A stretch of DNA of 60,624 bases. Origin: Rhodothermales bacterium (lineage in GTDB: Bacteria > Bacteroidota > Rhodothermia > Rhodothermales > JABDKH01). This document shows, one piece after another, positions 1 to 60,624 of this stretch (the first letter of the stretch is position 1; every line of letters starts with the position of its first letter). Both the position numbers and the translations under genes were made by a program. Location: positions 1 to 60,624 of the forward strand of contig JANQRN010000248.1 of assembly GCA_028284545.1 (NCBI GenBank), read 5' to 3'. The notes beneath the pieces were generated by a model. It did no database searches, was not told the origin of the DNA, and worked only from the letters and a program-made list of their open reading frames with translations.

Positions 1-79
1 GGCGGGAAGGCCCGAGCAGCCCAACCAGTAGTAGTCCGGCAGCCGCCACAAAATGAGTAGCCTTCGTGATTGTTCGCAT
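1..79 (-). CDS. 5' fragment of an exported protein (signal peptide only), next gene of the TonB-receptor operon; truncated by the window edge
   Basis: ATG at 79 lies 12 nt after the stop of 92..3568. The frame is open to the edge and reads MRTITKATHFVAAAGLLLVGLLGPSR (basic N-terminus plus hydrophobic core). Confidence 0.6.
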   Translation of the reverse strand, partial: MRTITKATHFVAAAGLLLVGLLGPSR

Positions 80-91
80 CGTTTTCCGCCG

Positions 92-3000
92 CTACTTGAT
101 GATGGCAAACTTGCCAGTTGAGGTGCCGTACGGCGAGTCAACATGAAACAGGTACAGTCCGTACGCAATGTTCATGTTGTCTTTGGTACGCAAGTCCCAG
201 TATGCCCTACCCGTTCCGGTTGGATCGCTGTGTTCGATGGTATCGACCAACTCGCCGGCCAGGGTGTAAATCCTGATCGTGCACTGATCCGGTACATTGG
301 CGAAGTACAGTCGTCGTTCACCGCGCTCTGTCCGCGCAATCGGATTCCGAGGTTCCAGTTCGTTGACGACGACATAGGGATTGGGTACTACGTATATCTC
401 GTCGAGCTCGGCAGCTGCCAATTCAGCGTCGGTGGCGCCGGCCACAGTTCGAATCTGGAAGCTGTCCTCTCCATTGAACGGCTTTCTGGTACTGAGGAGG
501 AAGACGTCGCCCGCACCCGGCGTGGAACCGTTGTTTGTCAACGCCACTTGCCAGGTCGCCGTGATAGCGCCGTTTATCGTTTCAATGAACACGATCGCCT
601 CGCTCGTGTCCCACGAACCGTTTCCGTTGATATCGGCTGCAAACGCCTGGATCGGTTCGTTTCCAAGCGAGAGGTTGACGATAGTAAACGGAAGTGGTAG
701 TCCAGAGCTGACCGCATCCATCTGAGGTGAATCGGCGAATCTGATCTCGTAATCGTACGGCTGCGGGATTTTTCCGGGCCCAGCCTTCGCAACGGTGACC
801 TCGTACGGTATATCCCGGCCGCCCTGCGCCCAGCCCGTATCGACGTTGTCGATTGTAAGCGGTTCGTCATCTACGAACACGTGCAGGCCGTCAAAGACCA
901 GGTTGCTTTCTTCGTTCGCTACGTACGGGCTGCCCGCGAGGGGCTGGTAGTTGAAGGTTGCTGTCAACGTCTCGCCCTCTGCAACTGAACCTCCACCAAG
1001 TACCTGAACCGAACCCTGCTCGGCGTTGAGGACGTAGTCGGTACCCTCGGTCAGCGTTGCGCCACCGGCATTCGTTAGCACGAACGACGACGGTACGATG
1101 TTGTCCCGACGCAGCGAGCTCGTCTTGCCCAGGACAGCGGTCACGGTCGCTGAGACGGGGAGGTCGTTTGTGACCGAGTACGTGAGTTGGTCACCGGCAC
1201 CGGCAAACTGCAGGGTATACTGACCGCCAGCCGGAACGGCCGTCGGGTCCTTGATGAGAACCGATACATCTCCAGTTCCCCGGCCGGTCAGACGTAACGG
1301 ACCATCCTCCACAAGTGTCGCCGGCACAAAACCGGCTGCGCGCGGCCCTGGGATTGCACTAGTAGTATTCGTGTCAAAGATGTACTTGTCCGTCGTTGGA
1401 TCGTATGTAATCGTCGACGAGTTCTCCGTTGGTGCAATGCCGCCGGAGAAGCCCGTGCCGTCGGATCCGGCGAAGCCACGATCATAAGCGGCTACCGAGT
1501 AGAAGTAGCGCTGCCCATTGATGACCTGATTGGAGTCAACGAATGTGTGGAACAGTCCTGTATCGTTCCCGAGGTCGTAGGCGACGCCACGTCGCGGATA
1601 GGGAATGGCGGAGGGACCCGTGATTCCGTTCCGGAGGTCGAACTTGGCCGGCACGCCCTGCTGGGTCTCATGCGGTCTGAACAGAAACTTCGAGCCGTTT
1701 ATGTCAGTGATGGATCGCTGGTCGCTGAACTCGTGGTCGGTTGAGCGATAGATGACGTAGCCCTCGAAGTCGGCCTCATTCGAAAGTGGATCAATCGAGT
1801 CCTCGGCGCGCGCGTCCCAGTAGAGCGTGACCTTTCGGTCGCCGGGGACGGCGGTCACCATTGGCTTTTCGGGTGGCTTGGCGAAGCGGTATCCGACATC
1901 GTATATCTGCTGCGCGGTCTCAGCATTGAGGTCCAGGTCGCTTCTGTTCTCACCAACAATCAGCGCAATTGAGAATCGCTTCGTTTCGCCCGCTCTCAGC
2001 GCAAATGAGCCTGACCCGTAGATGAATACGTAATCTCCGGGCTCTTCCGGCACCTGCTCGAAGCTACCAGGTTGCACAAGAGACCACACGCGATCGTCAT
2101 TCGAGATGTTGTTGCCTGCAAACGCTGGTGAGGCGAACGACGTTAATCCGATCTGGTCACTTTCATCGATATCTGTGAACTCGAAGTTCGGCTCCCCGGG
2201 TTTGGTGATGTCAAACTGGTCACCCGCGGTCGGTACGCCGTCGCCTTCGCCGACGTCTCCCGTACCCGGTACGCCATCTATTCCGACGTCGTCAGTGTCT
2301 GGGTTCCAATCTCCGTCGTTGTCGATACCATCAGTCCAGGACTCGTCCAGAAGTCCATCGTTGTCGTTGTCGATGCCGTCACCCGGCAGCGAGACTCCGT
2401 TGATGATTTCGTTACCCACCCCCGGGCTCTCGAGGAACTTGTAGCCGAAGTAGCCGGGTACGCGCCCGGCGATATCGGAGCGGCCGTCGGCATCCCACGC
2501 GAAGACCATATTCTTCTCGCGGTCAAACTCCGCAAGATCGTCCGGCCAGTCACCCGGGCCGCCGATGTGGGGGTCGCCCCACATCCCGAAGATGACCTTG
2601 TCGAGGTCTTTATCGGACTTGTTTGTGATCTTGTAGATCAGGAAGATCACGTCCTCGGCCAGCGGATTCGCCCACTGGTACAGGCGCGTCTCCACCTCAA
2701 GACCCAGTCCCCGCAGCGTCGAGTCCTGTTCAAACGGCCAGTACTGAAATTCGCGGTTGCCGTAGTCGTTCATGAAATAGAGACCTTCCTTATCGGCGTT
2801 TGATGCACCCTGCCGGAGTGCACCGGGCCAGACATATTCTCGGATGTCTTCGTTGAACCATGCAAATGGCCAGGAGTCCGGCTTGCCGTCCAGATCGTCG
2901 TCAGGAGCGTCAGAAGTCGGGATCTTGTCTGACTCGGGGTTGACGACCTCGAGGCCTTCGAAGTTGCCTACTGCGTTTGCGCATGGCGTCGGCTGCCAAC

Positions 3001-3568
3001 CCCAAAACTCACTCCCGTCAGGCGAGACTTCACCGCCGTTCGAGACGAGTCCGTCCGAAACAATTCGCATGACCCAGATCGGGTTGCCCTGATCGTCGAG
3101 GATTGGGTTGCCAAGTGTGTCCGTGAGCTGAACGCTCTTTGGATCGCGATGACCTTCGTCAACAATTTCTGCGGCCACAAACGGACCAAACTCGTAGCCG
3201 TAGCCCAGCCCGTTCCAGACGATGTCTGTGATCGTGTTGCCGGGAGAAGAAATTGACCCAAAGTTTGTGATCTGCGACGTGATACGATTTCCGTTGAGGA
3301 TTACGTCGCGTCGGTTTGTCTGGTCAGTGCACTCAACCTGAACGGCATTGTGCAATCCGCCACGTAAGGCCTGATGGTCCAGCCACTGGGCAGTTGTTTG
3401 CCGGTCCCAGCCGCGCTCGCGGCCTCGGTCAAAACTTGCGTCCTGTGCCGCAGCGGGAGCTGCAAACGAGAAGGCGGATACTGCCACGACGAGGCTCGCC
3501 ATCGCGACACGGCTCTCAATGGATTCGTTCAAGGGTCCTGTCGTAAGGGTTTTGTAGTACGATTTCAT
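92..3568 (-). CDS. Large secreted/surface protein with Dx[DN]xDG Ca-binding motifs, an Fn3-like segment and a T9SS-type C-terminal sorting domain
   Basis: Signal peptide (...FAAPAAAQ); DGIDNDNDG/DGIDNDGD motifs; Fn3-like AVPGDRKVTLYWD...YFYSVAAYD; C-terminus IYVVPNPY...IRIYTLAGELV...WDL...GLYLF...KFAIIK. Confidence 0.8.
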   Translation of the reverse strand: MKSYYKTLTTGPLNESIESRVAMASLVVAVSAFSFAAPAAAQDASFDRGRERGWDRQTTAQWLDHQALRGGLHNAVQVECTDQTNRRDVILNGNRITSQITNFGSISSPGNTITDIVWNGLGYGYEFGPFVAAEIVDEGHRDPKSVQLTDTLGNPILDDQGNPIWVMRIVSDGLVSNGGEVSPDGSEFWGWQPTPCANAVGNFEGLEVVNPESDKIPTSDAPDDDLDGKPDSWPFAWFNEDIREYVWPGALRQGASNADKEGLYFMNDYGNREFQYWPFEQDSTLRGLGLEVETRLYQWANPLAEDVIFLIYKITNKSDKDLDKVIFGMWGDPHIGGPGDWPDDLAEFDREKNMVFAWDADGRSDIAGRVPGYFGYKFLESPGVGNEIINGVSLPGDGIDNDNDGLLDESWTDGIDNDGDWNPDTDDVGIDGVPGTGDVGEGDGVPTAGDQFDITKPGEPNFEFTDIDESDQIGLTSFASPAFAGNNISNDDRVWSLVQPGSFEQVPEEPGDYVFIYGSGSFALRAGETKRFSIALIVGENRSDLDLNAETAQQIYDVGYRFAKPPEKPMVTAVPGDRKVTLYWDARAEDSIDPLSNEADFEGYVIYRSTDHEFSDQRSITDINGSKFLFRPHETQQGVPAKFDLRNGITGPSAIPYPRRGVAYDLGNDTGLFHTFVDSNQVINGQRYFYSVAAYDRGFAGSDGTGFSGGIAPTENSSTITYDPTTDKYIFDTNTTSAIPGPRAAGFVPATLVEDGPLRLTGRGTGDVSVLIKDPTAVPAGGQYTLQFAGAGDQLTYSVTNDLPVSATVTAVLGKTSSLRRDNIVPSSFVLTNAGGATLTEGTDYVLNAEQGSVQVLGGGSVAEGETLTATFNYQPLAGSPYVANEESNLVFDGLHVFVDDEPLTIDNVDTGWAQGGRDIPYEVTVAKAGPGKIPQPYDYEIRFADSPQMDAVSSGLPLPFTIVNLSLGNEPIQAFAADINGNGSWDTSEAIVFIETINGAITATWQVALTNNGSTPGAGDVFLLSTRKPFNGEDSFQIRTVAGATDAELAAAELDEIYVVPNPYVVVNELEPRNPIARTERGERRLYFANVPDQCTIRIYTLAGELVDTIEHSDPTGTGRAYWDLRTKDNMNIAYGLYLFHVDSPYGTSTGKFAIIK

Positions 3569-3585
3569 CTGGAGGCATCCGCGCG

Positions 3586-6357
3586 CTAGAAACTGAACGT
3601 TGCACCCACGCTGATCTCTCGCGGCGGCGAGTACCAGTGCGGTCGAACGGTGTACTCGTCGAAGTCGTGGATTCCGGTCTGTCCATAGAACGGTGCCCAG
3701 GCGGCGTGCTGGCCCCGTTGCTCGCCCAGCGAGTAAGTCGCGCGGCCAGTGTCATCAAACACGAATCGCTCGTTCAGTCTGTCCAGGACATTAAAAACCT
3801 TCGCGAACGCGCGCACGTTGACACCCTGAAGCTTGAACTCCTTGTACAGATGCGCGTCCAGCTTGATCTGGCTCGGTTTGCGACCCGAGTTCGGCAAGTC
3901 GTCAATGTTTTCGTTGATGATCAACGGTGAGTACGGGTAGCCGGTCGCGAACTGGCCAACAAACGACGCACTCCAATTGCCCGGCCTCGTAAGCGTCACC
4001 GTGGATCCGATGACATGCCGCTGGTCAAACGAGAGCGGCACGAGCTCAAACTCGTTCTCGCGACCAGAGAGGAAATTGAAGAAGAAGGCGTCACCGTCGG
4101 TTCGGTTGCCCTCTGCCAGCTGGAACGTGTAGTCGATGGATGCAGAGAGTAATCCGTTCCGCTCCCTGCGTTTCGTCAGCGCAAACGTCATCCCTTTCAC
4201 ATTTGCGTAGTCGCGGTTGAGGTAGATGTTGTATCGATCCTCGCCGGCGATCGTCGAAAAGCGAACCTGCTGAAGTGCGAGGTAGTCACGGATGTCCTTG
4301 AAGAACCCGGTGATGTCGAAGGCCATCGACTCGCCGATCTGCTGCTGCAGACCCATCTCGTATTGGACAGAGCGCTCGGGTTTGAGATTCGGGTTTCCAA
4401 ACGTGGGCGCGCTACCGGCAGGGAATTCGAATTCCGGGTTGATGTACAGTTGGCGTAACGCCGGCATCTGGGCGAAGTGACCGTACGAGAAGTGAATGAT
4501 GCCCTCGTCGGTAATGGGGAAGGACACACCAACCCGCGGAAGCAGGAACTGCTTGTTCGAAGCTTCGACGAGTTCTCCTTTCGGATCAAGGAGCGAGCCG
4601 ATGAAGTTGCCGTTCGGGCGGAACTGCTCGTACCGGAGCCCGACATTGATGATGAAGTTGTCAAATTCCAGTTTGTCCTGGGCGTAGGCGGATATCTCAA
4701 CCGCGTTCTGCTGTTTGCAATCGTTGGGGTCCTGGCCCGGCAGTTCAACAAAGACCTTGCACCCATAGCGGTCGTGAGAGGGACTTTCGCCAGGTGCTAG
4801 AACTGTTGGCTCTCTAAAAGTGTCGCCATCAAAGAGTATTACAAAGTTCTGCCGGCTCAGCGTGTGACGCTGGAGCTCAAGGCCAAACTTCGTCTCGTGC
4901 GTCACGCCAAACTGCTTTGTCAGGTCGAACTTGACGCGGCCGGAGGCGGAGTGTTCGTACACGTGGCCTTTCTGATTGCCACCAAAAAGGAAGTTACTCC
5001 CTGGATACCCGAGGATTCGCCCGGTGGAAACGTAGCGGGCGTCAAACGGGTCTTCGTACAGGTAGCTCGAGAAGTTATTCTCCGCGTAAGACAGCTTCAC
5101 GGTGTAGAACGCTTTGTCGCTCAGTGTATGCGTGACATGGAAACTGTGGTTTTGGCTGTTGTCCCGACTACGCGCAACGCCGTCCGGATTGTATCGGTAG
5201 GCGAAGTTGAACGGGGTGCGCTCACCGCCGTCGAGGATGACCGAATACTCGGTCTTGATGCTCTTGAACGGTCGTGTCGTGAGCTTACCGATGAAGTTGT
5301 AGCTCGAACGATCATTCATCGGCACGGGGGTAGTGTCGACGGGCGGCGCGTCCTGCCACTGTGTTCCGTTCAACTCGTAGTACCAGGGGTCCAGGTTGAA
5401 ATTGGCGGAGTCTGACGGACTGTGTTCGCGGATGCCGTAGATGTATCCGTCATCAACGTCGCGACGACCGGAGACGAAGAAGTTGACTTTCTTCAGGAAA
5501 GGCAGCGGCCCTCCCAGACTGGCGATTGCGGTGTAGTCGTTGAGCTTGAGGCCCGACGGGGTGAAGAAGATGTCGTCGTTGCCGGTAATCGTGTCGCCGC
5601 CATAGAGCGAGAAGGAGCCGCTGATTCGATCGCCACCTTCCTTGGTTACCAGGTTGACGATACCCGACATGGCACGTCCATACTCGGCGTTAAAAGCTCC
5701 GGATATGACGGTCATCTCCTGGATCGCGTCTGCCGCGACGCTGGTCGCGAGGCCGTTTGTATTAAAGGGGTTGGCGACAGAAAGGCCGTCGACCAGGTAC
5801 GAGACTTCGTTGCTCCGGCCACCGCGTACGTGAATCGCGCCGCCTGGTCCCTGGGTGACACCCGCCTGTGTCACGAGCACGCCCAGGAAGGATTCCACCG
5901 GCAGCGCGTCTATTTGCGCTGCGCTTGTTGTTTTCGAGGAGGCGGTCAGGTCCTTTCGCACCAACGGTTGCTCGGCCTCTACGACGACCTCCTGGCCCTC
6001 GATGACTTGCTCTCTCAGCTCGATATCGTAGCGTGTTGTTCGACCCGTCGCGACGTTGATATTGGATACGGTCTGGGTCTGGAAGCCGATGTAGGAAAAG
6101 CGCAATGCGTAGGTACCGGGGCGTACGTTCAGGATGACGTAGTTCCCGTCGGAGTCGGTGACCGTACCCTGCTGCGTACCGTCGATTACGACGTTGACGC
6201 CGATAAGCGGCTCGCCGTTGATGTCGTCTGTTACGCGCCCCGCAATTTTGCCCTGGGCCATTGCGGCGTTCGAGGCTCCGAATCCGAGCAAGAGCAGTGC
6301 AATCAGGGCGACTACGCGACTGGCAAGGTGGCCGTGGAAGCGCTTCGGCAGGGACAT
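3586..6357 (-). CDS. TonB-dependent outer-membrane receptor with N-terminal carboxypeptidase-regulatory-like domain
   Basis: GKIAGRVTD...PLIGVNV N-terminal domain; plug motifs HVRGGRSNEV.Y.VDG and SGAFNAEYGRAMSGIVN; C-terminal Phe (GATFSF). Start moved to the ATG at 6357 (MSLPKRF...), which gives a signal peptide. Confidence 0.92.
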   Translation of the reverse strand: MSLPKRFHGHLASRVVALIALLLLGFGASNAAMAQGKIAGRVTDDINGEPLIGVNVVIDGTQQGTVTDSDGNYVILNVRPGTYALRFSYIGFQTQTVSNINVATGRTTRYDIELREQVIEGQEVVVEAEQPLVRKDLTASSKTTSAAQIDALPVESFLGVLVTQAGVTQGPGGAIHVRGGRSNEVSYLVDGLSVANPFNTNGLATSVAADAIQEMTVISGAFNAEYGRAMSGIVNLVTKEGGDRISGSFSLYGGDTITGNDDIFFTPSGLKLNDYTAIASLGGPLPFLKKVNFFVSGRRDVDDGYIYGIREHSPSDSANFNLDPWYYELNGTQWQDAPPVDTTPVPMNDRSSYNFIGKLTTRPFKSIKTEYSVILDGGERTPFNFAYRYNPDGVARSRDNSQNHSFHVTHTLSDKAFYTVKLSYAENNFSSYLYEDPFDARYVSTGRILGYPGSNFLFGGNQKGHVYEHSASGRVKFDLTKQFGVTHETKFGLELQRHTLSRQNFVILFDGDTFREPTVLAPGESPSHDRYGCKVFVELPGQDPNDCKQQNAVEISAYAQDKLEFDNFIINVGLRYEQFRPNGNFIGSLLDPKGELVEASNKQFLLPRVGVSFPITDEGIIHFSYGHFAQMPALRQLYINPEFEFPAGSAPTFGNPNLKPERSVQYEMGLQQQIGESMAFDITGFFKDIRDYLALQQVRFSTIAGEDRYNIYLNRDYANVKGMTFALTKRRERNGLLSASIDYTFQLAEGNRTDGDAFFFNFLSGRENEFELVPLSFDQRHVIGSTVTLTRPGNWSASFVGQFATGYPYSPLIINENIDDLPNSGRKPSQIKLDAHLYKEFKLQGVNVRAFAKVFNVLDRLNERFVFDDTGRATYSLGEQRGQHAAWAPFYGQTGIHDFDEYTVRPHWYSPPREISVGATFSF

Positions 6358-6463
6358 AGGAACAGGGTGTTTCAGTGCTGGATTCGCTGGCTGCAAAGAA
6401 GAGGGCGAGCAGCGGGGTTGTGCGGTCAAAAGATAAGGCAGGAGGGCCATACTGACAGGTACG

Positions 6464-6496
6464 AGAAAGGCCGCCCCTTTTGGGAGCGGCCTTTCT
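6464..6496 (-). terminator. GC-rich hairpin, likely terminator or processing stem between the FG-GAP gene and the TonB receptor
   Basis: AGAAAGGCCGC...GCGGCCTTTCT 11-bp perfect inverted repeat 25 nt after the stop at 6521; only a short U-run. Confidence 0.65.
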
Positions 6497-6520
6497 GATC
6501 AACATCGAAGAATTCGGGAG

Positions 6521-8404
6521 CTACTTCACGAGCACCATCTGACGGCTCTTGCGGAAGTTGCCGTATTCGAGGGTGTAGAAATAAGTGCCCGACGCAGCTG
6601 CAGCGCCGCCAGCGGTTTTCCCATCCCACGTCACGCGATGCAGACCCTTCGGATAACGCTCGTCGTTAATCAGGGTATTGACGAGTCGTCCAGTCACGTC
6701 GTAGACCTTGAGTGAGATCTCCTTGTCGAGCGGCAGCTCGAATCCGATGGTCGTTTCGCCGTTGAACGGGTTCGGATAGTTCGCCTCGAGCTTGTAGTCG
6801 TCGGGCGTGATGATTCGCGTGTCTTCAACCGAAACGTTGAAGTTACCGGCCGACAGAATGCGAACGAACTCCCTCGCAGGTGCCGCAGACGTCTCACGCA
6901 CCGTTCGGTCGTATCGCGTCGAATCAGCGTTCCAGACCTCGTCGATGATCTGAATGCTATCGGGTACGCTCTGGAATCCGACTGCGACTTCAGCAACACC
7001 GTCCATGTCAGCATCTCCGAGGTACGCAAGCTTCGTTGCGAACTTGCCGTCAGCAGTCTCGCGATACTGCGTCATTACGCCGGCAGAGTCACGGAAGACC
7101 GTACTCAGGTGGGTAGTGTCAACTGGGGCGCTCGTATCGAAAGTCCGCAGGCTATAGTTGTTGATGTCCTCGGGATCTCCACCAATCGGACCCACCCAGG
7201 CGGCAACTCGGACCCACGAAGACGGCGCTGCGGCATCCGCGTCGGCACCAGTGTAGCTCGCTCCAGCTCCGATCAGATCCGGATTTCCGTCACCTGTTAC
7301 GTCGCCCGCGACGATCCCAAAGTTCGTGAGGGGCGAAAGGAAGTCCAGAAGCAGGTTGTCCGGCGTTACTTGTAGCACATTCTCGCCGGATTCGTAGTTC
7401 AGAAGGGAGACAGCGCCGTCCCCAAAGCTTTGGAAACGTGGCCAGAAAACCTCGTCGTCGCCATCGCCATTGATGTCGACCGCGGTACCACTAAATAGCG
7501 AAACATGGTCGCCAGGTCCAGCCTGGTACCAACCAAGAGTATCGCCAAACGCGGCCGCCTCATACGTGTTGGCACCGGTGGCGGCGGCGTTGGTGAAATT
7601 GAAGCTGTTCCAGCTCTGCATCGATAGCTCCATAAGGCCGTCGCCGCTCCCATCGAGGTCCGCGGGGACGATCCCATACGCACTGCCACCTCCGCGAGCT
7701 ACGGTGTCCGGATCGAGTGCTCGACTTGTCCAGCGCGCCTCCTCTACAAACGTTTCAAAGCTGGAGCCGATGTCGCCGGTCACCGAAACGACGTACCAAC
7801 TATCATAGTTGTTGGCCGATCCGTTGTTACCGAACATTATTTCATCTGCGCCATCACCATCAACATCTGCGACCTGGAACTGTTCAGTTCTCCAGCGATC
7901 CGGAAGATCTCCAGGGAACTCGTAAATGGCGGCGGCGGCCATGCCGTAGTCATCATCGGAGCCCGTATGCTCGAAGAAGTACAGGCCGGGGGGGAGATCA
8001 CCTATATTCGGGTTGGTGGCTGAGTAGTCGCGACCCGCAAAGAAGATGATCTCGCCGGCCCCGTCGCCGTCGAGGTCGCCACCGGTGATCGCCCTGATGT
8101 TGTTCGTCGAACCGGTCGAGTCGAGCACCGGAGTTGAGTACACGTGTTCCCATGTATCAATTCCGGCGTTCTCAAGAACGTGAACGCGTCCGCCACCTGT
8201 GTAGTCAGATACAAGGAGCTCGTACAGGCCGTCATTGTCGAGGTCGTACGGTCCGGCGATCGTTCGCACTCCGCTTTGCGGAATGGGGAACGCCATGTCG
8301 AGGTCGACAGTAGTTGCGACGTCAAATGAGTACTCAGTCTGGGCGTACAACGACCCCACTGAAAGACCGAATACAAGTAAGAGTGCTACCGTAACTTTTT
8401 GCAT
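6521..8404 (-). CDS. Secreted FG-GAP/VCBS-repeat beta-propeller protein with T9SS C-terminal domain
   Basis: Signal peptide; repeated D[LVI]DGDG/DVTGDG motifs; LEANYPNPFN...LKVYDVTGRLV...WDG...SGTYFY...MVLVK C-terminal domain. Confidence 0.85.
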   Translation of the reverse strand: MQKVTVALLLVFGLSVGSLYAQTEYSFDVATTVDLDMAFPIPQSGVRTIAGPYDLDNDGLYELLVSDYTGGGRVHVLENAGIDTWEHVYSTPVLDSTGSTNNIRAITGGDLDGDGAGEIIFFAGRDYSATNPNIGDLPPGLYFFEHTGSDDDYGMAAAAIYEFPGDLPDRWRTEQFQVADVDGDGADEIMFGNNGSANNYDSWYVVSVTGDIGSSFETFVEEARWTSRALDPDTVARGGGSAYGIVPADLDGSGDGLMELSMQSWNSFNFTNAAATGANTYEAAAFGDTLGWYQAGPGDHVSLFSGTAVDINGDGDDEVFWPRFQSFGDGAVSLLNYESGENVLQVTPDNLLLDFLSPLTNFGIVAGDVTGDGNPDLIGAGASYTGADADAAAPSSWVRVAAWVGPIGGDPEDINNYSLRTFDTSAPVDTTHLSTVFRDSAGVMTQYRETADGKFATKLAYLGDADMDGVAEVAVGFQSVPDSIQIIDEVWNADSTRYDRTVRETSAAPAREFVRILSAGNFNVSVEDTRIITPDDYKLEANYPNPFNGETTIGFELPLDKEISLKVYDVTGRLVNTLINDERYPKGLHRVTWDGKTAGGAAAASGTYFYTLEYGNFRKSRQMVLVK

Positions 8405-8511
8405 GTGAAAAACAGGGTTAAATTTGGTGCTCTACCTTGGCCGAATCGGCGTTGGCGCTCCACATTCGACGAAATCCAGTATAGTCTCATCGGCGAGGGA
8501 ATGTCAACTCA

Positions 8512-11500
8512 ATGTTTCGCGTTAGCGACTCGGAAATGCTAGCATTAAGGTCGGGCATGCGGACCGCACTTGTTCTGTATCTAGGTGCCGTGGTGCTGTC
8601 TGGTTGCGCAGGCAGCGGGCGAACGGTAAGTGAGCGTGACATCGCCTTGTCCAAGGCGAGCCTTGCCATCCTTGATATTGCCGCAGAGCGTTCCTTCAGT
8701 CCGCACTCTGGGGTGGACTCGGTATTCGTGGGAAACGATTCGGTTGAGGTCTTCCTGAACGAAGACTTCGCCAACGCTCCGATCCGAGAACAGATGGTCT
8801 CCGAACTCGCGTCACGTGTTCGACGGGCCCTTGGAAAACGTTTTCAAGGTCGGGACGTCGTGCTCTACTCCCGTGGGAGTCGTATTGAATCACTCGTTCC
8901 GAACGTATTCCGGGAACGGCAACCAATAGACGACTCCAGACTGACCCCAGCCACGACAGCGGAATCGGGGTCAGAACCCATTATTTACTCTGGTTCGCCG
9001 GTCGTGACGTACCCCAATAGCCTCGAACGCCCGTCCGCCGGGCTCTTCGGACGCCACATCGCCCTGTGGCCGAGCCACGGCTGGTACTACGAACCAGCAC
9101 TGGACCGGTGGGAGTGGCAACGGGCGCGCATATTCCAGACAGTTGAGGACAAGCTTCCGTTGTCGTTCGTGCTGAAATATCTGGTTCCCATGCTCGAAAA
9201 CGCAGGGTCTGAGGTCTACCTGCCGCGCGAGCGCGATACGCAGCACCACATGGTCATCGTTGATCACGATGGTTCTTCAGGTCAGAGCCAATACGCCGAG
9301 TTGGCTTCGGGTGAAACGGGCTTCGGTAGTGCCGGTCCCGGTTTTGCCCTTGGGACCATGCCCTACGAAGATGCACACAACCCTTTTCGCGCCGGGCTTC
9401 ATCGCGTCCTACCCGCTGCCGCTGAAGGCCCGGCGAGTGTCATGTGGGTCCCCGAGATCCCCGTAGACGGCCAATATGCCGTGTACCTGTCGTACGGCAA
9501 ACAAGCGGAAGCCTGCGCTGCTGCCACGTATTTCATACGGCACGGCGGTGGCGAAACACCCCTTTTGGTCGACCAGTCACGTGGTGCCGGCACCTGGATC
9601 TATGCCGGCTCGTACCAGTTCGCATCGGGTCGATCGCAGACCGATGGTGCGGTAGTATTGACAAACGATTCCGCCGAAAACTGCACGCTCTCAGCTGACG
9701 CTGTTCGCTTCGGTGGCGGCACGGGTGTAATAAGACGCGGAGAATCGACTAGCAGGCGCCCCCGATACTTGGAAGCCGCGCGATACCACCTGCAGTTTGC
9801 GGGGGCGCCGGACTCGCTGGTGTACGATCTCTCGAATGAGATTGAGGACTACAGAGACGACTATCGCTCCCGGGGTGAATGGGTGAACTGGCTGCGTGGG
9901 GCACCTTTTGGTCCCAACAAAGATCGCGAGTCAGACGGGCTCAACATCCCAATCGACGCAGCGTTGGCGTTTCACACAGATGCAGGTATCGCGGGGCCAG
10001 ATTCAAGCATTGGGACACTTCTGATCTATAGTTCGACGGCACTCGATTCTGCACGTTCATTCCCTGACGGCATGTCGAGAATGGCGAATCGGGATCTGGC
10101 TGACATTCTTCAAACCCAGATCGTCGAAGACGTTCGGGTGAAATACGATCCTGATTGGCGCCGCCGGGCACTGTGGGATCGTGAATACTCTGAGGCTGTG
10201 CGTCCCAACGTCCCGTCGGCTCTACTTGAACTACTTTCTCATCAGAACTTCCATGACATGCGCTATGGGTTGGACCCGCGCTTTCAGTTCGACACCGCCC
10301 GCAGCATGTATAAAGGTCTGCTGCGGTTCCTCAGTGTACAGCATGGAACTGAGTATGTAGTTCAGCCACTACCCATAAATCACTTCAGTGTAACGCTTGA
10401 GGACGATTCCGCAGTTCTTTCGTGGCAGGGTGTTGAGGATCCGCTGGAGCCGACAGCCGGCGCCGACCGGTATATCGTCCAGAGGCGTGTAGGAGACGAT
10501 GCCTGGGACCAGGGCGTCGTTGTGCGAACGACGTCCGCGCGAATTCCTGTGGATAGCACGAATACCGTCTATAGCTTCCGCGTAGCCGCCGTCAACGATG
10601 GCGGTCGCAGCATGTCTTCAGAGGTCCTGTCAGTAGGTCGCGCAGCCGGGCAGCCCGTTCGTATTATAGATGCCTTTGATCGCGTATCGGCACCGGCCTC
10701 GTTCATGGCTGGCGAGGTTGGCGGGTTTGCCAGCTGGATTGATCAAGGCGTTCCTGACGGTTTCGATATCAGCTATACCGGACCTCAGTTCAACTTCGAC
10801 GTAGCAGCGCCCTGGCTCGACGACGACGCGCCTGGTTTTGGTGCTTCGCATGCCGCTTTTGAGGCGAGCGCTATCGCCGGTAATACGCGCAACTTCTCCG
10901 GCGTTCACGGGAGGGCGCTTCTGGATGCCGGGTATTCGTTCGACTCGATATCCGACGAAGCCGTGATCGCGGATTCCACGGCGCTGGACGGTTATCGGGT
11001 TGTCAATGTATTGTTGGGAGAGGAGAAGGCGACATTCCTACCAAAGAGCGATGTGAGCCGCTTCAAGTCATTCACAGACGAGATGCAGCATGTACTCAGG
11101 CGGTATCAAGCCCGCGGCGGCGCGCTATTGGCGTCGGGGGCGTACGTCGGGACTGACCTGAGCGGCAGCCAGAAAGACTCGACTTTCGCCGCAGAAGTTC
11201 TGCGGTTTCGTTTTCGGACGGGGCACGCCTCTACGACGGGATCGGTGTACGGTGTACGCAACCGAGCAGACATCGCAGTGCCCGAGATGTCCTTTGTGAC
11301 GGATTTGAATTCGCGGCAGTACGCTGTCGAGGCTCCGGACGCCATTGAGCCGGTTGCCGATGGGATCCGTTTCATGCGATATCGGGATACCAACATGAGC
11401 GCAGCCGTAGCACATTCCGGTCCCGTTGGGCGCACTGTTGTTTTCGGATTTCCGATTGAGTCTGTAACGACAGCCGAATCGCGCTCGGCGCTGATGACCG

Positions 11501-11535
11501 CGGCCATGTCATTCTTAACAGCAGACCATCGATGA
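8512..11535 (+). CDS. Lipoprotein with N-acetylmuramoyl-L-alanine amidase (Amidase_3)-like core, inserted beta-sandwich domain and Fn3 domain ('xanthan lyase'-labelled Bacteroidota family)
   Basis: Lipobox LSGC; Zn-amidase-like motifs LWPSHG, QTVED, AFHTDA, LLELLSH; Fn3 VLSW...YSFRVAAVNDGG. The true start may be 8536 or 8557. Confidence 0.7.
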   Translation: MFRVSDSEMLALRSGMRTALVLYLGAVVLSGCAGSGRTVSERDIALSKASLAILDIAAERSFSPHSGVDSVFVGNDSVEVFLNEDFANAPIREQMVSELASRVRRALGKRFQGRDVVLYSRGSRIESLVPNVFRERQPIDDSRLTPATTAESGSEPIIYSGSPVVTYPNSLERPSAGLFGRHIALWPSHGWYYEPALDRWEWQRARIFQTVEDKLPLSFVLKYLVPMLENAGSEVYLPRERDTQHHMVIVDHDGSSGQSQYAELASGETGFGSAGPGFALGTMPYEDAHNPFRAGLHRVLPAAAEGPASVMWVPEIPVDGQYAVYLSYGKQAEACAAATYFIRHGGGETPLLVDQSRGAGTWIYAGSYQFASGRSQTDGAVVLTNDSAENCTLSADAVRFGGGTGVIRRGESTSRRPRYLEAARYHLQFAGAPDSLVYDLSNEIEDYRDDYRSRGEWVNWLRGAPFGPNKDRESDGLNIPIDAALAFHTDAGIAGPDSSIGTLLIYSSTALDSARSFPDGMSRMANRDLADILQTQIVEDVRVKYDPDWRRRALWDREYSEAVRPNVPSALLELLSHQNFHDMRYGLDPRFQFDTARSMYKGLLRFLSVQHGTEYVVQPLPINHFSVTLEDDSAVLSWQGVEDPLEPTAGADRYIVQRRVGDDAWDQGVVVRTTSARIPVDSTNTVYSFRVAAVNDGGRSMSSEVLSVGRAAGQPVRIIDAFDRVSAPASFMAGEVGGFASWIDQGVPDGFDISYTGPQFNFDVAAPWLDDDAPGFGASHAAFEASAIAGNTRNFSGVHGRALLDAGYSFDSISDEAVIADSTALDGYRVVNVLLGEEKATFLPKSDVSRFKSFTDEMQHVLRRYQARGGALLASGAYVGTDLSGSQKDSTFAAEVLRFRFRTGHASTTGSVYGVRNRADIAVPEMSFVTDLNSRQYAVEAPDAIEPVADGIRFMRYRDTNMSAAVAHSGPVGRTVVFGFPIESVTTAESRSALMTAAMSFLTADHR

Positions 11536-13172
11536 CTGACGGTTGGATTGATAAGACCCTCTCCGCGCTGTCGATCGAGCAACGAATCGGACAACTACTT
11601 GCGCCGCGCGCCTTCTCGCACTACGTCCCGCGAGATAGCGATGCATTCAAGCATCTCCTGCGGCTGACGACGGAGATCGGTGTCGGAGGATTCGTGCTTT
11701 TCCAGGGCCAGGTGATGGGACAGGCTCAGCTCGTCACGGAGTTGCAGGACGTGGCCGACGTCCCGCTGCTATTCGGGCAGGATGCTGAGTGGGGTGTCGG
11801 CATGAGACTTGACGACGCAACGTCCTTCCCGAGCATGGCCGCGATTGCCGCAACGCGAAACACTGACCACGCCTACAACCTCGGCAGTGTGACTGCCGCC
11901 GAGGCGCGGGCGCTCGGTGTCCACCACGTCTACGCTCCGGTGGTGGACATAAACAGTAACCCCGCCAATCCGATCATCAACGTGCGTTCATTCGGCGAAG
12001 ACGCGGAACTCGTGGCAGAAATGGGCGCGGCGGTGGTACGCGGACTCAACGACGGAGGTGTGCTCTCTACAGCGAAGCACTTTCCGGGGCACGGCGACAC
12101 GAGCGTAGACTCACACGCAGATCTACCTGTTCTCCCGTTTGACATTGATCGCCTCGAGGCACTCGAGTGGATTCCGTTTGTGTCAGCGATCGAGGCGGGC
12201 GTATCAAGTGTAATGGTCGGCCATCTAGCGATGCCTGCGATCGATGGCGCTGATGCCGGCCCGGCGTCCCTTTCGAAACGCGTCGTCACCGGGCTGTTAC
12301 GCGAACGCCTGGGTTTCGACGGCCTGATCACGACAGACGCTATGGACATGCAGGGCGTTAGAAAGCGCTACGGAGCGGGTGAAGCAGCCGTGCGTGCCGT
12401 GGAGGCTGGTGTCGATATCGTAATGGTCTCGCCCGACGACTATGAGGCCTATGCGGCCCTGAGCGAAGCGGTTGAGACCGGGCGCTTGTCAGCCGACAGG
12501 ATTGCGTCTTCCGCAAGGAGGGTACTTAGCGCAAAGGCATCATTGGGCCTGCCGACGGCCCGCTACGCCGGAACAGGCATTGTCCGGAAAACCGTTGGCT
12601 GCCACGATCACTTTCTTGCAGCCAGACGCGCTGCCGACGCTGCGGTGACGCTCTTGAAGAACGACGACGTTGTCCCGCTCCCACCGGAGGCGTCGGTCTT
12701 GATTGTCACGCTCAACGACACGAAGGAGCGTGGGCGCACCAAAACGTTTGTCGGCAGCATGAAAAAGAGTCGGACGGGCGCTACCCAATCCATCGAACTC
12801 GGTCGCAACGTATTTGCCGAGGAGGTCGGCCGTGTTCTCGAGGCTGCCGAATTGGCCGACATTGTGGTCCTCAACCTCGTGGTTGCGGTACGTTCGTTTT
12901 CGGGCCAGATCGGGGTACCGGTACAGCACGTCGAGTTGATTAGGTCGTTGACTCGCGGGAAACAGAAGTCAAAGACCGTTCTGGTGTCACTGGGGAGTCC
13001 GTACGTTGCCGCGGAGTTCGCCTTTGACATGGATGCCGTCGTGTTGGGCTACGGTCATGCCGAGTGCATGCAGCAGGCCTGCGCCGCAGTTCTTATTGGC
13101 TCACAGTCCAGCCCGGGGCGACTGCCCATCACCTTGTCCGACGAATTCCCGATCGGAGCAGGAGGGGCCTAG
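11532..13172 (+). CDS. nagZ: GH3 beta-N-acetylglucosaminidase
   Basis: KHFPGHGDTSVDSH NagZ signature, RSFGED, nucleophile TDAMDM; no signal peptide; ATGA overlap with the upstream gene. Confidence 0.88.
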   Translation: MTDGWIDKTLSALSIEQRIGQLLAPRAFSHYVPRDSDAFKHLLRLTTEIGVGGFVLFQGQVMGQAQLVTELQDVADVPLLFGQDAEWGVGMRLDDATSFPSMAAIAATRNTDHAYNLGSVTAAEARALGVHHVYAPVVDINSNPANPIINVRSFGEDAELVAEMGAAVVRGLNDGGVLSTAKHFPGHGDTSVDSHADLPVLPFDIDRLEALEWIPFVSAIEAGVSSVMVGHLAMPAIDGADAGPASLSKRVVTGLLRERLGFDGLITTDAMDMQGVRKRYGAGEAAVRAVEAGVDIVMVSPDDYEAYAALSEAVETGRLSADRIASSARRVLSAKASLGLPTARYAGTGIVRKTVGCHDHFLAARRAADAAVTLLKNDDVVPLPPEASVLIVTLNDTKERGRTKTFVGSMKKSRTGATQSIELGRNVFAEEVGRVLEAAELADIVVLNLVVAVRSFSGQIGVPVQHVELIRSLTRGKQKSKTVLVSLGSPYVAAEFAFDMDAVVLGYGHAECMQQACAAVLIGSQSSPGRLPITLSDEFPIGAGGA

Positions 13173-13173
13173 T

Positions 13174-14718
13174 CTAGTCTGCCTCAGACAGCGCGTAGGC
13201 GCGGCCACGTAGGCTGAATTCCGGGCTCTCTGCGCCGAGGCCGCTGACAGCAGTGACGACCACTCGGGCGGGCTCCTCGCCGTTGACGCCCAAATCCAAC
13301 GCGCGAATCCAGCCGGGAACGATGCGGGTCTGCCAACCTGAACGATAGCGTGTCTTCACCACCCACAGGCGTGGGTCGGTACCGGATCCGGGCACGAGGA
13401 GCAGACGGTGTCGTCCGCTCAGATCGTCCCAAATGGCGCTTGGTTGCGCGGGCGGAACGCTGTTCAGCCACGGCGTATCCGGGACCAGCGCCTGCGTCGC
13501 ATAGGCCTGATCCGCCAACGCTCGCCCCATTCCTGTCGGGTGCGACATCAGCGCCTTCATGCTGAAGTGTACGTTGCCCTCTGCACCCGGCACGCCTCGC
13601 GTGACCGCGATCTGCGACAGAATCTCCTCTGGCTCCCAGATCGTGTTGTTCTGGGCAATGACGCGCGACGTGTAGTTGCCAGGCCACAGGTGCCTGGACG
13701 CCAGGTTTTGCTCGTTCCACCAGTCCAATAAGACCGGATAACTCTGTTCCGGTTTTTCGATCGACCAGTATAACTGGGGCGTGAGGTAGTCAACCCATCC
13801 GTTGTGAAACCACTTGCGGGCGTCCGCAAAGATTCGATCATAGGCGTCAAATCCCTCGATCTGCTCTGGGTACCCAGGGCGCCATATGCCGAACGGACTT
13901 ATACCAACCTTCACGTTTGACTTCGCCTGCTTTACGCGCTGATAGAGCTCCTCTACCAACGTGTCGACATTGTTGCGTCGCCAGTCGTTCAGGCTCTGGT
14001 CCGGGTTCAACGCGCGCGCCGCAGCAAACGTCACGGTATCAGGAAACGGAATCTCCACGCCGGCAGAGTCACTTATCGCGTACGGATAGAAGTAGTCGTC
14101 GAGGTGAATCCCGTCGATGTCGTAGCGGCGCACTACATCGAGGATGACCTCCAGCACGTATTCCCGTCCCGCCTCGCTGCCCGGGTCGATCCACTGTTGT
14201 TCGCCATACTGCAGGACCGCCTCGGGATGGGTTCGGCTCACATGTTTCGGATGCGCGGGTGTCGAAGCGGTGCGGTGTCGGGCCCGGTAGGGATTGAACC
14301 AGGCGTGGAGTTCAAGACCGCGACGATGCGCCTCTTCGACGGCAAACTCCAGCGGGTCGTAGAAAGTGAACGGCGGTGTACCCTGCGCACCCGTCAAGTA
14401 CTCAGACCAGGGTTCATAGGCACTCACATAGAGTGCGTCTGCGGCCGGTCGCACCTGGAGAATGATGGCGTTGAGGTTGAGCGCGACGGCACGATCGAGA
14501 ATCAGACGCAATTCGGACTGCTGGTCAGCCGCACTCAGACCCGGTTGCGATGGCCAATCGATGTTCGCCACCGTGGCGACCCAGGCAGCGCGAAACTCTC
14601 GCGGCGTCTCGGGCGCGGGTTGGTTGAGTTCGGCTTCGGTCAGCCCACGTGTACCCGCACAACCGGCGAGCAATGTGACGAGGAGGATGTTGGCAATGCC
14701 GTGGTACTGCGTCTTCAA
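13174..14718 (-). CDS. GHL10-family (YddW/DigH-like) glycoside hydrolase lipoprotein
   Basis: Lipobox LLAGC; REFRAAWVATVANIDWPS, ELHAWFNPYR, DGIHLDDYFYPY, GISPFGIW, PQLYW motifs. Confidence 0.88.
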   Translation of the reverse strand: MKTQYHGIANILLVTLLAGCAGTRGLTEAELNQPAPETPREFRAAWVATVANIDWPSQPGLSAADQQSELRLILDRAVALNLNAIILQVRPAADALYVSAYEPWSEYLTGAQGTPPFTFYDPLEFAVEEAHRRGLELHAWFNPYRARHRTASTPAHPKHVSRTHPEAVLQYGEQQWIDPGSEAGREYVLEVILDVVRRYDIDGIHLDDYFYPYAISDSAGVEIPFPDTVTFAAARALNPDQSLNDWRRNNVDTLVEELYQRVKQAKSNVKVGISPFGIWRPGYPEQIEGFDAYDRIFADARKWFHNGWVDYLTPQLYWSIEKPEQSYPVLLDWWNEQNLASRHLWPGNYTSRVIAQNNTIWEPEEILSQIAVTRGVPGAEGNVHFSMKALMSHPTGMGRALADQAYATQALVPDTPWLNSVPPAQPSAIWDDLSGRHRLLLVPGSGTDPRLWVVKTRYRSGWQTRIVPGWIRALDLGVNGEEPARVVVTAVSGLGAESPEFSLRGRAYALSEAD

Positions 14719-14756
14719 CTTCTTCTTGTGGACTCTCGTTCTCGGGTTATCCGCCG

Positions 14757-15689
14757 CTATTCCGTCGGCACACGTTTTTCGTAGCGGGAAAAGGTACGCG
14801 AAACGTACGCTCCAACCGCTCGCTCATAGAAGGAAACCGGGCCGACCCAGGATATTGTCGCATCTGGGTAACCCGAGCGAGCAAGGTCAACCAGGCAGCG
14901 CCTCAACAGGACCGCCCCAAGCCCGCGCCCGCGGTATTCGGGTCTCGTTCCCATCGGACCGAACCAGCCAAGTGCCTTGTTGTTGGCTGAGTGGGTTGCA
15001 AAGGCTACGACGAATCCCGGTCCTGCAGATTCGTCCACCGCAATGTGGATTGCGAGTGGGTCACAGTGGAGTGCGTTCGACACTTCGCCTTGCCACGGAG
15101 GCCAGTGTGCATTGATTAGCGCCGATAGTCCAACGACATCGGACGGAACGACACGACGAACGCTAATGCCGCTTTCCCTGAGTGCGGTTTCGGATTGAGT
15201 CGTGCTAAAGTCTCGACCCTGCAAGTTCACCTGCATGTCATACACGGTCCCGACGTACTCGAACCCCGATCGCTCGAAGAAAGCGATGGCCTCGGAATCT
15301 GCGTCGACGCCTGGTTGAAGGTAGTTCGGAGGAGATTCGCCAAGGCGAATGTTTTTCGTGCCAGTCGCTTCCAGGGCGGCGGTCGTCGCACCGAGAAGAC
15401 TGCTGCCGATTCCTCGGTGCTGACGCGACCGCGTCACCGCAATCATCTTTATTGCACTTCCGTCGACAGTTGTCGAGCGGTTGACGCCGGCCGCAAAACC
15501 GACGATTGCACCGCTGCGCTCGGTAGCGACAAGGCGCAGGTTTGGGCTGACGTCGGCATCCTCCCACAACTTCTCATGAAGTGTGGCGGCCGAAATGCGT
15601 CGGGTCGCACCCTCGTTCCAAATATCCGTCAGGGCCTCAACATCGGCCGGTTCGGCGTGTCGAATGCTAGCTTGCAGCGGCGTCCTCAT
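14757..15689 (-). CDS. Tandem GNAT-domain N-acetyltransferase
   Basis: Two acetyl-CoA motif-A copies (RQHRGIG and YRGRGLG) and GWFGPMGT. Start set at ATG 15689, overlapping the AmpG stop. Confidence 0.8.
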   Translation of the reverse strand: MRTPLQASIRHAEPADVEALTDIWNEGATRRISAATLHEKLWEDADVSPNLRLVATERSGAIVGFAAGVNRSTTVDGSAIKMIAVTRSRQHRGIGSSLLGATTAALEATGTKNIRLGESPPNYLQPGVDADSEAIAFFERSGFEYVGTVYDMQVNLQGRDFSTTQSETALRESGISVRRVVPSDVVGLSALINAHWPPWQGEVSNALHCDPLAIHIAVDESAGPGFVVAFATHSANNKALGWFGPMGTRPEYRGRGLGAVLLRRCLVDLARSGYPDATISWVGPVSFYERAVGAYVSRTFSRYEKRVPTE

Positions 15690-17544
15690 CGGTATCTGCA
15701 TCTGCCTCGTCAGTTCGGCGACCGAACTCGGGATCGATCCGCACAAACGTCGAAACTGCGAACGCCGGGATCGTGGCAATCAAGATCCAGACAAAGAAGT
15801 TCTTGTACCCGACGATCTCCTGAAGCCAGCCGCTGAACATACCGGGTATCATCATGCCGAGTGCCATGAGGCCGGTGCAGATCGCGTAGTGCGCCGTCTT
15901 GTGTTCGCCCTCAGACACCATGATGAGGTACAGAAGGAATGCGGTGAACCCGAAACCATAGCCAAACTGCTCGACGGCAACGCACAAGTTGATCACGAGC
16001 CAGGAGTCCGGGGTCGTCGTAGCGAGGAACAGGTATACGGCATTGGGAATGTTCATAGCGACGATCATCGGCCAGAACCAACGCCTGAGGCCGTCGCGCG
16101 AGGCGAGGATTCCACCTACAATTCCGCCGAGTGTCAATGCCAGGACGCCGACCGTTCCGTACACAAATCCGACTTCACCGGTCGTAAGCGCGAGCCCGCC
16201 GACATCTGACGAATCCAGGAGAAACGGCGCGGCCAATTTCACGAGCTGCGCCTCAGAGAAGCGGTAGAGCAGGATGAAAGCGACGATGACACCGATTCCC
16301 GGCTTCCTGAAGAAAGAGGCGAATGTCTCGGCGAAGTCGCCGATCAATCCGCGGCCGCTGCCGGTCGGTCTGTCTGTGCTGGGCCGTGGCAGCACAAACC
16401 GATGGAACGCCGCCAGGACTACGAAAAGAACGGCAAGCAGCGCAAACACGGATCCCCAGGCAAGGACGACGTTGCCGGATCGTACCTCAAACGTCGCGCT
16501 GGCGTCAGATCTTAGCCGCGGGTCTGCTCTGAAAACGACCGCGGCCGGAACGGCCGCGTTGTCTGGCGTAATTCGGAGTCGGGCCCCCTCGGCAACGCTG
16601 ATGCTCTTGTTACCAGACGCGATGTCGACATTCACAACTATCGGAGACGCGACTGTTCCGCTACCGATCTTGAGGTACGAGACCGCTACATTGCCGCGGA
16701 GGGCGTCTGCCTCGACGTCAACATCAAACACAGCCCGAAGGCCGCGCTCGATCGGCGCCGCAATGAATCGCGCCCAGGCGGCACCGACTGTCCGCGTCCA
16801 AAGCCCTGGCGACTCGTCGACCGTGGAAGGGGCGTCAACAAAGCCGTGGCGGACATTCCAACGGTGCGCTGCAGCAATAAGCGAATCAGGCGCCGAATTG
16901 CCAGATGCGCCGAGTCGGATTTCGCTCCCCGCCTTCGCGGTTACGAATGCATCGGCTGTCGACGCGAACACGCTGTCTGCGGGCACCGCAAACGGAGGTG
17001 ACGCAGCGGCCTCAGTCCTGACGGAGACATCGATCGTTCGCGTGGGCAATCCTGTCGACGACTCGATCGACCCGGCCAGGATCACGAGGAGCCCCTGTCC
17101 CGTAATGACCGCAAGACGATAGAACGTACTCCGAATCCCGACGAACCATGCCTGGTCCTTCTCCGAGAGCCCAAGCATGTAAAACCCGTCGGCGGCGATG
17201 TCATGCGTCGCAGAACTGAAGGCAAGCAGCCACAAGAACGCCAGCGAGTACTTGAAGAACATCGGTCCCGGAAGCGTCAGGGCTACCCCTGCGAGACCGG
17301 CTCCGATAATTACCTGCATCAGCAGGATCCAGAAACGCTTGGTGCGTACCGTGTCGACAAGCGGGCTCCAGATTGGCTTGATCACCCAGGGCAGGTAGAG
17401 CCAACTGGTGTACAATGCGATCTCGGCGTTTGAGATGCCGAAACGCTTGTACATGATCACAGCAACCTGCATCACGACGATGTAGGGAATGCCCTCGGCG
17501 AAGTAGAGGGAGGGGACCCAGGACCAGGCTCGTTTTCTGGACAA
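15667..17544 (-). CDS. ampG: AmpG-family MFS muropeptide permease with a large soluble insertion
   Basis: LYFAEGIPY, KPIWSPLVD, SATHDIAADG, YRFSEA, HYAICTGLMA motifs of Bacteroidota AmpG-like transporters. Confidence 0.82.
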   Translation of the reverse strand: MSRKRAWSWVPSLYFAEGIPYIVVMQVAVIMYKRFGISNAEIALYTSWLYLPWVIKPIWSPLVDTVRTKRFWILLMQVIIGAGLAGVALTLPGPMFFKYSLAFLWLLAFSSATHDIAADGFYMLGLSEKDQAWFVGIRSTFYRLAVITGQGLLVILAGSIESSTGLPTRTIDVSVRTEAAASPPFAVPADSVFASTADAFVTAKAGSEIRLGASGNSAPDSLIAAAHRWNVRHGFVDAPSTVDESPGLWTRTVGAAWARFIAAPIERGLRAVFDVDVEADALRGNVAVSYLKIGSGTVASPIVVNVDIASGNKSISVAEGARLRITPDNAAVPAAVVFRADPRLRSDASATFEVRSGNVVLAWGSVFALLAVLFVVLAAFHRFVLPRPSTDRPTGSGRGLIGDFAETFASFFRKPGIGVIVAFILLYRFSEAQLVKLAAPFLLDSSDVGGLALTTGEVGFVYGTVGVLALTLGGIVGGILASRDGLRRWFWPMIVAMNIPNAVYLFLATTTPDSWLVINLCVAVEQFGYGFGFTAFLLYLIMVSEGEHKTAHYAICTGLMALGMMIPGMFSGWLQEIVGYKNFFVWILIATIPAFAVSTFVRIDPEFGRRTDEADADTDEDAAAS

Positions 17545-17652
17545 GTGCGATTCCTGAAGATTAGCGGCAGCAGAAGATAGCCAATCTGCGTCTCCGGCCG
17601 GTTTGTATCTTACGCGTCCCCTCGCTGATCAAGGCCCAACTCCAACGAACAC

Positions 17653-19611
17653 GTGATTTCAACACCTTCAGAGGCGCAGCCGAGCCTTCACCCGGACAAC
17701 CGATTTCTTGTTCCAAGTGCCCATGGTCCAGACGGAGCGGCAACCCGCTTCGAGCGTGTGCCGGTCGTCATCTTTCCTGATGCGGTTGGCATGTCGCGGC
17801 ACGCGGCGACTCGTATCCGCGAGGTAATGGATGACGCGCGGGCTGAAGGGCGGCAACCCGTGCTGGGTCTTCCAACGGGCTCTACGCCTATCGGCGTATA
17901 CCAGGAGCTCGTCAGAATGCATCGTGACGAGGGACTCGACTTCTCGGACGTCGTCACCTTCAACCTCGACGAATACTATCCGATCGAAATGGAGTCGCTA
18001 CAGAGCTATCACCGCTTCATGCGTGAGAACCTGTTCGACCACATCAATGTCAAGGACGAAAACATCCACATCCCGGACGGCAGCATCGCGCCCGACAAGG
18101 TTGTCCAGCACTGCCACGACTACGAGAAAGCGATAGCCGAAGCTGGAGGGATCGACCTCATGCTGCTAGGCATCGGCAGAAGCGGTCACATCGGGTTCAA
18201 TGAGCCGGGTTCTGAGATCGAGGATCGCACCCGGCTCATTGTGCTTGACGAGATCACGCGCAAGGACGCCGCCAGTGACTTCTTCGACGAGAAGAACGTG
18301 CCGCTCCAGGCCATCACTATGGGTGTTGGGACTATTCTGGAGGCGCGGGAGATCATTCTGATGGCAACCGGTGAGCACAAGGCGCCGATCATCAAGCGCG
18401 CGGTCGAGGAGAAACCGAACACGCACGTGACCGCGACATTCCTTCAGATGCACCCGAACGCGACGCTCTCGCTGAACGAAGCGGCCGCCGGCGCACTTAC
18501 GCGACGGAAGACGCCTTGGGCGGTAGACCGTGTCGAGTGGACTCCGGAGCTTGCAAAACGGGCCGTAATCTGGCTGAGCGAACGCGTCGAGAAGCCGATT
18601 CAGTGGTTGGAGGCGGGCGATTTTCATCGGCACCACCTGCACGATCTGGTCCACGCGTACGGCAGCGTCGATCAACTCTGCGATCGGGTCTTTCAGGAGC
18701 TCAAGGAGAGAATCCGCGATTCGGGCAGGTTGCCGTCGGGCTCCCGCGTCATCGTGTTTAGTCCGCACCCAGATGACGATGTCATCAGCATGGGCGGCAC
18801 ACTAGGGAAGCTCGTACGAAACGGCAATGATGTCAGCGTCGCGTACATGACGAACGGCTCCGTAGCCGTCTTTGACGCTGACCTGCGCCGCCATCTCGAT
18901 TTCCTCAAGATGGCCGCGCCATCGCTTCTGCCTGAAGGGGGATTCGACGAGGGCACCGACCGCATTGCCGGCATTACTGCCTTTCTGGATGGCAAGCTGC
19001 CGGCTCAGGTGGATACCGACGATGTGCAATCACTGAAGGCGTACATCCGCTACACCGAGGCGATCGCGGCGATCAGAGTGATGGGTCTTGACGCGTCAGC
19101 CGCGCGTTTCCTCGACATGCCCTTCTATAAGACCGGGCGTGTCAAGAAGGATCCGGTCGGTGAAGCAGATGTCCAGATCATCCTCGAACTGCTGCGTGAG
19201 GTCGGGCCGGACCACGTCTACGTGGCTGGCGACCTCTCAGACCCGCACGGAACGCACCGACTCTGCTACAGCGCCATCCGCGACGCGATGAAGCGCTACA
19301 ATGATTCGTTGCCCGCGGGCTCCGAGCAGCCAACTATATGGTTGTACCGCGGTGCCTGGCAGGAGTGGGAGATCCACGAGGCAGATGTCTTCATACCTAT
19401 CTCGAAGGCCGAGCTCGACCAGAAGATCGAGGCGATCTTCAAACACGAGAGTCAAAAGGATAGGGCGCTGTTTCCGGGCGCTTACGACGCGCGCGAATTC
19501 TGGCAGCGTGCGCGCGACCGAAATCGTGAGACCGCAGCATCGCTCGACAGCATCGGCCTTCCGCAGTTCTTTGCCGCAGAGGCATTTGTAACGTGCACTG
19601 ACATGCCGTAG
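17653..19611 (+). CDS. nagB: Glucosamine-6-phosphate deaminase fused to a PIG-L deacetylase-like domain
   Basis: LGLPTGSTP, TFNLDEY, GIGRSGHIGFNEPGS; C-terminal SPHPDDDVISMGGT and DPHGTH. Confidence 0.92.
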   Translation: MISTPSEAQPSLHPDNRFLVPSAHGPDGAATRFERVPVVIFPDAVGMSRHAATRIREVMDDARAEGRQPVLGLPTGSTPIGVYQELVRMHRDEGLDFSDVVTFNLDEYYPIEMESLQSYHRFMRENLFDHINVKDENIHIPDGSIAPDKVVQHCHDYEKAIAEAGGIDLMLLGIGRSGHIGFNEPGSEIEDRTRLIVLDEITRKDAASDFFDEKNVPLQAITMGVGTILEAREIILMATGEHKAPIIKRAVEEKPNTHVTATFLQMHPNATLSLNEAAAGALTRRKTPWAVDRVEWTPELAKRAVIWLSERVEKPIQWLEAGDFHRHHLHDLVHAYGSVDQLCDRVFQELKERIRDSGRLPSGSRVIVFSPHPDDDVISMGGTLGKLVRNGNDVSVAYMTNGSVAVFDADLRRHLDFLKMAAPSLLPEGGFDEGTDRIAGITAFLDGKLPAQVDTDDVQSLKAYIRYTEAIAAIRVMGLDASAARFLDMPFYKTGRVKKDPVGEADVQIILELLREVGPDHVYVAGDLSDPHGTHRLCYSAIRDAMKRYNDSLPAGSEQPTIWLYRGAWQEWEIHEADVFIPISKAELDQKIEAIFKHESQKDRALFPGAYDAREFWQRARDRNRETAASLDSIGLPQFFAAEAFVTCTDMP

Positions 19612-19624
19612 GCACCCGCGGCCG

Positions 19625-20458
19625 TTAGATCATCATGCGCTCCTTGAGATGCCGTGATCGTTCTCGGCTGGCGATTACTTCGTGCCCTCCTGTAAGGACC
19701 AGTTTGAAGCGGCCGCTAAACCACTGGATCATCTCCTGAATCGCGCCAATCTGCACGATCGCTGCGCGATGGACCCGCATGAACATCTCGGGGTCGAGAT
19801 TGGACTCCAACTGATCAAGCGTGTACGACACGATATGCGGCCGAACGTGCGACGCGCCATCGATTGGGTCCTCGTCGAAGACGTACAATCTGGTGATGCC
19901 TTCAGATATTTCGGCTGATAGAAGGCGATCTACCGGGACGATAAGGATCTTGTCACGGTATGGGATCGAAATCTGCTTGAGGGATGTGGACGCACTGGTC
20001 GGCGTCGGAGTCCCGGTGACGGCCTGCTCATCCAGCCAGTCCAGCAGTTTTGAGAGTCGCTCATTGCGGGCCGAGAGTGAGTCGGGCGTCAGGCGGACCT
20101 TTTCGGCGCGCCTTATGGCCTCCTCGATCCGCTCCTCCGATATCGGTTTGAGCAGGTAATCGATTGCGTTCGCCTCGAAGGCTCGAATGGCATACTCGTC
20201 ATACGCTGTTGTGAAGATGACGAGCGGCCGGTGGTCCGGGTGGATCCGCTCAAGCGTGTCAAAGCCGTCGAGTTCGGGCATCCGAATGTCAAGAAAGAGA
20301 ACGTCGACCGGATCTGCCTCGAGCAGCTTCAGGGTCTCGGGTCCGTTCGACGCCTCAGCGACGATCTCCAATCTCCCCGCATCCTCGGCCGACGCAAGCA
20401 GCCGTCGCAGTCTCTTGCGCGCGGGGGCTTCATCATCGACGATCATTACACGTAACAT
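19625..20458 (-). CDS. LytTR-family response regulator
   Basis: REC domain (IVDDE, FLDIRMP, FTTAYD, YLLKP) plus LytTR (FMRVHRAAIV). Start at ATG 20458. Confidence 0.92.
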   Translation of the reverse strand: MLRVMIVDDEAPARKRLRRLLASAEDAGRLEIVAEASNGPETLKLLEADPVDVLFLDIRMPELDGFDTLERIHPDHRPLVIFTTAYDEYAIRAFEANAIDYLLKPISEERIEEAIRRAEKVRLTPDSLSARNERLSKLLDWLDEQAVTGTPTPTSASTSLKQISIPYRDKILIVPVDRLLSAEISEGITRLYVFDEDPIDGASHVRPHIVSYTLDQLESNLDPEMFMRVHRAAIVQIGAIQEMIQWFSGRFKLVLTGGHEVIASRERSRHLKERMMI

Positions 20459-20468
20459 TCGGTCCCCG

Positions 20469-22961
20469 CTAATTCTTTTGGTCTTCGATCGGTATTCGCA
20501 GTCGCACGCTGGTCCCTTCGCCCGGAATGCTGGTAATCGAGAAGATGTCGTCTCGCCCATATAGCTGCTCCACCCGAGTGACGACGTTATTCAGTCCGAT
20601 CCCAAAGTAGTCACGATCACGACCGTCATCGTCGGTACTCCCAAACAACTCCGGAATTCCAATGCCGGTGTCTTTGACCAATATGCTCAAGGTTGTTCCG
20701 TTTGGTCGCGAGACGTCGACGGTTATCGTGCCGCCGTCGATCTTCTTTTCGATGCCATGCTTCACGGCGTTCTCGACGAGGGTCTGTATCGCAAATGCTG
20801 GTACGGGGAACGCCCGGGCTGACTGCTCGATCTGCTCCTCAATCACGAGCTTGTCGCCAAAACGCGCCTTCTCAATCGCGAGATAGTGGCGCACCAGAGT
20901 AAGCTCCTCGTCGACTGACACAAAGGTGCGATCCCCAGCATTCAGAATGTGTCGAAAGATCGCCGCCAGATGCTCCAGCGTTCGCTCGGCATCATCTGGC
21001 TTCTCCTCGATCAACGCCATTATTGTATTGAGTGCGTTGAAGAGAAAGTGCGGGTTAATCTGAGACCGCAAGGCAACAAGCTGTGCCTGCGCGGTTTCCC
21101 GCGTCAACATGTTCTGCCGCTCGACTAGCTTCACGCGCTCAACGGCCAACGCCAACTGCGTACTAAGCCAGCGGAGCTGGTCGATATCGTCCAGGTTGAA
21201 GACCTCGCTGCGTTCTCGCTTTCGGCCTAGTATCACGACGCCGATCGCGCCTTCCCGACCGACAATAGGAGCCGCTACTGCGGCGCCATGAGCCGCTAGA
21301 TCACTCGACACCTTGGACGGCATTGCACTGCGGTCGAGTTCGGCGTTGTGGGCCCATATCTGGCCATCCGCCGCGAAATGCGGCCAGATGTTACGGACAA
21401 ATGACTCCGTGATATAGGGTGGCTCCGGATGATAGTTGGCGGATATCCAATCGTCAGGCGAAGTCGGACTCTGCACGAAAATGACGGCTGATCGACTGTG
21501 GAAAGCCTCACCAACACGCTCGATCGTCTCCTTGAGCAGGTCTGGAAGCGCCACAACATCTCGCACGCTGTCCTGGAATTGGCTCAACAGCTGGGCCGTC
21601 CGCTGCCTTTCCGATGGGAATAGCGAAGAGGCGTATCGCATGACGGCACGGACACCTCTGTCGACGAGGAATAGTGTCATCACGGCGAACAGCGCGCCGA
21701 TCACATTTCGCCCACCGCTTTCTGGTGCCAGCTGCTGGTCGATCAGGCCCAAGCCCACGACAAAGAGAAAGAAGAGTATGCCTCCCGTGAGCGTATAGGC
21801 GAGGGCGCGTCGGACGACCGCGTCGACGCGCCCGTAACGCAGCGTCGCCAGAGAGACCAGGATCACTGGTGCCGTAGACAATAACTGAGCGAACACAACG
21901 AACCATCCCGCACGGGCCTGTCCCGAGGCAGTAAGCACCGGAACCACCCCCATAATTGTCAGGGCCGCGAGCACCGCAACAACAAGAACTACCTGGGAGC
22001 CGCGGTAGCTCCACTCGATTTCGTCGGTTTCGGGATTGCGCCAACCGCGCGCAAGGAGAATCAACGCAGACGCCAAAGCAATGTAGCACGAGGCGTAGAA
22101 CAGGATTGGACCAACAAGCTCGTCAAGCGTGAAAGGTCCGAGCGCACCAGACACAACGGCCGTGCCTGCGATAAGCACAAGGACGATTGTTGGGACGTAG
22201 ACAAGCACGACGAACCAGCTTCGCGCAACGGATGGAAAAGCGCGGCCTAGCACCCGCTGGTTGAGCAACGCTGGAAAGGCGATCCATCCGACCAGCGACA
22301 CGACGGCAGATGCATGCAGGACCGAATCAAACCTCGACCCCGACTCCGGTGCACCGAGGAACGCGACTGCAAGAATTCGCGCGAGGTTGCCGAAGATCCA
22401 TACAGCAGAGACAGCGATTAGGACCAGGGAAGATCGCGCGTCCCGACTTCGACGAGCAAGCGGGACCGCAACGATGAGTCCGAGTACATGCACAAACGCA
22501 GCGATGGCGAATCCCCAGAGCGAGAACTGCCAGAGTGTCTGTGAGCGGGGGTACAGAAACGTCGGGTAGCGGGTCAGCCGCACGTCGAGGTTCACATGGT
22601 CGTCGCCCCGCACTATGGTGTAGTGCACTACTTCGCCAGGCGCTACGCCCTGGATTGCGGTCCGCGCCAGCTCGTCGGTGAAGTACTGCTGGTAGTCGAT
22701 CAGGTAGAGTTCGTCGCCCTGTTCGATTCCGGCTTTGGCTCCCGGACCCCCTCGGTGGACGTAGCGTGCGGTGGTGAGCCCGTCAGTGTCTTCCCACTCA
22801 ACCCAGTCGTAGGATCGAACGCCGGCGTCGACGAGGGGTGTGGCGATGATTTGAGAGACCCTGATCCAATCAATTGCGGTCTGCGCTACGGGGTATAGCG
22901 CGACCACGGCGACCACAACGATGAACGCCTTTGCTAGTCTTGCGTTAGTCTCCGTCGCCAC
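20469..22961 (-). CDS. LytS-type histidine kinase with PDZ, multi-TM and GAF domains
   Basis: LRSQINPHFLFNALN H-box, QTLVENAVKHG, DTGIG; PDZ-like GGPGAKAGIEQGDEL; several TM helices; GAF-like segment. Confidence 0.9.
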   Translation of the reverse strand: MATETNARLAKAFIVVVAVVALYPVAQTAIDWIRVSQIIATPLVDAGVRSYDWVEWEDTDGLTTARYVHRGGPGAKAGIEQGDELYLIDYQQYFTDELARTAIQGVAPGEVVHYTIVRGDDHVNLDVRLTRYPTFLYPRSQTLWQFSLWGFAIAAFVHVLGLIVAVPLARRSRDARSSLVLIAVSAVWIFGNLARILAVAFLGAPESGSRFDSVLHASAVVSLVGWIAFPALLNQRVLGRAFPSVARSWFVVLVYVPTIVLVLIAGTAVVSGALGPFTLDELVGPILFYASCYIALASALILLARGWRNPETDEIEWSYRGSQVVLVVAVLAALTIMGVVPVLTASGQARAGWFVVFAQLLSTAPVILVSLATLRYGRVDAVVRRALAYTLTGGILFFLFVVGLGLIDQQLAPESGGRNVIGALFAVMTLFLVDRGVRAVMRYASSLFPSERQRTAQLLSQFQDSVRDVVALPDLLKETIERVGEAFHSRSAVIFVQSPTSPDDWISANYHPEPPYITESFVRNIWPHFAADGQIWAHNAELDRSAMPSKVSSDLAAHGAAVAAPIVGREGAIGVVILGRKRERSEVFNLDDIDQLRWLSTQLALAVERVKLVERQNMLTRETAQAQLVALRSQINPHFLFNALNTIMALIEEKPDDAERTLEHLAAIFRHILNAGDRTFVSVDEELTLVRHYLAIEKARFGDKLVIEEQIEQSARAFPVPAFAIQTLVENAVKHGIEKKIDGGTITVDVSRPNGTTLSILVKDTGIGIPELFGSTDDDGRDRDYFGIGLNNVVTRVEQLYGRDDIFSITSIPGEGTSVRLRIPIEDQKN

Positions 22962-23038
22962 AATCCGGACCAGTTTTCGGTAATTTGCCGGCTTGATCTG
23001 CCCATCAAGGTAACTAATACGCCAGAACGACTAATTAG

Positions 23039-23818
23039 ATGTACGTCGATACGCATGTCCACCTGAACCATCGGCGATACGCAGATGACATCGCAGAGGT
23101 CGTGGACCGCGCCCGCGCGGCAGGTGTGATGCAGATGCTGGTCCCAGCAATCGATGTGGACTCGATCGCCCGTGCCCTCGATCTGGCTGACCAGTTCGAT
23201 GGGCTGTTTGCGATGGCGGGGATACACCCTACACATACGCAGGAGGCGGGGGAAGACGACTTTGAAAGGGTGGTAGAACTGGCAGGCCACGATTCGGTAG
23301 TCGCGATCGGGGAGAGCGGACTGGACCATTACTGGGATCGTTCGTTTGATGACGTCCAGGAGGACTACCTGCGGCGCCACGTTCGTCTAGCGATCGAAAC
23401 GGACCTGCCTTTGGTATTGCACAACCGGGAAGCCTCAGCCGACCTCTTGCGGGTAGTAGCCGACGAACGCAGCCGGTCGCGCACTCCAGAACGGCTGCGC
23501 GGCGTCTTTCACTGCTTCTCGGGGCCGCCGGATGTTGGGCGGGCAGCGACCGAACTCGGCTTTTTCCTTGGAATTGGCGGCAACGTGACGTTCAAGAACA
23601 GCGCCACACGTGAGGCGCTGGCAGGTATTGACCGCTCCAGAATGCTGTTGGAAACTGATGGGCCGTTTCTCGCGCCGGTGCCGCATCGAGGAAAGCGAAA
23701 CGAACCTGCCCACATTCCGCTCATCGCTGACGTAATTGCCACTGAGCTTGGCGTAGCAGTTGCGGAGGTTGCGGAAGTCACGACTGAGAACGCGCGAAGA
23801 CTCTTCAACGTTAGCTAG
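23039..23818 (+). CDS. tatD: TatD-family hydrolase
   Basis: DTHVHL, GIHP, AIGESGLD, HCFSG, LETDGPFL. Confidence 0.93.
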   Translation: MYVDTHVHLNHRRYADDIAEVVDRARAAGVMQMLVPAIDVDSIARALDLADQFDGLFAMAGIHPTHTQEAGEDDFERVVELAGHDSVVAIGESGLDHYWDRSFDDVQEDYLRRHVRLAIETDLPLVLHNREASADLLRVVADERSRSRTPERLRGVFHCFSGPPDVGRAATELGFFLGIGGNVTFKNSATREALAGIDRSRMLLETDGPFLAPVPHRGKRNEPAHIPLIADVIATELGVAVAEVAEVTTENARRLFNVS

Positions 23819-23820
23819 CG

Positions 23821-23862
23821 AGAAAAAAGAAAGAGGCCGCACGGAAGTCCGCGCGGCCTCTT
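23821..23862 (-). terminator. Rho-independent terminator of dnaK (may be bidirectional with tatD)
   Basis: AAGAGGCCGC...GCGGCCTCTT stem followed on the minus strand by TCTTTTTT. Confidence 0.8.
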
Positions 23863-23903
23863 GATCATTCACCACTGACGAATCGCAGCCCTCGTCTGGC
23901 GGG

Positions 23904-25817
23904 CTAGGACGTCTCCTCGGCGTCTTCCACAACTTCGTAGTCGACGTCCTTTATGTCTCCAGAATCGCCGGCCTCAGCGTCAGCATCAGCCTGACCTTCG
24001 GCGGGCTGTTCTTGCTGAGCAGCGTACATCTCCTCCGAGGCTTCGCTCCAGGCCTGGTTCAGCTGCTCCATAGCCGACTCGATCTCGAGCAGGTTCCGCG
24101 ACTTGTGCGCTTCCTTGAGCCGCTCAAGTCCGGCCTCGATCTTGGCTTTCTTGTCGGCTGATAGCTTTTCACCAAACTCGCCCAGGTTCTTCTCCGACGT
24201 GAAGATCAAAGAGTCCGCCGCGTTGATCTTGTCTGCCTCGTCGCGCTTCTTCTTGTCGTCGTCGGCGTGTGCCTTGGCGTCGGCGCGCATCTTCTCGATC
24301 TCCTGCTCGGTAAGCCCAGACGAAGCCTCGATCCTGATGGACTGCTCCTTGCCGGTGGCTTTGTCTTTCGCGGATACGCTCAGGATACCGTTCGCGTCGA
24401 TGTCGAAGGTGACCTCGATCTGGGGTATACCGCGCGGTGCCGGCGGAATTCCATCGAGATAGAACTTGCCGATTGTCCGGTTGTCCGACGCCATTGATCG
24501 GTCGCCCTGGAGGACGTGGATTTCGACTGACGGTTGATTGTCACTCGCCGTTGAGAACGTTTCGCTCTTGCGCGTCGGAATCGTCGTGTTGGCGGGGATG
24601 AGTGCGGTCGACACGCCACCCATCGTCTCGATGCCCAGTGAAAGCGGCGTGACGTCGAGCAGCAGAACGTCAGATACATCACCTGACAGGACGCCGCCTT
24701 GAATTGCGGCGCCGGTGGCAACGACCTCGTCAGGGTTCACTGAACGGTTGGGTTTCTTTCCAAAGAAATCCTCAACTGTCTTCTGAACGAGCGGAATGCG
24801 CGTGGAACCACCTACGAGGATTACCTCGTCGATATCGCCCGTGGCAAGGCCGGCGTCCTGCAGTGCCTTCTTCATCGGGTCGATTGATCTCTTCACAAGG
24901 TCATCAACCAGTTGCTCGAACTTGGCCCGCGTGAGGTCCAGCGTAAGGTGCTTTGGTCCTTCGTCCTGGGTCGCCGTGATGAACGGGAGGTTGACCGTGG
25001 TCTGTGTGGAGCTCGACAGTTCGATCTTTGCTTTTTCGGCGGCTTCCTTCAGTCGCTGGAGCGCCATCGGATCTTTGCGCAGGTCGATACCTTCCTGCTT
25101 CTTGAACTCATCGGCGATGTAGTCGATTAGGCGCTGGTCAAAGTCGTCGCCGCCGAGGTGCGTATCGCCGCTGGTCGACTTCACTTCGAATACGCCGTCG
25201 GCAAGCTCGAGCACAGAGATGTCGTACGTCCCGCCACCAAGGTCATAGACCGCGATCGTTGATTCAGTGTCCTTCTTGTCAAGTCCGTAGGCAAGAGCGG
25301 CGGCCGTAGGCTCGTTGATGATCCGCTGCACCTTGAGCCCCGAGATCTCACCGGCCTCCTTGGTCGCGGTACGCTGGGCGTCATTGAAGTAAGCCGGGAC
25401 CGTGATAACGGCGTCCGTAACGCGTTCTCCCAGGTAGTCTTCAGCAGTCTGCTTCAGCTTTTGCAGAATCATCGCAGAGATCTCCTGGGGCGTGTACAGG
25501 CGATCATCCACCTTCACCCTGGCGGTGTTGTTGTCGCCGGCGACGACCTCGTACGGGATCGTCTTCATTTCGGACGTCACCTCGTCGAACGTCCGACCCA
25601 TGAACCGCTTGATCGAGAAGAGGGTCTTCTGCGGGTTGGTAATGGCCTGGCGCTTTGCCGGCGCGCCCACCAGGCGCTCGCCGTCCTTCTTGAAGGCAAC
25701 AACGGATGGGGTCGTGCGGGCTCCCTCGGCGTTGGTAATCACCGTAGGCTCACCGCCTTCCATCACGGCAACAACCGAATTCGTGGTGCCGAGGTCAATT
25801 CCGATAATCTTACCCAT
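23904..25817 (-). CDS. dnaK: Molecular chaperone DnaK
   Basis: [33 protein letters not shown]; full-length Hsp70. Confidence 0.99.
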
Positions 25818-25878
25818 GTGTGGATACCTGTTCTTAAAGTCTGGATCGTTGGGAGTGTTGTCCGTTTACCCCTGATTG

Positions 25879-25893
25879 TCAATAACGGTGCCA
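25879..25893 (-). promoter_or_regulatory. Candidate sigma54-like -24/-12 element upstream of dnaK
   Basis: Minus strand reads TGGCACCGTTATTGA (consensus TGGCAC-N5-TTGC, with GA instead of GC). Confidence 0.4.
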
Positions 25894-25989
25894 GTGGTCA
25901 CAATGCGTCACATTGGCAGGGATTCCGAGCCTCGCGTCTGCAATCTTTTCAGGCACGCAGGGTATATTTGGAGCTGAAACCCGCCGCGT

Positions 25990-26580
25990 ATGCAAGCCGA
26001 CCACATTAGACACCTGCCGAATGCGTTGACGATCCTGCGGATGGTCGCCACGCCGGTAATCCTCGTGCTAATGTTCTCCCCGACGCTCGGCGGAAGGCTG
26101 GCAGCCCTGATTCTGTTCGTTCTGGCCGCGATCTCGGATTTTGCCGACGGTCACCTGGCCCGGCGGTACAACTCTCCAAGCCGGATCGGCAGGTTTCTGG
26201 ATCCGCTGGCCGACAAGGTGCTCGTACTCGGGACATTTATCGGACTGGCGTGGCTGCTTCCTGCGGTTGTGCCGTGGTGGGCCGTTGCAATCATCGCCGT
26301 CCGGGACGTGGCAGTGACTGTGCGTCGGATGTACGCTGAATCGCAGGGCAAGTCCGTGCGGACCCTCCCCATGGCCAAAACAAAGACTACGCTCCAGCTG
26401 GTATACCTGATCGGGATGCTCGCTGCCCTTGCCGCGGCGAAATTCCCAGGTTGGCTCGGATCGGTTGGCAACTGGGTCCTCGACAGCTGGATCCCAATGG
26501 CGCTTCTGCTGGCCGTTGTCGCTATCACCGCCTACACGGGCCTCCTTTACCTTCTTCGGGCTGAATACACATCGGAATGA
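25990..26580 (+). CDS. pgsA: CDP-diacylglycerol--glycerol-3-phosphate 3-phosphatidyltransferase
   Basis: PNALTILR and DFADGHLARR...GRFLDPLADK CDP-alcohol phosphotransferase signature. Confidence 0.9.
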   Translation: MQADHIRHLPNALTILRMVATPVILVLMFSPTLGGRLAALILFVLAAISDFADGHLARRYNSPSRIGRFLDPLADKVLVLGTFIGLAWLLPAVVPWWAVAIIAVRDVAVTVRRMYAESQGKSVRTLPMAKTKTTLQLVYLIGMLAALAAAKFPGWLGSVGNWVLDSWIPMALLLAVVAITAYTGLLYLLRAEYTSE

Positions 26581-27221
26581 CCACTCGAAAGCGTCTCGCG
26601 CGTGAGCTGCTGCGAATCGAAGCGTTCGTCTTCTCGCCGGAGAATCCGTTCACGTGGGCATCCGGGATCGTGGCTCCGATGTACTGCGACAACCGATTGA
26701 TTCTCGGCTTTCCGGGCGCACGATCGCTCGTTATCGATGCTTTCGCCGAAGCGTTCGACACGTTGGCAGAACCAAGGCCGGATCTGATCGTGGGTACGGC
26801 GACAGCGGGCATCCCGCATGCAGCTTGGCTTAGCGACCGACTGGACCTGCCAATGGCCTACGTGCGATCCGCTGCGAAGAAGCACGGACGGGGACGGCAG
26901 GTCGAGGGCGTCAGACCGGCCGGGCAGCGGGCCCTGCTGGTAGAGGATCTCGTTTCTACCGGCGGCTCCTCGATCACGGCGGTGAAAGCCTTAAGAAGTG
27001 AGGGCATTGACGTCAATGACGTCGTTGCGATCTTCTCGTACGGGCTGGAGGCGAGTCAGACCGCTTTCGACGCTGCGGGTTGCAGACTGCGAACCCTCAC
27101 CAATCTGGAATCTCTGCTTGAGGTGGCCGTTGAAGACGGACGTCTCGAGTTGGAGCAAGCCCATGAGATCGCGCGCTGGCGAGCAGGTCTTTCGGCGGCT
27201 CCCGCAACCTCGACGGACTAG
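26577..27221 (+). CDS. pyrE: Orotate phosphoribosyltransferase
   Basis: FTWASG..PMYCDNR, YVR..KKHG, VEDLVSTGGS PRPP motif. Confidence 0.95.
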   Translation: MTTRKRLARELLRIEAFVFSPENPFTWASGIVAPMYCDNRLILGFPGARSLVIDAFAEAFDTLAEPRPDLIVGTATAGIPHAAWLSDRLDLPMAYVRSAAKKHGRGRQVEGVRPAGQRALLVEDLVSTGGSSITAVKALRSEGIDVNDVVAIFSYGLEASQTAFDAAGCRLRTLTNLESLLEVAVEDGRLELEQAHEIARWRAGLSAAPATSTD

Positions 27222-27242
27222 CAACAGCGTCTACCAGACGAT

Positions 27243-28493
27243 ATGCCTGTTTACATCGTAACTGTCGGCGACGAGCTGTTGCTCGGCGACACGGTGAATA
27301 CGAACGCTGCCTGGCTAGGCCAGCGTCTCACCGATGCGGGTCTCGCCGTGAGGGGGGCGTCAACAGTACCCGACGTGATGGGTGAAATTGTAGAGGCGAT
27401 CAGGCACGCGGTCCAGCGCGCGAGCCTGGTGATTGTTACTGGCGGACTCGGGCCGACGCACGATGACCTGACACGCGACGCGGTTGCGGAGGTCTTCGGC
27501 AAAGAACTGGAGTTTCACGAGAGCTGGTTCAGAGTGGTAGAGCGAGCGTTTGCCAGTCGCGGATGGTCGGTCCCGGAAGCGAATCGCTCGCAGGCAATGG
27601 TTCCCAGCGGATTTGAGATCATGCGTAATGACTTCGGAACGGCTCCCGGACTCTTCTACACGCATGATGAGGATGGTCGTGAGGTTGATGTTGCCGTCCT
27701 GCCCGGGGTTCCAAGGGAGATGAAGCACCTCGTGGAAGACCGACTCCTCGCCCGACTCGGAAAGCAGGAGAAGAGTGTCCGTGCCGTCGTGCACATTGGA
27801 ACGGCTGGAATTGGCGAGTCGCATCTGCAAGAGCTACTCGGTGACCTCTCGCCGTTTCTTGATCATGGCGCTTCGCTCGCTTACCTGCCGTCGCTCAACG
27901 GGATGCGACTTCGCGTAACAGGAACCGGTTCGAGCCAGGAAGCAGCTGGAGAACAGGCGGCCGCCCTTGTTGACGTAATTGACGAGCGAGCCGGGCGCTA
28001 CGTATTCAGCCACAATGGATTGACGCTTGAGGCAGCAGTCGGCCAACTGTTGCTCGAGCGAGGGATGACCGTGGCGTTGGCAGAGAGCTGCACCGGTGGA
28101 CGCGTCGCAGATCGGTTGACAAATGTGCCCGGCTCGTCTGAATACGTGAGGGGTGGGGTTGTAGCGTACTGCAACAGCGTAAAGGTTGCTGCCCTTGGAG
28201 TCCAGGAAGACTCGTTGGACGATCACGGGTCCGTGTCTGAGGCCGTTGCGGCCGAGATGGCGGCGGGAGTTCGCGAACGACTCGGTGCCGACATCGGTCT
28301 TTCGTCGACCGGCATAATGGGGCCTGGTGGCGGCACACGAGAGAAGCCGGTTGGTACCGTATGGGTTGGCGTCTCGGACGCCCGTGGAACAGAAACGAGG
28401 CTCTTGACGCTGGGTGCGGGTCGTGAGGACAACAAGAAGCGGGCGGCCACGGCAGTGCTTGATCTGCTGCGTCGACGACTGATCGGTATCTGA
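27243..28493 (+). CDS. cinA: Competence/damage-inducible protein A (MoCF-like domain plus NMN deamidase PncC domain)
   Basis: GDELLLGDTVNTN, GGLGPTHDDLT, AESCTGG, STGIMGPGG; located upstream of recA. Confidence 0.93.
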   Translation: MPVYIVTVGDELLLGDTVNTNAAWLGQRLTDAGLAVRGASTVPDVMGEIVEAIRHAVQRASLVIVTGGLGPTHDDLTRDAVAEVFGKELEFHESWFRVVERAFASRGWSVPEANRSQAMVPSGFEIMRNDFGTAPGLFYTHDEDGREVDVAVLPGVPREMKHLVEDRLLARLGKQEKSVRAVVHIGTAGIGESHLQELLGDLSPFLDHGASLAYLPSLNGMRLRVTGTGSSQEAAGEQAAALVDVIDERAGRYVFSHNGLTLEAAVGQLLLERGMTVALAESCTGGRVADRLTNVPGSSEYVRGGVVAYCNSVKVAALGVQEDSLDDHGSVSEAVAAEMAAGVRERLGADIGLSSTGIMGPGGGTREKPVGTVWVGVSDARGTETRLLTLGAGREDNKKRAATAVLDLLRRRLIGI

Positions 28494-28851
28494 TCGCGTC
28501 TGGTAATTCTGCTGGCCGTGGTTATATTATGTGCGGTATATGTGTCATAGTGTCGGGCTATGCACAGAATCCTTGGCCTGCAAACTCGTTGCAGACGATT
28601 TCGGGCCTATGACACACCGGTGTCACTTGTTCGGTCTATCATTTTAGGGCGCGGGAGACTCGCCAAATTGATGGCCGTCACCGACGAACGTCGGTCGATA
28701 CGCCTGTATGGGCTACCGTCCACGTGTTCGGAGCATGTATTCGGAGCGGCCAGACGCGCCGCGGATCATAGCCACCACATAACTACCTAACACGGAGAAC
28801 CCGAACCCACCGCTCGGTGGGCAGGGCTACTCAGACAACGAATACGCGACA

Positions 28852-29967
28852 ATGGGAAAAAACACTGGAAGTGCGACGCGCGGAACGAGCCCGGGGAACG
28901 TGACCTCAGAGAGTGCGAAGCTGAAGGCACTTGATCTGGCGATGAAGCAGATCGAGAAGAACTACGGAAAAGGTTCGATCATGCGGCTCGGTGATGCCCC
29001 GCCGTTGCTCGTTGATGCCATCCCGACAGGTTCACTCGCCCTGGATGCGGCGCTCGGCATCGGCGGCGTTCCACGTGGGCGTGTCGTGGAGATCTACGGA
29101 CCCGAGTCTTCGGGAAAGACTACACTCGCCACACAGATCATAGCGGAAGCGCAGCGACTTGGCGGAACGTGTGCGTTCATAGACGCTGAACATGCGTTCG
29201 ATGCGACCTACGGTGAAAAACTTGGCGTAGACATTGAGACACTTCTCGTGTCCCAGCCCGACACCGGTGAGCAGGCGCTAAACATTTGCGACACGCTGGT
29301 GCGAAGTGGCGCCCTGGATGTCATCGTCATCGACTCGGTAGCAGCGCTTGTGCCCCAGGCCGAGATCGAGGGTGAGATGGGCGACAGCCATGTCGGTCTC
29401 CAGGCGCGCCTGATGAGTCAGGCGCTGAGAAAGCTTACCGGTAACCTGAACCGCACAAAAACCTGTCTGGTCTTTATCAACCAGATACGAGAGAAAATCG
29501 GTGTCATGTTCGGGAGCCCGGAGACGACGAGTGGCGGACGGGCGTTGAAGTTCTATTCATCGGTACGACTGGACATCAGGCGGATCGGAGCCATCAAGGA
29601 CGGTACGGAGGTCGTTGGTAACCGAACGCGCGTAAAAGTCGTCAAGAACAAGGTTGCCCCGCCGTTCCGCCAGGCCGAGTTCGATATCATCTATGGAGAA
29701 GGAGTCTCCTCGCTGGGCGAACTCGTCGATCTGGCTGTGGAAAACGACGTGCTTCAGAAAAGCGGATCGTGGTATGCCTATGGCGATATCAAGGTGGGAC
29801 AGGGCCGCGATGCCGCAAAGGCGTGGTTGCAGGACAACGACACCTACAGAGACGAGGTGATGCATCGCGTAAAGGTCGCGATTGGGATGATTGTCGAACC
29901 CGTGGAGGTTACAAGCGATCCAGACGGAATGCCTAAGAAGACCAATGGCGTTGCCATCACAGTCTAG
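28852..29967 (+). CDS. recA: Recombinase RecA
   Basis: [35 protein letters not shown]. Confidence 0.99.
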
Positions 29968-29979
29968 GCACGAGTGAAG

Positions 29980-30011
29980 TTTGACAAGCGACCCACTTCG
30001 AGCTATCTTTG
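29980..30011 (+). promoter_or_regulatory. Promoter of tRNA-fMet
   Basis: TTGACA-N17-TATCTT; also contains TTTG and TATCTTTG (TAnnTTTG); 12 nt upstream of the tRNA. Confidence 0.7.
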
Positions 30012-30023
30012 CGGCCCTAACAT

Positions 30024-30096
30024 CGCGGGGTGGAGCAGCTGGTAGCTCACCGGGCTCATAACCCGGAGGTCGCGGGTTCGAATCCCGCCCCCGCTA
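30024..30096 (+). tRNA. tRNA-fMet (initiator, anticodon CAT); CCA not encoded
   Basis: CGCGGGG/CCCCGCT acceptor stem with a 1:72 mismatch, CCGGG-CTCATAA-CCCGG anticodon arm with three G-C pairs, GTTCGAATC T-loop. Confidence 0.97.
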
Positions 30097-30100
30097 CAGG

Positions 30101-30133
30101 AAAAAGGGCGCGACAATGGTCGTGCCCTTTTTT
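30101..30133 (+). terminator. Rho-independent terminator after the tRNA
   Basis: AAAAAGGGCGCGAC-AATG-GTCGTGCCCTTTTTT. Confidence 0.85.
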
Positions 30134-30216
30134 ACTTTCAGGCTCTACGCAACTGTCCGATCGATCTCAATCATCGGTGGGCCATTTGCCCAACTCACAA
30201 CCAGATACTGTGCGGG

Positions 30217-31416
30217 ATGGCAATTCTTCACCCGTTCCCGGCCGTACGGCCAACTGCCTCATCAGCGGCGGAAGTCGCTAGCGTCCCATACGACGTAATC
30301 AGCGTCGCGGAGGCACGAGATCTCGCCGAGGGCAACAGCGCAAGCTTCCTCCACGTCATTCGCCCTGAGATCGACCTTCCACTGGGTACCGACGAGCATG
30401 ATGATGCCGTTTACGCGACAGGTGCCCGCAATCTGCGGGCTTTTGTTGCGGCGGACTACACCGTAGTAGACCCTCCGAGTCTGTATGTATATCGCCTCAC
30501 CATGGACGGGCGGTCGCAGACTGGCGTATTCGGGTGTGTTGCGGTTGCCGACTATGACAACGACGTTATCCTCAAGCACGAGAAGACGCGTCCAGACAAA
30601 GAGGACGATCGCACGCGACACATTCTCGAGCAACGCGCCCACGCTGAGCCGGTGATGTTGACGTACAAGGACGTGCCGGCTATCGCTGCGATAATGGAAG
30701 ACTCGATGGCGACCGCCCCACTCGTTTCGTTCGTTGCGCCAGACAACGTCGAACATACCGTGTGGTCGGTTCCTGATGTTGAGGCACTCGTGTCGGCGTT
30801 CGCCGATGTTCCCTCGCTGTACGTAGCCGACGGACACCACCGCTGCAAGGCGGCAAGTCGGGCCGCCGACGATCTCGGGGCTACCGCTGCGGATGAAGCG
30901 AGCTATTTCCCGGCTGTGCTTTTCCCAATGGGCGACTTGAGGATCCTCTCGTACAACCGGGTCATCAAGAACAGCGACAAGTCGGCTTCCGAGATTCTGG
31001 CGGCCGTTCGCGAACGTCTTTCGATTATCGATCATGCACCCGCCCGTCCGGCCAGCGCAGGGCAGGTCTCGCTTTATGCGGATGGCAAATGGCATGGCAT
31101 TCTGCTCCCGCCGTCAACCCGCGACGGCGCAGCCGACCGTCTGGACGTAGCCAGGCTAGGCGAACACTTTCTGGAGCCAATACTGGGCATTACAGATCCG
31201 CGACGCGATCCCCGAATCGGGTTCGTCGGAGGCATACGAGGAACGACCGCATTGGAGGATGCGGTAGACAACGGCGACGCCGTCGTCGCTATTTCAATGT
31301 ACCCGACGTCGATCGAAGAACTGGTCGCCGTCTCTGACGCCGGACTCCTCATGCCACCCAAGTCGACCTGGTTTGAACCCAAACTTCGATCTGGCCTTCT
31401 GGTGCATCCTTTCTGA
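30217..31416 (+). CDS. DUF1015 family protein
   Basis: PYDV, KHEKTRPDKEDDR, YVADGHHR, MPPKSTWFEPKLRSGL; first gene of the serA-serC unit. Confidence 0.88.
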   Translation: MAILHPFPAVRPTASSAAEVASVPYDVISVAEARDLAEGNSASFLHVIRPEIDLPLGTDEHDDAVYATGARNLRAFVAADYTVVDPPSLYVYRLTMDGRSQTGVFGCVAVADYDNDVILKHEKTRPDKEDDRTRHILEQRAHAEPVMLTYKDVPAIAAIMEDSMATAPLVSFVAPDNVEHTVWSVPDVEALVSAFADVPSLYVADGHHRCKAASRAADDLGATAADEASYFPAVLFPMGDLRILSYNRVIKNSDKSASEILAAVRERLSIIDHAPARPASAGQVSLYADGKWHGILLPPSTRDGAADRLDVARLGEHFLEPILGITDPRRDPRIGFVGGIRGTTALEDAVDNGDAVVAISMYPTSIEELVAVSDAGLLMPPKSTWFEPKLRSGLLVHPF

Positions 31417-31428
31417 AATACTCGTCAC

Positions 31429-32631
31429 ATGAAAGTCCTAGTTGCCGACAAGCTATCCGATTCTTTCCTGCAACGCCTGTCAGATGCAGGTGTCGACGTT
31501 ATTGCTGAGCCAAAGGCAACCGGCGAGTCGCTTGTCGAGGCGCTTGACAACAACAACCCCGGCGTGTTGGTCGTAAGATCGACCAAGGTGCCAGATGCGG
31601 CGCTTTCGGCCGCACCGGCGCTGGAGCTTGTCGTGAGGGCTGGCGCCGGCTATGACAACGTCGACGTCACCGCCGCGTCAGCCAAGGGGATCTTCGTCGC
31701 AAACTGCCCGGGAAAGAACGCCACCGCCGTAGCCGAACTTACACTCGGCCTCATTCTCTCGCTTGACCGATTCCTCCCGGACAATGTCGCCGACGCACGG
31801 TCGGGCGTCTGGAACAAGGCTCGCTACGCCAAGGCCCAAGGACTGAAAGGCCGAACGCTAGGCCTGATCGGTCTTGGCAATATCGGGACCGAGGTTGCTG
31901 AGCGCGCCATCGCGTTCGGAATGCGAGTGGTCGCCTGGAGTCGCTCACTCACTCCGGCTCGCGCAAAGAAGCTGGGAGTTGAGTACGCCGCGACGCCGCT
32001 CGAAGTGGCCCAAACGGCTGACATCGTAAGCGTCCACGTCTCGGCGAACCCGGAAACGCGAGGCCTAATCAACAAGGAGTTCTTCGGCGCTATGCAGGAG
32101 GGCGCCTACTTTGTCAACACGACACGCAGCTCCGTGGTTGACGAGTCGGCCCTGCTCGCCGCGCTTGACGCAAAGTCCATCAGGGCGGCGCTCGATGTAT
32201 TTGAGGGAGAGCCGGCGGCAAAGGATGGATCACTGGAAGCGGCCATCGCCCGGCATCCCGCGGTATACCTGTCGCACCACATCGGTGCGTCAACCGCGCA
32301 GGCGCAGGAGGCGATTGCAGCGGAGGCGGCGCGGGTAGTACTGGAGTTCAAAGACTCGGGTGAGGTACCCAATTGTGTGAACATCGCCGAGCATACGCCG
32401 GCCACCCATCAGATCACGATACGCCACCTTGATCGCGTCGGTGTCCTTGCACGGGTGCTAAATGAGATGAGTAAGGCCGGATGGAACGTCCAGGAAATGG
32501 AGAATCTCGTGTTCGAAGGCGCAGTGGCAGCGTGCGCGCGGATACGATTTGACGGTCAGCCGGATCAGTCAGCCGTAGACCGTATCGGTACGCTCGATGA
32601 CGTACTGGCGGTAACACTCATAAGACTATAA
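31429..32631 (+). CDS. serA: D-3-phosphoglycerate dehydrogenase with C-terminal ACT-like domain
   Basis: RAGAGYDNVD, GLIGLGNIG, ALDVFEGEP, HIGAST. Confidence 0.85.
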   Translation: MKVLVADKLSDSFLQRLSDAGVDVIAEPKATGESLVEALDNNNPGVLVVRSTKVPDAALSAAPALELVVRAGAGYDNVDVTAASAKGIFVANCPGKNATAVAELTLGLILSLDRFLPDNVADARSGVWNKARYAKAQGLKGRTLGLIGLGNIGTEVAERAIAFGMRVVAWSRSLTPARAKKLGVEYAATPLEVAQTADIVSVHVSANPETRGLINKEFFGAMQEGAYFVNTTRSSVVDESALLAALDAKSIRAALDVFEGEPAAKDGSLEAAIARHPAVYLSHHIGASTAQAQEAIAAEAARVVLEFKDSGEVPNCVNIAEHTPATHQITIRHLDRVGVLARVLNEMSKAGWNVQEMENLVFEGAVAACARIRFDGQPDQSAVDRIGTLDDVLAVTLIRL

Positions 32632-32644
32632 ACATCACGTCAGC

Positions 32645-33721
32645 ATGCCTTCCAGACAGCACAACTTCTCGGCTGGGCCAGCCGCCCTGCCGCTTTCGGT
32701 AATTGAGGAGGTAAAGTCCGAGCTACCTACGTACGCGGACGCCGGTGCGTCCGTCATGGAGATCAGCCATCGATCTCCTCAGTACACCGCAATAGCTGCG
32801 TCCGCAGTTAGTCTGCTAAGAGAGTTGCTTGGCCTGACGGACGAGTGGCACGTACTCTTTTTGCAGGGCGGTGCCTCCATGCAGTTCTATCAGGTACCAC
32901 TGAACTTTCTCGGTGACGGATCAACAGCCGACTACGTGAATACGGGCGCATGGTCGGCAAAAGCTATTGCTCAGGCCAGGGCGGTGGGGAAGACGGCCGT
33001 TGTTGCATCATCCGAGGAATCTGGTTTCGATCATATTCCCGCAGTGGGCGACTGGAGTCGTTCCGACAACGTCGCGTACACGCATATCACGACGAATAAC
33101 ACGATATACGGGACCCGGTTCAGCGGCGACCCCGACGTCGCTGCGCCAATCGTCGCCGATATGTCAAGCGACTTTCTGAGCAGACCGATTAATCTCGATC
33201 GCTACGGCTTGATCTACGCCGGTGCTCAGAAGAACCTCGGCCCAGCTGGAGTCACCATCGTCTTGCTGCGCGATTACCTGCTTCAGCGCAGGCGAGAGGG
33301 CGTTCCGACGATGCTTGATTATGGAACACACGCCGCCAAGCTCTTCAACACGCCGCCTGTGTTTGCCGTGTATATCGTAGAGAAGGTACTGAGATGGATC
33401 AAGGCGGGCGGCGGACTTGCGGCTATGGCCGAGCGAAACGAAGAAAAGGCGGGGCTTCTCTACGACAGGATCGACGCGAGCGGGTTCTACCGCGGAGTTG
33501 CCCGGCTGGAGGATCGATCGAGAATGAACGTGACCTTTCGCCTGCCGTCAGAAGATCTTGAGAAGGAGTTCGTCGCCGGCGCGGCCGAGCGCGGGCTTCG
33601 GTCGCTCAAGGGTCACAGGTCCGCCGGCGGAGTTCGCGCGAGTATTTACAACGCGTGCCCGCAGGAGTCAGTGGAGGCGCTCGTGAGTTTCATGTCCGAG
33701 TTCGAAGGTCAAAACGGTTAA
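32645..33721 (+). CDS. serC: Phosphoserine aminotransferase
   Basis: NFSAGPA, EISHRS, GAQKNLGP, NTPP, GHRS.GG.RASIYN. Confidence 0.96.
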   Translation: MPSRQHNFSAGPAALPLSVIEEVKSELPTYADAGASVMEISHRSPQYTAIAASAVSLLRELLGLTDEWHVLFLQGGASMQFYQVPLNFLGDGSTADYVNTGAWSAKAIAQARAVGKTAVVASSEESGFDHIPAVGDWSRSDNVAYTHITTNNTIYGTRFSGDPDVAAPIVADMSSDFLSRPINLDRYGLIYAGAQKNLGPAGVTIVLLRDYLLQRRREGVPTMLDYGTHAAKLFNTPPVFAVYIVEKVLRWIKAGGGLAAMAERNEEKAGLLYDRIDASGFYRGVARLEDRSRMNVTFRLPSEDLEKEFVAGAAERGLRSLKGHRSAGGVRASIYNACPQESVEALVSFMSEFEGQNG

Positions 33722-33734
33722 GATCGTCGCGGCA

Positions 33735-33763
33735 TTGCAAGGCTGGTGCGCGGTTGTTATATA
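33735..33763 (+). promoter_or_regulatory. Candidate sigma70 promoter of the pnt operon
   Basis: TTGCAA-N17-TATATA with a TG extension. Confidence 0.45.
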
Positions 33764-33794
33764 AGGCCGTCAATCTCGACAAAGCACTGCGCTG

Positions 33795-34937
33795 ATGGCG
33801 ACAAGAGTTGGTATTCCGCGAGAGACGGCGAGCGGAGAAACACGTGTAGCGACCGTCCCAGATGTTGTTGCGCGGCTGGTCAAGAAAGGTCTCTCGGTTG
33901 TTATAGAGACCGGGGCTGGCGAAGCCTCGTTCTATCCCGACGATGCGTACAGGGAGAAGGGTGCCGAGGTGGCAGATCGCAGTGCGGTGTTTGCCTGCGA
34001 TGTAATCGCCAAGGTCGCGCCGCCCACCGACGCCGAAATCGACCAGTTGTCCGCTGGCAAAACGCTGATCGGATTTCTGGGACCGCTCGACGAGCCCGAA
34101 CGAAGCAGGAAACTCGCTGATGCTGGAGTGACCGCACTCAGTATGGAGTTGGTCCCGAGAATCTCGCGGGCGCAGAAGATGGATGCACTTTCAGCCATGG
34201 CGAATATCGCCGGATACAAGGCGGTCTTGCTGGCCTCGGCTGAGTTGCCCCGCTACTTCCCGCTCCTGACGACAGCAGCGGGCACGGTGAAGCCGGCAAA
34301 CGCCCTCGTTCTTGGCGCCGGGGTCGCTGGCTTGCAGGCGATTGCGACTGCACGTCGTCTCGGAGCCCGGGTATCCGCCTACGATATACGCGATGCGGTC
34401 AAGGAGCAGGTCGAAAGTCTTGGCGCGACGTTCGTGGAGCTCGAGTTGGAGACGAAAGAGATGGAGGACAAGAGCGGCTACGCCAAGGCGCTCGACGAAG
34501 AAAAGGCCCGCCGGCAGACCGAGCTGCTTGTCCCCGCCATCGCGAAGTCAGACGTTGTAATTACGACGGCCCTCATTCCAGGGCGACCGGCACCGGTTCT
34601 CATAACGAAGGAAGCCGTTGCTGCGATGAAACCAGGTTCTGTCATCGTTGACCTGGCGGCTCCAAACGGCGGCAACTGCGAACTCACAGAGCCGGGGCAG
34701 ACGACCACAACGGCCAACCAGGTCAAGATTCTGGCGCCGCTGAATATTCCGGCGTCCGTCGCCGCTCACGGAAGTGAGCTCTATGCGCGCACGATAATGG
34801 AGATGCTGTTCGAGATGATGGGCGAAGACGGAACCGTTTCCGTTGACCTTGAGAACGATGTCATCGGCGGCGCGTGCGTCACCAATGGCGGCCAGGTTGT
34901 TCACGAGCGAGTTTCAGGCCTCCTGGCGCAAGCATAA
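33795..34937 (+). CDS. pntA: NAD(P) transhydrogenase subunit alpha part 1
   Basis: GETRVA, RAQKMDALS, GAGVAGLQA, TALIPG. Confidence 0.95.
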   Translation: MATRVGIPRETASGETRVATVPDVVARLVKKGLSVVIETGAGEASFYPDDAYREKGAEVADRSAVFACDVIAKVAPPTDAEIDQLSAGKTLIGFLGPLDEPERSRKLADAGVTALSMELVPRISRAQKMDALSAMANIAGYKAVLLASAELPRYFPLLTTAAGTVKPANALVLGAGVAGLQAIATARRLGARVSAYDIRDAVKEQVESLGATFVELELETKEMEDKSGYAKALDEEKARRQTELLVPAIAKSDVVITTALIPGRPAPVLITKEAVAAMKPGSVIVDLAAPNGGNCELTEPGQTTTTANQVKILAPLNIPASVAAHGSELYARTIMEMLFEMMGEDGTVSVDLENDVIGGACVTNGGQVVHERVSGLLAQA

Positions 34938-34949
34938 CAAGAATCACCT

Positions 34950-35234
34950 ATGCTGGAGAATGTCATAGTTTTTGTTTTGGCCGGGTTCATCGGCTTCGAG
35001 GTCATCACCAAGGTGCCGCAGACACTGCACACGCCGCTGATGTCGGGCTCGAATGCCATATCCGGAATTACGATGGTCGGCGCGCTTGTCGGCGCCGGCA
35101 TGGTTGGTGGCACGTGGGGAAAATGGCTCGGCATTGCAGCGCTTATCGTCGCGACGATCAACGTGGTCGGCGGATTCATGGTGACCGACCGGATGTTGCA
35201 GATGTTCAAGAAGAAACCGGCACGCAAGTCGTAG
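34950..35234 (+). CDS. pntA: NAD(P) transhydrogenase subunit alpha part 2
   Basis: LHTPLMSGSNAISG, NVVGGFMVTDRML. Confidence 0.93.
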   Translation: MLENVIVFVLAGFIGFEVITKVPQTLHTPLMSGSNAISGITMVGALVGAGMVGGTWGKWLGIAALIVATINVVGGFMVTDRMLQMFKKKPARKS

Positions 35235-35238
35235 GCTG

Positions 35239-36684
35239 ATGAACGCTGACATTATTGACATCGCCTATCTCGTTGCCGCGATTCTATTCATCTACGGACT
35301 GAAGCGGCTGACGTCTCCAGCTACGGCGCGAGGGGGCAACCAACTTGCGGCTGTAGGAATGTTGATTGCCGTTGCCGCGACGCTCTTCCTTGCCCGCATC
35401 CTGACGCCAATTGAGATGCTCGGCGGACTCGTTGTTGGCGGTGCCATTGGCGCGCTCCTGGCGAGGCGCGTCGAAATGACGGGGATGCCCGAACTGGTGG
35501 CTGCGTTCAATGGGTTTGGCGGCATCGCCTCAGCCCTGGTTGCCGGAGCCGAGGTGATGCGCTACCTCGACCCCGATCCGGCATCAACGATGGCGCTGAA
35601 CCAACTCGGTGTTGGTACGTCTGTCACCGTCGCGCTATCCGTTCTTATTGGTGTGGTCACGTTTTCCGGATCGTTTGTGGCGTTTGGGAAACTATCCGGC
35701 AAGATGTCTGGAAATCCGATCAGTTTTCCGGGGATGCGCTTCTTGACCCTTCTCCTCGCTGTCGGGGTGATCGTCGGGTTCGTTTATCTGGCACTCGGGA
35801 TTGACGCTTTCCCAACAACAGTACCGCCCACGCTCTACGCGCTTGGTGGCATTGCGCTGGCTGCACTTTTCCTAGGTGTTCTCCTCGTGATTCCGATCGG
35901 CGGTGCCGACATGCCGGTCGTCGTCGCGCTGCTCAACTCTTACTCCGGCCTTGCTGCCGCAGCGACTGGATTTGTGCTCGATAATACCGCGCTCATCGTC
36001 AGTGGGGCGCTTGTTGGTGCTTCGGGACTGATTCTGACAATGATCATGTGCGAAGGCATGAACCGGAGCCTGCTAAACGTTCTTCTCGGCGGGTTTGGTG
36101 GTGATGCGGAGGGGGATGGTGCCGTTCCAACGTCAATGGAGGGACTCACGGTAACTGCTACGAGCGCCGAGGACGTGGCCATTCTACTGACCTACTCAGA
36201 GAAAGTGATCGTCGTCCCCGGGTACGGAATGGCCGTTGCGCAGGCGCAGCATCAGGTTCGTGAGCTCGGCGACCTGCTCCTCGAGCAGGGGATTGACGTG
36301 AAGTACGCTGTGCATCCCGTCGCCGGTCGAATGCCTGGTCATATGAACGTGCTCCTTGCGGAAGCGAACGTCTCTTATGACCTGTTATTTGAGATGGACG
36401 ACATTAACGGAGAATTCGATAGTACAGACGTAGTACTCGTAGTGGGCGCCAATGATGTCGTTAACCCTGCCGCGCGGAATAATCCAGCCAGTCCGATCTA
36501 CGGGATGCCTATCCTGAACGTTGACCACGCGCGCAACGTGATTATCTTCAAACGAAGCATGCGGCCGGGCTACTCGGGCATCGAGAACGAGCTGTTCTTC
36601 GCTGACAACACGAAGATGCTCTTCGGTGACGCCAAGGACTCGATGACTTCACTCGTGAGCGAGGTCAAGGAGGCCACCTCCTGA
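35239..36684 (+). CDS. pntB: NAD(P) transhydrogenase subunit beta
   Basis: IGGADMPVVV, PGYGMAVAQAQ, HPVAGRMPGHMNV, GANDVVNPAA. Confidence 0.96.
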   Translation: MNADIIDIAYLVAAILFIYGLKRLTSPATARGGNQLAAVGMLIAVAATLFLARILTPIEMLGGLVVGGAIGALLARRVEMTGMPELVAAFNGFGGIASALVAGAEVMRYLDPDPASTMALNQLGVGTSVTVALSVLIGVVTFSGSFVAFGKLSGKMSGNPISFPGMRFLTLLLAVGVIVGFVYLALGIDAFPTTVPPTLYALGGIALAALFLGVLLVIPIGGADMPVVVALLNSYSGLAAAATGFVLDNTALIVSGALVGASGLILTMIMCEGMNRSLLNVLLGGFGGDAEGDGAVPTSMEGLTVTATSAEDVAILLTYSEKVIVVPGYGMAVAQAQHQVRELGDLLLEQGIDVKYAVHPVAGRMPGHMNVLLAEANVSYDLLFEMDDINGEFDSTDVVLVVGANDVVNPAARNNPASPIYGMPILNVDHARNVIIFKRSMRPGYSGIENELFFADNTKMLFGDAKDSMTSLVSEVKEATS

Positions 36685-36779
36685 TTCGCGGCTGACTGCC
36701 TCCTGTTGCTGATCCGCGACTCGATCTTTAAGTTTGCGCCCAGCAACTACTGCAATTTCAGTCAGTTACGGGCCTCAGT

Positions 36780-37475
36780 ATGCCTGCCCCAGACCACCCT
36801 TCTCAGTCCACGAAGGTAACGCGCGACGCACCCGAGGTGGAGATCGATCCGGTGGTCCTTCGTTCTTACGAGCGGATCGGCAAGTCCCTGGCCTCTGTTC
36901 GGCGTCTGCAGATCATCACGGTATTATCCGGCGGAGAGCGAACCGTCGAGGACATCGCACGCCGAACGGGCATGAGTGTGGCAAACGCCAGCCAGCACCT
37001 ACGTGGAATGCTGGCCTCGCGCCTGCTGGTCGTTCGCCGCGAGGGACCGTACGCCTTCTACCGCCTTGCCTCTGACCGAATCAACGACCTGTATTCGATG
37101 CTGCAGGAACTCGCTGCAGAACTTGATCCGGAGGCGCGTAGCGACGGGAACTGGATTTCAATCGAGCGGTTGGCGCAGCGGATGAAAGGCCGTGAGAACG
37201 TTGTCGTTCTCGATGTAAGGCCCGAGAAGGAGTACCGGGTGGGTCGCATCAAGTCGGCCCGCAGCGTTCCGCTTGACACCTTTGATCGCAGGAAGACTGA
37301 TTTTGGGAGCGACCACGACGTCGTTGTTTACGGCCGCGCAGCCGACTGTGTACTGGCCCGCGCCGCTACAGAAGAGCTCGTTCGATCTGGCCTCAGCGTC
37401 GCGCGTCTCAGGGGAGGGTTCGCGGATTGGAAGGCGAGTGGCCTGCCGGTCACACGGAGCGCGCGCAACAAGTAG
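36780..37475 (+). CDS. ArsR/SmtB HTH regulator fused to a rhodanese-like domain
   Basis: RRLQII...ANASQHL HTH; VLDVRP.EY..GRI..A..VP and LRGGFADW rhodanese motifs. Confidence 0.85.
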   Translation: MPAPDHPSQSTKVTRDAPEVEIDPVVLRSYERIGKSLASVRRLQIITVLSGGERTVEDIARRTGMSVANASQHLRGMLASRLLVVRREGPYAFYRLASDRINDLYSMLQELAAELDPEARSDGNWISIERLAQRMKGRENVVVLDVRPEKEYRVGRIKSARSVPLDTFDRRKTDFGSDHDVVVYGRAADCVLARAATEELVRSGLSVARLRGGFADWKASGLPVTRSARNK

Positions 37476-37490
37476 TCCGGCTGGGCGCTC

Positions 37491-38216
37491 ATGAACATGA
37501 GTCCTGCAGTACTGGAGGCGAATGTCGCACGCATCCGCGAGCGGATAGCGACGTCATGTGCAAGGGCGGGCCGAGACGAATCCGGCGTGAGGCTCGTTGC
37601 CGTCTCGAAGTTTGCGTCTTTGGAGGCAGTCAGGACCGCGGCCGGATTGGGTGTCACCGACCTGGGCGAGTCGCGTCCGCAGGAGCTTGAACGCAAGGCC
37701 AGGGCTTTTCCCGGGGCGCGGAACGACGGCACGGTTCGCTGGCATGCAATCGGCCCCATTCAGCGCAACAAAGCAAAACTCGTCGTCGAGCACGCCGATC
37801 TCGTGCACTCGCTCGACAGCGTTAAGCTTGCGCGCGCGCTGTCCGCGCGCGTCCAGCAACTCGATAGGCCGACGCGGCTACCTTGCCTGGTTCAGGTTAA
37901 CATATCTGGCGAGTCGGCCAAGAGCGGTTTTGCCGCAGCTGACGTTGTTCGAGGCGTAACAGATATTGCTCAGCTCAAGGGACTTGAGGTTCTCGGACTG
38001 ATGGGCATGGCTTCATTCGAGCCCGATCCGGAGTTAACGCGGCCACAGTTCGCCGCATTGAGAGCACTCGCAGCAGACGTGGCGGCACTTCAAATCCCGG
38101 GCGTCCAGATGCGTGAGTTGTCCATGGGGATGAGCAACGACTTTGAGGTTGCGATCGAGGAGGGAGCGACGCTCGTGCGCGTTGGGACCGCGATTTTTGG
38201 CGAGCGGGACTCCTAG
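37491..38216 (+). CDS. yggS: PLP homeostasis protein, YggS/PROSC family
   Basis: LVAVSK, QVNISGE..KSG, LSMGMSNDF, VRVGTAIFG. Confidence 0.93.
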   Translation: MNMSPAVLEANVARIRERIATSCARAGRDESGVRLVAVSKFASLEAVRTAAGLGVTDLGESRPQELERKARAFPGARNDGTVRWHAIGPIQRNKAKLVVEHADLVHSLDSVKLARALSARVQQLDRPTRLPCLVQVNISGESAKSGFAAADVVRGVTDIAQLKGLEVLGLMGMASFEPDPELTRPQFAALRALAADVAALQIPGVQMRELSMGMSNDFEVAIEEGATLVRVGTAIFGERDS

Positions 38217-38329
38217 ACGACTCCCGTTCGATTAAGGCCGCCAGAACCCGGTCGATTCCCCCAACAAGAGCCATCCGAATCGACTGAATCTCGAAAGTGG
38301 CACGTGGCGCACCCACGGCCGACCCAACA

Positions 38330-39211
38330 ATGAAACTGTCAGCGCTGGAAATCAAGAGTCAAGAGTTCAAACGCGCGATCCGTGGACTCGACGAGGCTGA
38401 AGTACAATCCTTTCTCGATATGGTGGCCTCCCAGTGGCACGAGGTTCAAGAGGATTTGCGTCGTTCGGAAGAGCGCACGCGTGAGCTCGAGAGCAAGATC
38501 GTTCACTACCAGAAGATCGAGGAAGCACTGCAAGAGGCGTTGACCTCAGCGAAGGCTTCTTCGAAGGCGACTGTCGCCGAGGCGGAGCGTCAGGCTGAAC
38601 TTGTAATCAGGGAGGCCGAGATCAGAGCAAGGGCACTTGCCCGTGAGGCGGAGTCGCGGATGCGGACCATGCACGATAGCGCAAATGCCATCGGGCGTCG
38701 CCGAAAAGAGATTGTAGCCCGCCTGGGCGCCTTTCTGCGTGCGGAGATGGAGATGCTGGACGATTATCGGGAGGGATCCCGCGACGACGCGATTCCTGAA
38801 TTGCCCCATCCCCAGGAAGATCCCTTTGGAGGTGAGCTCGCCGCCGAGGGGGAGTCTGAGGCGCACGACCTGATTCCGGCAAATCCGGTCGAAGCTGCGC
38901 CTTCCGAACAAATGTCGGAGGAGCCAATCGAATTCGAGTCGGACCCAGTCGGGTACGAGGCGACCGCAGACGCCGATGTCGATTACGGAGAGGAGTCCGT
39001 TGCAGACACCGTCGAGCGAGACGAGTCGGCGATGCCGGAGTTTGCGGAAGAGCGCGAGCCAGTTGAGCGTCAAGAGCACGCCGTTGCAGATGCAGGGTTC
39101 GACGGTAAGGCTACTACACCTGCTGATGCGGGTGACGGAGAAGACGGTGACGAGCTCAGCCACGAAGACACGGAATGGCGCATCAGGCGTATATTGGACA
39201 ACCTGGAGTAG
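38330..39211 (+). CDS. divIVA: DivIVA-domain protein with long acidic C-terminal tail
   Basis: MKLSALEIKSQEFKRAIRGLDEAEVQSFL N-terminus plus coiled coil; yggS-divIVA synteny. Start set at ATG 38330. Confidence 0.85.
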   Translation: MKLSALEIKSQEFKRAIRGLDEAEVQSFLDMVASQWHEVQEDLRRSEERTRELESKIVHYQKIEEALQEALTSAKASSKATVAEAERQAELVIREAEIRARALAREAESRMRTMHDSANAIGRRRKEIVARLGAFLRAEMEMLDDYREGSRDDAIPELPHPQEDPFGGELAAEGESEAHDLIPANPVEAAPSEQMSEEPIEFESDPVGYEATADADVDYGEESVADTVERDESAMPEFAEEREPVERQEHAVADAGFDGKATTPADAGDGEDGDELSHEDTEWRIRRILDNLE

Positions 39212-39265
39212 ACGGCCGCTGATCGGTTTCATCGGATCCGCGCTCTGGTGACACCCACCGTCTGA

Positions 39266-40102
39266 ATGGCAGATCCCTCTGACTCTGAGCTAGCGCGCGT
39301 CCTCGAAGCGTCGGCTTACCTTCGGTCGCAGCTTGGTGACGTGGATCCGGAGATCGGGATTATTCTCGGTACGGGTCTCGGCGACCTCGCGAAAAACATC
39401 GATGTCAGCAAGACGGTCGAGTACGGTGACGTTCCACATTTCCCGCTATCGACCGTCGAGAGTCACCATGGCAGGTTGATTCTGGGCAATCTCGAGGACC
39501 GAATGGTCCTGGCCATGCAGGGCCGTTTTCACCTCTATGAAGGCTATTCGGCGAAAGAGGTGACCATGCCAGTGCGGGTGATGCGGGAGTTAGGCCTCGA
39601 GACGCTCTTGATTTCAAACGCCGCCGGCGGCATGAATCCGTTGTATCGACGTGGCGATCTAATGTTGATCACCGATCACATCAATCTCCAAGGTGCGAAC
39701 CCGCTGATTGGTGCAAACATCGACCGATGGGGCCCAAGGTTTCCCGATATGAGCGCGCCGTACAACGGCGAACTCCGCGCGCTCGCACGGAAGAGCGCGC
39801 TCGATCGAGCCATCAAACTGCAGGAAGGTGTGTACGTATCGGTGACTGGACCGTGTCTCGAGACCAGGGCAGAGTATAGATTCTTGCGTGGTATTGGGGC
39901 GGACGCTGTGGGAATGAGTACGGTGCCGGAAGTAATCGCGGCGGTACACATGGGGATGCGGGTAGCTGCGATCTCGGTGATTACCGACGAGTGTTTCCCC
40001 GATGCTCTCGAGCCCGTCAACATCGAAGACATTTTCGCTGCGGCCGCGTCGGCAGAACCCAGTCTTACGGCAATCATGAAGGATGTTGTTCGCAACTGCT
40101 AG
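39266..40102 (+). CDS. Purine-nucleoside phosphorylase (trimeric type)
   Basis: IILGTGLG, QGRFHLYEG, NAAGG, GPCLETRAE, VGMSTVPE. Confidence 0.93.
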   Translation: MADPSDSELARVLEASAYLRSQLGDVDPEIGIILGTGLGDLAKNIDVSKTVEYGDVPHFPLSTVESHHGRLILGNLEDRMVLAMQGRFHLYEGYSAKEVTMPVRVMRELGLETLLISNAAGGMNPLYRRGDLMLITDHINLQGANPLIGANIDRWGPRFPDMSAPYNGELRALARKSALDRAIKLQEGVYVSVTGPCLETRAEYRFLRGIGADAVGMSTVPEVIAAVHMGMRVAAISVITDECFPDALEPVNIEDIFAAAASAEPSLTAIMKDVVRNC

Positions 40103-41054
40103 ATCGATCAGCTCCGCTACAGGCTGTCTCGCATCGTGCCTCTCGGTCTGGTTGTTCGCCGCTGCGTGCTCCGGAACCATCGCCCAGCAGGCGCCGCCCT
40201 TTGTCGTTGTTCTGGGCATTGCTCAGGACGGTGGCGCGCCTCAAACGGGCGTACGCTCTGATCCCCGCTGGCAGGATGGCCTCGACCGGCCGCGCGTCAG
40301 CAGCATAGGTTTAGTTGCGGGCGACGGGCGAGAGTGGCTGTTCGATGCGACACCCGACTTTCCCGACCAGGTACACCATCTCGACGCCGAGGGTGGGAGC
40401 GCTGGTTCGTCGCTACCCGATGGCGTCTTCCTGACGCACGCGCACATCGGTCACTATACGGGCCTGATGTTCCTCGGTCACGAGTCGGCCGGGGCGCAGG
40501 GGATCGACGTCTTTGCGATGCCACGCATGGCGGGGTTTCTTGAGACGAACGGGCCGTGGAGCCAACTCGTTCGATACAACAACATCACGCTTAGGGAGTT
40601 GCGAGCGAACGAGCCCGTTCCGTTGACGGATGAATTGATCGTTACTCCGATACTGGTACCGCACCGGCAGGAGTACTCCGAGGTGGTCGCGTTCCGAATT
40701 GACGGCCCCAACGGCAGCGTGCTCTATATGCCGGATGTCGACTCCTGGGCGGAGCTGGACAGTATGGGCACGCCGATTGAGTCCCTCATCGGAGATGTTG
40801 ACTATGCACTCCTCGACGCCACGTTCTTCGCGGACGGAGAAATCCCGGGCCGCGACATGAGCACGTTTCCGCACCCATTTGTCAGACATAGCTTGGAGCG
40901 TTTTCAGCACCTTTCAGCCGACGAGCGCGCGAAGATTCACTTCATCCACCTGAATCACACCAATCCGGCGCTTCGAGCGAACAGCGATGCAGCACTGGAG
41001 ATCGAGGCCGCTGGGATGTCTGTCGCGCGGCGCGGTCAGCGATTTGGTATCTGA
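40083..41054 (+). CDS. PqqB-like metallo-beta-lactamase-fold hydrolase with export signal
   Basis: LGIAQDGGAPQ, FDATPD, LTHAHIGHY, IHLNHTN. Confidence 0.8.
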   Translation: MLFATARSISSATGCLASCLSVWLFAAACSGTIAQQAPPFVVVLGIAQDGGAPQTGVRSDPRWQDGLDRPRVSSIGLVAGDGREWLFDATPDFPDQVHHLDAEGGSAGSSLPDGVFLTHAHIGHYTGLMFLGHESAGAQGIDVFAMPRMAGFLETNGPWSQLVRYNNITLRELRANEPVPLTDELIVTPILVPHRQEYSEVVAFRIDGPNGSVLYMPDVDSWAELDSMGTPIESLIGDVDYALLDATFFADGEIPGRDMSTFPHPFVRHSLERFQHLSADERAKIHFIHLNHTNPALRANSDAALEIEAAGMSVARRGQRFGI

Positions 41055-41061
41055 GCGACGG

Positions 41062-41799
41062 TCACGTCCCTGAGGTATCGAGCCCAAAGTCTGAAACGTG
41101 CAGGTTGAGCCCGTGATTGACACGAATTCCAATGGTGCCATCTGTACGAAACTCGTCACGCGAACGGGTCGCGACGACTGCGTCGTTAACAACAAACTCG
41201 ACGTCGCTGTCACCAACCCTGACAGCGAGTTTGTTCAGGGCCGTTTCGTCCTGACCGCCCTCGTGTGACTTGATCGATTCGTGGGCCGTCCAATCGCTGA
41301 TTACGCGAGTGTCGTCACCCATGCGCTCTTTGATCAGAAACTCCCCGCCCTGACGGATTAAGAAGTACGTATAGGCTTGCTCGTCGCCGTCGAGGTTGGC
41401 ACCGCCGAACAGCAATCCGAACGCCTCACGCCGACCGGCAGGATCAAAGAGGTGAATATCCGTGGTTGCGGTGAAAGACCCTGAGACGCTTGCGGCAGGG
41501 TGGTAGTAGATGCCTGCGGGTCCGGAGGTGATGTGCCAGCCCGGGGTCATGTTCACAAACAGCACGTCAGCAGTGGAGTCGGCACCGACGGTGTATTCAC
41601 GGTCGCTACGATCCGCACGGAACGTCCAGGAGGTTGGAACGGCATTCTCCTCGCCATCCGGCGAGTTAGGATCTGGAAAGCTCGCGACCGCGTCGGCCAT
41701 TCCCTCCGACGAGTTGTCGGATGTCGCATCGCTCGAATCAGATTGCGGGGCGCAGGCGGCCACCGTAACACATAGCAGAAGGCTGAGGGAGAGTCTCAT
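41062..41799 (-). CDS. Hypothetical lipoprotein with a predicted concanavalin-like beta-sandwich
   Basis: MRLSLSLLLCVTVAAC lipoprotein signal (start 41799); beta-rich body ending VEFVVND...GTIGIRVNH. Confidence 0.65.
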   Translation of the reverse strand: MRLSLSLLLCVTVAACAPQSDSSDATSDNSSEGMADAVASFPDPNSPDGEENAVPTSWTFRADRSDREYTVGADSTADVLFVNMTPGWHITSGPAGIYYHPAASVSGSFTATTDIHLFDPAGRREAFGLLFGGANLDGDEQAYTYFLIRQGGEFLIKERMGDDTRVISDWTAHESIKSHEGGQDETALNKLAVRVGDSDVEFVVNDAVVATRSRDEFRTDGTIGIRVNHGLNLHVSDFGLDTSGT

Positions 41800-41900
41800 G
41801 GTTGCTTCAGTTGGGGTAGGGGGAGCGCTCAATTTAGCCAATTCGCGTAGATTGCCATTGTCGTGCGCTAGAAGCACTGTTCTCGCCATATCCACAGCAT

Positions 41901-42683
41901 ATGATGATCGGAATTGTTGGGGGGATGGGTCCCTGGGCAACCGCGGACCTACTCGACAAGATCGCACAGGAGACGATCGCAGATGTAGATCAGGACCATG
42001 TGCCGGTGCTGGTCATGTCGCGACCGGCCGAAGTCGACGACCGCACAACGTTCATGATGGGTAACGGGACAATCAATCCTGGAGTCCAGGTCGCGCGGCA
42101 GGTGGATGAGTTGATAAGATGTGGTGCCACGGTTGTCGGGATGCCGTGCAATACGCTGCACCTACCGCGAATCTTTAAGCACGTAGAGGAGGCGGCCCGA
42201 GACGTCAGGCTTGTTAGTATCGTGGCGTCAGCAGTCAAGTCGATAACGGAGCGGTACCCTCAGGGGACGCGCGTCGGGCTCCTTGCCACGGCCGCGACAA
42301 TGACTTTTGGTCTCTACGACGAGCCGCTGAAAGAAGCCGGCTTCCGTGTGGTTCAACTTGACGAAGCGGGTTGCGCCAAGGTACATGCGGAGGGACTGTA
42401 CGGCGATTTTGGAATCAAGCGTACGCCAGGTACGGTGTCTGATGCCGCACTCGGTGTCATCTTCGGTGCCGCTCGGGAACTGGAGGCGCTTGGTGCCGAC
42501 GTGATTGCACTCGCGTGTACCGAGCTGCCGATAGTCCTCGAGCACACCGACCACGCCCTGGTTCCGGGCGTGCCCTTCTTAGATCCCACTCGCGCGCTGG
42601 CCCGCTCGCTCGTCGACGCATTCGCGCCGTCCAAGCTCAAAGCCCCTTTACCTCACAAGATGGAGAGTCCACCTAATGGGTAG
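41901..42683 (+). CDS. Aspartate/glutamate (amino-acid) racemase
   Basis: IGIVGGMGP; two catalytic Cys motifs PCNTLH and ACTELP. Confidence 0.9.
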   Translation: MMIGIVGGMGPWATADLLDKIAQETIADVDQDHVPVLVMSRPAEVDDRTTFMMGNGTINPGVQVARQVDELIRCGATVVGMPCNTLHLPRIFKHVEEAARDVRLVSIVASAVKSITERYPQGTRVGLLATAATMTFGLYDEPLKEAGFRVVQLDEAGCAKVHAEGLYGDFGIKRTPGTVSDAALGVIFGAARELEALGADVIALACTELPIVLEHTDHALVPGVPFLDPTRALARSLVDAFAPSKLKAPLPHKMESPPNG

Positions 42684-43800
42684 TCGAACTCTACCTGCCG
42701 CGCTTTTCGCGGCGGTTCTTCTTGTTCCAGGTGTGGTCAGCGGACAGTCGGGCAGCAGCGACCGCGTTCGCGCACGCGATCTTGGTATTCAGGTCGGCGT
42801 ATTCCCAACGGGTGATCTAAACACGATCACGGATGTTGCAGACGTACGCGTGGGCCACGCAACGGTCGCAATCGGAGACTCGGTCAATACCGGCGTAACA
42901 GCAATCTTGCCGCACGGCGGCAACCTGTATCGAGAACCGGTCCCGGCAGCCATGTACATCGCCAACGGCTACGGGAAGTTGCTAGGCATTGCCCAGGTGA
43001 ACGAGCTCGGCGTCATCGAGACACCGATTTTGCTTACGTGCACGCTTTGCGTTTGGAAAGCAGCTGATGCACTTGTTGAGCATATGCTCAGCGCCGATGA
43101 CATGCAGCAGGTTCGTTCAATCAATGCAGTTGTTGGCGAGACAAACGACGGATTCCTGAACGATATCCGAAGTAGGCCAATTGATCGGGAAACCGTGCGT
43201 GAAGCACTTGCGCAGGCTGATAATGGTCCGGTGGCAGAGGGCTCCGTAGGAGCCGGAAGGGGAACAATCGCTTTTGGTTGGAAGGGAGGAATTGGTACGA
43301 GTTCTCGCGTCGTGCCCTACTCCGAAGCATCGTACACGGTTGGTGTATTGGTGCAGTCAAACTATGGTGGCATCCTGACTATCGACGGTGCACCCGTTGG
43401 AGAGACCCTCGAACAGTACGCTTTTCGCAACATGACACGTGGCCAGGACGCAGATGGCTCCATTATGATAGTCGTTGCTGTCGATGCACCGCTTACGGCG
43501 CGACAGCTTGAACGTATTGCGAAACGATCAGTAGTCGGACTGGCTCGTACTGGTGCGTCAATGTCTAACGGGTCTGGCGACTTCGTAATTGCGTTCTCGA
43601 CCCACCGCGAACGCGCGTCAGCCCCGCTGCCGGACGGCGCCCTATCACCTCTGTTTCAGGCGACGGCAGAGGCTGCCGAGGAAGCGATCTACAACTCTAT
43701 CTTGATGGCAACGGATGTCAAGGGACATCGGGGATCAATTGACGCTATCTCGATCGACTCCGTCCGTTCCATTCTCAAGCGGCACGGAGTTATCGATTGA
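42676..43800 (+). CDS. DmpA/P1 (S58) family aminopeptidase with signal peptide
   Basis: ITDV..VRVGH, ETNDGFLND, GWKGGIGTSSR, DG/SIMIV autoproteolysis site, GSGDF. Confidence 0.9.
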   Translation: MGSRTLPAALFAAVLLVPGVVSGQSGSSDRVRARDLGIQVGVFPTGDLNTITDVADVRVGHATVAIGDSVNTGVTAILPHGGNLYREPVPAAMYIANGYGKLLGIAQVNELGVIETPILLTCTLCVWKAADALVEHMLSADDMQQVRSINAVVGETNDGFLNDIRSRPIDRETVREALAQADNGPVAEGSVGAGRGTIAFGWKGGIGTSSRVVPYSEASYTVGVLVQSNYGGILTIDGAPVGETLEQYAFRNMTRGQDADGSIMIVVAVDAPLTARQLERIAKRSVVGLARTGASMSNGSGDFVIAFSTHRERASAPLPDGALSPLFQATAEAAEEAIYNSILMATDVKGHRGSIDAISIDSVRSILKRHGVID

Positions 43801-44426
43801 GCACTATAGCCACGGCGGCAGGGGAGATGGTTTCATGGGTCAGCCTTGCGCTATTGGCTGTCGCCTTGGCGATCGAGGACGCGCATGGGGGGGATGAGGC
43901 CGAGATCGCGGTGCGAATCCGCGATGGCGATCATGCTGCGTTCAAGCAGTGTTTCGACGCGCACCACGACACCGTCTACCGATACCTTCGGAGTCGAGGT
44001 CTTTCGGCCGAGGTGGCCGCCGACGCGGTGCAGCAAGCGTTTATCGTCCTCTGGGACAAGCGTTCGACGATTCGAACCGGCACCTCACTCCGGGCCTTCG
44101 TCTTTCAGATTGCGTATCGACGTGCACTGAACGACCTGAGATCGCAGAAGGGAGTTGACCTCGACGACGCGGTTGCTCGCGCCCCCCTTGACGACGGGCA
44201 CTCGACAGATCTTCTGCTGCTGCGTGATCACTTTGAACGCGCCGTCGATGGCTTGCCTGAAAGGCGAAGACTGGTGTTCGAACTGTGTTTTGTACACGGC
44301 TACACGTACAAAGAGGCTGCCGCCGTGCTCGAGGTCAGCGTGAAGACCATCGAGAATCAGATGGGACACGCGCTCAAAGCAATGCGAAAGGCCTTTGCTG
44401 ACTTTCGCGAACCGAACTCCGGATGA
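43797..44426 (+). CDS. ECF sigma-70 factor
   Basis: Region 2 (DAVQQAFIVLW...AYRRALN) and region 4 (LPERRRLVF...YKEAA..LEVSVKTIENQM). Confidence 0.9.
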   Translation: MSTIATAAGEMVSWVSLALLAVALAIEDAHGGDEAEIAVRIRDGDHAAFKQCFDAHHDTVYRYLRSRGLSAEVAADAVQQAFIVLWDKRSTIRTGTSLRAFVFQIAYRRALNDLRSQKGVDLDDAVARAPLDDGHSTDLLLLRDHFERAVDGLPERRRLVFELCFVHGYTYKEAAAVLEVSVKTIENQMGHALKAMRKAFADFREPNSG

Positions 44427-45432
44427 AGGGAGCCCAGCGCTCGAGCCGGGGATGCTGTTCGGCAATCTGGACAGCGTTGAGAGCAGCACCCTTTCGGATC
44501 TGATCGCCGGTTAACCAGAACTGGTACGTATCAGCTGTTTCACCAATGGCGACGGCGGCAGGATCTTTTCGGATCCGTCCTACCAGGACCGCGTCACCAC
44601 CGATCGCGGCATGTGCCGTGGGGAAACGTGAATGCATACGATCGTCCAAGAGCTCTAACCCGGGCGCCTTCGACAACACGTGCCGAAAGTCAGATTCTGA
44701 GACGAGTGTCTCCAACTTTACGGTCACCGATTCACCGTGCACGCGCTCAACCGGTACACGGATGCAGGTCGGTGAGACTCTTGGCCTGTCGCCAAGTATG
44801 CGCTTCGTCTCTGTCACCATCTTCTGTTCCTCCTGGTTCAGACCTGTCGCGGTGTCTACTGGTGATTCGTGCGACCAGATGTTGAACGCAAACTGGCGCC
44901 TGCGCCCCGTGTCGAGGTACTCCGCGGTCTGTGCCTTCAGCTCTTGAACAGCGTGAGCGCCGGCTCCAGAGACCGCCTGATATGTCGAAACGTTTACGCT
45001 CCTGCAACCGAACTTGCGATGGAGTGGCGCGACAGCAACAAGAAGTAGAATCGTTGAGCAATTCGGATTTGCGACGAGCAAGGAGTCCCGGATGCGTTCC
45101 GGATTCACCTCAGGAACTACAAGCGTAGCCTTCGCACTAGCACGGTATGCAGACGAGTTGTCAACTACCAGTACTCCGGCCCGGACAAGCGGAAGCGCCA
45201 AGCGCTTGGCGACACTCGCCGGCGCCGCAAGAAATACGACGTCGCAATCGCTCAGGTGAGAAATATCCATGCGGTGCACTACGTGCCGCCGGCCCGCGAC
45301 CTCGATTGTGTGTCGCGTCGACGCAAAAAGCCGAAGTTCATCGGAGGGCCACCCGCGCTCGCGCAGGATCGAAATCAGTTCGCGGCCCACGAGTCCAGTC
45401 GCACCAACAATGCCAATCTGGATCATAGACAT
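44374..45432 (-). CDS. asd: Aspartate-semialdehyde dehydrogenase
   Basis: GATGLVG, DNSSAYR, VPEVN, ANPNCST, TYQAVSGAG, CIRVPV, DQIRKGAALNA. Confidence 0.95.
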   Translation of the reverse strand: MSMIQIGIVGATGLVGRELISILRERGWPSDELRLFASTRHTIEVAGRRHVVHRMDISHLSDCDVVFLAAPASVAKRLALPLVRAGVLVVDNSSAYRASAKATLVVPEVNPERIRDSLLVANPNCSTILLLVAVAPLHRKFGCRSVNVSTYQAVSGAGAHAVQELKAQTAEYLDTGRRRQFAFNIWSHESPVDTATGLNQEEQKMVTETKRILGDRPRVSPTCIRVPVERVHGESVTVKLETLVSESDFRHVLSKAPGLELLDDRMHSRFPTAHAAIGGDAVLVGRIRKDPAAVAIGETADTYQFWLTGDQIRKGAALNAVQIAEQHPRLERWAPFIRSSVRESQQRPFALL

Positions 45433-46550
45433 ACCTCCAACGGCAAGTGCACCTGATCGCCAACCGCATCGAGTGCCTCCCGCAGATCACCCCAGAGGTC
45501 CTCACGATCTTCCAGTCCGATCGAAATGCGGATGAGGTCCGCTGGGATCGCGCATGTCTCCTTGTACTCGACGGGTACGGACGCATGAGACATCTCAACG
45601 GGCATACTGATGGACGAGAACACGCTGCCAAAGCTTACAGTCGTTCGGAACAGACGCGTATTTCTCAGGATTGCACGAGACCGTGCAACGCTTCCGGTCG
45701 CAAAGCTCAAGACAGTGCATTCCTGCTCGCTTCGACGCGGGTAGAATACACGCTCGACGCCGCGGTGTTGAACCAGTAGATCACGGATCTCACGCGTCGT
45801 ATCCAGCGATCGTTGTAGCCGCACCGGGAGTGTCTGCAAACCCCGCAGAAGCAGCCAACTTGGGAAAGGCGCAAGCGCTGTGCCCTCGGCGTTCTGTCGG
45901 AATCGGAGAGTGGCGGCGAGGCCTTCACTATTGGTGCTGACGACTCCGCCCGTTAGGTCACCATGACCACCGAGAAACTTGGTGGCGGACTGAATTGCCA
46001 CGTCGGCGCCCTCGTCGAGCGGTCTCAGCCGAAGCCCTGTCACCATGGAGTGGTCAACCGCGAGAAGCGTCTTGGACGGCAACTGCGCCCGAATGCGAGA
46101 GAGATCTGCCGCAATGAGGAGAGGGTTCGACGGCACCTCGGCAAGAAAGAGATCTGGACTGTATTCGGCGAGGTGACGCTCCAGGTCAGGATCGTGGAGG
46201 TCGAAGAAGCGAATGGCCCAAGCGTGCTCTTGTCCGAGCAACTGAAGTAGGCGGAACGTCCCGCCGTACACGTCCTGGGCACATGCTATCCGCCCCCCGC
46301 AGGGTACAAGGCGCAGGACGGCAGCAATCGCTGCCACGCCACTGCTGAAGGCTAGCGCTTCTTCTGCGCCATCCAACAGGGCGAGCTGCGACTCGAGCAC
46401 GCTGCGAGTGGGATTGCCGCTACGACTGTAATCCCATTTGCTGTCTTCATCGACAGCGAAGGTGGCGGACTGATAGAGCGGCGTGCTGGATGCGCCCGTC
46501 GGCTCTTGGTCGCTCGGCGACGGCTGAGCAAGGAGAGTGGAGATGTCCAT
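45423..46550 (-). CDS. metC: PLP-dependent trans-sulfuration enzyme, probably cystathionine beta-lyase
   Basis: YSRSGNPTR, YGGT, SATKFLGGHGD, RISIGLED; TGATG coupling at 46550. Assignment as metC rather than metB is inferred. Confidence 0.7.
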   Translation of the reverse strand: MDISTLLAQPSPSDQEPTGASSTPLYQSATFAVDEDSKWDYSRSGNPTRSVLESQLALLDGAEEALAFSSGVAAIAAVLRLVPCGGRIACAQDVYGGTFRLLQLLGQEHAWAIRFFDLHDPDLERHLAEYSPDLFLAEVPSNPLLIAADLSRIRAQLPSKTLLAVDHSMVTGLRLRPLDEGADVAIQSATKFLGGHGDLTGGVVSTNSEGLAATLRFRQNAEGTALAPFPSWLLLRGLQTLPVRLQRSLDTTREIRDLLVQHRGVERVFYPRRSEQECTVLSFATGSVARSRAILRNTRLFRTTVSFGSVFSSISMPVEMSHASVPVEYKETCAIPADLIRISIGLEDREDLWGDLREALDAVGDQVHLPLEVCL

Positions 46551-48265
46551 CAGGCTACAAGTACTTGGTGATGTTTTGCAGAGATACTGTTTGCAACGGA
46601 CAGGACGTCGGCGACGGCGGCCTCGGACGTCGGCCACCTCCCGGCACCACGTCCGACGACCTTGGTGGTGTCCACACCGTCGGCCCCGCCGTAGAAGACC
46701 GCGCCGTTCCAGTCGGCCCTGACGCCGGCGAGCGGATCGTACTCCTGCAGCGGTTCAAGGGAAACGCGTGCGCGCACGTCGGCTACTCGACCATCACGCG
46801 ACCGCTGAATATCGATCTGAGCAACCTGTCGCAAGTTGTCTGCGGAAGCACTAGCGGTGTCGGTCAGCGGATCAGTGTCGATCGAGTCGGAAGCGATCCA
46901 GATTCCCGTGAGCTTTCGGACGACCAGGACCAGCTTGTTGGCGGCATCGCGGCCCGAAAGATCACCCGAGGGATCAGCCTCCGCAAAACCGCTCTTCTGA
47001 GCATAGGAGACCGCGTCGCGCAGCGACTCACCGCTAGAGACCGCGTCTAGCACGACGTTCGTGGTTGCGTTCAGAATCCCGCGCATTCGGGATATCTGCC
47101 CAACGCCCGAGAGTCGCTCGGCGGCCTCCAGCGTAGGGCAAGCACCCCCAACCGCTGCGCTGTATTCGAAACTTGCTCCACTAGCCAAGGCAAGTGCCTC
47201 GAGCTCGGGCCCGTAGCGGGCGACCAGATCCTTATTCGCCGTAACAACGTGTGTACCTGAGCGCAAGGCCCGTTTGATGAGCGGCAATGCGATTGCGGCA
47301 TTAGGGAGAGCCTCGACAATGATGTCACAATCGAACAGCTCGTTAACATCAGTTGTTAGCTTGCCTGAGTCAATCCACTGACGACGGTTGCTACAGCGAC
47401 CGTGCGTGGACCGGTCGGTGGATTTCGTCGACCTAACGAGTCCGCCAACAATCTCGAATCCTGTTTGGGCGCTCAACCGCTGCCACACGCCCGTTCCGAC
47501 GGTTCCGACACCGAGTATCGATACACGCAACTTGTCGGGCTCCTGGGGGAGAGGGCTTGCGTAGCGCGTCGCCACATTGCCGACGGTCGTACGGTGTTGT
47601 GACGAGGGCAGGCCGATGGTGAAGCCGGCATCAGTCTGCGCAGCATATTCAACCGCCTTGACTTGCACGACGGGATCCCGGCGCACGAGTGCATCCGCAA
47701 ACGAGAGAGTATCGAAACGGCGTTCCCCGTCGTACCACCCGTCGACGTCTTTGACCAGGTGGCATGGTACACCCAGTTTCGCGGCCAGGAATACTGCAGT
47801 CAGATCTGAGCCGCCGCGCCCGAGTAGCACAGGGTTACCGGCAGCGTCGCGGGCGCAGTAACCGGGGACGATGACCACACTGCATTGCGTCAGGGCGTCA
47901 CGCAACACGCTAGTGCGGACGTCAACAGGCACCGCGTCGAGCGGATTCCCTTCAGCACGTAACCCGATCTGGGATGAATCGAGTAGGCGGGCGGGTACTC
48001 CAGCGGCATCGCAAGCGAGGGCAAGGCAAGCGGCCGCCTGCTGTTCTCCTGTCTGTACCAGGGCGGCGGTGGAGTGCGAGTTGGAACGGTGGTTCACCTC
48101 AGACGCCGTGTTCAGCAGTGCGTCGGTGTGCTCCTTGAATGCGGAACAGACCACCAAAACCGAAAGCCCACTGCGGTAGTGCCGATAAACTTCGTGGACC
48201 AGTTGGGCGCACGCACCAATGTCGACGAGGACCGAGCCACCAAGCTTCAAGACAAGTGCATTCAT
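46550..48265 (-). CDS. Bifunctional aspartokinase-like / homoserine dehydrogenase lacking ACT domains
   Basis: KLGGS, LGRGGSDLTA, KDVDG (aspartokinase); GVGTVG, VVTANK, SAAVGG, GILNATTN, GFAEADPSGDLSG.DAANK, GAGRWPT (dehydrogenase). Start at ATG 48265 overlaps the upstream stop. Confidence 0.88.
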   Translation of the reverse strand: MNALVLKLGGSVLVDIGACAQLVHEVYRHYRSGLSVLVVCSAFKEHTDALLNTASEVNHRSNSHSTAALVQTGEQQAAACLALACDAAGVPARLLDSSQIGLRAEGNPLDAVPVDVRTSVLRDALTQCSVVIVPGYCARDAAGNPVLLGRGGSDLTAVFLAAKLGVPCHLVKDVDGWYDGERRFDTLSFADALVRRDPVVQVKAVEYAAQTDAGFTIGLPSSQHRTTVGNVATRYASPLPQEPDKLRVSILGVGTVGTGVWQRLSAQTGFEIVGGLVRSTKSTDRSTHGRCSNRRQWIDSGKLTTDVNELFDCDIIVEALPNAAIALPLIKRALRSGTHVVTANKDLVARYGPELEALALASGASFEYSAAVGGACPTLEAAERLSGVGQISRMRGILNATTNVVLDAVSSGESLRDAVSYAQKSGFAEADPSGDLSGRDAANKLVLVVRKLTGIWIASDSIDTDPLTDTASASADNLRQVAQIDIQRSRDGRVADVRARVSLEPLQEYDPLAGVRADWNGAVFYGGADGVDTTKVVGRGAGRWPTSEAAVADVLSVANSISAKHHQVLVA

Positions 48266-49482
48266 AGTGCGACCTCCTCGGCATGGCGTTCGATTCGAGT
48301 GGACGGGCCGAGTGCCTCGAGCGCGTCTGATATGTCGGCGACAATGTCGTCTGGATCCTCGAGACCAACAGATATCCGAATCAACCCGTCCCGAATGCCG
48401 AGCCGCTCCCGTTCGGTGGGATCGACATCCCCGTGGGTCATACTCGCGGGGTGCGTCACAATCGTTTCTGTTGCCCCGAGGTTCTCGGCGAGCAGACACA
48501 GCCTTAGCGCCTGGCAGAATTGCACGGCCCCCGCGTATCCGTCCACAAATTCCGCAGCCACGACGCCTCCGCCGTATCGCTGTTGTCGTCGAGCCACTTG
48601 ATACCCCGGAGAGCCTTGCAGCCACGGATAGTGGACTTCCGCGACCGCGGGTTGTGCCAATAGGAACTCCGCTATCGCAAGTGCGCTGTTGGAGTGCCGT
48701 GGGAGTCGAAGCGGGAGCGTCTTCAGCCCGCGAAGCGTGAGCCAGGCGTTATTGGGAGACTGGATCGTGCCTACGGATTTTCTTATGTGTACCAGCCGGT
48801 CGTGTAGATCTCGATCTGCGCAGAGAACCGCCCCTCCGAGTGCACTATTGTGCCCTTCGACGAATTTCGTGGTTGAGTAGACGACGATATCCGCGCCCAG
48901 AGAGACAACGTCTTGACCGAAACTGGTTAGGAAGGTGTTGTCTACTACCAGCGTCGATCCGGTGTCGCTTAGCAGAGCAGAGAGTGCGCCGATGTCGCAG
49001 ACCTTGAGCGTTGGGTTCGCCGGTGTCTCGACAATTACGTGTTTTGTTTCCGGCCGCAGCGCAGCAGAGACCGCATCCAGGTTGGACGCGTCAACGAACG
49101 TCGCCTTCACACCAAAGCGGGGGAGTATCTGCTCCAGGAAGCGACGTGTACCGCCGTATACGACGTCACCACAGACCACGTGATCGCCGGAGCGAGTTGT
49201 GGCCAGCAGCAGCGTCGTGATGGCCGACATGCCCGTGTTAAAGGCGGCTGCAAATGGCAGACCTTCCAGCTCAGACAGGGCCGTTTCAAGCGCGGCTACT
49301 GTTGGGTTCGACGCGCGTGAGTACGTGTGTACGATCTGACCATTGAGTTCACGCTGGGCAAACGTCGTGGTCTGAAATAGGGGGGTGGTCGCTGATCCGA
49401 AAGGAGCCTCACGCGAAAGACCAGCGTGGACAGCCCGAGTCGAGGCGTGCGACGGTGTTTGAGGGAAAGAGGAGACAGCCAT
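48262..49482 (-). CDS. metB: PLP-dependent trans-sulfuration enzyme, probably cystathionine gamma-synthase
   Basis: YSRASNPT, ETPANP, VDNTF, STTKFVEGH, HPASMTH, RISVGLED; first gene after the SAM riboswitch. Confidence 0.72.
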   Translation of the reverse strand: MAVSSFPQTPSHASTRAVHAGLSREAPFGSATTPLFQTTTFAQRELNGQIVHTYSRASNPTVAALETALSELEGLPFAAAFNTGMSAITTLLLATTRSGDHVVCGDVVYGGTRRFLEQILPRFGVKATFVDASNLDAVSAALRPETKHVIVETPANPTLKVCDIGALSALLSDTGSTLVVDNTFLTSFGQDVVSLGADIVVYSTTKFVEGHNSALGGAVLCADRDLHDRLVHIRKSVGTIQSPNNAWLTLRGLKTLPLRLPRHSNSALAIAEFLLAQPAVAEVHYPWLQGSPGYQVARRQQRYGGGVVAAEFVDGYAGAVQFCQALRLCLLAENLGATETIVTHPASMTHGDVDPTERERLGIRDGLIRISVGLEDPDDIVADISDALEALGPSTRIERHAEEVAL

Positions 49483-49611
49483 GATTCCTGATGTTTATCG
49501 TTGAGTACGATCGCATCAGGAGTGACACAGTGTGGAGCGAATGCTCCAATGCACTGCCGGTGTTTATCCAGTGCCGGCATGTTCCTCGTACAGGAATCAC
49601 TCGACCTGAAT

Positions 49612-49766
49612 CACATCGTGGCGTTAAGCCTTGCCTCGGCACCGCGTTCTCGACTGCCTGCATTCATCAGACAGAGTTGAATCGGTTGCCGCCCGGGATT
49701 TGGTTGCGCTCGGGCGATTCGAAAACCGCCACGGGCCAGCCAGAGGCACCCCAGGCTCTTGATGCG
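49612..49766 (-). ncRNA. SAM-I-clan riboswitch (expanded variant)
   Basis: Minus strand: P1 CGCAUC/GAUGUG, J1/2 AAGAG, P2 CCUGGG/CCCGGG, P3 GGCAACC...GGUGCC; lies directly upstream of Met biosynthesis genes. Confidence 0.85.
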
Positions 49767-49902
49767 CCACAAGGATACGCTTCCGAGGGCCGACGTGTCA
49801 ACACCACATGAAATCGCGTAACGGCGGAAGCGCTTTTATGAGCAAGACTATATTCTGATTGTTCGTACGTGTGGAAGTAATAAGCGCGGAAATAGGGCTG
49901 CA

Positions 49903-50535
49903 GTGTGGCTGTTTGAAGGGATACGCAGGTACTACGGCGGACTCGCGACACACGAGTATGTAGCTGGGTCGGGGCAGTACGCTCACTATTTCGCGCTGTG
50001 CACGCCTGCGAATCAGGTTGGCGGAGAGACAGGAGAATACCTGCGGGATCGCAAGTTCGAAACGAGGTCGACTGCGACAACGCACGCGATCGATGACGCT
50101 ACAGTCAAGAAAATCCGTACACGGATTGTCCGAATCGCAGATGGTAGCCTGACGCGCGACCAGCGTAGTATTCGCGTAACGGCACCGCCGACGCGGTCAG
50201 ACAAGATTGTCAGAAGTGCGTGGTTGACACTGTGGTCGGCAGTTGCCCTCAACGGATTGGTACTTCTAGCATCGTTTGGAACCGGTGCGGAAGTCGGGCC
50301 CATGTATAAGAGCCTTCTCGGGGGGTTTCCGTCGAAGGTCGAGCGCTCGGATTATGTTCGATGTAGAGAAGAACCGCTGGTCGAGCAAGTCAGCGTATGC
50401 CGTGATGGCTGGATCTCGCGGTCATCGGGATCGGGGACATGTTCGTGGCACGGTGGCGTCTCGCACCGGGATGAAATAGAACGCGAGCGCGGTAAGCGAG
50501 AGTGCATGCAGGCGTTCGTCAATGGCAGACAGTAG
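49903..50535 (+). CDS. Hypothetical membrane protein with a C-terminal Cys/His motif (DUF3761-like)
   Basis: One TM helix followed by CRDGWISRSSGSGTCSWHGGV; start uncertain. Confidence 0.6.
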   Translation: MWLFEGIRRYYGGLATHEYVAGSGQYAHYFALCTPANQVGGETGEYLRDRKFETRSTATTHAIDDATVKKIRTRIVRIADGSLTRDQRSIRVTAPPTRSDKIVRSAWLTLWSAVALNGLVLLASFGTGAEVGPMYKSLLGGFPSKVERSDYVRCREEPLVEQVSVCRDGWISRSSGSGTCSWHGGVSHRDEIERERGKRECMQAFVNGRQ

Positions 50536-50540
50536 CCGCC

Positions 50541-51983
50541 TCAGCTCTTGTCGTCGACATGTGCGTCGGCATCCGTAACGCGAATAAAATCGGCCGCGCT
50601 GTCACGAAGCCGATCACGTTGGTGGACGTACGTCATCGTCGTGTCAATGCTCTTGTGCCTCGCGTGAGCCTGAACCTGCTGTATCGTTGCGCCGGCTTCT
50701 ATAGCAAGCGTACATCCTGTGTGACGAAGCGTGTGAGCTCCGGTAGTCGGGAGTCCCGCATCTTCAGCAGCTTTCGTGACGATGCGGTAGATGGCGTGCG
50801 CCGACAACCGATTTCCATAGCTGTTGTTACTGAACGACCTCCATAGCGGGCCCGTGGTGATGTTGAATTCGTTGCGGTACTCGTGAATAATTGCGTCGAT
50901 GTGGTCGGGGATCTTCACGTACTGATCTGCTCCGCCTTTTGCCTGCGGAATATCCAATACGGTAAACGACCCAAGTGGCCTGATGTGTTCGACATCCATT
51001 GCGGCCGCTTCACTGCGACGCAGTACGCAGTGCAAAAGCGTCTGGACAAGGGCCTGGTCACGCACGCCCGTTCGCGCGTTGGCGGCGGCGGCGGCAACGA
51101 GTGCCGAAGCCTGTTCAGCGGACAGGTAGAACACGACGCGGTCTCTTGCGCTTACTCTGCGAACACGTCTCAACAGTTGCCGATTCGCCGGATTTCGTTC
51201 AACGAGCTCCAACGCTAGCAGCCAGTCATAGAAGCCACGTATTGCTGCGATCCGTCGCTTGATTGTTGATGCCTTTTGATCGTTTCGTTCCATTTCGGCG
51301 ATGTGCTCGTTCACGTGCAGGAACGTTGCGCGCTGAGCCAGTTCTCGGTTGACGTGCTCGGTACCGAAGAACCGACGCAGGTCGTTCCAATAGGCACGTT
51401 GCGTTCGCTCGCGATCAAACCGGTGCAAGTAGGCAATCAGGAGGTTTGCGTTAGCAGATCCCAGGTCGAGGGATGTTTCGCGACTCGTTGCGGGGTGAAT
51501 TGTTGCGGGGTGAGTTGTTGCGGGGACGGGCGAAGGTTGCGTCTGGATGAATGCCCGTTGGACCGGTTCATCTGTGCGGGGCGGCATACTTGACTCGAAT
51601 GACAGGTTTGATAGCGCGTTGTTTGACGGGTCGCCGTCGACATGCGTAATGCCTGACGAAGCTGCGGACGCACCGACAAACGTCCGGACAACGGCGCGAT
51701 GCACTAGAACCGTCCGCGACTTGCCGCCGTCGCGCACGCTGAACCGCTGGTGACCGTTCTTAAGCTTCGAAGCCTTGATAACCTTGCCGGGCCACAGTAC
51801 GGGTCCGCGAGGGTTGTTGCGCATGCGCGGCAACGAAAGGACGCGGCCGTGCGAAGAGATCAGATAGTCTGGATGGACACCGGTGTCGAGGACCAGCTGG
51901 CGCCAACTTTCGCCGGGTTCGGTGCCGGCCAGATCAAGCAGTTTCTTCGTGAGGCGATCAATGTCGTGGTGTCGAGTGAACAT
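50541..51983 (-). CDS. Tyrosine recombinase (XerC/D-like) with N-terminal NUMOD4/HNH module
   Basis: SAM-like core (TQRAYWNDLRRF, STIKRRIAAIRGFY); catalytic R (LRRSEA), K (AKGG), HTLRH, H and Y (RHKSIDTTMTY); N-terminal E.WR...YLISSHGRVLS and VHR.V..F...HVDGDPSNN.LSNL. Confidence 0.9.
   Translation of the reverse strand: MFTRHHDIDRLTKKLLDLAGTEPGESWRQLVLDTGVHPDYLISSHGRVLSLPRMRNNPRGPVLWPGKVIKASKLKNGHQRFSVRDGGKSRTVLVHRAVVRTFVGASAASSGITHVDGDPSNNALSNLSFESSMPPRTDEPVQRAFIQTQPSPVPATTHPATIHPATSRETSLDLGSANANLLIAYLHRFDRERTQRAYWNDLRRFFGTEHVNRELAQRATFLHVNEHIAEMERNDQKASTIKRRIAAIRGFYDWLLALELVERNPANRQLLRRVRRVSARDRVVFYLSAEQASALVAAAAANARTGVRDQALVQTLLHCVLRRSEAAAMDVEHIRPLGSFTVLDIPQAKGGADQYVKIPDHIDAIIHEYRNEFNITTGPLWRSFSNNSYGNRLSAHAIYRIVTKAAEDAGLPTTGAHTLRHTGCTLAIEAGATIQQVQAHARHKSIDTTMTYVHQRDRLRDSAADFIRVTDADAHVDDKS
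51487..51526. repeat. 15-bp tandem repeat (about 2.7 copies) encoding PATTH/PATIH/PAT in the recombinase linker
   Basis: GTTGCGGGGTGAATT GTTGCGGGGTGAGTT GTTGCGGGGA. Confidence 0.8.
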
Positions 51984-52115
51984 GCTACAGGGGCAATCGA
52001 AGCTGTGGCAATCGGAGCTGCGGCTGTTGAGAGCTCAGTCGGAACTATGTCGCGTCGGTCGCAGTCAGGAGATAGGTGGTGGAAAACGGACCAACGAGCG
52101 CCTATTCGTAAACAT

Positions 52116-52143
52116 AGGTACTATAACCTATATTATCAAGTGT
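52116..52143. other. Candidate 28-bp dif-like tyrosine-recombinase site
   Basis: AGGTACTATAA-CCTATA-TTATCAAGTGT: 11-6-11 layout with an ATAA-N6-TTAT core; AT-rich island about 130 bp upstream of the recombinase. Confidence 0.6.
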
Positions 52144-52236
52144 AGCGGTTGGCCATATTGTGGTGGCATCGCGACGCACGCGCATACAAGCAAACGCAGG
52201 CTCCGAACGCGGGACCTTCAAACAAACCCTGACCTA

Positions 52237-52314
52237 ATCACACTGTGGATCACACTGTGGATCACACTGTGGATCACACTGTGGAATACACTGTCGAATA
52301 CACTGTGGAACACA
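52237..52314. repeat. 12-bp tandem repeat array (ATCACACTGTGG x4, two degenerate units and a partial unit)
   Basis: Read directly from the sequence; overlaps the possible miaA 5' end. Confidence 0.95.
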
Positions 52315-53207
52315 TCCCGGTCATCGTGGGACCAACGGCCGTCGGCAAGACTGGCGTCGCTCTGGCGTTGGCGCGTCATCTGGACGCCGAGATTGTATCC
52401 GCAGATAGCCGGCAGCTGTTCCGCGAACTGAATATCGGCACCGCAAAGCCTACCGCGGACGAGCTCGCCACGATCCGACATCACTTTGTTGATGACCTCG
52501 CGCTAGGAACTGCGTTCTCCGCCGGCCAGTTCGCCGACATGGCGCACGAACGCATCGCACAGATTCGTGACCGCGGCAAACGTGTCGTCGTGGTCGGCGG
52601 ATCCACGCTCTACATTCACGCGCTGGTCTACGGCTTGGCCGACATTCCACAGATCGATGATGCTATTGTCGCCAAAACGAATCAGCAGCTTCAAGAGCAC
52701 GGCAGCGATTGGCTACACGCCGAGTTGTCAGCCGTCGACCCTGAGGGCGCCGCCAGAATTGATCCCTCGAAGTCGCATCGAATCGTGCGGGCGCTTTCGG
52801 TACATCGCGCTACCGGGCGCCCTCTGGCGTCCTATTGGAGGCCCAGTTGCGGCAATTCCTTATTTCGCGTCTTTGTGCTCGACCGCGACCGGCAGGAACT
52901 GTATAGCCGGATAAATCGACGCGTAGATGACATGGTTTCTCGAGGTCTACTCGAAGAGGTGCGCGGACTGCTCGACTCAGGGATCGACGAATCGCTACAG
53001 TCCCTGCAAAGTATCGGTTATGCAGAGCTGATCAGCCATCTTCGAGGTGAACGATCATTGGCCGAGGCGGTGAGCCTCATGAAACGAAACTCGCGTCGTT
53101 ACGCGAAGCGTCAGCTCACGTGGTTTCGCCGGTACACCGAGGCCGTCTGGCTCGACGCAACCGCACCTGTTACCACGACCTGTCGTAGCATTCTGGCGGC
53201 ATGCTAG
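52245..53207 (+). CDS. miaA: tRNA (adenosine37-N6)-dimethylallyltransferase
   Basis: VGPTAVGKT, SADSRQ, IGTAKP, VGGSTLY, RYAKRQLTWF. The start may be any in-frame GTG in the repeat, e.g. 52305. Confidence 0.95.
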   Translation: MDHTVDHTVDHTVEYTVEYTVEHIPVIVGPTAVGKTGVALALARHLDAEIVSADSRQLFRELNIGTAKPTADELATIRHHFVDDLALGTAFSAGQFADMAHERIAQIRDRGKRVVVVGGSTLYIHALVYGLADIPQIDDAIVAKTNQQLQEHGSDWLHAELSAVDPEGAARIDPSKSHRIVRALSVHRATGRPLASYWRPSCGNSLFRVFVLDRDRQELYSRINRRVDDMVSRGLLEEVRGLLDSGIDESLQSLQSIGYAELISHLRGERSLAEAVSLMKRNSRRYAKRQLTWFRRYTEAVWLDATAPVTTTCRSILAAC

Positions 53208-53221
53208 ACCAAAGTCGGCGG

Positions 53222-55099
53222 TTAGTTCGCCCCAAGTATATACGCGGCCTTACGGTGCGGGGGTAGCCCAAACGTCCAGGCCTTCTCGAGCCTGTAGTCG
53301 TTCTCCTCAAAACACTGAAGCCATTCCTTGTGTGTACGAAACTCAAGATGCTCGCCCATCGCTCCACCAGAACGAATCTTGTTTGCGAACCTGTCCAGTA
53401 GCGTGAGGACGCGGAGCTCGAGCACAGTTTGGAATACTGATTCCACAATAACAACCCTACCGCTGCATACGCGAATTGCCTCGGCAAGCACCTGTTCAGG
53501 ATTGAGCGCGTGATGCAGTACATAGTAGAGCACTACGGCGTCTACAGCGTTGTCCCCCAACGGTATGTTTATGCCGTCATAGACCACGATTTCATGTTCC
53601 GAGTCGCCATAAGCGGACACGTCCATGTACACGACTTCGCTTCTAGTGACAGTGTGAATCGCACTGCCAACGAAACCTTCTCCGCATCCAAGATCCAGAA
53701 TCCGAGCGCTCGGTACGTGCGGCAAATACCTCAGCACTACACGGGCTTTGCGTCGGGCCCGGAGTTCAAGTACCCTTCGGACGCCCCAGCGGATGACAGG
53801 CAGGCACAGAATCACAGCCCAACCGGTCCACATGATCCACACGAACGGCCAGTACAGACCATGCGTGTATATGAGGTACGTCGCTACTGTCCATGTGGAG
53901 AGCCAAATCCATGCGGTACTGCGCGTCCCGTCCACCGCGAACAACGCCAGTAACGGAACGAAATACCAGGGATGAATGGTAGTCGCCGTCGCAAGAAACG
54001 CGGCGAGAACCCAGAACATGATTCGTTTTAGGGGTATACGTCTCAGACGATCCCGCCAGCTGCGGGGGCCTATCCATTCCACTACGACATATGCAGCGAA
54101 GGAGAACAAGAAAGTGTGCTGTAGCATCGGACCGAGCTGCTTGCTCCAGTCGTTCCCAGTACTGATCTGCATTGCCTCTTTCAGCAGGTAGTACGGACCC
54201 GCGTTGAATTCGAAGAGCCTGACATACAGGTTCAGCGACTCTCGAATGTTGACTATCGCGTCGACTGAGAGAATCGGGAGCGCAAGCGTAGCACACACGA
54301 CAATGAAACCCAGCACCGATGCCAGTCCTCGCCGCCTGGCCAAGGGCGGTAACCAGAGCGCTGGGTAGATCTTGACCATTGCACCGAATCCGAGTGCAGC
54401 ACCGGCGGCCAACGACCGAAGGCTGCTAGATCCGTTGCGCCTACGCGCGAACAACAACGTTAATGCGAGAAACGGGATGAGTAGCGCCTCGGTGTGGGCC
54501 TGTCCCCATGTCTCCAATACGACCAGCGGATTCAGGGCGTAGATCGCAAGTGACGCACCGGTACAGAGACGACCAAGTAGGATTAGTCCCAGCAGCTCCG
54601 CTAGTGCAAGTATGGCCTTGACACCATACGTGGAAGCGGGTAACTCGGAACCGGTCACTGCGACGGCCGCCCGAAACGCATACTGCGACGCCGGCGGATA
54701 GACGCTGAAGTAGTCAGCCGAGTTCAACCGGGTCTTTACTTCCTGCAGCTCGGGAGGCGCGTCAGCCAGTCGGCCAGAAACCTGCAGATCGTTGGGCCGA
54801 TGTTCGTATACAGCCACATCGATTCTCGGGAGATATCCGTCCCACACAAATCGATAAACATCGTCGGATAGCGTCGGGGGCAACCAGAACACTGCGAATC
54901 GCAGTAGCACCGCGCCTAGCAGGATGTGCCGCACTTCAAGCCTGCCAAGTGTTCGTCGATTCAAGACGAGGACAACAGTACCAAGCAACACCAGCGCAGC
55001 AAAGATCGTCCAGTGTTCTCGACTTAGCGATGCGACTGCCGCGCCGACCGTGCAGGCAGTGAGCGCAACAAATCCGACCACGACACGCGCGCGCGACAT
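53222..55099 (-). CDS. GT87/DUF2029-like polytopic glycosyltransferase fused to a class I SAM-dependent methyltransferase
   Basis: LSDDVYRFVWDG, SVYPP, LNPLV, HTE, FEFNA, HPWY (GT-C type); C-terminal ILDLGCGEG...VLHH...EAIRV. Confidence 0.8.
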   Translation of the reverse strand: MSRARVVVGFVALTACTVGAAVASLSREHWTIFAALVLLGTVVLVLNRRTLGRLEVRHILLGAVLLRFAVFWLPPTLSDDVYRFVWDGYLPRIDVAVYEHRPNDLQVSGRLADAPPELQEVKTRLNSADYFSVYPPASQYAFRAAVAVTGSELPASTYGVKAILALAELLGLILLGRLCTGASLAIYALNPLVVLETWGQAHTEALLIPFLALTLLFARRRNGSSSLRSLAAGAALGFGAMVKIYPALWLPPLARRRGLASVLGFIVVCATLALPILSVDAIVNIRESLNLYVRLFEFNAGPYYLLKEAMQISTGNDWSKQLGPMLQHTFLFSFAAYVVVEWIGPRSWRDRLRRIPLKRIMFWVLAAFLATATTIHPWYFVPLLALFAVDGTRSTAWIWLSTWTVATYLIYTHGLYWPFVWIMWTGWAVILCLPVIRWGVRRVLELRARRKARVVLRYLPHVPSARILDLGCGEGFVGSAIHTVTRSEVVYMDVSAYGDSEHEIVVYDGINIPLGDNAVDAVVLYYVLHHALNPEQVLAEAIRVCSGRVVIVESVFQTVLELRVLTLLDRFANKIRSGGAMGEHLEFRTHKEWLQCFEENDYRLEKAWTFGLPPHRKAAYILGAN

Positions 55100-55102
55100 C
55101 TC

Positions 55103-55510
55103 CTACGCGAGATTCAAGACGAGCACAACCCTCCTACCGTGCTCTTCGAATCGAACTTCATCCGCCAGTTGCCCCATAAGGAAGAGTCCCCTTCCTCGAT
55201 CAGCCAACATGTGCTCAGCGTTCAGCGGATCCGACACGTTTTCGACTACGAAGCCACTCCCCTCATCCGTTACCGAGACCGTAGCCTTTCCGTCGCCGCA
55301 TTCAAATGTCACCGTGACCTTCTTCTCCTCGTCGAATTGGTTACCATGTTCGATTCCGTTGGTAACCGCCTCCGACGCAAGGAGTATCATGTTGTACGCC
55401 TGCTCCTCATCTGCGATTTGCGACGAGAAGAAGTCCTCGGCCTCGTGTACCATGCGCTCAATCGTATCGAAAGCGCTAGGTAGGACGAATGTTTTCGAGC
55501 GGACGGACAT
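55103..55510 (-). CDS. Anti-sigma factor / ATP-binding protein (RsbW-like HATPase_c)
   Basis: SEAVTNGIEHGN, VTDEGSGF, RGRGLFLM. Confidence 0.88.
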   Translation of the reverse strand: MSVRSKTFVLPSAFDTIERMVHEAEDFFSSQIADEEQAYNMILLASEAVTNGIEHGNQFDEEKKVTVTFECGDGKATVSVTDEGSGFVVENVSDPLNAEHMLADRGRGLFLMGQLADEVRFEEHGRRVVLVLNLA

Positions 55511-55513
55511 CGG

Positions 55514-58500
55514 CTAGCGAATCACGGCTGCTTTCAGTGTCAATTGGTCTCCGTCGGGGGCAAGAAGATGTAGAAGGTACACGCCTGAGGATACAAGAGC
55601 ACCACGAAAGTCGCGCAGGTCCCAGGTTACGCCGCCGTTCCCATCGTCTTCGCGTAGCGTTTGTACCCGTACGCCACCCCCCGAATAGATCTGGACTTCG
55701 GTACCATTCGGAACTCCACCTACCGTCATAGCCGAGTGACCCGGTTTTGCGGGATTTGGAAAGACAAACGCTTGATCCAGATTGGCAGCCGACCCGCCAA
55801 GCGCTATCACGGATCCTTCGCCGTGCGTGGTCCGTCCAGACACGGCTTCCACCGCGAGCAACCGAAGACGCGCGTCAAGTCCAGTTGGTCCAACACCGAC
55901 ACCGGCGAGCGTGAGGATGAACTCGATCCCGTCGTCACCGATCTGACTCACAGAAACAACTGACCCGAATGGCTCAACTGCATAGTTGTCCGCATCTGTC
56001 GCCGAGCCAATAACAACGGGCTCCGAAAAGCGGAGGATGACCGCGTTCGGAGGACGTACCTCCCACGACGATAGAATCAATTGATCGTCCTGTCGCCCAC
56101 CCTCGCACGTATCGATCCACGTCGACGTCAACGCAACCGGGGTTCCTTCTCGATCGGTAACACCCGACAGCATTAGCGTGTCAGCAACCGGACTATCGAA
56201 CCCAATCGTCAAACGACGACCGGCCACGACAACTGAGGAAATCGCAATCGTACTCGTTGCCAGCGACGCGACAGGTGTCCGATTGTCAATGAGTGCAATC
56301 TGATCCGAGAACGTAATCGACACCTGTCGATCAGACGGATACGACACGTCTGTCGCAAACGCCGGCTCGTGCGGGCGAACAAAGGATGGTGCAGAAAGGG
56401 GGCGCGCTACGCCCGCTGCCCACGCCTGAACGACAAACTCGGCAGGCTCAGTGCGACCAATAGTGACCGTACTTGCACCGACAACCGTAGTGTCGATGTC
56501 GAGTGACCCGTTAGGAACACGCGAGAAGACCGTCACCGAATCTGTGCCAGGTGCGTCCCATTCGAGCAATACGCTGGTCGCATCGAGGGCAATAGATCGC
56601 GTAATCCTGGCAGGAGCACCTGGTACTGGCCTCGTCGGTGTCCATCTCGCAAACGCGCCGCTTGTGGTTGCAAGGATGAGCTCATCGACACCGTCCGAAT
56701 TCGAATCGCCGACGACGCTCTTCGCGCTTCGTATTCGTGTACCATCCCGAGGAAGGGAATAAATCAGCGTCGGCGCCGAGCCAGACAGGTCAATGACATA
56801 CAGATCAGGCGCCGCGACGACCACAAGTTCGTCGAAGCCATCGTCATTGGCGTCAATGCTGCCAAGCGAAGAGTGCCGATCGATCTCACCGGGAATCGCA
56901 AACGAAAAGAGTTCGGAATACTCGTCGTTCGCAGTGGAGCCAAACACATGTACTACTGTCGCGTCTGGTTCGTACTCGCGGTCAAAGCGCTGACCGATCC
57001 AGTTCGTCGTTGACGACGCGAACCATCGCGTGCCGTTTCTTGCATCCCCTGACGCAAATTGCCTACCGGCGTTATATCGATCTGTCTCAAAGCTCCATCG
57101 GAGCGCGTAACTCTCGCTAGCCGTCGCCTCCCAAAGCACCCAGTCGCCATCGGAGTCTCCAAAAAGAAAGTCGGTTGCCCCGTCGCCGTCTAGATCGTCG
57201 ATCAATATATCTGGCTGGGCCAGCGTGTTCTCCGAAAGCTCGGTCGACTGCACGTCGGTTGGGTTAGTCAATTGTGCAACCTCCGAGAAGGACCCGCCAT
57301 CGCGCTTCAACACGCGGAATACGGAAGTGTTGTGCGCATACACCTCTCCCCGCCCATCTCCGTCTGCGTCATGAATCGCCGCGCCCCAGACCGCACCTGG
57401 GTCCGTTGGCTTATTCAGTCCCGTGGTGTCGACCCAGGCAACAACAGATGGTACCGCGCTTGGTGCGGTCGCCTCAAAGAGTATCGTAGCTCCCGAAACC
57501 TGCCCAAGTAGCTCGGTGCGGCCGTCAGCGTTTGTATCCCCAACATCCCTAGGGAACACGTTGCTGACGATCAACCCTTCTGTTGTCCAGAGTGGGTACT
57601 CCGCAACTCGGACGGTATCTCCCAGTTGGCCGTCGCTATAATCGTTGAAGACTATTTCCTTGAGGCCGTCGCGATCGAAGTCCGTTAACACGGGCAGCGG
57701 AAACCCGTCGGGTAGAGCAAGCAGCTCCTGCCGAAAGAGAAGGTCGTTGACCGCAGCCGCTGGCATCTCTACATCGGTCGCAACCCCCGTAGTCCGCCCC
57801 GCGGTGTTCGTTAGCTGAATACGCACCGAGGTTGGGCTTCCGGCACCTACCGGCGCAACAAGAACGAGACCGTGGCGTCGCGCCAGCCGGTCACTGATTG
57901 TCCGCGTACTGCTTCCCGTGCTCCACGATGCGACCAACTCCGCGGTCGCGAGGTCGTCCGTTTCGACATCCACGAACAACGCGGGTTGACCGCTATGGAA
58001 CGCCGGGTATGTATCAGATTGTACAACAACCGGAGGTGATCGGTCGACGTAAACGACACGTCGATCTTCAATAGTCTGTCCCGACGAGAGCCGGGCGGAT
58101 AGCCTGATCGTGTAGGCGCCGTCGGCGAGGCCGTCTATCCGCCAGGTCGCTAACGTGTCGTTAAATACCTGACTAAATTGCGTGGATGTAACTGGTACAA
58201 AATCAGTTTCGAGGAGGTCTTCGCTGCCGCCGGCGAAGTCGACGTTGAACGACTCCAGCTCAGGATGCAGCACTGCACCAGTTATTGTTATAGACGGTCC
58301 CTCAAAACCGGCGTTCAGTTCCGGGCGAATGATCTGGACACGCGCCGGGAGCGCGCGCCGAAGTGCCGCCCCTGCATTGAGCAATCCGGCACCCGAACGA
58401 TGATCCCAACCGTCTTCCCCGATATCTGTAGCACTGCCCAGAATTGCACTCCGGACGGCTGCGGGGCTCAGATTCCGGTCCACAGACCGTATGAGTGCGG

Positions 58501-60624
58501 CGGTAGCCGAAACCATCGGCGCAGCAAGTGAGGATCCACTTTGGCGTCCGTAGAGCTTGGCGTCAACGCCCTGGTCCATGAACGCCTGCTGAGTCGTAAA
58601 CACAAAGGAGCCGGGAGCACCAACATCCACTCCAGTTCCATAGGAGGCCCGGCCCGCCGGGCCCGATCCGTCTTCTACTAGCCAGACAGTTGAAAGGACC
58701 TCTGGGTAGTCGGAGGGGTAATGCGGGTCATCTCCCCCCACGTTCCCGGCCGACGCGACGATGACTGTACCGCGCTCCGTAGCGTACCGCACAGCTTCAT
58801 CCATTAACGGCGAGAAATAGGAATCACCAAAGGAGAGATTCACAACATCTAAACCGATATCGGCGGCGTAGATCAGCGCTGCAGCAATGTCGTCATCGTC
58901 TCCCCTCCCGTCAGCACCAAAGCCGCGAAGAGGAACGAGTGCGATCTCGGGAGCGAGTCCGACGATGCCAACGCCGTTCTCCGCTCTGGCACCGATAACC
59001 CCGGCGATCAGTGTACCGTGGCCACTACCATCGTCGGACGGATCAGGGTCTCGATCGCGATAGTCAAGCGGTTCCACGGACTGGGGGCGGTCTACAAAGT
59101 CGTATCCGACGACGTCATCAATCCATCCGTTTCCATCGTCGTCTACGCCGTTGAGATCGTCAGCGTCCAGTACGCCGTTCCCGTTTCGGTCCTCCGTTGA
59201 ATTGACCCAGAACGCGCCAACAAGGTCGGGGTGGTCGAATTGGACGCCGGTATCTATGAAGCCGACGCGGATCTGCGGATCACCCCGCGTAACACGCCAT
59301 GCTTCGGCGATGTTTACGACGGCGTGGTGCGCGAGGCTATCTGCCAACGGATCGGGAGCGCCGAGATCGCCACGATCTAATTTATACCGATGGTTGCGGT
59401 GGGCATACATTACGCCGGGCTGTGACGCCCACCACGCCACCTGCGTGTCGAGGTCTTGCCCATCGCCCAGCGGCACGACGAAAGCCGCAATCTTATCGGA
59501 TCGTCGTTTTCCAGCGCCAACAGGAGCATCGAACGAAACCGGGCTCACGAGAGAGTCTTGGAGAAGGACTTGCTGGGACACACCGCCGGGTACAACTCTG
59601 ACGATGATCTCCTGCGCCGCAGCGTTGTTCAATCCCAAGCCAAGTACGACGACAAGCAAGACAAGCGTCGCCACTACGCGCTCAAGAATGCCGGCCACAC
59701 GATGTGCTAGTGTCTGCCGGTCGTACCGGCTGACCTCATGCGGCGAAGCCACCGGAAGCTGATGACTTGACTGCAGGTTCACGAGCCGCTCAATCACGCC
59801 GGCGCAGGCAGTAACGTCGTCGGGGTCACATACAAATCCGGCCGAGTAGGCTGACAACGCTTCGTGGGCGTCACCGGGAGGTACAAGTCCGAGGATGGGT
59901 TTCTGTGTCCCGAAGTACTCGAAGAGTTTGCCCGTCGACAACTGTTCTTCGCCAGGCTGGCGACCGATTGTCATCCAAAGCACGTCGGCTGCGACCAGAA
60001 GCCGACACAACTCGGTATGCTCCTTATAGCTCTCAACAAACGCGACGTCCTGAAGACCCATCTCGCGAATGTTATCTGAGAGGCTCGGCTGGAATGTACC
60101 TACGAACCTTGCAACGACCCGCGACCGCAGATCTGGGCGCCGCTTGCAGACCATGGCAAGCGCTGCCAGAAACGTGTCGGGGCGCTGCGCATCATAGAAT
60201 GTGCCGGCGTAAAGAAATGAGCAGCGGTGTGCCTGAGAAAGCGGCGGCCGGGCTGCCGAGATCGGCTTGGGCTCGGCGATCACGTCGTCGAAGTCCTCCG
60301 GATCAAATCCCTGCGATACGATCGCGATTCTGTCTGCAAGAACGGGATTCCTGTCTACGAGGGCAGCGGCGATGTACTTGTTGATCGCAATTGCCGCGGC
60401 GCTGGCCTCCGCTACCGTCGCCTCAAGTTCCCGGTGCTTTCGGCGGTGCCATCGTGTTGGATAGACGTGGCGTGGGTTCTCCACCCAATCATCCCGAAAA
60501 TCGCATACCAGTGGCACTCGAACGGCTTCTGAAAACTCTTTGCCCGCAAGCAGGGCTGTGTACGGCGGTGCGGTTGCTAGGACTGCCTCAAACGGATTCT
60601 CATGATGCAGTGCAAGCGCCTGCT
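55514..60624 (-). CDS. Single open frame: GT4 glycosyltransferase (5'-truncated by the window) fused in-frame to an S8 subtilisin-like protease with FG-GAP repeats and a T9SS C-terminal domain
   Basis: Frame open to the window edge (...ATAPPYT...PLVCDFRDDW, TGKLFEY = GT4). After a signal-peptide-like stretch come the S8 triad IDTG / HGT / SGSSLAAP, DxDGDG repeats and FVFPNP...WDL...SGVYL...KAAVIR. Confidence 0.8.
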   Translation of the reverse strand, partial: QALALHHENPFEAVLATAPPYTALLAGKEFSEAVRVPLVCDFRDDWVENPRHVYPTRWHRRKHRELEATVAEASAAAIAINKYIAAALVDRNPVLADRIAIVSQGFDPEDFDDVIAEPKPISAARPPLSQAHRCSFLYAGTFYDAQRPDTFLAALAMVCKRRPDLRSRVVARFVGTFQPSLSDNIREMGLQDVAFVESYKEHTELCRLLVAADVLWMTIGRQPGEEQLSTGKLFEYFGTQKPILGLVPPGDAHEALSAYSAGFVCDPDDVTACAGVIERLVNLQSSHQLPVASPHEVSRYDRQTLAHRVAGILERVVATLVLLVVVLGLGLNNAAAQEIIVRVVPGGVSQQVLLQDSLVSPVSFDAPVGAGKRRSDKIAAFVVPLGDGQDLDTQVAWWASQPGVMYAHRNHRYKLDRGDLGAPDPLADSLAHHAVVNIAEAWRVTRGDPQIRVGFIDTGVQFDHPDLVGAFWVNSTEDRNGNGVLDADDLNGVDDDGNGWIDDVVGYDFVDRPQSVEPLDYRDRDPDPSDDGSGHGTLIAGVIGARAENGVGIVGLAPEIALVPLRGFGADGRGDDDDIAAALIYAADIGLDVVNLSFGDSYFSPLMDEAVRYATERGTVIVASAGNVGGDDPHYPSDYPEVLSTVWLVEDGSGPAGRASYGTGVDVGAPGSFVFTTQQAFMDQGVDAKLYGRQSGSSLAAPMVSATAALIRSVDRNLSPAAVRSAILGSATDIGEDGWDHRSGAGLLNAGAALRRALPARVQIIRPELNAGFEGPSITITGAVLHPELESFNVDFAGGSEDLLETDFVPVTSTQFSQVFNDTLATWRIDGLADGAYTIRLSARLSSGQTIEDRRVVYVDRSPPVVVQSDTYPAFHSGQPALFVDVETDDLATAELVASWSTGSSTRTISDRLARRHGLVLVAPVGAGSPTSVRIQLTNTAGRTTGVATDVEMPAAAVNDLLFRQELLALPDGFPLPVLTDFDRDGLKEIVFNDYSDGQLGDTVRVAEYPLWTTEGLIVSNVFPRDVGDTNADGRTELLGQVSGATILFEATAPSAVPSVVAWVDTTGLNKPTDPGAVWGAAIHDADGDGRGEVYAHNTSVFRVLKRDGGSFSEVAQLTNPTDVQSTELSENTLAQPDILIDDLDGDGATDFLFGDSDGDWVLWEATASESYALRWSFETDRYNAGRQFASGDARNGTRWFASSTTNWIGQRFDREYEPDATVVHVFGSTANDEYSELFSFAIPGEIDRHSSLGSIDANDDGFDELVVVAAPDLYVIDLSGSAPTLIYSLPRDGTRIRSAKSVVGDSNSDGVDELILATTSGAFARWTPTRPVPGAPARITRSIALDATSVLLEWDAPGTDSVTVFSRVPNGSLDIDTTVVGASTVTIGRTEPAEFVVQAWAAGVARPLSAPSFVRPHEPAFATDVSYPSDRQVSITFSDQIALIDNRTPVASLATSTIAISSVVVAGRRLTIGFDSPVADTLMLSGVTDREGTPVALTSTWIDTCEGGRQDDQLILSSWEVRPPNAVILRFSEPVVIGSATDADNYAVEPFGSVVSVSQIGDDGIEFILTLAGVGVGPTGLDARLRLLAVEAVSGRTTHGEGSVIALGGSAANLDQAFVFPNPAKPGHSAMTVGGVPNGTEVQIYSGGGVRVQTLREDDGNGGVTWDLRDFRGALVSSGVYLLHLLAPDGDQLTLKAAVIR

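What the first reader, a model, noticed from the sequence alone, without database searches (positions are those of the whole stretch)
50541..51983. NUMOD4/HNH homing-endonuclease module fused to an intact tyrosine recombinase
Seen: one uninterrupted ORF. Residues ~25-128 (about 51600-51910) match NUMOD4 (E.WR...Y.ISSHGRV.S) plus HNH (VHR.V..F...HVDGD..NN.L.NL). A Pro/Thr repeat linker follows, then a complete XerC/D-type recombinase with R-K-HxxR-H-Y. The HNH seems to stop before its last metal-binding helix (NLSFESSMPP). Known: NUMOD4-HNH proteins (I-HmuI-like) are phage homing nickases that read long DNA targets, and are normally not part of integrases. Inference: a chimeric recombinase that has co-opted a homing-endonuclease domain as an arm/accessory DNA-binding or nicking module. 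This is the best candidate for an undescribed system in the window.
Basis: partly seen in the sequence, partly recalled or inferred. Interest (0 to 1): 0.85.

Follow-up and report, generated by a model that had tools for sequence, protein, structure and literature searches.

The report
Xer recombinase fused to dead nuclease
This gene encodes what looks like the bacterium's chromosome-unlinking recombinase, joined to the worn-down remains of a small DNA-cutting protein that related bacteria encode as a separate gene wedged between that recombinase gene and its likely DNA target site.

Summary
ORF 50541-51983 (-) is one open 480-aa frame: an I-HmuI-like NUMOD4/HNH module (res 1-132), a repeat-bearing linker, and a complete tyrosine recombinase. 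An independent Logan assembly reproduces it without a difference.

The recombinase is not a mobile-element integrase. It is a conserved, mostly single-copy chromosomal gene of Rhodothermales (94 of 151 genomes). A 28-bp dif-like inverted repeat lies just upstream of it (26 of 28 loci). That site sits at the GC-skew switch, about 170 degrees from dnaA, so this is a xer-dif module like xerS/difSL.

In 11 other genomes the same HNH subfamily is a separate gene next to the recombinase gene, between it and that site in all but one, mostly translationally coupled. Here the two genes are fused and the HNH C-terminal third is lost. The module lacks both presumed metal ligands and the final helix, so it is probably not a nuclease. 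Three metagenomic proteins form a second fused lineage that keeps only the beta-domain.

NUMOD4-integrase architectures also exist in other phyla (a lead). What the appendage does is untested.

The parts
50541..51983 (-). Whole fused ORF, 480 aa (P0001)
   Evidence: Logan contig identical over 50300-52266
51660..51983 (-). Residues 1-108: N-terminal helix, NUMOD4-type beta-sheet domain and one helix. This is the part also kept in the second fused lineage (P0004, P0006, P0007).
   Evidence: Pfam NUMOD4 25-82; PHROG HNH families; AF2 pLDDT 76-97; alignments
51588..51659 (-). Residues 109-132: remnant of the HNH beta-beta-alpha-metal finger. The two strands with H114, N122 and N126 are kept. The helix and both presumed metal-ligand positions are missing (T113; P135 by spacing).
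   Evidence: Pfam HNH_3 93-127, profile positions 2-36 of 46; alignment to I-HmuI 1u3e; AF2 strands 112-114 and 127-129 with no helix after
51450..51587 (-). Residues 133-178: Pro/Thr-rich, low-confidence linker starting at M133 (a possible internal start). It contains a 15-nt tandem repeat at 51482-51525.
51198..51449 (-). Residues 179-262: core-binding (SAM-like) domain of the recombinase
   Evidence: Pfam Phage_int_SAM_1 192-256; helices in the AF2 model
50613..51125 (-). Residues 287-457: catalytic domain with R322, K349, H417, R420, H443, Y452
   Evidence: Pfam Phage_integrase; invariant columns; Foldseek XerA 5hxy E 2.6e-10
52116..52143 (.). 28-bp dif-like site (11-nt arm, 6-nt spacer, 11-nt arm), 132 nt upstream of the start codon. 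It is the only site of this type in the 60-kb window. Its gene-proximal arm is poorly symmetric (5 of 11 by eye).
52166..52166 (.). Maximum of cumulative G-C of the whole window (skew switch), 23 nt beyond the dif-like site

Best explanation
The ORF encodes a terminus-located Xer-type tyrosine recombinase, the presumed chromosome-dimer resolvase, which I infer acts on the 28-bp dif-like inverted repeat 132 nt upstream of its own gene (a xer-dif module of the xerS/difSL kind). Its N-terminal 132 residues derive from a Rhodothermales-specific subfamily of I-HmuI-like NUMOD4/HNH proteins. In relatives this subfamily is a separate, usually translationally coupled gene lying between dif and xer.

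In this lineage a deletion removed the HNH protein's C-terminal third (last helix, conserved tail, stop codon) and joined the two frames. The surviving module has lost both presumed metal ligands, so it is most likely not a nuclease. It persists as a folded beta-sheet domain on a flexible linker. At best it acts as an extra DNA-binding or tethering domain near dif. At worst it is a tolerated passenger.

Shown: the fusion, its origin from the neighbouring gene, and the dif-like site and its terminus position. Inferred: Xer function, loss of nuclease activity, and any DNA-binding role.
For: Fusion is real: open frame; identical Logan contig.

N-module identity: PHROG E 3.4e-21; I-HmuI by profile E 9.5e-14 and by fold.

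Origin from a neighbouring gene:
- The HNH profile hits 21 of 285 genomes of the order.
- In 12 of those 21, own included, the hit lies beside the orthologous recombinase (>=55% identity): 7 on the same strand upstream (one frameshifted remnant), 4 divergent, 1 fused (own).
- In the 6 intact same-strand pairs, stop and start overlap by 4-8 nt or lie 1-14 nt apart.
- The G013 partner passes both Pfam cut-offs (NUMOD4 37 bits, HNH_3 41 bits).
- G139 versus G269 shows the HNH gene as a clean indel of about 480 nt between the palindrome and the recombinase start.

Recombinase as Xer:
- 94 of 151 genomes carry it, mostly one copy.
- The neighbourhood is conserved: miaA in 8 of 19 other loci, and the 625-aa gene near it in G032 and G013.
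- An inner-A/T 11-6-11 inverted repeat lies upstream in 26 of 28 loci, exactly one per locus in 25, and in 8 of 12 further complete genomes. The arms differ between genomes while staying complementary, which implies symmetric binding.
- Cumulative G-C peaks 23 nt from the site in the window, within a few nt of it in G022, and 5.3 kb away in G013.
- The site or gene lies 168-171 degrees from dnaA in 4 of 5 complete genomes, and 138 degrees in the fifth.
- Passages of PMC5357621 state that xerS sits beside difSL as one module, and that difH lies near xerH.

Nuclease decay: T113 stands at the position of I-HmuI D74. The N96 position falls in the Pro-rich linker. No helix follows strand 127-129. 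Pfam scores are sub-threshold. The own HNH branch is long, 1.85 versus 0.099 for G013.

The domain is kept in a second fusion lineage: P0004, P0006 and P0007 lack the H-N-N segment but keep the beta-domain. Their N-domains are 50-80% identical and their recombinase parts 81-94%. Each fused lineage has closer unfused relatives (72-73%) than the other fused lineage (61-62%).
Against: - No experiment or RNA/protein data shows that translation starts at M1. M133 could give an unfused recombinase.
- The protein scores far below NCBIfam XerC/XerD cut-offs (117 vs 335 bits).
- A second Xer-like recombinase is nearly universal in the order (145 of 151), so which one resolves dimers is not settled.
- The dif-like site was not recognised upstream in 2 of 28 loci nor in 4 of 12 further genomes.
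- The palindrome could instead be an operator.
- H95, H114, N122 and N126 are invariant in all 11 aligned members, own included, so residual activity cannot be excluded.
- The metal-ligand roles are recalled, not read here.
- The full-length AF2 model gave pLDDT below 50 for residues 109-134, unlike the domain-only model.
- The window shows only 8.5 kb beyond the skew switch.
Confidence: 0.55

Rival explanations
1. Neutral accident. A selfish free-standing homing-endonuclease gene that had settled between dif and xer lost its 3' end and stop codon. The N-terminal part is a decaying leader with no function, and the working recombinase may even start at M133.
For: - Patchy HNH distribution: 21 of 285 genomes.
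- A frameshifted remnant in G031 and a frameshift-like tail in P0214.
- Own Pfam scores are below cut-off.
- The own HNH branch is very long.
- Overlapping stop and start codons make accidental fusion easy.
- An internal ATG exists at residue 133.
Against: - 132 codons stay open, and the subfamily's 13 invariant residues are all kept.
- The domain folds confidently in the model.
- A second fused lineage keeps the beta-domain across 19% divergence of the recombinase part.
- HNH and recombinase trees agree in the three groupings that can be compared, which suggests long co-inheritance rather than repeated invasion.
Confidence: 0.28
2. Active two-enzyme machine. The HNH module still nicks DNA at or near dif and cooperates with strand exchange by the recombinase.
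For: The general-base His (H114) and N122/N126 are conserved. The genes are tightly coupled in relatives. Members of families f5 and f15 keep an Asn at the I-HmuI N96 position (read by eye).
Against: In the window's protein the helix that carries the N96 position is gone. The D74 position is T here and R or V in the other aligned members. The second fused lineage has deleted the whole H-N-N segment.
Confidence: 0.07
3. Integrase of a mobile element (phage, ICE or IMEX) with a NUMOD4-type arm-binding domain, not a chromosomal Xer.
For: - The architecture resembles lambda-type integrases: DNA-binding N-domain, linker, core-binding and catalytic domains. Lambda Int is among the fold hits.
- Atlas clusters with NUMOD4 plus integrase exist.
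- The own recombinase groups with G013 of another family, not with the six other f1 rows in the tree.
- In G259 and G150 the HNH gene is bracketed by the full site and a lone arm.
Against: - The chromosomal neighbourhood is conserved.
- The gene is mostly single copy in 94 of 151 genomes.
- No neighbouring ORF scanned gave a phage or conjugation family.
- No tRNA lies next to it.
- No composition anomaly.
- No phage record covers 80% or more of the protein.
Confidence: 0.06
4. Assembly or sequencing artefact that joins two genes.
For: The genome is a metagenome bin (81% complete, 326 contigs). Only contigs, not raw reads, could be laid.
Against: A second assembler gives the identical sequence at depth 9. 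Three other fused proteins sit on contigs of 22-58 kb. The junction lacks about 50 residues of the partner protein rather than one base.
Confidence: 0.03

Closest known systems
XerS/difSL (lactococci, streptococci) and XerH/difH (Campylobacterota) single-recombinase modules
   Same: A chromosomal tyrosine recombinase gene lies directly beside its inverted-repeat site at the terminus (passages of PMC5357621; abstract of PMC2731167). Here the site lies up to about 210 nt upstream of the recombinase match where no HNH gene intervenes, at the skew switch.
   Different: No extra N-terminal domain and no nuclease gene between site and gene are mentioned in what I read of those papers. difSL has an 11-bp central region, whereas here it is 6 bp. 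FtsK dependence and dimer resolution are untested. A second Xer-like gene coexists here.
I-HmuI, HNH homing nickase of phage SPO1 (PDB 1u3e)
   Same: The N-module matches it by profile (E 9.5e-14) and by fold (E 1.6e-5, TM 0.57, 107 columns). The His at the H75 position and the Asn at N87 are kept.
   Different: The positions of D74 and N96 are lost, along with the helix that carries N96. The C-terminal DNA-binding domains of I-HmuI (recalled) are absent. The gene is not intron-encoded, and it is fused to a recombinase.
Arm-binding integrases (lambda Int, Tn916/CTnDOT type)
   Same: The layout is the same: a small beta-rich DNA-binding domain, a flexible linker, a core-binding domain and a catalytic domain. 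[quoted passage not shown]
   Different: The N-domain is of a different fold family (I-HmuI-like). No mobile element and no arm-type repeats were found. The 12-nt array nearby is unique to this genome. HNH and NUMOD do not occur in that preprint's main text.
ESM Atlas clusters with NUMOD4 or HNH_3 plus Phage_integrase
   Same: The order of domains is the same. One cluster is 487 aa with 124 members, 82% of them carrying NUMOD4, and is commonest in Acidobacteriota. Another is 529 aa with 54 members, 26% carrying HNH_3, and is commonest in Actinomycetota.
   Different: The first cluster has Phage_int_SAM_5 rather than SAM_1. Homology, context and function were not tested here, because the tool gives no sequences.

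Membership tests
Tyrosine recombinase (Pfam Phage_integrase) | Catalytic-domain profile match above the curated cut-off | tested here: met
   70.7 bits against a 27.1 cut-off, residues 287-457
Tyrosine recombinase (Pfam Phage_integrase) | R-K-H-R-H/W-Y catalytic residues | tested here: met
   R322, K349, H417, R420, H443 and Y452 are present and invariant in 10 aligned relatives. Role assignment is by recalled motif.
XerC / XerD orthologues (NCBIfam equivalogs) | Score above the equivalog cut-off | tested here: not met
   XerC 117.2 against 335; XerD 104.1 against 330; XerA 103 against 220; XerS 54 against 267
Single-recombinase xer-dif module (XerS/XerH-like in organisation) | Inverted-repeat core site with a short spacer beside the gene | tested here: met
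   An 11-6-11 site lies upstream in 26 of 28 loci and in 8 of 12 more genomes. Own site is 52116-52143.
Single-recombinase xer-dif module (XerS/XerH-like in organisation) | Site at the replication terminus | tested here: met
   The skew maximum lies 23 nt (window), a few nt (G022) and 5.3 kb (G013) from the site. The position is 168-171 degrees from dnaA in 4 of 5 complete genomes.
Single-recombinase xer-dif module (XerS/XerH-like in organisation) | Resolves chromosome dimers under FtsK control; sole Xer of the cell | not testable with these tools
   Activity cannot be tested here. A second Xer-like gene is present in 145 of 151 genomes, so 'sole' is doubtful.
NUMOD4 / HNH_3 (I-HmuI-like HNH endonucleases) | Pfam profile matches above cut-off | tested here: not met
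   HNH_3 22.5 against 24.8; NUMOD4 18.4 against 23.4. The unfused G013 partner passes both.
NUMOD4 / HNH_3 (I-HmuI-like HNH endonucleases) | Homology and fold of the catalytic domain | tested here: met
   PHROG E 3.4e-21; 1u3e by profile E 9.5e-14; Foldseek E 1.6e-5
NUMOD4 / HNH_3 (I-HmuI-like HNH endonucleases) | Complete beta-beta-alpha-metal finger with general base and two metal ligands | tested here: not met
   H114 is kept. T113 stands at the D74 position. The helix and the N96 position are replaced by linker. The ligand roles are recalled from the I-HmuI structure paper, which I did not read here.
Free-standing homing endonuclease gene | Patchy presence at one conserved site, with empty sites in relatives | tested here: met
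   Beside the recombinase in 12 genomes of the 285 scanned. Clean indel in G269 versus G139.
Free-standing homing endonuclease gene | Horizontal spread independent of the flanking gene | tested here: inconclusive
   HNH and recombinase quick trees agree in the three comparable groupings. The own pair groups with G013 of another family, which could reflect transfer en bloc or a long branch.
Arm-binding (lambda-type) integrase | Arm-type repeats and a mobile-element context | tested here: not met
   No conserved repeats in the related loci. The chromosomal neighbourhood is conserved.

The most novel reading that the evidence does not exclude
The HNH-family protein is not a parasite but a dedicated partner of a previously undescribed Rhodothermales xer-dif system. 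It could be a dif-flank-binding factor that positions or activates the recombinase, comparable in role to phage-encoded Xer activation factors, or in intact members a nickase that processes the recombination intermediate. On this reading, the two separate fusion lineages record a physical partnership, and the window's protein is a Xer caught acquiring an arm-like DNA-binding domain, the step proposed for the origin of phage and ICE integrases.
Probability: 0.2. Interest if true: 0.8.

Novelty: new variant of a known kind. Interest (0 to 1): 0.6.

Why it matters
Three points, in falling order of support.

(1) The finding points to a xer-dif module at the terminus of Rhodothermales chromosomes. 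My four library searches did not turn up a description of it. It has a palindromic 28-bp site that is easy to test.

(2) A nuclease-family gene wedged between dif and xer, conserved with its own C-terminal helix, translationally coupled, and seen fused in two separate recombinase lineages, is unexpected for Xer systems. It gives a concrete candidate for a new accessory factor, or for a homing element that exploits the most conserved non-coding site of a chromosome.

(3) The fused forms are natural examples of a Xer-like recombinase gaining an N-terminal DNA-binding-type domain. That is the step a published classification proposes for the origin of arm-binding integrases (10.1101/542381).

If the appendage is inert, the case is still a clean example of homing-endonuclease decay by fusion.

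Tried and rejected
Complex prediction. Complex prediction on the unfused G013 pair (recombinase alignment A8, HNH alignment A7) returned 'no answer', score 0.02 against a mark of 0.32, and controls were not run. This counts neither for nor against binding.

Census of fused forms.
- A representative search with the HNH profile found 174,500 relatives. The top 150 were crowded with multi-copy HNH proteins and did not list P0001, so it cannot count fusions.
- The search for homologous proteins restricted to residues 1-135 timed out.
- The 'longer' searches found only P0001 itself and missed the known P0004 group, so they are uninformative.
- Metagenome scans found nothing, or the alignment was too variable.
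Their context (dif-like site, miaA) is therefore unknown.

Outside the order. 13 HNH loci from other phyla had no recombinase within 3 kb. A class-level sample of 401 genomes gave hits only inside the order. No phage record covers 80% or more of the protein.

Arm-site idea. The 12-nt tandem array at 52225-52320 is absent from the 26 related loci scanned and unique in the genome. I dropped it as a conserved arm site.

Asymmetry idea. I considered that the weak gene-proximal dif arm is compensated by the fused domain. By eye, arm complementarity has a median of 9 of 11 in 12 HNH-linked loci against 11 of 11 in 13 loci without HNH, and the own site is lowest at 5 of 11. But the genomes are kin, and G039 (no HNH hit) has a similarly asymmetric site. 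This remains a hint only.

IMEX idea. A second site copy flanking the HNH gene was found only as a lone arm in G259 and G150, not in the window.

Other negatives.
- Rfam found nothing in 49300-52500.
- The same-genus genome G118 lacks the miaA region, so no empty-site comparison was possible.
- The paper search for I-HmuI active-site residues returned nothing relevant, so those roles stay recalled.
- The careful tree did not finish, so quick trees are cited.
Full report
OBSERVATION. The minus-strand ORF 50541-51983 is open for 480 codons. Pfam finds a complete recombinase, with Phage_integrase at residues 287-457 and Phage_int_SAM_1 at 192-256, both above cut-off. It also finds two sub-threshold N-terminal hits in the right order, NUMOD4 at 25-82 and HNH_3 at 93-127. 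Three further lines make the N-terminal homology secure. PHROG HNH-endonuclease families match residues 23-128 at E 3.4e-21. A profile of the subfamily hits the homing nickase I-HmuI (1u3e) at E 9.5e-14. An AlphaFold model of residues 1-135 (mean pLDDT 90.5, pTM 0.82) has I-HmuI as its only significant PDB match. The linker carries a 15-nt tandem repeat. The recombinase residues R322, K349, H417, R420, H443 and Y452 are invariant among relatives. A Logan contig from a run that may be the source sample matches 50300-52266 without a difference. So a second assembler agrees, although raw reads were not available.

STATE OF THE HNH MODULE. In the alignment to I-HmuI H114 matches His75 and N126 matches Asn87. 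The residue before the His is T113 where I-HmuI has Asp74. The position of Asn96, nine residues after Asn87, falls at P135 in the Pro-rich linker. The domain model shows the two strands (112-114 and 127-129) and no helix after them. From memory of the I-HmuI structure paper, which I could not read here, Asp74 and Asn96 hold the metal and His75 is the general base. If that is right, this module cannot bind the metal. The full-length model gave low confidence for residues 109-167. I ascribe the difference in 109-134 to the mixed alignment used there. The 13 invariant residues of the subfamily, including H95, H114, N122 and N126, are all present, so some constraint remains.

WHERE THE MODULE CAME FROM. 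Most relatives of the protein are recombinases of 316-325 aa at 60-73% identity. Three proteins of 442-443 aa (P0004, P0006, P0007) share an N-terminal domain. Searching all 285 genomes held for the order with a profile of the N-domain gave 21 genomes with a hit. In 12 of those, own included, the hit lies beside the orthologous recombinase gene. Seven are on the same strand upstream (G013, G022, G042, G269, G015, G263 and a frameshifted remnant in G031), four are divergent (G063, G261, G259, G150), and one is fused (this window). G013 is Roseithermus sacchariphilus MEBiC09517 by its record title, which places the order as Rhodothermales. Its 182-aa HNH protein passes both Pfam cut-offs.

In the six intact same-strand pairs the HNH stop and the recombinase start overlap by 4-8 nt or lie 1-14 nt apart. 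The unfused proteins, and about ten further cluster representatives from metagenomes, share a conserved C-terminal helix that the fused forms lack. The nearest unfused relative of the window's N-domain is P0133 (53% identity). Outside the order, 13 HNH loci had no such recombinase within 3 kb, and a class-level sample gave no hits outside the order.

WHAT THE RECOMBINASE IS. It occurs in 94 of 151 sampled genomes of the order, mostly once, in a recurring neighbourhood. That neighbourhood includes miaA in 8 of 19 other loci, a rhodanese-like ORF in 6, and the 625-aa membrane/methyltransferase gene near it in G032 and G013 as in the window. Comparing upstream regions revealed a 28-bp inverted repeat: 11-nt arms whose inner four bases are all A or T, and a 6-nt spacer. 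Of 28 recombinase loci, 26 carry such a site upstream, and 25 have exactly one in the whole locus. My chance expectation is about 0.01 per locus, from base composition. Six of 12 further complete genomes, all of one genus, have a perfect 11-of-11 palindrome there. Two have weaker versions and four have none that I could recognise. The outer arm positions differ between genomes but stay complementary (by eye), as expected for a site bound symmetrically by one protein.

In every HNH-carrying locus but G063 the HNH gene lies between this site and the recombinase gene. G139 versus G269 shows it as a clean indel of about 480 nt. The window's site is 52116-52143. Cumulative G-C of the window peaks at 52166. 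In the complete genome G022 the peak over 397 kb falls within a few nucleotides of the site. In G013 it falls 5.3 kb away. The gene or site lies 171, 169, 168 and 169 degrees from dnaA in G022, G013, G002 and G020, and 138 degrees in G027. This is the signature of a dif site. A recombinase gene placed beside its dif is what a review describes for xerS/difSL and xerH/difH (PMC5357621, passages).

Caveats. The protein is far below the XerC/XerD equivalog cut-offs. A second Xer-like recombinase is present in 145 of 151 genomes. No activity has been shown.

EVOLUTION. Quick trees of the recombinase (28 rows) and of the HNH proteins (11 rows) agree in the groupings that can be compared: {own, G013}, {G015, G022, G042} and {G261, G263, G259, G150}. 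The two genes have therefore travelled together. The own pair sits with G013 (another family) rather than with the six other same-family rows. Both of its branches are long: 1.85 against 0.099 for HNH, and 0.43 against 0.055 for the recombinase. That fits transfer en bloc, relaxed constraint after fusion, or both. Flanking genes are syntenic with the same-genus genome G118, so the contig itself belongs to the bin's lineage.

The recombinase part of P0001 is 73% identical to unfused P0002 and P0003, and 61-62% identical to the P0004 group. The nearest unfused relatives of that group are at 70-72%. The simplest reading is two independent fusions. Within the P0004 group the N-domain is 50-80% identical while the recombinase part is 81-94%. 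The whole H-N-N segment is deleted, but the beta-domain stays open and keeps the invariant residues.

MECHANISM. The most likely account is as follows. The protein is the terminus Xer acting on the adjacent site. The N-terminal module is a former neighbour that lost its nuclease and its C-terminal helix when the genes fused. It now hangs on a roughly 45-residue flexible linker, like an arm-binding domain. Whether it binds DNA near dif, touches a partner, or does nothing is open. I put a functional role at roughly 4 in 10. The main rival is a neutral fusion of a decaying selfish endonuclease gene.

For the unfused family, two readings remain open. One is a homing-type element that uses the dif-xer interval as a safe, conserved harbour. 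The other is a true accessory factor of this Xer system. Several features favour more than pure parasitism: co-inheritance, coupling, the conserved tail, and fusions in two lineages. None of them is a test. The complex prediction gave no verdict and is not used.

COMPARISON AND NOVELTY. The recombinase half works like a single-recombinase xer-dif module but is not a member of the XerC, XerD, XerS or XerA equivalogs. The N-half is homologous to I-HmuI but fails the test for an intact catalytic finger. The overall layout parallels lambda-type integrases. A preprint proposes that such integrases arose from Xer-like proteins by gaining an N-terminal domain (10.1101/542381, passages; it has no mention of HNH or NUMOD).

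The bare architecture is not unique. The ESM Atlas lists a 124-member cluster with NUMOD4 plus Phage_integrase and a 54-member cluster partly carrying HNH_3. These are leads without alignments. I found no paper describing a NUMOD4/HNH-recombinase fusion, a Rhodothermales xer-dif module, or a nuclease gene between dif and xer. The searches were made, judged from listings and abstracts, plus passages of PMC12220804, PMC3025954 and PMC6060240. That library lacks most subscription journals, and supplements were closed. I rate the finding a new variant of a known kind, of moderate to high interest, mainly for the dif-HNH-xer arrangement rather than for the fusion alone.

LIMITS.
- No expression or activity data.
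- Contigs only, not raw reads.
- Quick trees only.
- Arm-symmetry counts were made by eye.
- The roles of the I-HmuI residues are recalled.
- The contexts of the other fused proteins could not be fetched.

Noticed in passing
window 52225-52320: A 12-nt tandem repeat, about 6.5 copies, lies between the dif-like site and miaA. The longest miaA ORF call (start 52245) reads through it as a repeated tetrapeptide. The array is unique in the genome assembly, and the Logan contig ends inside it. A related 16-nt copy lies at 50220-50235.
   Followed up: partly
window 49483-50540: About 1 kb between the Cys/Met-metabolism PLP enzyme gene and the recombinase gene has no convincing gene. The 210-aa plus-strand ORF has no Pfam hit, and Rfam finds nothing.
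   Followed up: partly
G000 contig C144, 10875-11873 (locus L002): A second Xer-like recombinase, 26% identical to this one, is nearly universal and single copy in the order (145 of 151 genomes). It does not lie at the terminus in G013 or G022. Its role relative to the dif-linked one is open.
   Followed up: partly
L031 (G259) about 1234-2020; L036 (G150) about 1333-2123: In these genomes the divergently oriented HNH gene is bracketed by the full dif-like site on one side and a lone arm (10 of 11 matches) on the other. This could be a footprint of Xer-mediated insertion or inversion.
   Followed up: partly
L018 (G032) and the window, versus L007, L008, L009, L010, L011, L014, L021: The recombinase gene points away from miaA in G032 and in the window, but runs co-directionally (recombinase, usually a rhodanese-like ORF, then miaA) in seven other loci. 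The gene with its site has therefore been inverted in place at least once.
   Followed up: no
L042/L012 (G031) and protein P0214: Decayed HNH copies. In G031 the N-terminal part and the H-N-N part are in different frames. P0214 loses similarity right after the first Asn of the motif.
   Followed up: partly
L125 (G039) 2144830-2144857; L019 (G025): Loci in which no HNH was seen (G039 had no hit) also have asymmetric dif-like sites, whose gene-proximal arm resembles the window's unusual arm. This may be a second arm type rather than decay.
   Followed up: no
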